Assembly (NCBI RefSeq): GCF_009914755.1
Contig: NC_060937.1
DNA from: the human T2T-CHM13v2.0 reference genome, Homo sapiens
Length of the DNA stretch: 64,000 bases
Direction: 5' to 3' (one strand)
Below, piece after piece: positions 1 to 64,000 of the stretch (position 1 is the first letter of the stretch; every line of letters starts with the position of its first letter). Under the pieces are notes generated by a model. The model had not been told where the DNA came from and did no database searches. It saw only the letters and a program-made list of their open reading frames with translations. The position numbers and the translations under genes are program-made.

Positions 1-415
1 ATAGATGTATAACATTCAGAATTATAATATAAATCACCAAATGTACACAATCATTTATTATTTAGATTTTATAAGGTGTAATTTTAGTTTTTTTCTAGCC
101 ATTTTTAGACTTACCTAAAATATTACATTTCTGTTGTCTTGGAACCATATTGTCACCCATCTAAAACTCTATATGAGAAATAGATTATTAGTATGCTAGA
201 AGAATTTTTCTTACTTGTAAAACCTGTTCAAAAATATATATGTGGGGTGTATTTCTTAGGTATATTGCTCTAGAGAAAGTTTAGCACTACTGAAATTTAC
301 ACATTTTTCTGCAAACGGCAGTATTATAAAATGAATAGTCTTGCTTCAATTACATTAAAGTTTTACTCTCTCTTATCTACTGATAGTTCTTCTACTTTGC
401 AAACATTTCATTTCT

Positions 416-712
416 AGCCAGGCGTGGTGGCTCACACCTGTATTCCCAGCACTTTGGAGGTCAAGGTGGGAGGATTGTTTGAAGCCAGGAGTTTGAGACC
501 AACCTCAGCAAAAAAGTGAGACTCTGTCTCCACAAAAAGATATTTTTAAAAATAGCTGGGTGTGGTGGCATGTGCCTGTAGTCCCAGCTACTTGGGAAGC
601 TGAAGTGGGATGATTTGAGCCCAGGAGTTTGTGGCTGAGGTGAGCACCACTGTACTCCAGCCTGGGCAACAGAGCAAGACTCTGTCTTTAAATACATAAA
701 ATAAAAAGAAAA
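416..712 (+). mobile_element. Alu SINE (AluJ-like)
   Basis: GCCAGGCGTGGTGGCTCAC start, dimeric structure with A-rich linker, A-rich tail. Confidence 0.93.
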
Positions 713-984
713 TGAAAGCATTCAAATTATTTTAACTCCCATGGAACATATTTTTATGTATTACTTTCACATTGTATATTTCTGAATGAAGCCGGAAAAC
801 TGATATGTGTGATCTACCTATGCCATGTCCAGAGTTACACTTATTAAAAATAAAAAACAAATTAAAACTTTCAAGATTGTGATTCCAAGGAAATTATTTG
901 CTCAATTAACATTTAAATTAACTAAGTTTAAGCAAAGTAAATAATCCTTAGCACAATGATGATAATATTGGTTAAAGTTTTTAA

Positions 985-1270
985 CAATTTTATTAAAGCA
1001 AAATTCATATATCGTATAACTAAACAATTTCAAGGGTACAATTCAATCATTTTTAAAGTAAATTTACCAAGTTCTGCAATCAAAATTCAGTTTTAATGAA
1101 TTTTCACATTGTCAGTAAAATCTCTCATGTTCATTTACTAATAATGCTCATTCGCATAATTACCTCAAGAAACCACTAATTTACTTTCTCCCATTTGCCT
1201 TTTTCAGAAATTGCATAAAGATTCATATGGTATCTAGTCTCTTTGGTATGGCTTCTTTCAACTTAACCAA
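985..1270 (-). mobile_element. Old L1M 3' end fragment
   Basis: Degenerate antisense L1M 3'UTR-like sequence (caattttattaaagcaaaattcatat...accactaatttactttct...tggcttctttcaactt). Confidence 0.5.
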
Positions 1271-2889
1271 TAATTATTGCAACTTAAAAAATTATTTTAT
1301 TCCTTTCCAATTTAATTGCAAATGTAACTGGCAATGTTTGCACAGGATCTTCATAACTAAGTCTTCTTTTAATTACTATGTCATTGGGCTTATGCAAACA
1401 CAATTTCACTAAAATATTGTGAAATTATTCTCTTTATCCAAATTTGTACTTTTTGTTTTCCTTTGACACTTGTTAATCTTCTTATAGAGAAAATTTATAT
1501 TTCAGGTTTTTGAATCAAAATTAATGAAGACTAATATTTATAAATGTTTGCTAGTACACTTAATTATTGAAATCTATCTTCTAGAATGTGTCAACTTGTT
1601 TTGTGAAAAAACAAGATGTTAAAATTAATTCCAGATTCATTCAAGATATAAACAGCAAAAATGAAAAGTACTTGATTTTTAACTGATTCTTAAAATTTAT
1701 TTATCTGAGAGTTTTATTTATTTATTTATAATTTTCTATGCATATAATTATATTAGTTGTAAATAATAGGGCATACATGTAATAGAAAAATATCTCCTAT
1801 TAGGAGATATATATGTGTTTCCAATCTGTATAATTTGTATTAAGTTTTTATTTGGCTTATTTTATTGGTTATAATCTGCAGTAAAATATTGAAGATGATA
1901 GTTATAAGAATTTGTTTTTCCTGATTTGCAAAATAATAGCTTTAAATATTTCATCAATAAATATAAATATTATGAAATGAATTTTTTTGATATACATTAT
2001 CAGCTTTAGGAGTGTTCTAATAATTACAATCATGAATGATGGGTTTTAAATATAATAAACTTTGTTTACCTGGAATTATAAGGAGATCATATTACTTTTC
2101 TTCTTTTTTAAATTTTTCTTCTGTAATATCTTTTATAAACCAATTATAATAGCATTACATAATAGAATAGTAAGAATAGGAGCCAATTAGAAATACCTAT
2201 ATATAGTTTCTTTCCCCCTTAAAACAAAATTTTACTCTTATAACAGTAATATCAGTGGCTTTTTCACTATTGTCTTACTTTTCATGATGCATTTACAATT
2301 ATGTCACCTACAGGCTTATCTCTCAGATTTGAGTTTCTATTACACTTCTTTATTAACTGGAACAAGTGTTCTTTGTAGCATAAGCCATTCTCTATTGTGT
2401 AGTAAGAAAGTTTTAAAAACAAGCTCTGTTAGAAAGCAACTTAATATAGTTAATACTTAAGTGTGGGCTGAGAAGGGTAATGGAAATACATCAATGGCCA
2501 AAGAGTGGAAATTTGTTCATGTAAAAAAAAAAATGATCACTTCACTTTACTTGAAAATATGTGTTTTTTAGGGCATTAAGACAATTATGATGCTATAAAT
2601 TAGGTTATACAGGTATGCTAAAGAGATGGTTTCAGTGTAAATATGAGTTTTCAATAGAACCTACTGAAAATGGTTTAATCCAAAGATGTGAATACTATAT
2701 TTGAATCCTGATAAATGACAAAGTTGAAATAATAATGCATCAGTAAAGAAAAAATAAAATCTGTATATTTTTGTTTTTTAAATATACATGTATAATTTAT
2801 TATTTTAGAAAGGGAATAATGGAAATATTTTAAAGAACTGTTAAGAAAAAAACACAATTGGACATTAGTTCAAACAATATAAAATGTTT

Positions 2890-3715
2890 TTTTTACAGAA
2901 AATATTGCAATAGGGGAAAAGGGACCTCAGCATAGAGCTGTGATCAGTTCCTGAAGACAGCATGGACAAGCTGGGATTTATAGCCAAGGACCAGGCTGGA
3001 GGTCTGCTGATGGAAAATAGCCAAGAGGAAACATTAAAGGTAAGGAAAGATTTATTTGACAGGATTTGTCCTGAAGGCAGGCCAGGGTGATCAAATTTCA
3101 CCTGAAGAATGGTGAGGGAGGGGGAATTCTATCAGCTATCAAAAGTGATCAGATAGTAAATGTGGGTGGTTCTCTCTAAACTGACAGCAAGATTCTTACT
3201 AGAAATGGAAAATGTACCCCATGTTACACTATGCAGCCATAAAAAGGAATGAGATCCTGTCCTTTGCAGGGACCTGGATGGAGCTGGAAGCCATTATCCT
3301 CAGCAAACAAATGCAAGAACAGAAAATCAAATACCACATGTTCTCACTTATAAGTGGGAGTTGAATGATGAGAACATGTGAACACGGGGTCGGGGAGGGG
3401 GAACGACACACACCAGGGCTGTCAGAGGCTGGAGGGTGGGAGGAGGCAGAGCATCAGGAAGAATAGCTAATGGATGCTGGGCTTAATACCTAGGTGATGG
3501 GATGATCTGTGCAGGTAATCACAATGGCACACATATAACTATGTAGCAAACCTGCACATCCTGCACATGTACCCCTGAACTTAAACTAAAAGTTGGAAAT
3601 ATATTTTTAAAAAAGAAATGGAAAATGTAAAACTGATAAGGTAAGATGCCAATGTCAAGGCCTAGAAGGCTTAGATGAGCCTAACTAAAGTGTGGTCAAG
3701 GATAGAGTCTTCTGA
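2890..3715 (-). mobile_element. ERV1 LTR of the MER31/MER67 group, interrupted by an L1PA
   Basis: tttatagccaaggaccagg...caggccagggtgatca...ctaaagtgtggtcaaggatagagtc resembles antisense MER31/MER67; continues on both sides of the L1 at 3217-3613. Confidence 0.6.
3217..3613 (+). mobile_element. 5'-truncated L1PA 3' end (L1PA10/11-like) with 16-bp TSD
   Basis: Canonical L1PA 3'UTR; exact TSD agaaatggaaaatgta at 3201-3216 and 3614-3629. Confidence 0.92.
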
Positions 3716-3999
3716 AAATTATGTGAAAATATAATGAATGCTAGTTTATAAAAGAGTTAACAATTCATGCAGATACATAAAAAGCATGAAGTAATTATTA
3801 GCAATATGTGTTGTCTTTATTTTGTTGTCTCTTTGCAAACTTTTTACTCAATGATTCCTCTGATAACAAGTTATGGGAGAACCATTTGGAGAAAAAGTTG
3901 CCAGTGCTGTGATATGTCTGTTGGGTTTTATGAGATATAACGACTTTCAGATTGAACTATTAGTGTATGTAAAGCTAAGCTTAAATGAATATTGCTACC

Positions 4000-4351
4000 A
4001 GAGTTAAGCACTACCAGAGTTATGGAGTAAAAACGGAAAGGCTATGCCTCCATGAAAGCAACAAGAACAAGAACACTGGTAAAAACTGTCAAAATTAACA
4101 CTTGTAGAATTTGAGAAATTGGCCAAATATTTGAAAAAATCTGAAGACATGTATGTAACAAAAATGGTTGAAACCCGGTGAAAACAGAAAGTTCGCTAGC
4201 ATTTTACTCTCTTTCTATACATCCCTTCCCTGCTCCTTCCTGGCTTTGAAACCAACTGTTTCATGACTATACTAGTTTTGAAAAATAGCTACTCAAAGCA
4301 ACTAGCATAGGTCCATTTTGGAGCCCCCCCATTAACCCAATCTCCAGAGAA
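4000..4351 (+). mobile_element. Old L1M 5' region fragment (L1MD-like)
   Basis: aacactggtaaaaactgtcaaaattaac... resembles L1M 5'UTR; similar sequence resumes near 8060-8220. Confidence 0.45.
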
Positions 4352-4355
4352 TTAT

Positions 4356-5325
4356 CGATGGCAGCGATGGTCTGGAGCAGCCTCTGCGAAGACGCAGCAG
4401 GGCTGCAGCAGGTGAGGTGCAGCTGGGTCTGCACACTCCACAGACCCCACCAGAGCCAGGCACAGACAGGAGCACCGCCCCCTACTGAGTTAAAAGGGCA
4501 GGAGCTCCGCACTCCCAGACACAGCTGCAGCCACATGGCTAGGGCGCTGTACCTGGGCAACCTTGAGCTCTCATTGCGCAGGAAGCCACCTCTGCCCCTG
4601 TAGGCTTGGAAGTGCCTGCTCCCACTCCCTGGCCTCTCCCCACTCCCCCGCGCCCACTCCAATTTTGTAGCAAAGTTGTAGTCAAGCCTGGATATTTGTC
4701 GCAACCCAGCGGGGTGTGCAAATGTTTGGGGCAGCAGGGACATCAGAGCCCCTCCCCCTACCCGCGGCCCCCGCTACTTGGCTGCCTGTGAAGCTTTGAG
4801 CACAAACAAGCTCAGCTCCCCACCTCCCCTGCCACTTGCCACGTTGTGGGCCACCATAAGGAGTCCCAGACCTAGGAGATCCCCGAGCCAGGGCTGTAAC
4901 ACCCTCTTTCGGGCTCTGCGGTTCCTGGCATCTCCAAGCTTCTGGGCAGCAAGGCGTTCCCTTTGTCCAGACTCAGGGGAGCACAGAGGAAACTGAGTGC
5001 GGTACATCTGGCGGAGTTGCAGTCTCACAGGGAGCCAGCACCTGTGCCAGAGCCCCAAGCTGCCCGCCCCGTCACAGCAGCCTTTGTGAATGGCTGTGCC
5101 TAGTAGCCAGACCCCGCACTCCCTCACCCACACACCCCTCATTGCTCCATGCCTGGCTCACCCTAGGCAGATGTGGGATGCTGGTGGGTAATGTGAGCTG
5201 AGCACAACTTGCCAGGCTGAGTGGGCAGAACAAGCCCAGTGGGCACAAGCAATACTCAGGCAGAAGGTGTCGCCAGCTATAGAGTTTCCCGGCTAGCAAA
5301 GCAACACTCCAAGGATCCCGTGACA
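4356..5325 (+). mobile_element. Solo ERV1 LTR, MER52 family
   Basis: GC-rich; starts (T/C)GATGGCAGC and ends AAGGATCCCGTGACA as MER52 does; TSD ttat(c) at 4352-4356 and 5326-5330. Confidence 0.85.
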
Positions 5326-5559
5326 TTATCATTATTTTTTATTAATATTGATAATTGTTAATCAACCAATTAGTGATTCAGCACGGGAGTTAAATATAAG
5401 ATAAACATACAGAAATCAATTTTTAAATATACTGGTAATATGAGTTAAAAAATGGAAATGTTAACATGATATAAATTAAAATTGCACCAAAACCCACCTA
5501 ATACATATAAGTTATTCTACAAAACATTGCTGAAAGAATTGTTTTAATATATAAATATA

Positions 5560-7490
5560 TACATATTTATTTTAGTAGTTTTTTGGGGAACAGGTGGTGT
5601 TTGGTTACATGAATAAGTTCTTTCATGGTGATTTCTGAGATTTTGGTGCACCCATCACCCAAGCAGTGTACTGTACCCAATGTGTAGTCTATTAACCCTC
5701 ATCCCCCTCCCATCCCCGGCCCCCAAAGTCCATTGTATCATTCTTATGCCTTTGCATCCTCATAATTTAGCTACCACTTATAAGTGAGAACATACAATGT
5801 TTGTTTTGTCATTGCTGAGTTACTTCACTTAGAATAATGGTCTCCAGTTCCATCTATATTGCTGCAAGTGCCATTATTTCATTCTTTTTTATGGCTGAAT
5901 AGTATTCCATGGTATATATATATATTCCATTTTCTTTATCCACTAGTTGATTGATGGACATTTGGGCTGGTTCCATATTTTTTGCAATTGAAAATTGTGC
6001 TGTTTTCAACATGTGTGTGCAAGTATATTTTTCATATAAAGACTTCCGTTCCTCTGTGTAGATACCCAGGAGTGGGACTGCAGGATCAAATGGTAGATCT
6101 ACTTTTACTTCTTTAAGAAATCTCCACACTGTTTTTCATAGTGATTGTACTAGTATACATTCCTACCAACAGTGTAAAAGTTTTCCCCTTTCACCACATC
6201 CATGCCAACATCTATTTTTTTTTGATTTTTTAAATACGGCCATTCTTGCAGGGGTAAGGTGATATCACATTGTGGTTTTGATTTTTATTTCCCTGATAAT
6301 TAGTGATGTTAAGCATTTTTCATATGTTTGTTGGTCGTCTTTATATCTCCTTTTGAGAATTGTCTATTAATGTCCTTAGCCTACTTTTTTATGGGATTGT
6401 TTTTTTTCCTTGCTGATTTGTTTGAGTTCCTTGTACATTCTGGATATTAGTCCTTTGTTGGATGTATAGATTGTGATGATTTTCTCCCACTCTGTGGGTT
6501 GTCTGTTTAATTTGCTAGTCATTTATTTTGCTGTGAAAAAGCTTTTTAGTTTGTTAAGTTCCATCTATTTATCTTTGTGTTTGTTGCATTTGCTTTTGGG
6601 TTCTTGGTCATGAAATTTTTGCCTAAGCCAATGTCTAGAAGGGTTTTTCCAATGTTATATTCTAGAATTTTTATGGTTTCATGTCTTAGATATAAGTCTT
6701 TGATCCATCTTGGGTTATTTTTTATATAAGGTGAGAGATGAGGATCCAGTTTCATTCTTCGATATGCGGCTTGCCAATTATTCCAGGACGATTTGTTGAA
6801 TAAATTGTCCTTTCCCCACTGTATGTTTTTGTTTGCTTTGTCGAAGATCAGCTGACTATAAGTATTGGCTTTATTTCAGGGTTCTCTATTCTATTCCATT
6901 GGTCTATATGCCTGCTTTTATACCAGTCCCATGCTGTTTTGGTGACTATGGCCTTATGGTATCGTTTGAAGTTGGGTAATGTAATGCTTCAGGATTTGTT
7001 ATTTTTGCTTAGTCTTGCTTTGGGTATGCAGGCTCTTTTTTGGTTCAATATGCATTTTAGGATTGCTTTTTCTAGTTTTGTGAAGAATGTTGGTGGTATT
7101 TTTATGAGAATTGCAATGAATTTGTAGGTTGCTTTTGGCAGCAATCTACAAATGGTCATTTTCACAATATTGAGTCTGCCCATCCATGAGCATGGGATGT
7201 GTTTCCATTTGTTTGTGTCATCTATGATTTCTTTCAGCAATGTTTTGTAGTTTTCCTTGTACAGGTCTTTACCTCCTTGGTTAAATATATTCCTAAGTAT
7301 TTTATTTTATTTATTTTGCAGCTATTGTAAAATGGTTTGAGTTATTGATTTGACTCTTAGCTTGGTCACTGTTGGTGTATAGCAGGGCTACCGATTTGTG
7401 TACGTGAATTTTGTATCCTGAAAATTTGCTGAATTCATTTATCAGTTCCAGGAGTTTTTTGAATAAATCTTTAGGATTTTTTAGGCATAT
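5560..7490 (-). mobile_element. 5'-truncated L1PB (L1PB1-like): ORF2 C-terminal part and 3'UTR
   Basis: ORF fragments ([39 protein letters not shown]) are L1 ORF2p; L1PB-type 3'UTR. Confidence 0.92.
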
Positions 7491-7749
7491 AAGAAAATAG
7501 AAAGACAATATGAGATTATCTTATCTGTCTGGAAACTGTCTGTGAAGCTCCTTTCCCAGGCCTTATCTTTATTAAATCTAACTAAAGCTTTTTCTATGTG
7601 AATACACTTATATATACGGCATTTATCAAATACAATCTGTAGTAGTTGTTTAACCCTCAAAGTTGTCTGAGAGGTCAATACGACTTCAGTCTCACAAATG
7701 GCTATTAAAAGTTTTAAAAGGAAAAACAAGGGAATAAGATACCCACACA

Positions 7750-8040
7750 GGCAGCGAGGGGTGGCTTATGCCTGTAATCCCAGCACTTTGGAAGGCTGGG
7801 ATGAGTGTATCACTTGAGGTAGGAGTTCCAGACCACCTTGGCCAACACGGTAAAACCCCACCTCTACTAAAAATACAAAAATTTGCTGGAGATGGTGGCA
7901 TATGCCTGTAGTCCCAGCTACTCGGGAGGCTGAGACACAAGAATCCTTGAACCTGGGAGGCAGAGGTTGCAGTGATTCTAGATTATGCCACTGAACTCCA
8001 CCCTGGGCAACAGACCAAGACTCTGTCTCAAAAAAAAATT
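7750..8040 (+). mobile_element. Alu SINE
   Basis: Dimeric Alu with A tail. Confidence 0.93.
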
Positions 8041-10212
8041 ATATATATAAAACCACAGGGAGATTTACAAACCTCCAATCTATTCTGGGGAATTTTGAAG
8101 GCCACCTCTATGTGCAGGGATGTGTGCATGATAAAGAGCTGAAAATGTCCTAATATCTTACCTCTGGATAACCTTGTACTTCACTTAAGGAAAAGCGAAG
8201 ACTAGTACATGAATTATGAAAATAAGGAATGAAACAGTGGCATTATTTTGCACCTAAAGAAGGAGAAATTATTTTTAGGAATGCAATAAAGAAATTTATA
8301 CCAATAAACAAGTGAATCAGATGAAATGGATATATCCCTATAAAGACATAAGATTAAAAACTGACTCAAGAAGAAATTTTAAAAAATGAATAGAAATATA
8401 AAAAGTGAAGAGATTGAATCAGTAACGTAAAATTTTCCACGAAAAAAATCCCAGGCCCAGGTGACTTAATTGATGAATTCTGTCAAGCATTTAAGGGCAA
8501 ATTAACATTAATCCTTAGAAAACTCTTCCAAAACACAGAATGAGAAAACACCTCCATATTAATTCTATGAGATCAATATATTAAATTCCAAATGTGACCA
8601 AAATATTGTGAGAAAATAAGACTGCAGACATGTATCCCTTATAAATAAAGATGCAAAAATCCTCAAAAAATGCTAGCAGCTGGATCCTGCAATATATGAG
8701 AAGTATTTATACATTAGTTCCAGGTGGGATTTATCCCAAGATTTGTTTAACATACAAAAACAAATCAGTTTAATGTGCCACATTAATAGAATAAAGAATA
8801 AAAAATACATGATCTCAAAGGGTAGAGAACAAAGCATTTAACATGTTAAACCAATGTGTATGATTAAAGAACACAGATAATTCAGAATAGAAAAGAGCTT
8901 GTTCAACCTCATAAAAGGTATCTATGAAAAACCAACAACAAACATACTTGATGGTGATAAAGGAATGCTTTCCCTCAAAGATCAGGAAAAACACAAGGAT
9001 AGCTGCTCTTGATACTTATATTCACTATTGAAGTTGAGGTTCTAGCCAGAGCACTTGGGTAATAATAAAAAACTGGACCGACATTGGAAAGAAAGAAGAC
9101 AAACTATCTGTATTCATAGGTGTCATGATCTTGCACATAGAAAATCCTAAGGAATTCACTAAAATAATACCCTTAGAATGAATCAGTTTGATACAATTAT
9201 AGATTGATGTACAGAATTCAATTATATTTCTATACACTAAAAATGCCCAATCAGAAAATGAAATTAAGAAATTAGTTCCATTTATAATAAAATCAAAAAG
9301 AATGACTCATTTAGAAAAAAAATCAACAAAACTGGTAGAAAACTTGTACACTGAATATTATTAAACATTGTTGAAACATAATAAACCTAAGTTAATGTAG
9401 GAACTCCCATACTTAATGCTTGGAAATAATACTTTTAAGATGGCAATACTCTGAAAATTGATCTACCATCTAAACACAATCTATTAAAATCCCAACAGTT
9501 TGCTTTTCGAATTTTATACCTTATCCTAAATTTCATACAGAAATTCAAGGGTCACAGAGTAGCCAAAACAGCCTTAAATACGAAGAACAATGTTAGAGTA
9601 TTCACGCTCACTGATTTCAAAACATATAAAAAGCTCACTAACCAAGATGGTGGTAATGTGTTAGGCTTAACATACAGATAAAGAGAACAGACTTGTAAGT
9701 CCATAGATAAATGCCTAAATATGGTCAATTCAACTTTGATGAAGGTGCAAAAAATTCAATGAAACAATAATAGTGTTTTGAACAAATGGTGCTAGGACAA
9801 CTGAATATCCATGCACAAATAAATGCAGTTGACATTTTCATGCAATACACAAAAATTAACTCAAAATAAACTATAAGCCAAAATATAAATGATAAAATGA
9901 TAAAGAACTTAGTTCAAATGGGGTAAATATTTGAGACATTGGGTTTGGAAATGGCTTCTTTAATATGACACCAAAACCACAAGCAACAAAAGAAAAACAA
10001 TGATGAATTGGATTTCATCAAATTTCAACACTTTTCTTTTCCAAAAGAGGCCATCAAAAATTAAAATACATGCAAAGAAAGGAAAAAAAATCAAATTACA
10101 CATTTTTAAGGTATTTTTGTATAAAATATATAAAAATCACTTAGAAATTTACAGTAAAAATCAAATAACCTAATTATTCTTTTAAATAGACATTTATTTA
10201 AAGAAGTTTTAT

Positions 10213-10530
10213 GGCCGGGCACGGTGGCTCACGCCTGTAATCCCAGCACTTTGGGAGGCCAAGGCGGGAGGATCACGAGTTCAGGAGATCGAGACCATCC
10301 TGGCTAACACGGTGAAACACGGTCTCTATTCTACTAAAAATACAAAAAGTTAGCCGGGCGTGGTGGTGGGCGCCTGTAGTCCCCGCTACTCAGGAGGCTG
10401 AGGTGAGAGAATGGCATGAACCCCAGAGGCGGAGCTTGCAGTGAACCGAGATGCGCCACTGCACTCCAGCCTGGGCGAAAGAGCGAGACTCCATCTCAAA
10501 AAAAGAAAGAAAAGAAAGAAACGAAAAAAG
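10213..10530 (+). mobile_element. AluY with TSD aaagaagtttta
   Basis: AluY diagnostics (gagatcgagaccatcctggctaacacggtgaaac; ggagcttgcagtg); TSD at 10200-10211 and 10527-10538. Confidence 0.95.
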
Positions 10531-10623
10531 AAGTTTTACCCAAATAGCAACAAGTAGGTGAAAAGATGCTTAAAATTATTAGTCATTAGGCAAATGCAAA
10601 TCAAAAACCCACAAAATATCACC

Positions 10624-10880
10624 TCATACTTATGAAGATATGTAAAATAAAAAAACAGAGAATAGTGTAAAACAGATATATGCAAGAAATTGAAACTTTC
10701 ATACATTACTGATGGGATTGAAAAATGGTGCAGTCACTTCAGAAAAGTTTCATACTTATGAAGATATGTAAAATAAAAAAATAGACAATAGTGTAAAATA
10801 CAGATATATGCAATAAATTGAAACTTTCATACATTACTGATGAGATTCAAAAATGGTGCCATCACTTCAGAAAACAGTTT
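10624..10880 (+). repeat. Tandem duplication, 2 x ~126-130 bp, inside the L1M
   Basis: tcatacttatgaagatatgtaaaat...tcacttcagaaaa starts at both 10624 and 10750. Confidence 0.9.
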
Positions 10881-11868
10881 GGCAGTTCTTCAAAATGATA
10901 AATATACAGCTGTAATATGATCCAGTAATTTCAGTCCTAGGTATTTACTAAAGAAAATTAGAACTATATGTCCATACAAAAACATGTATATACAAATGTA
11001 CACAGCAACATTATTTATAATAGCCCAGGTATAGAAACCACTCAAATGGCCATCATTGGAGAAATAGATACACAAAATGTTATGTATCTATGCAATGGAA
11101 AATTAGCCAGCCAGAAGAAGTAATGAAGTACTGATACATGCTACAAGATGGGTGAACCTTGAAAACCTTATGGCAATTGGAAGAAATCAGGCACAAAAAG
11201 TAACATATTATATGATTACATTGATATAAAATGTCCAGAATAGACAAATGCTCAAGTACAGAAAATGGAAGAGTGTTTGTGAGGGACAGTTCTGGTGAAG
11301 CAGGAATGGGGAATGACTACTAAACAGGTATGAGCTTTCTTTCTGGGATGACAGAGAAGTCCTATAAAATAAGATAGTAGAGATGGTTGCACAACTTTAC
11401 AAGTTCACTAAGAACCACTGGATTGCACTCTAAATACATTCATTTTACAATATGTGCATTATATTTCAAAAACTGTTATACAGAGAGGGCAAAATGTTTC
11501 AAAAAATAGCACTCAAGGCAAGATGCAGACCATTCTATGTGTAATAAATAGTATAAATCTGTGGTTTAATTATCTTTGGAGTGAAGAGAATAAAAGTAGT
11601 GAACATTCAAAACAGTATTTGTTTACTCTGTGAATATAAGGTATATCTACAAAATACAAAGTGAAAGTATTTAGTGTAGATATATATCTTTCTGATATAC
11701 TTGTGCCCTATACCTGAGGTCTAACTTTAAGATAATTTAGAGTGATCACTAATGAAGAAAATATTGATATGACATCAGGAAAGTTACATAGTATTTTAGC
11801 TACAATTGTTGGGTCAGTGCAAATTCATAACTTTAGAAATCAAAAAAAAAAAAAAAAAAAACACAAAA

Positions 11869-12170
<302 letters not shown>

Positions 12171-14796
12171 TCAGGTAGTTTCTTATCTTACCCAATCATA
12201 TAAAACCTTTAATGTTCACACAGGAAATTTAGATATAATAATGTGAGCTGAAAAATTTGTGGGAGCAAGAGCAGGTGTTTGGATGATCCCAGCTGTTAAA
12301 ATGAAAAAACCATTTAAAGCTAGAGATAGGATGATTACTTTTGAGAAATGGTATTTGTAAATGTGTTACTACTTGGTACAGTGAAAGAAAAATATGTCAG
12401 ATATTTATTATAACAAAATAATTATTATCTCTGTCTATAGTAGTTGTCTCCTTAATGACGTGTCTCTACCAAAAAAAGGGATCAAATCAGTGTTATTTTC
12501 ATTAGTTTACTATGTTTTCATTTAATTATAAGACATTGTTATTCTTCTTTTCTCTTGGTATTATATCCTGGCAGGAAAGTAATAACATAGAAAAATATAT
12601 GAAACAATAAAAAAAGGTGGAATATTTTTAATAGACTAAATTTTACAAAGAAATTGTAACTGCAGAAGAAAAAAATGAGAAAAATAGGGACATACCAAGA
12701 AGAAATATTGATAAGAGGGGCCTCTGAATGTAGAAGAAAGGGAATAATACTAGCTTTAATTGTAAAAATTGATGCAGCTGACTGCATCAATAAATTCAAA
12801 AGAAATTTCATTTTAGCCTATCCTTTGAAGACAAAAATATCAAAGGGTAGCAAACAAAAATTATGAAAGTTTTATTTTTAGTAAAAAGTTCATGATACCA
12901 AAATTTAAGTGTATAATTAAAGCTGTATTTCATATACTCTACATCCAAATATCCTGATCCTCAGACTGTCACTTTACATTAATGATACTAATGAGAAAAC
13001 CACAGGCAAATGTGGTAAATAGTAATTAGGAACTAATACTCAGCCTGCATCCCCTCCCAGAGGCCATTTCTGTGTTGTGAAACTGTTTTTACACAGTTTA
13101 AGTTTCACCCCTGGGCAGATTTCCTTATGGTCAAGAGTGAAGTTGGAAACTAGCATGTTTAACAAATGTGATGTTGTAAAGGGTAAATGCATTACATGTA
13201 TAAAAGCTGACATGCTGGACAATGAGCTCCCAGGTATAGATGAACTGTTACTTCTCCTTTTGGCTTGAGTTGTAGGTAATAAATCTATTCCTATCTATTC
13301 ATGTTGCCTTAACTATTCTACTCCAACATAACTGCATGAAATGAAATTTAAAAAATTCCACTACTGGTAAATGATTATTTTCCTTATGCTCTGTGCTAAT
13401 ATTCAGACCCATCTAGCACCCTGTCATTTGGATAATTCGGCCTGCACATCTCTTATCTGCATGCATGAATCTAGGGATGGTACAAACATTATATGTGAAA
13501 TAAAGAAAGCTACAAAATTATACATATGTAATTTATATTTGTATGTATATATTTGATCTATAGATAAAATAACCTGTTATTTATATGAGTATAACTTGAT
13601 ATAGAAATTTGAATAAAATTTTAGCACCGTTAAACATGAGGTGATATTGAAGAGCACACACATATTTTTGTGTTTTTCTTATTTACATTTTAAAAATAAA
13701 CATGTGTTTTTAATTTAATCTAATTACTTTCAACGAATGAGTCAATTGTAGTCAATAATAGAGGTTAGCATTTTCCCACCTTGCTTCCAGTTGCCAGGTT
13801 TTGTAGAATCCAGAGAGAAACTGATTATGGCAAAGTTAATGGCTGTGGAGTTTGATGAAATAGCAATGCTGGAAGAAATGTGGCAGAAAAATCAGACGAG
13901 CTCCATGGTGATAAGTGTAATTCACTTCCTGTTGAAATGCATGTTTCCTTTGATGCAATTTTTGGTACCTAAACTCTCTCAAAGTTTGAAAAATACAAAT
14001 AATTTGGTATAATTTTCATTTTTCAAGGCAGTGATTTAATTAAGTACAAGATATTCAATTATTTAAAACTCAAATAATGTACCTTTAACTTCACACATTT
14101 TTTGTTTATTAAGATAGCAGAAGGCTTCACCTAAAAGAGAAAAGAATTTTTTTTAGGAATGAAATCTCTAAATTAGAGTTAGTTGTATATAGCCTTCTTT
14201 ACCCTTCCTTTCCTACTCCTCTGACCAAGAAGAAATAGTGGGCAAAGGCAGAATTGTTACCATTACATTGATAGTATCTTACATTAATAAATCCTAAATC
14301 TTTTGCTTTTCTATATTTCCTTCTTGTATTTCCTCGCATTAAAATTGTAAAATAAATTTGTTAGATACATGTCCCTAGTTAAAGATTGGCTTGAAAACAC
14401 CTACCTTTTTATCTCTTTTATCAAAATATATATTCACATATATTAGGTATTATATATTTCTGTTTAATTGACTTGGTCATTTTTTATCAATATGTGATGC
14501 ATTTCTGTTTATTCCCTACTGATACCTATTGAGAAGGATATATCACAATATTATTTCTTACAGTATTATGTGAAATATTTTCTGATATTAGATTTCAGTA
14601 CTTCTCTACAAAACAAGCAAACAAAGTTAATCTGGCTAAACTATATAACCTCTATGTATCACTACATAATTCTTTCTCAGTGCTTTTTCAGAATTAGAAT
14701 GTTTATATGTAAAGAAGTGCTTTTTACATTGTCTGACACATAGAAGATACTTAACCAGTGTTTGTTCTATTTTATTAATGCTGTTGGTTGTTGTTG

Positions 14797-15094
14797 TTGT
14801 CGTTGTTTTAGAGATGGAGTCTCACTCTGTCACCCAGGCTGGAGTGTAGTGACACGAACATAGCTCACTGCAGTTTCGAACTTCCGGGCTCAAGCAATCC
14901 TCCTGCCTCAGTCTCCTGAGTAGCAAGAACCACAGGTGTGTACACCACCATGCCCTGCTCATTTGTTATTTTTTTCTGTAGAGACAGGGTCTTACTATGT
15001 TGCCCAGGCTAGTCTCAAACTCCTGGGCTCAAGTGATTCTCCCATCTTGGCCTCCTAAAACTTTGGGATTACAGGTATAAGGCACTGACTCAGC
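14797..15094 (-). mobile_element. AluJ
   Basis: Antisense Alu with (TTG)n-type tail. Confidence 0.92.
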
Positions 15095-17671
15095 TATTCT
15101 CCAGTCATACAACTATGTAATTATTGAGAGATTATCATGAATTGATTCTGTGGTAGCGGGTACATCTTATGTAAACTTCAGCTTTACTGGTGTCTGCTAC
15201 TCGCTTGTTTAATTTCAGTGACTCTGCTGCTCTCATTTTGATCTCAGTCATGTATAGTATCAACATTTTCTTGCACTTTCTGTATTCGGCTTGTTTGTAA
15301 GCTACTCACAATTATTTCATGTAAGAAGGTTTCCACGTTCTTTCATATGGCATTATGCCCTATTGCCTTAAGGGCTGAGAGTTAATAGCAAAGACCCCAA
15401 GAATAAACACTACAGTTTCTGTGACTACAACATTTTACAAACTTTTATTTGCTATTTTTTAAAATATCTCCACCTGCCCAACATATATTTATTACCTATT
15501 GCTTTAATATTATGCATCTCCATTAATATAAAATACGTTGTATTCCTCTGACAGATCATTTGGGGATTCTTTAAAAAATATTCCATGCCCATTTATTTTT
15601 CCGTTCAACTATCAGATAAACCATGGCCAATGAATGGTTTGAATGTCTTTGGTGCTAACCCTTATGGTATTGTGCAGGCTTTAGGGACACATAATACAAC
15701 AAAATGTTTTATAAATCAAAACTTGTTAAGAAACCAGCGGTCCTGTGACACATATATTGACCTAGAGTGCTCAGATATATTGAATACTTTTCCAGATAAC
15801 TTTTTAAAAATAATGGCCAAATAAAATTAAAATTCTGCACTGATTTGAAAGTACATAATCAGCATACTGCTTGAATATCTTTATGCTGTGTACAGGAAAC
15901 CATTTCCTCAATGGACTCATTCCCTCTAGGTCTATTTTTGGATGATTTGGTTGGGGTATTTTAAATTCACCTTCCCTATCCCCTAGTAATATTTAGCATT
16001 CCCCTAGAGAATGTGAATTCATTCATCCTGAAATATCCATTGATGACAACATCATTATTGATTTTACCTGTATTGGGATGATATGGCAATTATGTAAAGG
16101 CATAATCTGTTTAGGTATCTATGTTAGAGACATTTGGCATAAAGAAAATTTTACATTTTGCAAATAGCTTAGTCATTCATTCAATCACACAACTATATAT
16201 TTACTGTGAGGTTATTATGACTCAGAACTATGGTGGCTGGTAGCAACGATTACACTTAATGACTGCTATCCTCTTTTTAATTTCAGTGGTGTCTCTTTTG
16301 CTTTTATATTTTAGTGAGGTATAGTGTTAATAATTACTTGTGAGTTTTTATGTTCAGATTATTTGCAAGCTGCTCATAAACCTTTCATATAAACTGCCTT
16401 TTGCATTATTAGCAAAGCACAGAAATAGCTCACATGTTTAAAAATTTAAATCATTGAAAAAGAATTTTTTACTGTCTTCACAAATGTAAAATAAAAGACT
16501 ATATGGTAAATTTCCATTTTAACTTCATATGCTTTATTTGAATTTTAGATATTTTGAAAAGTTAATATGAAATATGAATATGATTCGCAAGGCACAAGTG
16601 GTTCTCTTTCCAGATCCAGTGTCTGATAATACTTGGTAGGTTTTGATTCCCTAGACATATCCTAAAATTTTCCTTAGTTTTATTTTTACTTTTGCAATTT
16701 ATGCAAACTGAAATGTATACTTGGATGAAAATATCCCAAGCATGTTATAAAATGAGCTCAAATTCTTTCATTCTCATGAAAACTTAATAGATTATTACAG
16801 TTGATATTGTACTTAGTAGAATTATTTGACATCTGTTTACATAAATTACATTCTCTGCAAAATTTTCAGTGTGCTGAGGGAGATAACTACTTTTTTACAT
16901 GGTTTTCCCTCCTCAAATGTACACATATTAATTTGATTAAAATAGACCAATTAAATGAATGGAAAATAAACTTTCCTCCTAATTTTTTGGGAATAAACTA
17001 TTTCAAACTTAGTCGTCAATCAAGTATGAGAAACTGGTGCATGCTGACTTAGTTATAAATTTGCTTATTTTATTGATACCATATAGCATTTAACTTTATG
17101 TTCTCACTGAATTTTAATCCTATTAAAATTCTCCTGGCAGTTCTATTCAGAGAGAAAAGTTAGAATTTCTACAAAACTTAAAATTATTTATAGATGAGTA
17201 TCTCAATATATTTTTGTTGAGATATATCTAGGAGGATAGTTTATGTTTAGTTGTTGAAATACATCAATATTGAGCTCTTGGTGTGTCTCAACCAAATAGC
17301 CACATAGGGGAGCTCTAACCCAGCAAAAGAATAAATCACCTGCTAAACAGGATACCAAAACAATATTTTTTTCTTTTCAAAATGAAATCCAAAGAGAGTT
17401 TTAGCCATTTTTACATTATTCCAATTATATTCTTTACATGCCTCTCAGAAATGTTTACCTGAAAATTACGTGTCACATTCAAAATGATTTACAGCAAAAG
17501 CCTTTTTCCCCCTGCTAACCTGTGTCTATTCTACATTAGCATGAAATTGCATTGCAATAGCTAGAGATTTTAGTTCAAAGCAATTATACTCAATAAAATG
17601 ACTATGAATTTAGTTTGCCTGCAGTAACTGATGAATGGAAGTGTTCATTGACTGTATAAAGATAAAAATAT

Positions 17672-17985
17672 GGCTGAGCCCAGTGGCTCATGTCTGTAAT
17701 CCCAGCACTTTGTGAAGCCGAGGTGGGTGCATCACCTCTGGTCAGGAGTTTGAGACCAGACTGGCCAAAGTGGTGAAAGCCCATCTCTACTAAAAATACA
17801 CACACAAAAAAAATTAGCCGTGCATGGTGGTGCATGCCTGAATCCCAGCTCCTTGGGCAGGAGGCAGGAGAATCACTTGAACCTGGGAGGCGGAAGTTGC
17901 AGTGAGGAGAGGTTGTGCTACTGCACCTCATCCTGGGAACCTGGGCAACAGAGTGAGTGAGATGCCGTCTCAGGAAAAAAAAAAA
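17672..17985 (+). mobile_element. AluS
   Basis: Full-length Alu. Confidence 0.93.
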
Positions 17986-18157
17986 GTGGGGGGGGAGATG
18001 AAAGTATCAGAGCAAATCTTTAATAATGTATAGTTAATTCATGGTAAAAATGACTATTTTTAACTCTCTGTCCTATATTGAGTACATATTTCAACACTTT
18101 CTGCCTGTGTGGTAATTTTAACTGAACTAGAACATTTGTTTTGTGTTTTATATTATG

Positions 18158-18387
18158 CAGTTTAAGAATCCTGAATCCAAAAATCTGAAACCCAAAATGT
18201 TCCAAAATTCAAAACTTTTCAAATACCAACATGATGTTCAAATAAAATGCTCATTGAAACATTTCAGAGTTCAGATTTTGGAATAAAGGATGCTCAACCA
18301 GCATGTATAATACAAATATTGTAAAATCAAAAAAAAATTGAAATCTAAAACACTTGAAAACCATTTGGAAAAAGGAGACTCAACCTG
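18158..18387 (+). mobile_element. Tigger4a (Zombi)-like non-autonomous DNA transposon
   Basis: aatccaaaaatctgaaacccaaaatg...ggatgctcaacc...actcaacctg followed by TA; ~230 bp. Confidence 0.8.
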
Positions 18388-18559
18388 TAAAATGAAACAC
18401 AATGTAAAATAAAATATCATTAAATGCTTTTAAAAAAATGATTGAAAGTCATCACTTAATAGTACATAATTCTTAATAGTTTGATTTTTTAGTTTTAACT
18501 AAATTTATTTCATAAATATTTCCAAATGATTTTAACAAAGAGAAGAAAAAACATGCTTT

Positions 18560-21500
18560 TGGGGGATTACTTTCAGAATAGGAGCATGAGAAACTACACA
18601 GAACCTCTCCCAAGAAAATCAACTATGAATGGCAAAAGCTAGTAAAAATACATTTGTATAAACAATTTAGCTTTTAAAGACTCTGCAAATTGTCCTAAGA
18701 GCATGCAGCAAATGAAGAAGCAATAAATCTTATTAAGAACAGTGAAAGTCTATGTCACTCGGGCTCCAGCCTATCCCTTCTAGATCAGAGGACTGAAACT
18801 CTGCTTGGATTGAGTGTGGCTAAGAAAACAGGGCTTATTCTCTTTGTCTCAGCTCCTGGTCAATGGTTATAGTATATGAATGGAAAGGCGGCAAACCACT
18901 AGCATTTCTCAAAACCCTCAGTTCCATGTCTTGAAAGCTAACTCCAGGTGATTGCCATAAAGAGGCTGGGCTCCCCCCATCCCTTTATCTAGCTCCTATT
19001 CCGAGGGCTGAGGCTATACCTCAGGTGTGGCAAGCCAAAATTAGACCCCCAATTTCTGCTGCCTCAGCTCATTTTTATGGTATAGGTTCAATGCTAAAAG
19101 AGATAAGCCAAGATGACCAGAAGTTACAAATAAAAAAAGCAAACAACAACAATAAGTCCTAGAGAGAGGTGAGATTATTATCCAGAGCTGATATAATACA
19201 TTGCCAAACTCGTCCTGATTCCAACAAAAAAAACTATGAGACATGCAAAGAAAGAAGAAAGTGACCATATATACAAAAATAGCAGGCAAGGAACTGCCTG
19301 TGAAAGGTCAGCTATGTGGAACTTCAGAAAGATTTGAGAGAAACTATTATAGATAAGCTCAAAAAAACACAGAAAATTGTGCATAAAGAAATAATGTATG
19401 ATGACAATTTGTCCTCAAATACTAAATATCCATAAACAGAAGTTATTTTTGGAAAATTGAAATTCACAATCTAAATAGCAGCATAACACATGAAAATTAC
19501 ACTATTATAGGGTACATTTTGTATTCTATCATTGTGGGTGACAAAATTAGTATATTATAGGCGGGTCAAAAGTAGACTTGAATGTGCAGAAGTGAGGTTT
19601 AATTAACTTGATGATTGTTAGAGACTATGTAATCTGAATAACAGAGACAAAGATTGATGAAAATGAACAGAGCCTCAGCAAAATGCAGATCATTATTAAT
19701 CACAACATATGAATGATGTAAATAGCAGAGAGGAAGAAAAGGTGTACAAAATATATTTGATGAATCACTAAAATCTTTCCAAATGTGAGGAACAGCATTA
19801 ATGTAATTCTCCAATAAGCTACAAATCAATAAATGCAAAAAGATTCACACAAATTCAAATTATATTAAAAATGATGAAAAGCTAAGAAAGTCTTGAAGGC
19901 AGCAAGAGAAAAATAACATCACTTAAAACGAAATGCAGATAAGATTAATGGCAGACCTCTCATCAAAACAATGGAGGCCTGCAGGCAGTGGGATGACATA
20001 TTCAAAGGGCTAAAAGGAAATAAATAAATAAATAATTGTCAAACAAGAATCTTAAGTTCAGCAAAATAAGTTTTACAAATCAAGATGAGAAAATAAAGAC
20101 ATTCACAGGTAAACAATTGAAAAACATGTGTTATTAGCAAACTTTTCTTATAAGAAGTATGAAAGAAAGATTTTCTAACTGAAAGGAAGTGACTCCAAAC
20201 AGCAATTTGGACACACACAAAAAAATGTTTTAACGAACTAACTCAAAAAAAAAAAATAGAAAACATTAACAGATTTGGAATGTTAAATTAAAAATATTAA
20301 TGAATGCAAAAGAAAGCAGCAAAAGGGGGATACAGGAAGAAAATACATGAGGCATATAAATTGGAAGATATAAATCCAACTATATCAATAGTAACATTAA
20401 ATATTATTGGTTAAAAATCTCATGAATGAATGGCTGGGCGTGGTGGCTCACACCTGTAATCCCAGAACTTTGGGAGGCCAAGATGGGTGGATCACGAGGT
20501 CAGGAGCTCGAAACCATCCTGGCTAACATGGTGAAACCCCATCTCTACTAAAAATATAAAAAAGTAGCCGGGCGTAGTGGCAGGCACCTGTAATCCCAGC
20601 TACTCATGAGGCTGAGGCAGGAGAATGGCGTGAACCCAGGAGGCGGAGCTTGCAGTGAGCCCAGATGGCACCACTGCACTCCAGCCTGGGCGACAGAGTG
20701 AGACTCCATCTCAAAAAGAAAAAAAAAATCTGATGAATGAATAAACAGGATTTTCATTAATAATTAAACAAGAACAAACAGAAACAAACAAAACAAATAT
20801 CAAATGCTCTATATTGAAGACGCTCTTTAAAAATAAAAGGTCAAAAATAAAAGAATGGAAAAGTGTATTATACAAATAGCAATAAAAATAAGGCTGAAAC
20901 AGCTATACTAATATTAGACAAAATTGATTTAAAACAGACAAAAGAATCAGAGACAAAGAAACATATGAAAATAATAAAAATGGTAAATCCATACAAAAAT
21001 GTAATTATGTGCATATACGCACATAAGAAAATAGCCCAAAATGTAGGAAACAAAAGTGAAAGACGTGAAAGAAGAAATATGTAATTCAAAAGGAATAGTA
21101 GGAAACGTTAATACCTCATAACAATAATGGGTAGAATAGATTGGTGAAGATGAACTGGAGAAAATGTGATTAACACTAAAATACAAGTCTTAACAGATAT
21201 TTTTAGAAAATTTCACCCAGTAATGATAGAATATAAAGTATCTGCTATACATGAAACATCTTCAGAATACACAAGACGCCAAATCATGAAGTAAGCTTCA
21301 GTGTATCTGAAAAGATTTAAATCCTAAAAAGTATTTTCTTCAATCACAATGGAATATTATAATTCAATAACAGAATGAAACTTGAGAAATTTACAAATAA
21401 GTGGAAATTAAAATAAAACACTCCTAAATAGCTAATGAGTCACAAAATCACAGAGGAATCTAGAAATACTTTGAAATAAATGAAAATAAAGGCACAACAA

Positions 21501-22070
21501 ACCAAAACTCACAGAATACAACTAAATTAGTGCCTAGAAGCAAATTTATAGCTGTAAATGCCCCTATTAAAAAGAATGAAGTTCTCAAATTAATACCATA
21601 TCTTTCCATCATAAGAAACTAGAAACAAGAAAATAAATGGAAGCAAGGAAAGAAAATAATAAAGATTAGGGCAGAAATAAAGAAACATTAATGGAAAATT
21701 TTTGAAACCAAAAGTTGATTCTATAAAAAGTCAGGAAAAGAAAATGCCAATAAACTTTAAGGTAAAGAGACCAAGGGGAAAAAAGAAACAGGAAGACTCA
21801 AATTGTTTAATTATTTCAATTTGATTTCAATTATAGAAAATGTAGAAACAAATTTGCCTAGGATCAGGAATGGGAGAGATAAGAAGAAATAAGAAGTAAC
21901 TGTTATTGCGTATATGAGATTTTCTGAGCGGGGGATTGATGATAGTTTTCTAAAATCAATTTTGGCAATGTTTGTACAATTCCATGAATGAACTAAAAAA
22001 ATTTAATTTTATACTTGAAGTGGGTTAATTATATATGAATTACATCTCAGAGCTATTAAATATAAAATTA
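18560..22070 (+). mobile_element. Old L1M: 5'UTR, ORF1, start of ORF2, plus a 3' fragment
   Basis: ORF1 motifs (gaaggcagcaagagaaaaa; caatggaggcctgcaggcagtgggatgacatattcaaag) and endonuclease-region motifs (aaatttatagctgtaaatgcc). Confidence 0.75.
20432..20728 (+). mobile_element. AluY with 19-bp TSD
   Basis: TSD aaaaatct(c/g)atgaatgaat at 20413-20431 and 20724-20742. Confidence 0.95.
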
Positions 22071-23179
22071 TCAATATATGACTAGCAATCAGAATGAAGA
22101 GGTCACAAGCACAGCATACTGAATGTCATATTATTTCAGTCAACACATGGCTGAAATTTACAGAAAATAAACCAGTAGACTCTATTTCAAAAAGCCTAAA
22201 AAGTAGGATACAAAATATAAGTAGTCAATACTATGTGTAAAATTTAATATTTTAAAATTCTAATATTAATTACCACAAGCTCATTTAGTTTATAGAGGTA
22301 GAATTGAGAAGTCCATATTATGAACACATCAACCATTAGAATTTAATATCAACCTAATTACTTGATGGTGGCAACTTGATTAATGCAATTGATGCAAAAG
22401 TCAGAGTGAGGGCCTAAGGTGAAAATGATGTGCGATATATTAAATGCATACTACTGCTCCTTCTATTTCATGCAACAATTGTACATAAATGAGCTTTCTG
22501 TAAATAAACATGCAATACATTTTTCAAAATATTTAAAATTCACACTAACTTGTTATCAATAAACAGACTTGAGTTCCAGCACAGTAGATCATTAAGTTAA
22601 AAAGCCTAAATGTGTTCTTTTTCAAAATGAATGCATTCGAAAATTCTAAATTGTCAACACACTTTATAATCTCTGTATATTATAGAGGACATAGTAAATC
22701 ATGTGCTCTATGTACTGAGAGAGGCTGGTACCCTGAAAATAATACCCAGCTTTCATCGCTAACGGGATCCAGGTAATGTTCTGATAGTGGGAATGCTAGA
22801 AGATTAGACAAGAAAGGGGAAAAGTTAAACAATTCCCAGTTCTGTCTTTCTTCTGTCTTTTTTACCCATCCATCAGCAGAGGACAGATCTGGGCTGCAGC
22901 ATCATCATCAGCTTCAGGGCCTGCAATGTGAAACCTCTTTCTTGGTCTCAGTACCAGAAAATTTTGCCCTGGCCCCTGCTGTGCAGCACCAAGGCAGCTC
23001 CTCTGCATGTTCAACAGTGACTTTCAGCAATGACTTTCACAGTGTTTCCATCAACCACCATGACGGGTCTCCTCCCTGAGATCCCAGCCATGTCTGTGCA
23101 GCCTTATTATAGTAGTATCAGATTGCCGTGTGTATTTGCAAAATTTTTCCTGCACACTTTTTTCTTTCTTTTCACTCTT

Positions 23180-23405
23180 TAAAATGTTTATTATGGTAAG
23201 ATATAACACCATAAAATTTATTATTTTAATTGTTTTAAGAGTACAGTTCAGCAGCATTAAGTACATTCACATCGTTGTGCAACTATCACCACCATATGTT
23301 TCCGGAACTTTTCATCATTCCAAATTGAAACTCTGTACCCATTAAACAATAAGTCCACGTTCGTCCTTCTCCCAGGCTCTGGTAACCGCTGTTCTACTTT
23401 GTTTT
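23180..23405 (-). mobile_element. L1MB 3' end fragment
   Basis: tacagttcagcagcattaagtacattcacatcgttgtgcaactatcacc...ctctgtacccattaaacaataa. Confidence 0.8.
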
Positions 23406-23663
23406 TTTCTTTCTGACTTTTATTTTAGGTTCAGGGGGCACATGTGCAGGTTTGTTTCATGGGTAAATTGTTTGTCATACGGGTTTGGTGTACAAATTAT
23501 TTCGTCATTCAGGTAATGAGCGTAGTGCCCAATAGGTAGTTTTCTGATCCTCACCCTCTTCCCACTCTTTTCCTAAATGAACTAACGCAGGAACAGAAAA
23601 CAAAATACCACACGTTCTTATTATAAGTGAGAGCCAAACACTGAGTACACATGGACACAAAGA
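23406..23663 (-). mobile_element. Short L1PA (L1PA15/16-like) with 5' inversion
   Basis: Antisense 3'UTR at 23406-23575 joined to a sense-oriented upstream piece at 23576-23663. Confidence 0.78.
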
Positions 23664-23956
23664 CCTGAACCCTTTTATATACAAATTCCCCCCTTCACTT
23701 TTCAGAACTAGCGCTACTTTTTTTTTTTTTTTCCAGTCAGTTTTCCAGGCTAGAGTTTGTACTGGAACCCTTGGCTGCAAAAAATCCTCTCACCTACCAA
23801 AGTGGTGAAGTTATAGGCACGAGCCACCATGCCCTTATTCTGTTTGTTCTGGTTGTATATCATGTCTCCCAGTTACTTTACCTGCCTCTCTTTGCTTTTC
23901 CAGCTTGTGCGAGTAAAAAATCATTGTATCGAATCTCTTATGTCTGAAATAACTAG

Positions 23957-24317
<361 letters not shown>

Positions 24318-26356
24318 AGACAGACCATTTTAATGGTAACAACTATTTGAAAATATTATTTATTTTGTTAAGACAACATTTTTAAAAAGTGGAGTAAATA
24401 GAACAATAAATACTTAATCATCTAAAATGACACGAATAAATCAAAGTTGTATTTACTTGGTAGGCATCAGATAAGTGACATCCTAAGATATATACTCTTT
24501 GATATTTCAAGTTTCCTCAGTATAGGCCCATGTTCACAGATAACATCAATTTCACAATTAACATCCCATTTCTAATGTCTCTTATTATCAAGCAACTAAT
24601 TTTATAAATGTCAACTTCTCTTTTATTTGTTATGTTAATTGCCAGAGTCTCTGGCACTCAGCAAAGGTTAACATTACAGAAACACATTTAGAAAACACTT
24701 CTGAAATACAGAGTTTTTCATCAAAATGCTAGCTAATCACCTTAGAAGTGTGGATTTCTGCTTAGTATCACGGATCATTAAAATATATGGATATTCAATA
24801 TGTTTAAGTATATTAAAGGGAATACATATGTCAGAGTGGAAAGATATTATTTAATATCTGCAATGGTTCACTAGTTGAAGTTCTAATGAAACTTTTCATG
24901 AAAATCATAAAAGGGAATTTAGTAATATTAAGTTAAATTACTTTGATTTATATGAATTTGCTTGATTTGGCAGGTTTTTAAATGCTGATTGTAAACTTTA
25001 GATGTATTTTAAACAAAATTACTATAATATATTAAATGTTAACTCAACTGATTACATTTTTGATATATTATGGCGATAAAGATGTGGGTAATAAACACAA
25101 CAAGTGAAAATTTTGAAGTGAAAATTATTAAAACATTTTAAAATAAAATTTGAATTAATCTATTACAATTTTAATATGTGTATAGCTTATATCCAGAAAT
25201 ATCAATTTTAGAAAACTTCCAGATTTTGAAACACCTCTATGTTAGAATATATGTTCAAGTATATGTATTATTTATTGCAATATACTTTTTAACTCACATC
25301 TGGAAACACAATGTCTATCAACATAATATCTATAAATGGGGTGTGAATGAAAATGTATGGTACACCATTTCACATCTCTAATAATATGTAACTATTTTAA
25401 TAGTTTTCAGTGTCTATCCATCTTCTATCTAAAAGTTCTAAATTTCTGGTTCAACAGAAAAGAGATATTATTAACATTCATATTTGTAAAGCTGAGTACT
25501 GTTTGTTGGGGAAAAATAAATTGATATAATAATTTGGAAAACAAACTATTTTATGCTTTTTAAAATAAACATGAAAAAAGCAGCTTATGATTTTTAGTAG
25601 GAAACTTTATTATGAAAGTTATGAAATTATACTTAGATTAAATAAAATTTGATCTTATTTTTCTAGAATATTTCTACTTGATATTAATAAAAAATGAACC
25701 ACTTGATTATTTTGGAAGATGTAAATTTTTTCTGAAAATTGAAACAGTCCTTTGTGGTCGGGAGAAAGTATGTCTATGCTATCGTTGTTCATGGAATGAA
25801 ATCAAATTTGAAGACCAGTTTTCTATAGGTACCACTAAACCTCATTCTTCTCGTGTGAAGAAACTGAACATTGGGTTTGCTAAGGTACTGAATGTATCAA
25901 GAAAACCTTTTATCTACACCATTTTATGTGTCACAGACTCTATCACTCTAATATAATGACAGAAAATCATTGAAACAAAAAAGCTTACTATCCTGCAATA
26001 GCAATAAAAAACACATTTACCCTGAACCAACACATCCATTATCTTGTAACATCAGGGATGTAAAAGAGAGAGAAATTGAGACTGCAAGACTCCTTAGCGT
26101 AACTTAGTGTTTCAGTATTTTCCATTGTTGTGATGTCAGTCAGATTAGGAAGAAGACAAAAATGGGATTTTAACCTAATTATTCATCACTCCAGTGTTGT
26201 TTTTCAAAATTTTCCATATAAAACCAAATAAAAAGTTATTTGACATGACATAAGCCACAATGCTTTGCATGTATTATAATCAAAATTGGATTTTTAAAAA
26301 AGTCCTTCAATTTAAAGAGAAAATATACAAATGTGTATTAAAAAACTATTGCTGTT

Positions 26357-26669
<313 letters not shown>

Positions 26670-27142
26670 TATTGTTGTATAATACATATAGATAACAGTT
26701 GTATAAGCATGAATGCAATCTTTTTAATAATTTTAAGTTAATATTCCCATATTGTTAAATTCCCATATTATTCCCATATTGTTAAATTTTAAGTTAAAAC
26801 ATTTCCATTTAAATAAACCAAGAATAGACTGAAGTTGGTTTAGGTCACAGTGGCCAGATCCTGCTTTGGATTTAGCAGTAGCTGTGGTCTTAGAAAGTTG
26901 AATACCTGAAATATGATTTATGACAACCCCTAAAATGGGATGTGATTAATAATCAAATTGCTGCATTGTTTTTTGTAATAGCTAATCTGCATAGCAATGT
27001 TTATTTATGTACATGACATGTAACTTAGATTGATTGCCAGTATTTTTATTTCACTCTAAAATACAAATTTAAATTTTATATTTGACTAGGAACAAACGAA
27101 TCTCCTTATATTTAATATTTTCAAATACTATAAGCAAATTGA

Positions 27143-27483
<341 letters not shown>

Positions 27484-29449
27484 ACTCTGAGTTACATTTT
27501 TTAAGGAAAAAATATAAAACTATTTTAATTGTTAAAATTACTAATTTTGAACAAGTACAATTGTTAGCTGCAAAATACTATTTCCACCCCACACTATTGT
27601 TAACTCCGCCTAGATTTTGTTGCCAATTAGAGACCAAAATAATATAGTTTCCTTAAAAGTACCATATATGTCTATACACAAAAATGGAAAAGAAAAATAA
27701 CATGTGAAATGCTAAATTCCCAAGAAAATTGGTTAAGTAAGGCTTAGAATGTTTTTTGAAAATGATGAGGTTTATATCATTAACTTTAAACATAATAGAG
27801 GTTATGTTTTTCAGAACATCTGCTCCCAAATGTTTCAAAAATCTCTGGGATGTGGTTATGAATAAATACTTTGGATATTTATATTTCTTTCATTGTCTGT
27901 TGAATTGTTTATTTAAAAATATGTGGCCAAATACTGCAACAGCATCTAGTTGAAGATTCTAATATCAGTCACAATAGAATGTTAATAAATTGCAAACATT
28001 GTTATTCCGTGCATAGTTACATCAAAAGATATATTCAAAGTTACAGTTGTACATGGAGTATTTAAATAGTAATGACTATAGCAAAGAATCATAATTATGT
28101 AACTGATGTATGCAAAAAAATTTATTAAGTTTTTCCTTCAGCATAATCTATGCAGAGTCCCCTCCAGGGAAAACCAGCTTCTATTCAGAAAGTTAAATTT
28201 AATTGTTAATTATCATATACACTTCTCTGTAATAATCCTAATTAGTTTCTTAGTGACTGTACAACTAGCCTCAGAGCTGTCATCTTACCAGTCGACAAGA
28301 AATATTGTGATATTTTAACGTTCTATGAGGGCAACATTGCCGAAAACAAAGAGAAGACAAAGGTTGTTGAATGGCAATTGGCAATTCCGAACCAGGCAGT
28401 CTTTTCCCTTCTGCTCTATTAAAATGCTCAATACTGTTTAATGAAGGCTGTAATAAAATGTTGGAATTGCCTCCAGGAAAGCATTCAGTACGCTATGATA
28501 ATTTTGCTTTACATTACACTTAGTTTTTTAAAACTACTTAAATTTCTCTCATTTAAATAATGTTTTGCCTTCATTTTTCAAGAAATTTACCTAAGGTGAA
28601 AAGTTTAAGCCTATATATTTTCCTAATACAACGTGAATATAAAACATGCTTACCTACTTGTCTATTTGGAACAGAACACCTACAAAAGGTTATAAAATAT
28701 TTTGCAATTTTAGATTAGATCACAGGAATGGGCATTCAAGGTGAATTGAAATGTAATTCACTTGGTTTCTGTTGGAGTTCATAGCATGAGCTAGACACTT
28801 GACAATCCCTTCCCTCTCCAACATTAAATTTTTAAAATAACTTTATGAACACATGTTATTTTAATTATTGATATGTAGTATCATTTTAATATCCATATAT
28901 TTATATATATATAACCCCAATGACTTTTTTAAAATTAATATTTACTTGGTATATTCGTACTCATACATGTATGTACATAGTATCAAAACTAAATCTTAAT
29001 ATCTATATTAAAACAGATTGATAGAATATTTCTGAATATTTAAAACATTTATAATTATTATGTAATAATTATTGGATTGATCAGAATAATAGTTACCTAT
29101 AGGTGTCCAAATGGACAAGTGGATTCTAAAAGATTTTTCTTTAAATGCTGAAATAAATCCATTTTTACTTAAAAATAAATCACTTTTAAAATATTTTCCA
29201 AACAAAAATATCTCAATGTTTAACAGTAACTAAATAATGCTGTTTACTTTTATGGTTATGTTTTCTACATACCCTCTATTTTCCTTTTATGAGATATATA
29301 ACTATTTTTCGTTTATAAGAAAAATAAATCAATGTTTGTTTATATAATTTCTATAAACAAAGCACTTATTATTTATTTTATCACATGTATACAGCAAAAC
29401 ACCAACAAAATATCAAGGAATCAATTACCACACGTTATTCCTGATGTAC

Positions 29450-29777
29450 AATGTAGTTAGATATTAGCATGTATGTAATTACACATAGCCCTTACACACA
29501 CATATTTATAAATTTTAAAAGCTTTGGACTTCATGAAGCTGTGGAAAGGAATTAGTCTCTGGTGTAGTGTTACTGTCTTTGTGTCTGATGTTAGAGCCTG
29601 AAGCTTGAAGTCTATAAGGCATCAAGGAAAGAGAGATAAATTCAAGTAAGTTAGGGGAAAACAAGAAGCTGAAACCCACAAGCAGGAGCTAGTGCCCATA
29701 GGGACAGACTAACATCTATGTCAATATTTTCTGTTCTTGATCTCAGTAAGGTGTATATTTAGCAGAAGCCAGGGATC
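29450..29777. mobile_element. Old ERVL-type LTR fragment
   Basis: gaagctgaaacccacaagcaggagctag...agaagccaggg resembles MER76/LTR50-like LTRs; weak match. Confidence 0.35.
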
Positions 29778-30800
29778 TTTTTTTTTTTTTATTATACTTT
29801 AAGTTCTGAGATACATGTGCAGAACGTGCAGGTTTGTTACATAGGTATACACGTGCCATGGTGGTTTGCTGCACCCATCAACCCATCGTCTACATTAGGT
29901 ATTCCTCCTAATGCTCTCCCTCCCCAGCCCCCCACCCCCAGACAGGCCCCGATGTGTGATGTTCCCCTCCCTGTGTCCATGTGTTCTCATTGTTCAACTC
30001 TCACTTATGAGTGAGAACATAAGGTATTTGGTTTTCTGTTCCTGTGTTAGTTTGCTGAGAATGATGGTTTCCAGATTCATCCATGTCCCTGCAAAGGACA
30101 TGAACTCATTTTTTATGGCTGCATAGTATTCCATGGTGTATATTTGCCATATTTTCTTTATCCAGTCTATCATTGATGGGCATTTGGATTGGTTCCAAGT
30201 CTTTGCTATTGTAGATAGTGCTCCAATAAACATATGTGTGCATGAGTCTTTACAGTAGAATGATTTATAATCCTCTGGATATATACCCAGTAATGGGATT
30301 GCTGGGTCAAATGGTATTTCTGGTTCTAGATCCTTGAAGAATCGCCACGCTGTCTTCCACAATGGTTGAACTAATTTACACTCCGACCAACAGTGTAAAA
30401 GCGTTCCTATTTCTCCACATCCTCTCCAGCATCTGTTGTTTCCTGACTTTTTAATGATCGCCATTCTAACTGGTGTGAGATGGTATCTCATTGTGGTTTC
30501 AATTCATATTTCTCTAATGACCAGTGACGATGAGCTTTTTTTCATATGTTTGTTGGCTGCATAAATGTTTTCTTTTGAGAAGTGTCTGTTCATATCCTTC
30601 GCCCACTTTTTGATAGGGTTTTTTTTTTCTTATAAATTTGTTTAAGTTCCTTGTATATTCTGGATATTAGCCCTTTGTCAGACGGATAGATTGCCAAAAT
30701 TTTCTCCCATTCTGTAGGTTGCCTGTTCGCACTGATGATAGTTTCTTTTGCTGTGCAGAAGCTCTTTAGTTTAATTAGATCCCATTTGTCAATTTTGGCT
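29778..30800 (-). mobile_element. 5'-truncated L1PA (L1PA7-like)
   Basis: ORF 29994..30491 is the L1 ORF2p C-terminus ([34 protein letters not shown]); poly-T at 29778. Confidence 0.95.
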
Positions 30801-31002
30801 GATACTGTCTCACAAGTCATTGATGTTCTTCTTCATTTTGTTTTCAGTCTTACATATATGTTTTATTTTCAAGTTTTAACTGTTTTTCTTCTATAAACTC
30901 TCTGGTTATTCTTTTCATCTATTGTTTGTTTGTTTTTTAATTCCAGAGACTTTATTTTTCATCTCCAAAATTTTGACTTGCCATCTTTTCCATAAGTTAT
31001 GT

Positions 31003-31304
31003 TTTGTTTCTGTGTTTGTTTTGAGACAGGGTATTCCTCTGTTGCCCAGGTTGGAGTGCAGTGGCAAGATCTTTGCTCAGTGCAACCTCTGTCTCCCAGA
31101 CTCAAGTGATCCTGCCACCTCAGCCTCCCAAGCAGCTGGGACTACAGGTGTGAGGCGCCATGCCTAGCTAATTTTTGTACTTGTGGTAGAGATGGGTTTT
31201 GGCCATGTTGTGCAGGCTGGTCTCCAACTCCTGAGCTCAAGTAATCCATCTGCCTTGGCTTCACAAAGTGCTAGGATTACAGGTGTAAGCCACCGCACCT
31301 GGCT
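31003..31304 (-). mobile_element. AluJ
   Basis: Antisense Alu. Confidence 0.92.
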
Positions 31305-34300
31305 GATGATCATTTTTAAACATACTTTCTGAGCATATCAAACAGATATTTATGATATCTGTTTTTATATCTTTTTCTTCTAGTTCCATTATTACTGTCA
31401 CTTTTTTTGTTTCTAGTTATTGTTGTTTTATTTTCCTGATTATAGTTTATGTCATCCTTTTATTTTTTGAGCCTGAAAATGTTATAGGAAATGCTAGGAG
31501 GTGTCAATGTGATATTGTCAGATGCTAAATTTCTTTGTGTTCCCTTAAATAATATTGGACGTTTCATAATACACAGTTAAGTTGCCTGAATGATGGGTTT
31601 TTCTTCTACAAAGCTTTTAAGCTTCATTACAGAGGATACAGAGCAATGTTAGGCATAATTTAGTCCCACTAAAACTTAGATACATTTGAGGACCTCACCT
31701 CAACAATGTGCCATTACAGGGTCTCTGTGATAATCTATTAGATTTACAATTCTAATTTTTATATTTCAGTTCTTATTACATTTGATGTATACATTTTGAT
31801 ATGGTATCATGAAAGACTTCAGTTTTATATTTAAAACGTTTAGAGTTTTTTTATCATTGATTTTAACAATTTTTTTTCAAAACTCTCATTAAAATCACCT
31901 GTGATTTGTATTTCATAGTTTATCATCACTGGATGTGAAACCTCCATTTAGTGCCACTGCCCACATTATTACTATAATCACTTTTTGCCCTCTGGGGTTT
32001 TTGAAAGTTTTCTTTTTTAAAAACATGTACACCCAAACATGTGAAATTCCCTAAGCTTGTCACAGTGATCTCTAATATATTCTATTAGAAATGATCACTG
32101 TCTCCTAGGCTTTCAGTAATTTTAATTTCACTAATTTTTTTTCAACAGCTATATATTAATTGCCTAGCACATGAATATCTTATAAGGACAGAATTGTAGG
32201 AAAAGGAAACTTTATTCCTACCTGAGACTTATAGTATATTGAGGATTTTAGCCATTAACTTTTAAAATCACTTTTTTAAAATTTAAAAATCACAAAACTG
32301 TCTATACTTTAATGATCTGTACAATTTTGTTAAGCTTTTCATAACAAATGATGTTTATGAATGAAAATTTAGAAGTGATACAGCAAACACATAAAATGGG
32401 GCTACCTTAGACTGAGGGCCAGATTAGTGACTTCTCAGGTTATGTGACAGTTAATGTGCTGTATAACTATGCAACAAAATAATTATTAGAATGATTTTAT
32501 ACTATTATATTTGACTTGGTATTTTGTTTCATGGAAAATGAAGAAACAAAGTCATATATGATATCTATATTTATTCACATATTAATTTGTGCAGTTGTTT
32601 TAGTTGCTGAATAATTTTAACACCTTATCTGAGATGGAAAAAAGTGATGATATGTAGGAATACTTGAGAAAATAAAGTCGCTAAATTGACACCTTCTCTC
32701 CTTGAAAGGGAGGACGCTATGATGAGAAACATACTTTCCAAATCTTACCATCAGGGCCTCCTCCCATGTGGTGCTACCCCACTGCATATCTATGTAATAC
32801 ATGGCCTGTTCTCTGATCCAGAGACATCATCCTTTCTGTTAGAATTTCTGTCTATCTATGATTAACAAACATGTTAATTTACCATAACTCACTTATATGG
32901 AAGAAAACAGCTTTTTCTTAGATATACCTGGCTTTATATATGAAAGCTTTTACTATTTTGTATCTTTGTTTGCTGTTTCTAAAATTCTCTGTTATATATC
33001 TAAATAATACTTATTTATATAAGTGACTATGGTCAAGAACCTTCATGATCTGAGGTCTTTGCTCTTTCTATTTGTCCTACTTCTTGAAAGTATGCCAACA
33101 ATTTTTTTTCTATCCAGTCTATCCTGTCTTTGGCTTAATTTTTCTTCAAAACTACTGTTCTTCCTTCTTGTTTCCAATTTTTATACCATCTTTTTAGATT
33201 TTAAAATGTTCAGCTTTCTTGTTCAATTGGTTTCATCCATTTGATGTTCAGTGGTGTGCTGTTGTGTTCATTTCATCAGTTTCATTTTTATTTCCTCTTT
33301 ACATGTCTTACAACACTTTTTCCCATATGAATTTATTCCAACTTGCTTGATATACTCCATACCTAGGCTCATTATCCCTTCTGATAGCTGTAAGAAGAGA
33401 CACTAAATTAACTCTAAAGTGTGTTAATCATATGAGTTAAAGAGAGGTGTATCTTTAGGATTGCAAATGAGCCCCTTCATTTCATGTAAAGTCTACCTCC
33501 AGGGTACCTCCAAATTTCTGCATCATATATCTCGTTCTTGTGTTTAGGTGCAGCTAGCCTCTAAATAATTCCCTATACCAAGGTTAGAGTAAAAGAGGGT
33601 TCAGAGGCGTGCAGTCCAGCCACCACCACCCTCTTGGCTACTCAATGTAGTAACAGTCCAGCATCTCCTTAATATTACCCTACCTGTTGTCTCTACTGTT
33701 TTGTTGCCTCCTGATATGAAAGGATCTGGCAAAATTCCAGGATTATAGGATCTGGGCTAATGATATAATCTGGGCCAGAAGTCGTAATAATGAAATCATT
33801 TTTATTGATTCATAATGCTATCAAGAGAATTTTGAACACCCCTACTGGCTCAAAAATGGAAGCTGATGTTTGAGTAAAACCTGAGACAGATTTTCAGCTT
33901 TGAACTCATAATCATTTTGTTATATCTCTAATCTTACGTTCTCACAGTCACAATATAAAGGACAGAAACAGAAAATCCAGAAACTATTTTTTCCCCAAGA
34001 CTATTCTCAGCCCTTTGGTCCTCTAGTCCCTTTCAGGTCCATGCCTTCATTTCTCCACAGCAATTGTGGCCCACCTACTATCGGATTCTCAACTGTTTTT
34101 CACATGTTTCCAATCATTTTGACTTGATTTTCATCTAACTTTAAGCAATTTTTTCTGAAATTTCTGGAGTTTTACTTAACAATTGAAATGATTAGTGCTT
34201 TCATGCCAACTATCTTATTCTACTAAACATTTCAAATCTGAATCAACCAGAAAATAACTCAAAACTTTTGCCTTTATAAGCTGATGCTAAGAGTTAAATC

Positions 34301-34317
34301 ACAGAACAAAATTATAG

Positions 34318-34570
34318 ATGTTTCCACTTATAAAGTGGGAGCTAAACAGTGGATACACATGAAAATACAGAGTGGAGTAACAGGTACTTGGGAGTCAAAA
34401 AGGGAGGAGAGTGGGAGGGAAATGAGAGTTGAAAAATAACCTATTGGGTACAATGTTCCCTATTTGGGCATTGGGTTCACTAGAAGCCCAAACTCTAGCA
34501 TTACACAATATATACCCTATGTAACAAACTTGTATATGTACCTCTCAATCTATAATTTAAAAAGAAAATA
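34318..34570 (+). mobile_element. L1PB3/4-like 3' end
   Basis: cacttataaagtgggagctaaac...acctattgggtacaatg...tgtaacaaac followed by A-rich tail. Confidence 0.8.
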
Positions 34571-36289
34571 AATGAACACAATTTTAAACATATCAATATT
34601 GTGTCTGATGGACCACTGGTGGGCTGAGAGTTGTTATGATGCTATGTGAGGCTTAAATATTATAAGATAGAAATTTCTCACATTTTTCTTATCTTTTGAC
34701 TAAATTTGGAGCTCTCAACTTTTTACACTTACTCTCAAGTTCACCCTACTGCCCTTCTTGAATGTGGCGTTTCACTCAGCATAAAGCTTTCACCTCAAGT
34801 CACCTAGATTGATTCTCATTGAATATGTTTATATTCTCCACTTTATGGATGTTTCTAAAAAGTCCTATACCAGCATTTTACTTCACTTGGTTCAGAATTT
34901 TGTTTTATTTTTCTCAACATCTTAGTCCCATTCATAATTTAAGTTTGGATTTCCTTCTTACTTCTGAGAATTGATAATTATAATACACTTCTATTCCATT
35001 CTATATATTTATGATTTATTAGACTGAAGTTAAACAAAGAGAACTGACCTACTTCATAGATTGGGTGGATCAGGAACAATGAAGAAATAGTTATTTATTT
35101 GAGTCTTGGTTCTAAAGGAACTTGAGAATCTAAATTAAGAGGCAGAATATAAGTTAAATTGGAACATTGAGAAATGAAGTTTATACTTCTATGGATAAAA
35201 CAATTAAAATTTACAATGGGTGTTACATGGAGCCATCAATGTGCTTCAACTCTCAAAAATGTATGCAATTTTCACTCTTCACTCAATGTCTAGAAGAAGG
35301 AGGATAATGGTTCAGTTTTAGGCTGTTCGTATCTGTGAGATATACTGGTAAAACTTATAAATCTCTGCACAGTGTTGTCTATCAAGTCAAATGTGTCAAA
35401 GAGCAAAGATCACCAACTCTGACAAAATGGGAAATAAAATGATGAAATGAGGATATTTAACCCAAGGAAGGCAAAAGTAATGTAAAATATAATGCTTGTT
35501 TTCAAATAAATGAAACATTGTTTGATAACAATAAATTTGCTTCCTCAGAGGAGGAAATAATTAGTCTATAATATGTAACAATGGATATGAAAATGAGTCT
35601 ATAAAAATGAGTTTGGAAAGTAAACTACCAGAAAAAAAGGAACCAAATTAAGAATTCAATCCTACAAAATGGAATACCAAGGGATGACATATTTATTAAT
35701 AGAAGTCAAACACATAAACTTTCAATCATAGAATGGGTCCATTGTATACATGTCACGTACAACTAGGAAACAAAAAAGTATAAATCTATTGGTCAGTGAT
35801 GTGGCATAATTTTCAGCAGGTAAATATTTGAGCTTACCTAGTGAGGGTTTAGATTTAATCTGTGCCATCACAAATATGTATATATGTAATGGGGTTCATT
35901 ATTATAGGAAAATAGGGTTAAAATCAATAATGTTCCCTCAATTAGAGAAGTCAGAAAAGTGAATGGATTATCTTAGGAGTTTGTGAATTCTTTATTCCTT
36001 TATTCCAAGTTGAGTGAAGGAGGAAAAGAAAATCTAGAGTTTCAGCAATGCTTTGCTTCCAGTCTATACTGTTTTTAGAACCAAGAGGGAACAGTCTATG
36101 TTGGAGATTTAGTGAGTCCACTTCTTTGAAAAACAGAGGTAAGAAAAATGCGAAGAAGCTTAAAAATGTATTGATCCTAAACCCATTATTAAAAACACCT
36201 CATAGAATTTCAACCTATTTGTGGATAGCCTATCATATGCAGCTAAAATGGTAATCAGATAATTCAACCACACTCATAGTTACTTCTCT

Positions 36290-37790
36290 AAATTAGTTTG
36301 AGCTTCTGACTGACACTGTTATTCTTATTAACGAACCTGCTTCCCTCATGATGTAAAGAGCTACATGCAGCCTACCAAGCCTGGCCTAAAATCCTTGAAC
36401 TCATCCACTCCAGGAATTTTAAATGCATTCCACTTTAGCTTTATATCCCATTGCCACATCAATATATTGTCATAATCCAGAAATACACAATCTTTGATAT
36501 CTTAAATTGCAATATTCTACTTGATATAATACTACTACTTTTTCAACTAAGTCTGTTAAATTTATTACCCCAATATACTTAGTCTTCTAATGCTTTTAAT
36601 GAATTATACTATCCATATAACTTTGCATAATGTAAATGAACAAATTAAACAAGAAAACTTAAGCACACAAGTATATGAGAAAATGAACACTCAAGCAAAC
36701 AAGACTAACATGAAAGCACAAGCATAAAAGAAGCACGTATATATGTATGTATGTATATATATAGTCTCTATAGTATTTGTTATATATTTTATACAAATCA
36801 ATGTATTTTGTATATTTAAAATATATTAGTATATAATATAGAAATAATATGTGTAAAATGTGTGTGTGTGTATACACACACACACGTTTTTCCTAGTTTG
36901 GAAATCACCTCTTTACATCTGCCTCATAATTGCTATTTTACGTAGCACTTTCTATATTCTAAGCCCTATTGTAGATCCAAAGGGAAAGAAACAATATTAG
37001 TAAAAAAATAAAATAAAGAATTACTTTTACTTTGTTGCTCTTACAATCGTGTGTGTTTTGGAGCAAGAAAAAGCATAAAATTACTTAAAATGCATTGATT
37101 GATAACTGGTAATGACTACTATGCAAAAAATGACAAGGCATTGCCACAGGAAGTGCTGATTGAAAGGGACTTTCAATTTTAAATGTGTTTTTCAGAGTGA
37201 TCTCACTGAGAAGCTAAAATGTGCACATCCACTCGTATGTCATTCATTAGAGAAAAATACTTGGCCTCACCTAACTTTACAGTAATCCTCTCCTGTGCAC
37301 AAAATTATGAGAGAAATGGATATTGGCAAATAAAAAACACTTCCATATAAAGTAATTACTGCTGTAAGACAAGATGACACACGTAGCTGAGAGATTACTG
37401 GAAATAAGAGCAGTTTAGAACCATAAAACGTGCTGCTTAAGATAGAAAATTGTAAATTAATAAGACTGGGGGAAAATGTATTTGAAATGTACAGTGCTAA
37501 ACACTAGATAAAATACAACTTGAAAAGATAATCTTTTCAAGAATCTTTTCTATAGGAGATAAAAATCAAGACTGAAAAAGAGGCAACACAGTATCACTTA
37601 CTGTAAATTGATTTTGACACAACCAAACTTCTCTATGTGATGTTTATATGTATATGTGATTATCTGTTTTCTAGTTTTTTTTTCTAGTATATCAGGAAAT
37701 TTTGTAGTTACAGAACTTAGCAGAATCTCTGAAATGCAGCAGGCAATAAATAATGACTGTTGTTAAATTGACAAGTAAATGGATGAACAA
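36290..37790. mobile_element. Scattered L2 fragments
   Basis: L2 3'-end-like sequence at 37660-37790 and other degenerate pieces. Confidence 0.4.
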
Positions 37791-38164
37791 ATTTACTTTA
37801 GTGGTACCAGTGAAATCAGGCTTCAAAAGTATCATTTTTTTTTCATATTCCAGTTTGAAAGGATGAAATAGCAAAAACTTGTTTATTTTCAGTTGTGTGT
37901 ATATGTGAGAGAAAGATAAAACACAAATTGTTTTAGTTTATTTTCTTTAGCCTTCAATACTGGTAAAAGAAATCTACTTATATATGTGCTATGTATATTT
38001 TAAATGGATTTTCAAATAGTAGCATAGAGATTTTTGTCTTGAGTTCTTACTTTTTAAGGTATACTCAAACACTTTTGTGTCAGGCAGGAGTTAAAAGGTT
38101 TCACATTTTAGTGTCTGATAGGATTTAACTGTAGGATAAATACAGTTAAAATCATTTATTTATA

Positions 38165-38345
38165 TGTTCAAAAAGCTAGAAAATAGGATTTTTACTGTCC
38201 CCAACACAAAGAAATGATAAATGTTTGAGGAGCTGAATTTGTTAATTACCCTGATTTGATTATTACACATTATATTCATGTATTAAAATATCACTCTGTA
38301 CCTAATAAGTATGTACAATTATTGCTATAAGTAAAAATAAAAGAG
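38165..38345 (+). mobile_element. L1MA 3' end
   Basis: caacacaaagaaatgataaatgtttgagg...taattaccctgatttgattattacacatt. Confidence 0.8.
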
Positions 38346-38857
38346 AGAAAAGATTTTAAGATGAAGATATTACCACAAATTTACTACTTAAAAAAAAACA
38401 GGTGAAGATTTTTGAAAAAAACAAAAAGGAGTAGCTTTGACTAGTGAGCGGAAATTGCTCTGACCACCCAGTGACGCAGACTGCAATTGCTGAAACATTA
38501 ACAATGAGAAAGGCAGCTGAGAAAATTACTAAAGTGGACAGTCACAAAATTCATTTCCAGTCCATTAGAACATGGCACATCCAGCTAGATTTTAACCAAT
38601 GACTGAGATTCCCATAAACTATGAAAATGCTCTTTAATTCAATTATAGGATTTCAACTGATGAAACAGGCTGATTTATTGCACACTTTTCAGCTGACACC
38701 AAAGGTCCATTGAAGGAGTGGTGAAAGCACAAGGAAGCCTGAGGCAGCTTGGCTTCTTTGGCTCCAGGCCAGTGCCCACTAGCATGCCACTTGTTGTTAC
38801 TGCAATGCAAATGCCTGCAATCCAGGCACTTACTGCAGCTGAATTAATAGAGGAGAA

Positions 38858-38872
38858 AAACAACAACAACAA

Positions 38873-38914
<42 letters not shown>
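38858..38914. repeat. (AAC)n plus (CA)n microsatellite
   Basis: Directly visible. Confidence 0.97.
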
Positions 38915-38916
<2 letters not shown>

Positions 38917-39639
38917 AGCCGGATCGCCATTTAGAAAACAAATCTTGGTATGCTCAATGGCACTTTCAGCTTCTAAATAAGAAATATAAGTAGATTAATT
39001 CAGCAGTGCCAAAGAAAACACAGCATATTAAAATCTACCTGGAGGATTTTGTGAAGTGGTATATGACTTAAAAAAAATTCTGAAAGAATACAAAGAATAT
39101 TTACTTCTCCCTCACCCAAGTAGCTTACATTACACTTAAAAAATTTATTTCTATTAACAAGATGCATTTTATAAATTAAGAATTAAGCAAATGAAAATGG
39201 AATGATTTTAATCATTTCAAAAAATCTTAATTAGTATTTTCAAGGTAACCTAAAATAAGTAAATAAATAAATAACTACAATGAACTAGAATTAACTCTAT
39301 ATCTCAAATAAAAATTTGTAATCGTTTATCATTTTCTAATGACATGTTCTGAGTTTTATGATTTGTGAACAAAAATAAACCCCTTAAATTTATAACTGTT
39401 TTACCTTCAACTCCTGATTAAATACACACACAGACAAACTAAATTCTAAAAATACTTCTACATTTCAAAAATTTGCAACAAAATAGAACATGTATTATCA
39501 AAAAATACACAGATGCTGGGAAAGTTTCATTCTTCCCCTTATTGAGTATGTATAAATTGTATTTTTCTTTGTGTTGTTTGTGTACAGACACTGATAGAGA
39601 CATTCATACTATTTAAGAAAAATTTCCCAGCCATATTTT

Positions 39640-39857
39640 TTATTGAAAGAAATGATAGTATTGTGTTCCTGTGTCCACCTGAAGTTAAGAATGAATCTGT
39701 GAGTTGTTTTGGCCAATGGCATGATAGTTTAAGTGGTGAAAGACATTTCTGTGCAGTAGCATTAAGAATTACTGTACTGTTTATTCTGTGAGTGTGTTTT
39801 ATTTTTCCCCATCTTGATGGTTTTGGAAGCATAGCGAAGATGAAATGAGAATCAGTC
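39640..39857 (+). mobile_element. MLT1 (MaLR) LTR 5' portion, cut by the MER4 insertion
   Basis: tgtgagttgttttggccaatggcatg...ttggaagca resembles MLT1I/J and the LTR at 55000-55323. Confidence 0.5.
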
Positions 39858-40294
39858 AGTAAAACAAAATGTATCTGAGACAGGTCTCTATCAATTTTGA
39901 AGTTTATTTTGCAAAGGTTAAGGACATGCTCAAAAAACACATCTGTGCCTTTCTCCAAAGATAATTTTTGAGGGCTTCAATATTTAAAGGGGAAAAGCAG
40001 CCTGGAGGGGAAAGTGGGAGGGTATGGTCACATTACAAAATCCACATGTTGTAAGAGAAAAGGAGCACATAGGGGAATAGTCCATTAGGTATTCATCCCA
40101 TGCTCAGTGAGTCAGCACTTTACATAAGACAAAGTGAACACAGAGTAGCTACCTGTGAAGATATTCAACCTTTTATCTGTACCTATCTGCTTAGGAACCA
40201 AAAGAAAGGCAGCTTCTTGCATGACTCAGTTTCAGCTTAATTTTTCCTTTTGGCATCTTGAATTGGGGTCCCACATTTCTATTTTCCTTTTACA
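39858..40294 (-). mobile_element. MER4-family (MER4C-like) LTR; 3' LTR of an antisense ERV1 element
   Basis: Minus strand reads TGTAAAAGGAAAATAG...GAGACCTGTCTCAGATAC; purine tract GAAGAGGGAGGTGAAA lies just upstream on the minus strand. Confidence 0.82.
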
Positions 40295-40992
40295 TTTCAC
40301 CTCCCTCTTCTTTTTGAAATCTTCGAGAGAAAGCATTTTAGAAGAAAATTAGTCTCTGGTCTTGGGTTTTGTCTAATCTCTCATGTATAGGACAGTTTTT
40401 TCCTAGACAAACAGGTCCTACATGGTTGGGAAGGCTCGTTTTTAGCAGATTGTAAAGTTTCACATCTTACAAAGAAAAAATAGAGGGAGAAAGAGAGAAA
40501 GAAACAGAAGAGAAAAAGAAGAAAACAACAAACAACAAAAAAGGAAGAAAATCCTGGAAAACTGATATAAGCCGTTTTACTCTGAAGTCCATACATCAAT
40601 AGGTATCAAATTCATTTATGTATACAAAAAAGTTACTGTTATTTTCTTCTGACATTTAAGTTGCCTAGCTTTAGTGTTTCAAATCAGGAAAATGGAAAAC
40701 AAAGAGAAATAATTAAAACATTATTTTGGAGACTTGTGGCAAGGAGAACTTTCAGAATTCAGTCCAAATTGTAAAATAATAATAATAATAATAGAAAATC
40801 ACTGCACAAGGCTAGAATCCAATAATGAGTGCACTATAGTTCATTTAGAAACATTTTTTTCTCTTCAATTCCCCAATTTTATTAAAGATAAAATCACAGT
40901 AGGGCTAATTTATTTTTAAAATAAGTTTTAGTCGTATTATTCTTGGCTTGATTATTTGTGTAATGTGTGGCAAAAATAATCATTTGCTAATA

Positions 40993-40996
<4 letters not shown>

Positions 40997-41057
<61 letters not shown>
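40997..41057. repeat. (CT)n microsatellite
   Basis: About 30 CT units. Confidence 0.97.
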
Positions 41058-41059
<2 letters not shown>

Positions 41060-41675
41060 CCTTCTCTCTTTTAATTGGCTTTGCTGGAATCATTTCCAAT
41101 AAGAAATCTAAGATTACACATTTTAAAAAGCCTCAAGCGCAGCTAAGGATTTATCTGTGCCTACAGATACCTGTATGAATTGAATGTATTCTTCCCTTTT
41201 CAAGGTCCCAAGAAAATTTGAAATCCCTGGTCCTATCAGAGAGTGACATTCTTTACTTATGACAGGTCAGGACCTTGTAAAGGACAAGATATGGGGCCAA
41301 TATTTCCAAGGGGCCTTTACTGGCCCTATAGGTAAGCCTCATTTTCTCAAGGTAATCTGAAAATATGTCATTCTAGCCAAAGCCTTGGTAAAATAATGAG
41401 TGACTCCAATTATGCCCTATTATAAAAGAAAACAGATTCCTATTGAACTTCTGCAAATAACTATATTGCCATAAACTAATAATAATTGCATATAGTTTCC
41501 AAATTTGGGAGAAATTAGATAGAGAGAAAAGAATTATGCTTTAAATTTTGCTCACTAGAGTATACTTCACTAAATTGTATAAAGCTATAAATAGTTTGAA
41601 AGAAAAAATATTTTCTTTACTGAAAAACAAAACAAAAGGAATCAGCAAATGTTTTAAACAAAAAGTCATAAAAGA

Positions 41676-42180
41676 TTATTTTACTCTTCTGTTAGTTCAG
41701 TCTCTGCAATTGACTCCTGTTCTGCTCTATATTGGATCAAAAATCCTCATGAATACATCAGCTCCATGAGAGCCCTGGAAAATTTTCTGTCTATTCCAAC
41801 GTTACAATCTCTAAAATTACCAGAAACCTATATTTAACAGTACTCCTTAGACTTCTATAGCTGATTATAAACTGCCTTATTAAGGGATTAAAGTAAAATG
41901 TCTTAGAACAGCTATAGTTAAAGATACAATTGACAAGGAAATTTAGTTACTTCTGTGTCATACAACTATTTTACATGATAATAATAATTACTATTGATAA
42001 CATATACTAAAACATATTAGAGTCACAGGAATCTCATATAATCTTGTAATAAATACTACTAACACATTTATATAAATGTAATCCAAAGATGGTTAAACAT
42101 CATTTTATATTTGACAATGCTTTCTATATGATTTTATTACATCAAATAAGCCAAATATTTATTTTTGGACTTCAAGGGAC
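41676..42180 (+). repeat. ~505-bp direct repeat, left copy (flanks the provirus)
   Basis: Aligns end to end with 49973-50475; about 21 substitutions and 2 small indels by manual count. Confidence 0.97.
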
Positions 42181-42388
42181 TGATTAATCCTTAATCCCAT
42201 CTGCCCTAAGAACAAAGAGCCTGTAAACCAATAAATTGGGTGGAGCCCGGGAGCTCTGGGCTATGAGCAAGCCACCAACTCTGGTCCCCTGGACCCACCT
42301 TTTAAATGGTTATTCTGTCTCTTTCTAACTCTTGTCTCTGCCAGACTTGGGATACCTGCTGGGTGGTATGGGGCTGGTTTCCCCAACA
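42179..42388 (+). mobile_element. Truncated 5' LTR (LTR14C-like), 3' part only
   Basis: Matches 49741-49972 of the 3' LTR; AATAAA at 42230; ends CCCCAACA. Confidence 0.93.
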
Positions 42389-42390
42389 TC

Positions 42391-42408
42391 TGGTGCCCAA
42401 CGTGGGGC
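42391..42408 (+). promoter_or_regulatory. Primer binding site, tRNA-Lys(CUU)
   Basis: TGGTGCCCAACGTGGGGC, one C>T from TGGCGCCCAACGTGGGGC, 2 nt after the LTR end. Confidence 0.93.
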
Positions 42409-42559
42409 TCCCCATAAACTCTACAAATAATCAGGTGAAGAAATACCAGAGCATGGAAAGTGGAGGACGACTGACGAAGGATGCTTGAGTACGTTTTTCA
42501 CTTCATGCTCTATGGGTAAGTAGGGCCCTCAGAGAATTCCAGGGTAACCTCAGGAAAAT

Positions 42560-44428
42560 ATGGGTCAGGCTGAAGGTAAGTTTGCTAATTATTTAAGCCT
42601 GGTGCAGCAGTTATTGCACCGCAGGGGGTGGTAATTGTGAGTACCCAAAATCTCACATCTTTGTTCCATCTCATAGAAAAGTATTCTCCTTGGTTCCTGG
42701 AATACAGAACCATGAATGTAAAAGATTGGGACAAGGTCAGAACAGACTTAAAACGAGCACAGTAAGAGGGCCATGATATTCCCTTCTCCACTTGGTCTGT
42801 GTGATCGGCAATTAAAACAGCATTGGAGCCCTTCCACACTGAGAAGGAGGATGAGGAGTTTCAGGATGACAGAAAAGTTTAATAATCGGGAGTCTGATGA
42901 TCAGCAAAGTGAACCATCACAGTCTAGTTTAAAAAAGGGGGAGAAACGGGAAGCTATATATGCTAACCTCCAAAAACTTATCAAAGAAACAGTTCCACCT
43001 ACTGCAGAAACAGTGCCACCTACTGCGCCTTTAGGGGAAGGTCCAGAATGGCCACTCCCACCTCAGCCTTATGAATTTTTGGAACAGGAGCCTGAGACGC
43101 GGCTTGCCACTCCCATTGTTGCATGCCCCACCATTAACTATGGTGAAGGAAAGCTTCAGGCTTGCCCAACAGCCAGTTACGGTGAGGGAATGATCCAGGC
43201 TTGTCCACCTGTTAATTATGGTAGAAGAATGCTGCAAGCTGGCCCAAATACAAATTATGATGCAGGGATAATCCAGGCATCCATTCACCAGGCACGAGAA
43301 ATGGGGGATTTGGATGGTTGGCAGTTTCTGGTAATTATTTCGCCAGCTGAGAAGCCTGGAGAACATGCTCAAGCATGCTGGTAGCCATTTCCTTTTAAAA
43401 TATTAAAAGACTTAAAGCAAGCAATTGGACAATATGGGCCAGATTCTCCTTGTGTTCATTCCTTGTTACAATCTGTGACTTATAACCGGCGTTTAAAACC
43501 CATGGATTGGGAGTCATTAGCCTGATCAACCCTGTCCCCCTCTCAATTTCTCCAATTTAAAACCTGGTGGATGGACGAATCAACAAATCAGGCATGCAGA
43601 AATGCTCAAGCCCAAACTCCCGTTAATATCACATCTGATCAACTGCTTGGAATTGGACAGGCATGGGGTACTCTAAATCAACAGATGGTAATGGGTGATG
43701 AGGCTGCTGATCAGCTCAGAACTATATGCCTAAGAGCCTGGGAAAAAATTCACTACCCTGGTACTACTTATCCTTCTTTTAACTCAGTTCGACAGGGTCC
43801 AAGTGAGCCTTATCCAGATTTTATCACCCATTTGCAAGATGCGGCTCAAAAGGCTATTTTGGATTCTCATGCCAGGTAAGTGATCATTCAGCTGCTTGCT
43901 TATGAAAATGCAAATACATAATGTCAGGCAGCAATTAGACCTATTAAGGGAAAGGCAGATCTAAATGAGGAAAAAACATTAAGTGAATACATTAAAACCT
44001 GTGATGGCATTGGGGGGCACTTATAAGGCCAGTCTCCTTGCTCAGGCAATGGCTGGACTAAGGGTAACAAAAAACACATGAGTGTTCCCTGGATCTTGCT
44101 ATAATTGTGGAGAGATAGGACATACGAAGAGTGTACAAAGAGCCAAAAAAGGCAAAACTCAGGAGGAAAAAGCAGCGAACCAGGTACCTGTCCTAGATGT
44201 AAGAAAGGAAAACACTGAGCTAATCAATGTCATTCAAAGTTTGATAATAGCAGACAGCCCTTGCCGGGAAACAGACAGAGGGGCCAGCCCCAAGCTCTGA
44301 TTCAAAACGGGGCATTCCCAATTCAGGACAGGACATCCCTGACTCCAAACAGAGTGTTCCTGGCACAGTCTATCCCTGTACAAATGTACAGCAATTGTCC
44401 TCCTCCACAGCTAAAGGCAGGGCAGTAG
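42560..44428 (+). pseudogene. gag: HERV-K gag (MA, CA, NC), disrupted
   Basis: MGQAEGKFANYLSL N-terminus; PPTAP; MHR-like VRQGPSEPYPDFITHL; two CCHC-type knuckles (CYNCGEIGH, CPRCKKGKH); ends NCPPPQLKAGQ*; several stops and frameshifts. Confidence 0.92.
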
Positions 44429-44810
44429 ATTTATGCTGTACCAAAGCTGTATCCCTCCATCCTGGGGAGCCTCCTAGGAAGGTCCCAACGGGAGTTTACA
44501 GCCCATTGCCAAATGGCATGGTGGGACTTACACTGAGAAGGTCCAGCTTAAACTTAAAGGGAATTCAAGCACATACTGGAGTAGTACTTACATACTGATT
44601 CTTGTTAACTTATGGGGGAGAGATCTGCTTCAGCAATGGGGCACAGAAATTTCAATCCCTTCTCCCTGGTATGGTGAAGCTCATCAAAAAATAATGTCAA
44701 ACATGGGCTATATTCCTGGAAAAGGCCTAGGAAAACAGGAGACGGGCATTATTGGACCCATACAGGTTACTGTAAAAAATGACCAAAAAGGATTAGGTTA
44801 CCATTTTTAG
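44266..44810 (+). pseudogene. pro: HERV-K pro (dUTPase-protease-G-patch) with internal deletion
   Basis: GGGAAAC slippery site at 44266; dUTPase motifs AVDL, VPTG, RSSL, HTGVV; jumps at ~44586 to NLWGRDLL and G-patch MGYIPGKGLGK. Confidence 0.88.
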
Positions 44811-47431
44811 GGGTAGTCATTGTTGGGCCTCCAAGTCCTATTCCCTTAAAATGGAAGACGCAAAATCCTGTTTGGGTTGAGCAGTGGTTGCTTTCTCAGG
44901 AAAAATTGGGGGCCTTACAGGAATTAGTCAAAGAGCAATTAAACAAATGAAACATTGAGCCAACATTTTCTCCATGGAATTCGCCAATGTTTGTAATAAA
45001 GAAAAAAGCTGGCAGATGGGACATGCTAAGTGACTTACAAGTGGTCAATGCAGTCATCCAGCTGATGGGGGCCCTGCAGCTGGGGCTTCCTTCCCCCACC
45101 ATGATTCCTAGAGACTGGCCATTAATAATTATAGATGTGAAGGACTGCTTTTGAAGTATTCCTCTAGCAGAGTCTGATTTTGAGAAATTTGCTTTTACTA
45201 TTCCTGCCGTGAACAACAAGGAACCAGTAGCCAGATATCATTGGAAAGTCCTGACACAGGGCATGTTGAATAGTCCTACTATTTGTCAAACTTTTGTGGG
45301 GAAGGCTATTCAACCTGTGAGAGATCAGTTTCCCAATTCGTATATCATTCATTATATGGATGACATATTGTGTGCGGCCGAAAATCGAGACCGACTTATC
45401 CAGTGTTATTCATATTTACAGGAGGTGGTAGCCAATGCTGGGTTGCTCATAGCACCAGATAAAATTCAAATGGCCACTCATTTCCAATATTGGAGAATGC
45501 AGGTTCAGGAAAGGGCAATTAAACCCCAAAAGGTTCAAATTCAAAAAGACTCTCTGAAAACTTTAAATGATTTTCAAAAATTATTAGGGGATATCAATTG
45601 GATTCAACCTACTTTGGGAATCCCTACCTATGCTATGTCTAATCTGTTCTCTATTTAAGAGGAGACCCTGCTCTCAATAGTAAATGAGAACTGACTCCTG
45701 AAGCTGCCAAAGAATTACAAATGATTGAAGAAAAAAATACAACAGGCCCAGGTTAATAGAATAGACTCAAGTTTACCATTACAGTTCATTGTGTTCCCTA
45801 CTCTCCATTCTCCTACAGGGGTTATAATTCAGAGTGAAGACTTAGTTGAATGGTCTTTTCTGCCTCACAATACTGTTAGAACACTCACAGTATACTTGGA
45901 TCAGATGGCAATCTTGATTGGGCAAGCTCACCTTAGAGTTGTTAAACTTTGTGGCTCAGATCCAGATAAGATTATAGTTCCAAAGATTAAAAATCAGATT
46001 TGGCAAGCCTTTGTTAATTCGGTCGATTGGCAAATAAATTTAGCTGGATTCATTGGAGTTATTGACAATCATTATTCAAAAAACAAACTTTTTCAGTTTT
46101 TAAAGCTAACAACATGGGTCCTTCCAAAAATTACCCCTAGTGCTCCATTGGAAGGAGCAGTTAACTGTGTTTACAGATGGATCTAGCAATGGAAAAGCAG
46201 CTTATGTAGGACTCAAAAACAGAATTATTCACACTGACTTTCAATCAGCACAGAGGGCTGAATTAGAGGCAGTTATAGCTGTGTTAGAAGACTTTAAGCA
46301 ACCTGTAAAGATTGTCTCTGATTCAGCTTATGTTGTTCAAGCCACTCAATATATAGAAACTACACTCATTAAATATCTTGTGGATGAACAACTCTATCAG
46401 CTGTTTTCTTCTTTACAAAAGGCAGTGCATGATCGCTGTTTTCCTTTCTATATTATGCACATTCAAGCAAACACTAATCTTCCTGGGCCCTTGTAAGGGA
46501 TAACGATCAAGCTGATTTACTAGTTTCCACTATGCTTACTAATGCCCAAGATTTTCACTCCCGAACACATGTTAATGCAGCAGGACTTAAACAAAAATAC
46601 CAGATTACTTGGAGACAGGCAAAGGACATTTTGCAACATTGCCTTCAGTGCCAGGTACTACAACTGCCACATGAAGGGACTGGTGTTAACCCATGGGGAT
46701 TAACCCACAATATGTTGTGGCAAATGGACATAACCTACGTACCTTCATTCAGGAAACTTTCATACGTCCATGTTACTATAGATACCTTTTCTCATTTTGT
46801 ATTGGCAACTTGCCAAACAGGTTAGGTGGTTGCTCATATTAAAAGACATTTACTTTCCTGTTTCGCTGCCATGGGCATCCCACAAAAGATTAAAACAGAC
46901 AATGGCCCAGGCTACTGCAGTAAATCTTTACAAGTGTTCCTTCAACAATGGCACATTGAGCACAGTACTGGAATACCCTATAATTCTCAAGGCCAAGCCA
47001 TTGTTGAACAGGCTAATCGAACCCTAAAATCTCAATTACAAAAACAAAAGACAGAGGGGGGAACCAGAGAATACTCTACTCCCCATATGCAGATACAATT
47101 GGCTCTTATCACTTTAAATTTTTTGAATTTATCTAGAGATCAGGTTACAACGGCAGCAAAGCAGCATTTGACAGGGCAAAAAATAAATTCTCATGAGGGA
47201 AAACATGTGTGGTGGAAGGATGTCAGAACCAAAACCTGGGAAAAAGGCAAAATCATTACAAGGGGTCAAGGGTTTGCTTGTATCTCACCAGGAGAGAATC
47301 AGCTTCCTGTCTGGGTACCCACAAGACATCTTAAGCTGTGCCATGAGCCAGAATCCAAGGAAGAGGAAAAGACCTCGGAACATCCCTGCACCCCCAGTTC
47401 GTCAGATGGCTCAGAAGAACGTCTCTGTTGA
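44790..47431 (+). pseudogene. pol: HERV-K pol (RT, RNase H, integrase), disrupted
   Basis: [13 protein letters not shown]; YMDD at 45353; RNase H TDGSSNG; integrase HHCC and WQMD/KTDNG/IVE; stops and frameshifts. Confidence 0.95.
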
Positions 47432-49360
47432 GCAGATGGAAACTGTAAAGCTCGCCAAGCAACTCCACCGACCTGGGGGCAGATGAAGAGAGTAGCTCCC
47501 ATTGCAGAAGAGAACCTGAGGTCTCAGAACAAGCCACTGACCATCAGTAATCTAATGGTAGCTATGATGGCAGTAATCTCCCTGGCAGTGAGTCTCGCCG
47601 TAGCTGAGACAGATCAAAATTACACTTATTGGCCGTACGTTCCATTCCCACCACTGATTAGGCCTGTTACATGGTTAGACTCCCCGGTGGAGGTTTATGT
47701 TAATGATAGTGTCTGGATGCCTGGACCAACAGATAAACGAGGTCCTACTCATCCAGAGGAGGAAGGAATGTTAATGAATGTTTCCATTGGTTATCACTTT
47801 CCTCCCATCTGCCTAGGGCTGGCAGCAGGATGTTTAAATTATAATAAACAAAGTTGAATGGTTTATGTCCCTGCACATAATGGATCAAAAGCCTCTATTC
47901 ATGCAATCAGTGGAAGAACATTTCAATCTTGGGACACTACAAAATACCTTGAGCACAGCTATGTTATGACACATCACCAGATTAATAAATTTAAACCTAA
48001 TAAAAAGCCCTGCCTTAGGCAGGCCACTAAATTGTCTGGAAAGCTAGAGGGGCTAACCTGGGAAGATTGTATTGCAAACAGCGCTGTTGTACTGCAAAAT
48101 AATTCCTATGGAATCATCATTGATTGGGCCCCTAGGGGACGCTTTGCAGTAAATTGTACTGGACAGCATGAAGATTGCAGAGAGATTCCTTTTGCAAATG
48201 ACTACCCAGATAATGCACCAAAATTATATAGAAGAATTGAAACAAATTACTCTATTAAGTGGGAGGAGAACGGTATGGCTCTTCCAAGACCGAAAATGAT
48301 TGATCCAATTATAAGTCCAGAACATCCAGAACTATGGAAATCAATGATGGCTCAAACCCCAATTCGGATTTGGAAAGGAGAAAATAAAACAGAAACCCAT
48401 AGTAAAAAACTTCGATTTGTTGTAGCCATGACCTCTAATCGGACAGTCCCATTGCAGAGTTGTGTTAAACCTCCTTTTAGGTTGGCAGTGGAAAAAATTA
48501 ATATCCTACCTGACTCTCAAACCATATCATGCCTCAATGGTCATCTTTTTTACCTGCATTAATTCTACCTTTAATAAAGATAATAACATTTTACTGGTTA
48601 AGTCCTGAGAAGGAATTTGGATACCTGTTTCCCTCAATAGACCTTGGGAGGCCTCTCCTTCCATACATATTATCACTGAAGTACTAAAAGGAATACTTAA
48701 TAGATCAAAGAGATTCATATTTACTTTAATAGCTGTGATCCTGGGCCTTATAGCTGTTACAGCTACTGCTGCTGCTGCTGTTGCTTTGCACTCTTCTATT
48801 CAAACTGCAGGCTTTGTGGATAGTTGGCAGAAAAATTCTTCTAAGCTTTGGAATTCCCAAAGCCAAATAGATCAAAAATTGGCAAATCAAATTAATGATC
48901 TCTGTCAAACAGTAATTTGGATGGGAGATTGGATTATGAATTTGGAGCATAGAATTCAAATGCAATGTGATTGGAATACTTCTGATTTTTGTATTACTCA
49001 TAGCTCCTATAATGCCACTGAGCACCATTGGGCGATGATTAGACATCACCTGCAAGGAAAAGAAGATAATTTAACATTAGATATTGCTAAACTGAAGAAA
49101 ACAAGTTTTTGAGGCATCTCAGGCTCATCTCACCCTGTTGCCTGGAGCTGACATTCTTGCTGGAGCCGCTGATGGCCTTTCTAATACCAATCCTTTAAAG
49201 TGGAGTAAAACCATAGGTAGATCAACAATTGCAAATTTTATTTTGGTTTGTGTCTGTTTATGCTGTTTGTTTTTAGTCTACAAATGCGGACAGCGCCTTG
49301 GGAGAGAAGCCAGATACCGTGAACGAGCCATGGCATAGCAATGGTGGTTATTAATTTAAA
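47343..49360 (+). pseudogene. env: HERV-K env (signal peptide, SU, TM), disrupted
   Basis: [18 protein letters not shown]; RSKR cleavage site at 48702-48713; fusion peptide [19 protein letters not shown]; LANQINDL; CDWNTSDFC. Confidence 0.92.
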
Positions 49361-49374
49361 AAAAAAAAAAAGAC

Positions 49375-49387
49375 AAAAAAGGGGGAC
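49375..49387 (+). other. Polypurine tract
   Basis: AAAAAAGGGGGA just before the TG of the 3' LTR. Confidence 0.9.
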
Positions 49388-49388
49388 A

Positions 49389-49972
49389 TGTGGGAAAGAG
49401 AGTTTCTGGGATGCCAGTTGAGTTGGTCTCCCCTGTGTGAGACACCCATGGGAAGCCATGGGCAGCCTCTGAGGAGAAAAGTCTCCTTATTGCCTTCATG
49501 TCTTTATGCCCCAAGAACATAACCGCTCAGCGGCATTCCACAGGTTGCTCAGGGAGATAAAACTCCCTTGAAGCAGTGAAGTATAATCAAACATCTTGGC
49601 TCCTCCTGAAACCATTCCCACCCATTTCATTCCCAATAAGTTAAAGATCTTAAGTAGTTTAGACACACGCCTTTGCTCAAGGAAATTCACAGAAACTGCC
49701 ACTGCTATACATCTTATTGAATGACTCAGAGTTCTCCTTCACTGATTAATCCTTTTCCTCATCCCTTCCTCCCCCTCCCATCTGCCCTAAGAACAAAGAG
49801 CTTGTAAACCAATAAATTAGGGGGATTCCTGAGAGCTCTGGGCCATGAGCAAGCCTCTAATGCTCCAGTTCCCTGGACCCACCTTTTAAATGCTTATTCT
49901 GTCTTTTTCTAACTCCTTTGTCTCTGCCAGACTCAAGGTACCCACTGTGGTGTGGGGCTGGTTTCCCCAACA
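49389..49972 (+). mobile_element. Complete 3' LTR, 584 bp (LTR14C-like; HERVK14C/HML-9)
   Basis: TGTGGGAAAGAGAG...TTTCCCCAACA; AATAAA at 49811; LTR14B is a possible alternative name. Confidence 0.88.
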
Positions 49973-50475
49973 TTATTTTACTCTTTTGTTAGTTCAGTCT
50001 CTGCAATTGATTCCTGTTCTGCTCGATATTGGATCAAAAATCCTCATGAATACGTCAGCTCTCCATGAGAGCCCTGGAAAATTTTCTGTCTATTCCAATG
50101 TTACAATCTCTAAAATTATGAGAAACCTATATTTAACAGTGATCCTTAGACTTCTATAGCTGGTTATAAACTGCCTTGTTAAAGGATTAAATTAAAATGT
50201 CTTAGAACAGCTATAGTTAAAGATACAATTGACAAGGAAATTTAGTTCTGTGTCATTCAACTATTTTACATAATAATTATAATTACTATTGATAACATAT
50301 ACTAAGACATATTAGAGTCACAGGAATCTCATATAATCTTGCAATAAATACTACTAACACATTTATATAAATATAATCCAAAGATGGTTAAACATCATTT
50401 TATATTTGACAATGCTTCCTATATGATTTTATTACATCAAATAAGCCAAACATTTATTTTTGGACTTCAAGGGAC
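49973..50475 (+). repeat. ~503-bp direct repeat, right copy
   Basis: Starts right after the LTR terminal CA and ends cttcaagggac like the left copy. Confidence 0.97.
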
Positions 50476-53400
50476 CTACTAACAAAAAATTAATGAGGTC
50501 AATAGGACTGAATTTAGCACGTGATTTTAGAAAGTTCATCAAACATAAAAAGTTTAAAACACTTGACATCACAGAATAGGATCACAGGTCACTGTAAAAT
50601 AAGTCATTCATTTAGCCAAAGTAAAAACTCAAAGATTTCCCCCTAAAAAGCAAAAACCTTTATTATTTGAGACAGGAGAATTAATTTCCCAAGCAATAAG
50701 CTCTAATAAAAACACCATGAGACTAGTTGAATCTGTCTCTCAAATGTTATAAACAAATCTATTTAATTTTAATTACCTTGACCCTAAGATATAATTTCCA
50801 TAAATCTTTTTATAAAATTTTATACTTTTTTTAAAGATTTGGTTAATGCTCCAAGAAAGGCTTATTATTCTGACTCAGGGGCCTATATGCTGCTCTTGCA
50901 TCAGTGTGCATTTGATATTAATGTTAAATTTATAGAGAAACTGAGTTAATTTTATCTCTCAAAATGGGCTATTACAATCTCATGTGACTACCTCTTCTGC
51001 AATAGTATCTGGGTCTACAGGGGTTCAATAGTTTTAATTTCTGGCTCTGTGTCTCACAAAGGCAGTTTATTTTGATTGTCATCATCTCTCAGTTCTGATG
51101 AAGGCTTTAACTGCTGTGAATGCTTAATATTTAGCAGTACTTGGTGTCCTTTTTAGACCCAGGAGTCAAAGTACTGTAATGTAATAGCACAGGACTCTAA
51201 AAGCAATACAGAAAGTTACATGGATATAAAAGGCTTAATTTTTTAAAGTTTTTAATTATTTGTTTTTAAGTTATAATTTGTTTTAATTTAAGTTTTCCTA
51301 GGGAAATCAAAACTTAGTAAAAATGACATAGAAATTATTTCAACAAAACATAAAATTTATTTGTTACACCAGTTACAAAAAGGCAAAAAAAGAAAAAACA
51401 AGAAAAGTCCTTCTGCAGTGTGATTGCTTGTCTTTCCCTATGGGGAGTTCATTTAGATAACTTGGAAGTCAAAACTAATAAAAATGATACTTGAATTAGT
51501 CAAACATAGGAAGAGTGTATCCTGGGGCATAAGTGGAGCTTTTTTGTTTCGTTAAAGCCAAAGGCACAGAATGTTATGTTGAAAGAAGATATTTCCTTTA
51601 GAGCTTTAAGATAAAACATTTTTCGCATCAGGCCGCAATAGCAGTTAGAACCCGAGAGAAAAAATTTGAAGGAGTTATTATTTCATGTTTTCTCAAATGG
51701 GGGAGAAAACTGAAAACAATGAGATGCAATAAAAGTCGAAATTTGGGGTTAAAATAAATTAAATCTCTTGTAATTTTATTACGAGCAAATAAATAAGACA
51801 ATTTTGGTGTTCCTACCAATTCTTTAGTGTGTTAGTGTATTTTTAATATCAAAGCCCAATATTTAGAAACACTTTTATAAATAATTTCCTTTTATTATAG
51901 CCAATGTGTTCATTTAAAGTTTTCTTTCTCATAAATTCTCTTTGTACAAATCTGATCATGACTTACACAAACCATTTGCATTATACTCAGACTTCCTGTT
52001 TTATCCTAAGCATCCCTCTCTCCTAAATAACCAATTATTTTACTTTAGGACAAAAATTATCTTACAAGATTATTTCCCATACACAATTATTTTCCTTTTA
52101 ACCTTTACTAGCTGAAACGCCTCTTTATATTTATAACTTTCTTTGCATCTCTCTTATTTATTGGTTCCTTTTACTTTGTTTCATAAGTAATCTTTAAATA
52201 ACTTTTGAATTAGGCAAAAATTATTTTCCTTTAAATAAGAACACATTTAAAAAATGATTTCCTATAATTTTTAAAACATTGGAAATGACCCAGACATTTA
52301 ATGACCATCTTTTATTTAGTTTAATATAATTTTAGATTCTAAATAATATGACAAATTTATTTATAAGCATTTATTCCATTACATTTACCTGATTAATTTA
52401 TTTTTAATAGTTTACCGTAGATTACTTATGAAAAATGTGATAGTTATTATTTAAAGTTATTTTCCTGTTAACCATTTGTATATCCTGTGAATTTCAGGTG
52501 TTTACTTAAGAATAATAAGGTTAAGTAATTCTTTTTGTCAATAACTCAAGATTTAGCTGTTTGTATTGAACAAGCAATATTAAATGCCTTATTTATAAAA
52601 AATGACACAAATAAAGATAATTCTCTTTTGGGCTGCATTTATAGCTTTATAACCCTCATGGCAAATTTTGACAGCTTATAATATCTAGCAGAGATAAATT
52701 TAAAACTATTTGACCAATAAATCTAAACAATAATGTATGCTGACAATTCTGAAGACATTTCTAATTTTATTTTACCAACGAGCTTACTTATTAAATATTA
52801 ATTTAAGTCAGGTAAACTTAAAATGGATTTGGGCTTAAAGCCTCTATTTTTCTGATACAGCATTTGATTTAAGCACTTTTTTTTCTTTACGCCAATGAAT
52901 TAGAGCTCTTTTTAATATTTTTTGTAGTGAAACATATACATGACATACATTATATATTAAATAAATACACAGATATATTAGATATGCAGGTAGAAGTACA
53001 TCTTATAGATCCACAAGACCCTTTTCTTTTTCTGCTATTTTAGACTTTCAATTTCTTGATAATCTGTTTCATTACTCCAGGCAACTGTAAGCTGGAGAGC
53101 CCTAAATTTGCTTACTTAAGTAACAACTCTTAGGTGAAAATCAGATAGCAAAATTCACACTTCAAAGTACAGAGAGATAGAGGAGAGAGAGATAGAGAAG
53201 AGAGAAAGAGAGTCTGTTGTATGAGAGGGAGATTAAAAATAGATGCCAAATCAAACATAAAATTCTATCTTCCACAGGATTGTATAAGAGGACCAATTTT
53301 ATTTAGTAGGTAGTTTTAAATTTAGTCTCTATCTTTTAACTGGATCACTGGGCTCTGAGCAAAGCTCCCACTGAATCCCAGGTCTGCAAAAAAAGGGCTG

Positions 53401-53649
53401 TCATGAGATTAAGCCACGTGATGCTTTTACACTGCACTTTGTTATAAAGACATTTCTCTGTCTAAACCACACCCTTTCTTATCTTAAACAATCAAGAGTA
53501 GCCCCTGTTGTAATAATTATTTAAGTCCAAAAAAATCATATAACACAATACAAAAACAAGTAGTTGAAGATCTGAGAGGAGCTTTTCTTTTTAAACTTTT
53601 GGAGTTTACGTAAGGAAAGACAAGGGTTTCTCTCCGAAAAGGAGTCTGG

Positions 53650-55323
<1,674 letters not shown>

Positions 55324-55738
55324 CAGTTGACCCTTGAACAACACGGGTTTAAACTGCATGGTTTCTTCTGCCTCCGCCATCCCTGAAACAGCAAAACCAA
55401 CTTTTTCTCTTTCTCCTTCTCAGTCTAATCAACGTGAAAATGACAAGGATGAACACCTTTATGATGACCCACTTCCCTGTAATGAATAGTAAATGTAGTT
55501 TCTCCTCTTTATAATTATTTAATAACGTTCTTTTCTCTAGCTTGTTTTATTGTAGTAATATAGTATATAATATATATAACACACAAAATAAGTGTTAATC
55601 TACTGTTTATGTTACTGATAAGGCTTCTCATCAACAGGCTATTAGTAGTTAGGTGTGGGGGGACTCAAGTTATAAACAAATTTTTGACTGTGTAGGGAAT
55701 TGGTATATCTAACTCCCATGTTGTTCAAGGGCCAACTG
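55324..55738 (+). mobile_element. Tigger2a non-autonomous DNA transposon
   Basis: TIRs CAGTTGACCCTTGAACAAC and GTTGTTCAAGGGCCAACTG, flanked by TA on both sides. Confidence 0.9.
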
Positions 55739-55912
55739 TATTTTACCCTGTTCAAGGGTCAACTGTATTTTATCCTGTTCAAGGGACAACTGTATTTTAT
55801 CCTGTTCAAGGGTCAACTGTATTTTACCCTGTTCAAGGGTCAACTGTATTTTATCCTGTTCAAGGGTCAACTGTATTTTACCCTGTTCAAGGGGCAACTG
55901 TATTTTATCCTG
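55722..55912. repeat. Minisatellite, 7 x 27 bp (TGTTCAAGGGTCAACTGTATTTTAYCC)
   Basis: Units start at 55722, 55749, 55776, 55803, 55830, 55857 and 55884. Confidence 0.97.
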
Positions 55913-55982
55913 GCAAACATTTCCTATATTATGTGGAACAAAAATAGTTTTACTTAGTTTTTTATTTAAAAAAATGAATGAG

Positions 55983-55985
<3 letters not shown>

Positions 55986-56027
<42 letters not shown>
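55986..56027. repeat. (TG)n microsatellite
   Basis: Directly visible. Confidence 0.97.
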
Positions 56028-56030
<3 letters not shown>

Positions 56031-56275
56031 TCATCGCTCAGTATTTATGGGGGACTGGTTTTTCAGGACCTCTTACAGATACCCAAATCCACAGATACTC
56101 AGGTCCCCAATATAGAATGGTGTAGTATTTGTGTATAACCTATGCACATCCTTCCAAAATTTTAAATCATTTCTAGATTCCTGATAATATCTAATAAAAT
56201 GTAGGTGCTATATACACAGTGGTTACACTGTATTATTTAGGGAACAATGGCAAAAGTCTATACATTTCAGCTTTG
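56028..56275 (+). mobile_element. MER2 (TcMar-Tigger) DNA transposon, partial
   Basis: agtcatcgctcagtatttatgggggactgg...aatggtgtagtatttgtgtataacctatgcacatcc. Confidence 0.78.
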
Positions 56276-56899
56276 CTTTTGTAAAAAACAATATAACAAC
56301 GTAGCTCATCTGAAATTCCTCTTGCTGGAAAAAATAAAAATTTGTTGTTGAAATAACTTAATATAGTCATAAATATATAGGTTATCTTGCAAGAAAATAA
56401 GGGAAATTCTGAAAATAAAACAAAAGAAAAGCCTAAGCTTCTAATGTGTATATAATCTCATGACATGGATGCCTAGAGGAATTTGTGCATGTTCACAACT
56501 AAGGTGTTTCTGTTTTATACGTGTGACATAACATGTGTATACTGGGAATAGGGAGCAGGGCAGGAGATAAAGCCTTAGGCCAATTCATGACTTGGAAACA
56601 TGTAACTGAGGCTGAAAATTCTAAGAAATTCACAATTAAAAAGTAGGCTACAGAAAGGAAATTTGCCTATCTTCGCTTGTATTCTATGTGGGAAAAAAAG
56701 TTCACCTGAAAATTTATGTCCTTAAGCAAGCATGAAGATGCAGTCTTTTAAAAAATTCTGTATGTTTAAGTTGTACTGCAAGATGTTTTGGTATACATAT
56801 ATAATGAAGTGATTACTACAGGTCAAGTGAATTAACATATCCAGTATTTCCCATAGTTACATCTCTTTTTTCTTCTTTTCTTCTTGTGATGCAAGTCTG

Positions 56900-57830
56900 G
56901 AAATTGAGAAATTACCATATAAAGGGGTGGGTTGCTAATAATTCAGTAGACGTACATGGTAAAAGCTATCATAGAAATGCTCTTGAGTAAAACATCAAGC
57001 AACTCATGATAAAAGAATCTGTCTAAGCAAAAGTCGGCACTGTGAATGTATAAGTAAAGGTAAATAAAATGAAAAGAAAGAGAAAATAAATGACAGACAA
57101 CCATGGAATACAATATTTGTTTCTAAAATAAAGTAATGTAAGAATAGATTAAAAATACAAGAAAAAAACCCATGTAATATAATAATATGTGAAGTCGAGA
57201 AATAATCAAATTAAAATTAAATATGCAGTGATGCAGTAAGCAGTAAACTAGTATAATTTAACAGACAATTAGCCAAATGACACAGGAACTTTAACAAATG
57301 GACAATATAAAGAAAGTTTATGAGACATGTAGGGTGTTAAAGAAGTTCCATTAACAGAATAAATGAAACTGAGTATTTACTCTGAGAAGGCTAAGAATAT
57401 TCCGGGTAAAATGGAAAACATGCATCTTCAGATTCAGCAAGCACAGCGGGTCTTAAGCAGAATAAATAAGAATCAATCTGCACCTGGACATTGTCATAAT
57501 TAAATTACAGAAGCATAAATGGAATAATAGTTATTTAATGTATGTAAATTAAACACACACACACATACACACAAACACACACTACATATTACCTCCAAAA
57601 AATGAGAATTTGATGACTTTTTTAAATAGCAAGAATAAGCTAGAATATAATGAGGAATTTGAAGTTACTGGAAGAAAATTTCTGTGATTTCACAATTCTA
57701 TATCAAGATAAGCTTAAAGAGAAAATATGAAATAATAATATGTTAATACCAAAATAGAAAGCTTTGTACTAGCAGAACCTCATTCTACAAGCTAGTAAAA
57801 GATGTGCATCCAGAAAAAGAAATGACAATG
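56900..57830 (+). mobile_element. Very old L1 (L1ME-like) ORF1 fragment
   Basis: cttcagattcagcaagcacagcgggtcttaagcagaataaataag resembles L1 ORF1. Confidence 0.5.
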
Positions 57831-59855
57831 CATGTAAGTAGTTAGGGCTAAATACATCCCTTCATAAGTGATAGCTGACCAGTGAATGAATACAAGATGA
57901 GTTAGCCATGTGAAAGAGAATGAATGGGGTATAAAGTGGGGATTCTTAAAACAGTACTTCAAATATATAAAATATCATCATGGAGCCTAAGAAAACGATC
58001 CTAGTACAGACCTAGGGGCTACATGTTGGTATAGTATCAAAAGCCATGTAACTGCCAGGTTACATGCTGTTGCAGGAAGGTGTGCTGTTACTCACCCATA
58101 ATGGGGAAGCACTGGAAGAATTTAAGTAGATTGCTGACATTCCAATTGTATTTCAGAAATATGGATAGTGCAATAATTTTGTGGACAGATTGTAATGAGA
58201 GGCAAACAGACATGTAAGGAAGTTTTTGAAAAAAACGTAATGAAAGTGTTTTATGAACAGAAAAGTTTTGTAAATAATGGTGTAAAGAAAGAGAAAAAAA
58301 TCTATACTGCCTTTTTTTTTTTTGGTTTGAGTGTCTGGGAGGATATTGTTCAAATTTATTATTGTGGTACAACTTAACCAAGGCAAAAAATGAGTAGTCA
58401 CCTTCAACTGTATTACAATTGAAAGTCCTCTCAGTCAAACCTCCCAGAACCTTAGAGTTTACAATTTTTGGATTTCTTCACTTATCCCTTGCATGAGTTA
58501 GATTTCTCCAGATTGCTGTTGTTTCTTATAGGGAGTAAGAGCAGAGACTGGTACACGATGGTGTAGAGCTACAACGACTGAGTCTCTCTGAAATAGAGCA
58601 AATCTTTCGGAGGTAATGTAACAATGTGCCTACGAAAGTAATCACAACATTACATCTACAGTTCATCTGAAGCTAATGAAATCATTTGGTGTGACCAAGA
58701 CAATGAGGAGATGAATGCTGACCATTGCATTTTTTGATGAAAGAAAATTATCTTGTGCTAATTGTATGGGTTGTTTCTATTTCCTAATGAACTCTATTTT
58801 TAACTGTTAAAGTTTTAGTTATCAGATTTATCAGTTATCAGAAAAACACAAGTCTTATCGGCTAATGAATGCGATTTTTCTCTCCATTCAGTTATCCTTG
58901 TTACCAGGACTTGTTCAACAATAGACATTTTAATTTTTACATATAGTTATTCTTACAGATAATTGAAAAATGTAGTAGTAAAAATATAAGAATAGAGGAA
59001 GAGTAACTAGTTAAGAGACAAATGAAGATGTCTAGGTGAGCAATTATGATGGCTTAGGCTCTGGAATTAGCAGTATAGATGATAGAAGTGAAGAGATTCA
59101 GGATTGGATATAAAAACATAAAAGAGTTAAGATTAACTCATAGGTTTTATGCCTGCACAACTGTATAAATTGCAGTGCCTTTTACTAAGTTAGGGAACAT
59201 AAGGGAAAAAGCACATACAGTGAATATAGTGGAATCAGTTTTAAGGATACATTTTTTTTCTATGTGAACTTTGAAGAAAACAACTTAACAATTAAAAGAT
59301 GTAAAGCGAGTGCTGTATAATTAATTCTGTAGCTCACGGAAAGAGTCTATTTCTGACTACAGATAAACCTTTTTTTTAGACACTTATAAATTTTATATAA
59401 AACAAAGATTCTGGATAAAAATATGCCGAAATCGAATGCAGATAAACGAAAGGCTCAACACACTTCTTGGGTTATCCCAGGGTTTAGATTTGGGGGATGG
59501 AGGAAACAAATTTTAAAAATGACCAGTGTTACAAGTTGATATCCAAGAGAAATCTCTGATAGAAGACAAGAAAAAGGGAGAAATGTATATCAAATGTGTC
59601 TAATATATTGAATGAATTGTGAATTAAAATTAGTATTAGATTGGAGATAACGGGAATCTTTCTACCAAGTGATAAACTGGTTTCAAGAGATTTAAGCAGA
59701 AGATAAAGGGGAACAATACTAATAGGGCATTCTTTGATAATTGGCTGCAACATAGAAGAGTGAAATATAGTGGTAACTAGAGGACGATGTTGGTTGAAGG
59801 AGCTTTTTGTGATAAAATATGTTACAATATATCCTTATGTTTGGGGGTTTCATTT

Positions 59856-60175
59856 TCATTTTTTATTTTTTTGAGACAGAGTCTTGCTCTGTTGCCCAGG
59901 ATACAGTGTAGTGGTGTGATATCCACTCACTGCAACCTCTGCTCCCAGGCTCAAGTGATCCTCCCACCTCAGCATCCCAAGTAGCTGAGAGTACAGGAAT
60001 GTGCCACCATGCCTGGCTAATTATTTTGTATTTTTAGTAGAGGCAGGGTTTTGCCACGTTGCTTAGGCTGGACTGGAACTCCTGGACTTGCCTAGGCTGG
60101 ACTTGAACTCCTGGACTCAAGCAATCCACTCATCTCAGCCTCCCAAAGTGCTTGGATTACTGAGCCACCATGCCA
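59856..60175 (-). mobile_element. AluJ with internal 29-bp duplication
   Basis: Antisense Alu; taggctggact(g/t)gaactcctggact occurs twice at ~60059-60118. Confidence 0.9.
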
Positions 60176-60255
60176 AGGGATAGTGTATCCTTATATTGAT
60201 AGGAATTATGATGCAGGAAGAAGAAAGGAACTTGCAAGAAAAAATTTTAGTATAG

Positions 60256-60579
<324 letters not shown>

Positions 60580-61380
60580 GACTTTTAATAGGATAGAAAC
60601 ATTTGGAATTCAGTTATTATAATAGAAGGAAAAAATAGTTTGGTAAATTTGGGACTGTGCAGAGGTGGAAGACCTCTTCTGATTGCATACATTTTCTCAG
60701 TAATGTAACAAAATCATCAGCTGATAAAAGGAGAAAAAAAAATGGAAGAAACAGTAGCATAGAAAAGTGGAAAAAATAACTGATGTGGGAAGTACAGGAG
60801 AACCACCTAGAGACTTATACTGATGAATTAAAGATGAGTGTATGTGTTGGATGGGGGTGGCAGGGAGAGTTGCCCAGCTATATTCACTACTCCAGTGCAG
60901 ACAGAATGTTTAACTTAAGGGTACTGTGATCCGCACTCCCTCAATCTCAGGAGTTTTAATAGATGGAGAGAAAGCAAACCTCAGTGTTTATGCACTGAGG
61001 GTCATTATGCAATGACCCTTATATGTGTGGGTCATTGGTTCTAAGACCTGTATGCATCAACACTAGAATGAGAGGGTTGATAAAATGTGAAAATATATGC
61101 ATGTTTAGCTTATGCATCACAGGAGGGCCTATATAATTTTAGAATTAGGGTATTTGAGTGACTGAGCTATCAAGATAGATGGTGGTTGCCAGACGAAGCC
61201 ATGATTAAAAGTAAGACCCAAGAGTTGGTTCAATTATTGTTAATTTAAAATCTAGTTGTGGCCATTAGATTGGGATGACTGGGGTGCGGTGGAAGACAAA
61301 TGTGTTAGAGAGGAGAAAGTTGCACAGAACTATGGAGAACAGATCATCTTTTTATACTAAAAGATCTTGAGTAATGAAAA

Positions 61381-62148
<768 letters not shown>

Positions 62149-63289
62149 AAAACACAACTGGACAACTGGTATAATACAATGAATTTCTTCACTGGATAAG
62201 GGCAATTAGCAGATGGAAATTTATGACTCTGACAGAATGAAATAAAATTTTACAATCTGAGGGCATGAAGATCAAAGCCCTGGTCTTTCTGACAGTATGT
62301 ATGTTAAAAAACTTGGGGGAGCTTCAATTATTTGTGGGATCATGGATCTGGAAGGTAAGGCATGTAGGGCATGACATGCCACCAAATCATTTTCTTTTAT
62401 GTATGATTTTACAACATCAGATTTAAAGACTATTGAGTAAAAATATATTTTCTTATAAAACATTTTAAAACCCTTTATTGTTCACAGGGCCTGAGTTTAA
62501 ACTTAATGTGGACTCTTGCCATTTGTTAATTGAAGCATTTCTGATGAGCATTCTAATTCCATCAAACTCACATACTGGATCTGTTATTTTATACTGATTA
62601 TTTCCATGTAGGCTCCAATGCAAATTAGCATCTAACTTACAATACCTCAAAGGAGTTCCAGAACATGACCATTTAGTACTTCAGAAATCAAAGTTGCATT
62701 ATTTTTATACAGTAATTATATCAGATGTATGTATGCCTCTTGTCTTTCAAGCCTGAAATTAATTTTTGGAAATCTGCATTTTTACCATATGATAAGCATT
62801 GAGTCTCAAGAAACAGTTTGCTTCAGTGAAGAATGAGTCAAGGGTATTGCTTTCAGTCTTTAATAGAATGCAGATTACCTACTGAAAAGGAAGGCCTTTA
62901 TTTCATAAATTGAATAGAAAGATAAGTGAAAATAATTGTAAGTATTTAAAAGTAGATCACCTGAAAAAGTCAAATCTAAATATCTCTCTTGAGAGCCTGT
63001 ACTTTTATTTAAATAAAAAGTATTTTCATTTATTTTAAAGATTTTAATGTTTTGTTCTATTCATTTTAAACTAGATTTGACTAGCATGAATAATTCAGCA
63101 TTAAATTTTTTATTTAAAAAATAAATTATTAAACGTTATTATTTGATAAAAAGCACATCTTCTATATTCATTAAAACTAAACCTCATATAGAAAACATTC
63201 ATTCTTCTAATTTGCTAGCAACTCAACCTTTTAATGAATGACATAAGCTACCACTAGTCACTCATTCTTAAAGCAAGAAAAGAGTAGAG

Positions 63290-63750
63290 TCAGATAATTA
63301 TAAAACTAAAAGAAAGAAAAACAGAAATGGAGATCTACCTGAAATTCTGTATTCTACAAAATGATCCTTTAAAATGGAAGAATACTTTTTTCTGAAAAAT
63401 AAAAATTGCAGAAATGTGTTGCCTGTAAACTTGTCTTGCAAAAAGTGTTTTAAAAAGTTATTTAGGAAGAAAAATGATATAGTTCAGAAACTTGTATCTA
63501 CATGAGGAAAGGAAAAGCATTAAAGTAATAAACACAGATAAATAAAATATTGTATTTTTCTAATTCCTAGTAGATCTAGGAGATAGAAGTTTGTTAAAGT
63601 AATAACAACAAAATTTGTATTTGTTAATTATAGCAAGTATGAAAATGAAATACATGATGATGTTATGAGGGGCAGATGGGACAAATTCAGAGTATTTTCT
63701 TACAAGATACGTGTAGTGCACATGAAGTGGTATATCATTATTTGAAAGAA
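63290..63750 (+). mobile_element. Old L1M fragment (ORF1 end and inter-ORF region)
   Basis: aaatgatatagttcagaaacttgtatctacatgaggaaagg...gaagtggtatatcattatttgaa. Confidence 0.55.
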
Positions 63751-63751
63751 G

Positions 63752-64000
<249 letters not shown>

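What the first reader, a model, noticed from the sequence alone, without database searches (positions are those of the whole stretch)
41676..50475. HERV-K provirus with a ~505-bp target duplication and one truncated LTR: fossil one-ended integration
Seen: the 3' LTR ends at its normal CA (49972) and is followed by host DNA (49973-50475) that repeats the ~505 bp just left of the provirus (41676-42180). The 5' LTR lacks its first ~352 bp and joins host DNA through a 2-nt overlap (AC). Known: betaretroviral integrases make 5-6 bp TSDs. Proviruses with one normal end, one truncated end and a large host duplication arise experimentally when one viral end is a poor integrase substrate (mutant ASLV/HIV ends, suboptimal integrase inhibitor). 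Inference: integrase joined only the U5 end of a cDNA with an incomplete left end, perhaps from unfinished strand-displacement synthesis, and host repair joined the other end ~505 bp away. An alternative is later illegitimate recombination between an empty and a filled allele.
Basis: partly seen in the sequence, partly recalled or inferred. Interest (0 to 1): 0.85.

Follow-up and report, generated by a model that had tools for sequence, protein, structure and literature searches.

The report
Ancient provirus with 505-bp flank duplication
An old HERV-K (HML-9) provirus on chromosome 13 has one normal end, one cut-short end and a 505-base copy of the same host DNA on each side, which is the footprint of a faulty integration of a kind already described for younger HERV-K copies.

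Summary
Host segment 41676-42180 is repeated at 49973-50475: 480 of 501 aligned bases match, with 6 gap columns. Between the copies lies a provirus. Its 3' LTR (49389-49972) ends at the normal CA. Its 5' LTR (42181-42388) lacks the first 352-354 bp and joins host DNA with a 2-nt AC overlap.

The provirus is the catalogued HERV-K(HML-9) 13q31.1 locus. Published tables show the same LTR truncation in chimpanzee. Related copies of the host repeat elsewhere in the genome carry the segment once, so the site originally held one copy.

The LTR pair looks older than the flank pair (11.2% against 4.2%). Most of that excess lies at CpG sites. With these masked the gap is 7.1% against 3.6% (p = 0.06).

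The best reading (about 0.65) is an aberrant integration. The U5 end was joined normally. The truncated U3 end was joined by host repair 505 bp away.

The kind is already in print for HML-2, with flank duplications of 61-450 bp. I confirmed the mirror-image 450-bp case at 21q21.1 in this genome.

Rival histories give the same sequence, and I had no other primate genomes to test them. This is a new member of a known kind, of modest interest.

The parts
41676..42180 (+). Left copy (A) of the duplicated host segment, 505 bp. It is continuous with the upstream host repeat.
   Evidence: In one search, 34 of 41 related copies elsewhere in the genome align straight across the upstream boundary at 41675/41676.
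42179..42180 (+). AC overlap at the aberrant junction. It could be read as the end of A or as 3' LTR positions 353-354.
   Evidence: A' reads GGGAC then CTAC; the 3' LTR reads TTCAC then TGATTAATCC.
42181..42388 (+). Truncated 5' LTR, 208 bp. It corresponds to 3' LTR positions 355-584 and carries AATAAA at 42230-42235.
   Evidence: 172/200 identical. (23 differences in 206 aligned columns).
42184..42197 (+). Tandem TTAATCC-TTAATCC. The second 7-mer stands where the 3' LTR and all 39 family copies have about 26 nt. This complex indel lies 10 nt inside the junction.
   Evidence: alignment: present in 0 of 39 family LTRs and absent from the 3' LTR.
42389..42408 (+). TC spacer (42389-42390) and 18-nt primer binding site (42391-42408).
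   Evidence: The same TC-TGG arrangement follows 4 of 5 family 5' LTRs. That the site matches tRNA-Lys is recalled, not tested.
42409..49388 (+). Internal region with broken gag, pro, pol and env reading frames, ending in the polypurine tract just before 49389.
   Evidence: Gag_p24 43526-43879; dUTPase and G-patch 44251-44810; RVT 45155-45658; RNase H 46110-46496; integrase 46478-47431; HERV-K_env_2 47432-48562; GP41 48609-49112. The published catalogue gives pro as 52% present.
49389..49972 (+). Complete 3' LTR, 584 bp (LTR14C type), TG...CA. It has TATACA at 49706-49711 and AATAAA at 49811-49816.
   Evidence: 89-93% identity to 40 other genomic copies..
49971..49974 (+). Canonical right junction CA|TT. 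The viral TC dinucleotide that follows U5 in the 5' LTR is absent here. The TT is host sequence, because the left copy reads GA|TT at the same place.
49973..50475 (+). Right copy (A') of the duplicated host segment, 503 bp. It is continuous with the downstream host repeat.
   Evidence: In one search, 39 of 40 related copies align straight across the boundary at 50475/50476.

Best explanation
This is the footprint of an aberrant, effectively one-ended retroviral integration in the germ line of an ape ancestor.

The U5 end of an HML-9 viral DNA was processed to CA and joined to host DNA at ...AAAAGA^TTATTTTAC... in the usual way. The U3 end did not take part in a concerted reaction. It lost about 352 bp and was joined by host repair, with a 2-nt AC overlap, to the same chromosome 505 bp to the right of the first joint. 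Filling in the staggered structure left one copy of the 505 bp on each side.

Shown here:
- the anatomy;
- the single-copy ancestral site;
- the canonical right end;
- the non-canonical left end.

Inferred:
- that integrase made the right joint;
- that host enzymes made the left joint;
- that both joints belong to one event.
For: 1. One canonical end. The 3' LTR ends in CA, the viral TC dinucleotide is removed, and host sequence follows directly.
2. The other end is truncated by 352-354 bp and has a 2-nt overlap.
3. The site once held one copy of the segment. Six of 6 related copies cover upstream flank, A and downstream flank in a single HSP. In the genome searches, 34 of 41 and 39 of 40 related copies cross the two boundaries. 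A and A' also share a private 20-nt deletion.
4. The family norm is 5-6 bp. None of 29 solo LTRs and 4 provirus pairs examined has a long repeat abutting its LTRs.
5. The differences are spread evenly along the 505 bp and are derived on both sides (7 in A, 11 in A', 3 ambiguous). LTR differences are likewise derived in both LTRs (12, 9, 2 ambiguous). This is as expected for pairs that started identical.
6. With CpG columns masked, the LTR pair (13/184) and the flank pair (18/495) do not differ significantly (p = 0.064, or 0.20 without two indel-adjacent sites).
7. Experimental aberrant integrants have this same anatomy and are explained by priming on nearby host DNA through short homology (PMC5041404 Discussion passages).
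8. Natural precedents exist. Eight of 622 HML-2 LTR sites have flank duplications over 10 bp, up to 450 bp (PMC5488345 Table 2). I confirmed the 21q21.1 case in this genome: 450/450 identical, intact U3 end, 3' LTR cut after 257 bp.
9. The published table for the chimpanzee orthologue gives the same 5' LTR fraction, 35.95% against 35.78% in human.
Against: 1. Taken raw, the LTR pair is 2.7 times more diverged than the flank pair (23/206 against 21/501, p = 0.0009). After CpG masking it is still nominally about 2 times higher. That would also fit a duplication younger than the provirus.
2. At least three other histories end in the identical sequence (see rivals).
3. No orthologous empty site, and no carrier species other than chimpanzee (and that only from a published table), could be examined.
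4. An exact CA end can also arise if a 3'-processed end is joined by host enzymes, so the right joint alone does not prove strand transfer by integrase.
5. Such events are rare with unimpaired integrase: 0 of 99 and 0 of 85 proviruses with a wild-type HIV vector (PMC5041404).
Confidence: 0.65

Rival explanations
1. Uncoupled integration followed by a later deletion. Both viral ends were joined intact, 505 bp or more apart, as in HML-2 solo LTRs that have long duplications. An unrelated deletion then removed the first ~352 bp of the 5' LTR together with the adjacent end of the left host copy.
For: HML-2 loci with long duplications and apparently intact ends are in print, for example 7p21.2 (250 bp) and the 4q32.1 provirus (206 bp) (PMC5488345 Table 2). 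A 2-nt overlap is also typical of ordinary deletions.
Against: It needs two rare events at one spot. Truncation of the aberrant end is itself a usual feature of one-ended events (PMC5041404). The natural 21q21.1 and 6p25.2 cases are also truncated.
Confidence: 0.1
2. Normal integration with a 5-6 bp duplication, followed by one non-homologous unequal exchange in a heterozygote while the insertion was still polymorphic. The breakpoints were the empty allele 505 bp right of the site and the filled allele at LTR position ~353.
For: A single exchange gives exactly this sequence. Its age prediction is the same as for an aberrant integration.
Against: It needs a rare germ-line rearrangement at this one locus within the short polymorphic window. 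In contrast, about 1% of HML-2 sites carry long flank duplications (8 of 622). Nothing in the sequence specifically calls for it.
Confidence: 0.08
3. A later replication-based rearrangement, long after fixation. A nascent strand skipped the provirus through its 5-6 bp target duplication, copied the 505 bp, then switched back into the 5' LTR at AC.
For: The flank pair is nominally younger than the LTR pair: 3.6% against 7.1% at non-CpG sites, and 4.2% against 11.2% overall. The complex 7-nt templated-looking indel 10 nt inside the junction is a typical template-switch scar.
Against: It needs two switches, each over about 8 kb. The age difference is not significant once CpG sites are masked (p = 0.06-0.2). 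The flank value lies within the family's non-CpG LTR range for whole LTRs (24/542 to 44/539).
Confidence: 0.07
4. Integrase-independent capture of viral DNA at a chromosome break, both ends joined by host repair.
For: The left end is non-canonical. A processed CA end could be joined by host enzymes.
Against: Capture at a break usually deletes a few host bases and does not duplicate 505 bp (general knowledge of end joining, not tested here). The right end is exact to the base.
Confidence: 0.05
5. Pre-existing tandem duplication of the host segment ('pseudo-TSD'), or an assembly artefact.
For: Pseudo-TSD models are discussed for HML-2 (PMC5488345 Discussion).
Against: Six of 6 related copies have one copy of the segment. 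The provirus would have had to land exactly at the joint between the two copies, and the deletion to stop exactly there. The flank pair is no older than the LTR pair. The copies differ by 4.2%, and hg38 reports a provirus of the same length.
Confidence: 0.02

Closest known systems
HERV-K(HML-2) 21q21.1 provirus with a 450-bp flank duplication (Macfarlane & Badge 2015, PMC4422153; Kahyo et al. 2017, PMC5488345)
   Same: One intact viral end, one truncated LTR, and a host duplication of several hundred bp abutting both ends. I verified this in the same genome. The 450/450 identical direct repeat abuts a 257-bp stump of the 3' LTR on one side and the intact start of the 5' LTR on the other.
   Different: It is the mirror image: the U3 end is intact and the U5 end is missing. 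There is no overlap at its aberrant junction. It is human-specific and young (0 mismatches), and it belongs to HML-2. The locus here is HML-9, shared with chimpanzee, 4.2% diverged, and slightly longer (505 bp).
HML-2 6p25.2 truncated provirus (111-bp duplication) and 7p21.2 solo LTR (250 bp), both with sequenced pre-integration alleles (Kahyo et al. 2017)
   Same: Long duplication of a segment that is single-copy in the empty allele. 6p25.2 is also truncated and shared among great apes (Discussion section and Table 2).
   Different: For those loci the empty allele was sequenced directly. Here the single-copy state is inferred only from related repeat copies.
Experimental aberrant integrants of ASLV vectors with a poor end, and of HIV-1 vectors under suboptimal integrase inhibitor or with weakened integrase (Varadarajan et al. 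2016, PMC5041404, and work cited there)
   Same: One normal junction; the other end often truncated; short homology at the aberrant junction; host duplications of hundreds to thousands of bp (passages).
   Different: Those are somatic events in cultured cells with a known cause. Here the cause of the one-endedness is unknown and the event is a fixed germ-line fossil. The primary ASLV paper and the 2013 HIV paper were not held, so I saw them only as cited.

Membership tests
HERV-K(HML-9) (LTR14C / HERVK14C) | Betaretrovirus-like gene set with dUTPase and G-patch in pro, and a HERV-K-type env | tested here: met
   Gag_p24, dUTPase, G-patch, RVT_1, RNase_H, rve, HERV-K_env_2, GP41.
HERV-K(HML-9) (LTR14C / HERVK14C) | LTR of about 585 bp that groups with the LTRs of catalogued HML-9 loci | tested here: met
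   89-93% identity to 40 genomic copies, including LTR pairs about 8 kb apart on C16, C2, C15 and C6, the chromosomes of catalogued HML-9 proviruses. PMC9178832 Table 1 lists 13q31.1 itself.
HERV-K(HML-9) (LTR14C / HERVK14C) | Primer binding site for tRNA-Lys | tested here: inconclusive
   An 18-nt site lies 2 nt after U5 and is shared with family 5' LTRs. Its match to tRNA-Lys is recalled and was not aligned here.
Aberrant (one-ended) retroviral integration with a long host duplication | One viral end canonical: ends in CA, terminal dinucleotide removed, host DNA follows directly | tested here: met
   CA|TT, with the viral TC absent.
Aberrant (one-ended) retroviral integration with a long host duplication | Other viral end non-canonical or truncated, often with short homology | tested here: met
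   352-354 bp missing, with an AC overlap.
Aberrant (one-ended) retroviral integration with a long host duplication | Direct host repeat far longer than the family's 5-6 bp, abutting both viral ends | tested here: met
   505/503 bp, against 5-6 bp at 18 of 29 solo LTRs and 3 of 4 provirus pairs.
Aberrant (one-ended) retroviral integration with a long host duplication | Pre-integration site holds the segment once | tested here: met
   Met indirectly: 6 of 6 related repeat copies are single-copy and contiguous. The true orthologous empty site could not be tested with these tools.
Aberrant (one-ended) retroviral integration with a long host duplication | Duplication as old as the provirus | tested here: inconclusive
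   Non-CpG divergence is 7.1% (LTRs) against 3.6% (flanks), p = 0.064. Over all sites it is 11.2% against 4.2%, p = 0.0009.
Aberrant (one-ended) retroviral integration with a long host duplication | Same structure in every species that carries the provirus | not testable with these tools
   Only a published table is available: the chimpanzee orthologue has 35.95% of the 5' LTR. It gives no information on the flanks.
LINE-mediated processed copy of an ERV transcript (as for HERV-W pseudogenes) | Starts at R, ends in R plus a poly(A) tail, with a short LINE-type duplication | tested here: not met
   The 3' LTR runs through U5 to CA with no poly(A) after it, and the duplication is 505 bp.

The most novel reading that the evidence does not exclude
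The truncation may not be random trimming. The left end of the inserted DNA may mark the cap site of the viral RNA. On this reading the integrated molecule was an R-U5...U3-R-U5 reverse-transcription product whose minus strand stopped at the 5' end of the template and never acquired a U3 terminus, and so never had a left attachment site. That would explain why only U5 could be joined by integrase.

The lead is as follows. The junction lies 35-37 nt downstream of a TATACA that is kept in 31 of 39 family LTRs, and 68 nt upstream of AATAAA. This spacing would give an R of roughly 95 nt.

Against it: the motif was found after the fact; no transcription start is mapped for LTR14C (listing only); and none of the 14 other leader-bearing HML-9 loci starts there.
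Probability: 0.1. Interest if true: 0.55.

Novelty: new member of a known kind. Interest (0 to 1): 0.35.

Why it matters
- It extends the record of natural aberrant integrations from young HML-2 copies to an older HERV-K group. At 505 bp it is slightly longer than the longest published case I found (450 bp).
- A truncated LTR in an ERV catalogue need not be later decay. The HML-9 catalogue lists this locus with 35.78% of its 5' LTR and no LTR-based age.
- If the two repeat pairs arose in one event, the locus gives a rare internal comparison of how fast an LTR and plain flanking DNA diverge: 11.2% against 4.2%, with most of the excess at CpG sites. That bears on LTR-based dating.
- The two 505-bp copies could also recombine and delete the provirus, mimicking an empty allele. 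This caveat has already been raised for HML-2.

Tried and rejected
- Different LTR sources: rejected. I asked whether the 5' LTR stump comes from a different source than the 3' LTR. Differences are derived about equally in both (12, 9, 2 ambiguous). The pair's distance (11.2%) sits within their distances to 39 other copies (medians 10.7-12.1%), a star-like family.
- Gene conversion between the flank copies: no tract seen. The longest identical run is about 69 nt with 21 differences.
- Cap-site idea: no support. A genome search with a full 5' LTR plus leader found 15 leader-bearing loci. Eleven start at LTR position 1-3. Three Y-linked copies are split at about 254. Only 13q31.1 is truncated.
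- Naming the host repeat: failed. Fifteen reading frames from both flanks gave no credible Pfam hit.
- Wider screen of older HERV-K proviruses for abutting flank repeats. Five of the 10 showed an LTR-sized repeat pair. None had a repeat abutting the outer LTR edges. One lies in satellite DNA and is uninformative. The sample is too small to give a rate.
- Papers not held: Flockerzi 2005 on HERV-K14C, Oh 2006 and Varadarajan 2013.
- Not seen in print: the 505-bp duplication at this locus. The term 'target site duplication' has 0 occurrences in PMC9178832, and searches found no such report. I did not open the supplements of the HML-9 papers, and they could hold it.
Full report
**The observation**

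A BLAST of the region left of the provirus against the region right of it gives two alignments.
- The first is 483/511 identical and runs from the first base after the 3' LTR to ...GGGAC.
- The second is 172/200 identical and is the shared LTR part.

A MAFFT alignment with related copies gives 21 differences in 501 aligned columns plus 6 gap columns.

The 3' LTR is 49389-49972 (584 bp, TGTGGG...CCCCAACA) and follows the polypurine tract. The 5' LTR is 42181-42388 and corresponds to positions 355-584 of the 3' LTR. The AC at 42179-42180 fits both the host segment and LTR positions 353-354.

**What the element is**

The reading-frame fragments carry Gag_p24, dUTPase, G-patch, RVT_1 with thumb, RNase H, integrase, HERV-K_env_2 and GP41.

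The 3' LTR matches 40 other genomic copies at 89-93% (40 of 131 first-look candidates scored). Several of these lie in pairs about 8 kb apart.

A literature search identified the locus as HERV-K(HML-9) 13q31.1. PMC9178832 Tables 1, 3 and 4 (seen as passages) give these values:
- hg38 chr13:84869526-84877320, 7,795 bp;
- 5' LTR 35.78% present;
- pro 52.2% present;
- LTR-based age 'NA'.

The chimpanzee catalogue lists the orthologue with 35.95% of the 5' LTR and 52.25% of pro (PMC11209481, passages). The truncation therefore predates the human-chimpanzee split.

**The ancestral site**

The 505 bp belongs to an old interspersed repeat, with more than 1,300 first-look candidates at about 70-88% identity. 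I could not name its family.
- 34 of 41 related copies align across the upstream boundary.
- 39 of 40 align across the downstream boundary.
- 6 of 6 fetched copies cover upstream flank, segment and downstream flank in one HSP.
- In the alignment all six have the segment once.

A and A' also share a 20-nt deletion that none of the six has. The site therefore held one copy, and the two copies here descend from it.

**The two junctions**

*Right junction.* In the 5' LTR, U5 is followed by TC and then the primer binding site. Four of 5 family 5' LTRs show the same arrangement. At the 3' junction the sequence is CA|TTATTTTAC, and the left copy reads ...AAAAGA|TTATTTTAC. The viral dinucleotide is therefore gone and host sequence starts at once, as after normal processing and joining.

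*Left junction.* The host segment ends ...GGGAC and continues TGATTAATCC. The intact LTR reads ...TTCAC TGATTAATCC.

Ten nt inside the stump, about 26 nt of the LTR are replaced by a second copy of the preceding TTAATCC. This change is seen in 0 of 39 family copies. It may be a scar of the joining or a later indel. One indel near one junction is weak evidence either way.

**Family norm**

Among 29 solo-LTR candidates, 18 have an exact 5-6 bp duplication within 3 nt of the predicted edges. Most of the others miss by one base.

Three of 4 provirus pairs have matching 5-6 bp duplications; the 2p12 pair does not match.

None of these 33 loci has a long repeat abutting its LTR edges within 300 bp.

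**Ages**

Taken raw, the LTR pair differs at 23 of 206 aligned sites (11.2%) and the flank pair at 21 of 501 (4.2%), Fisher p = 0.0009. This at first suggested a younger duplication.

Ten of the 23 LTR differences fall in 22 columns where 15% or more of family copies carry CpG. The masking was not identical for the two pairs: family CpG frequency for the LTRs, and CpG context in the two copies for the flanks. Outside masked columns the values are:

| Pair | Non-CpG differences | Rate |
|---|---|---|
| LTR pair | 13/184 | 7.1% |
| LTR pair, without the two sites beside the complex indel | 11/182 | 6.0% |
| Flank pair | 18/495 | 3.6% |

The corresponding p values are 0.064 and 0.20.

Four intact family proviruses give non-CpG LTR divergences of 24/542, 34/542, 24/533 and 44/539.

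The data are therefore compatible with one event. They leave a nominal excess of up to twofold, which I report as evidence against my reading.

**Mechanism and precedent**

The Hughes laboratory's account is as follows (PMC5041404, passages from Background, Results and Discussion).
- When only one end is inserted by integrase, host enzymes insert the other.
- That end is often truncated.
- A short homology is usual at the aberrant junction.
- The most common outcome is a host duplication of hundreds to thousands of bp.
- The proposed route is priming from the free viral 3' end on nearby host DNA, followed by recombination.
- With a wild-type vector they saw 0 of 99 and 0 of 85 aberrant proviruses. 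With weakened integrase or suboptimal drug they saw about 3-25%.

Natural cases are already in print.
- Macfarlane & Badge 2015 (PMC4422153, Discussion passages) list four HML-2 loci with aberrant target-site junctions: flank duplications of 250, 61 and 450 bp, and one 4-bp deletion. The 450-bp case is the 3'-truncated provirus at 21q21.1. They draw the same comparison with the vector experiments.
- Kahyo et al. 2017 (PMC5488345; abstract, Discussion section and Table 2) list 8 of 622 LTR5_Hs sites with flank duplications over 10 bp. They sequenced the empty alleles for the 250-bp and 111-bp cases. They also discuss 'pseudo-TSD' rearrangement models.

I located 21q21.1 in this genome through an env search and confirmed its anatomy. 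A 450/450 identical direct repeat abuts the intact start of the 5' LTR on one side and a 257-bp stump of the 3' LTR on the other. It is the mirror image of the locus studied here.

**Rivals**

Several other histories end in the same sequence:
- an exchange between an empty and a filled allele;
- an uncoupled two-ended integration followed by a junction-spanning deletion;
- a later double template switch;
- capture of viral DNA at a chromosome break.

[quoted passage not shown] That ranking is inference, not test.

A pre-existing tandem duplication and an assembly artefact are disfavoured.

**Verdict**

The kind is known. This is a new, older and slightly longer example in a different HERV-K group.

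Noticed in passing
L020 and L034 (G000:C2:82023179-82031797): The 2p12 HML-9 provirus has no matching short duplication. The left flank ends ...CACATTGC and the right flank starts TTATTTAT. The three other intact family proviruses have 5-6 bp matches. It could be a recombinant between two proviruses, or simple decay.
   Followed up: partly
G000:C24:22455292-22456778, 8884354-8885837, 22685521-22687008: Three Y-linked HML-9 5' LTRs are split at about LTR position 254, with roughly 300 bp between the two parts. This is probably one insertion copied by Y-chromosome duplications.
   Followed up: no
window 44366-49049, minus strand: According to the supplied annotation, three exons of the predicted lncRNA LOC105370290 (44366-44726, 47289-47472, 48725-49049) lie inside the provirus, antisense to it.
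   Followed up: no
L067/L068 (G000:C10:39108967-39124467): A HERV-K env-bearing provirus sits inside an array with a period of about 171 bp (satellite-like). Only a 238-bp repeat pair is visible at LTR spacing.
   Followed up: no
L061/L062 (G000:C8:46953899-46969399): This provirus has a 1,100-bp LTR pair plus a 134-bp repeat. The repeat abuts the 3' LTR on its inner side but lies 113 bp upstream of the 5' LTR. This looks like an insertion within a longer 5' LTR and not a flank duplication.
   Followed up: partly
window 44251-44810: The pro region is only partly present. There is a partial dUTPase hit, the last 25 positions of the protease model, and an intact-looking G-patch. The catalogue gives 52% of pro, and the chimpanzee orthologue shows the same fraction.
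   Followed up: no
L049/L050 (G000:C21:16920521-16929724): The HML-2 21q21.1 aberrant junction shows no overlap between host and LTR. The locus studied here has 2 nt.
   Followed up: yes
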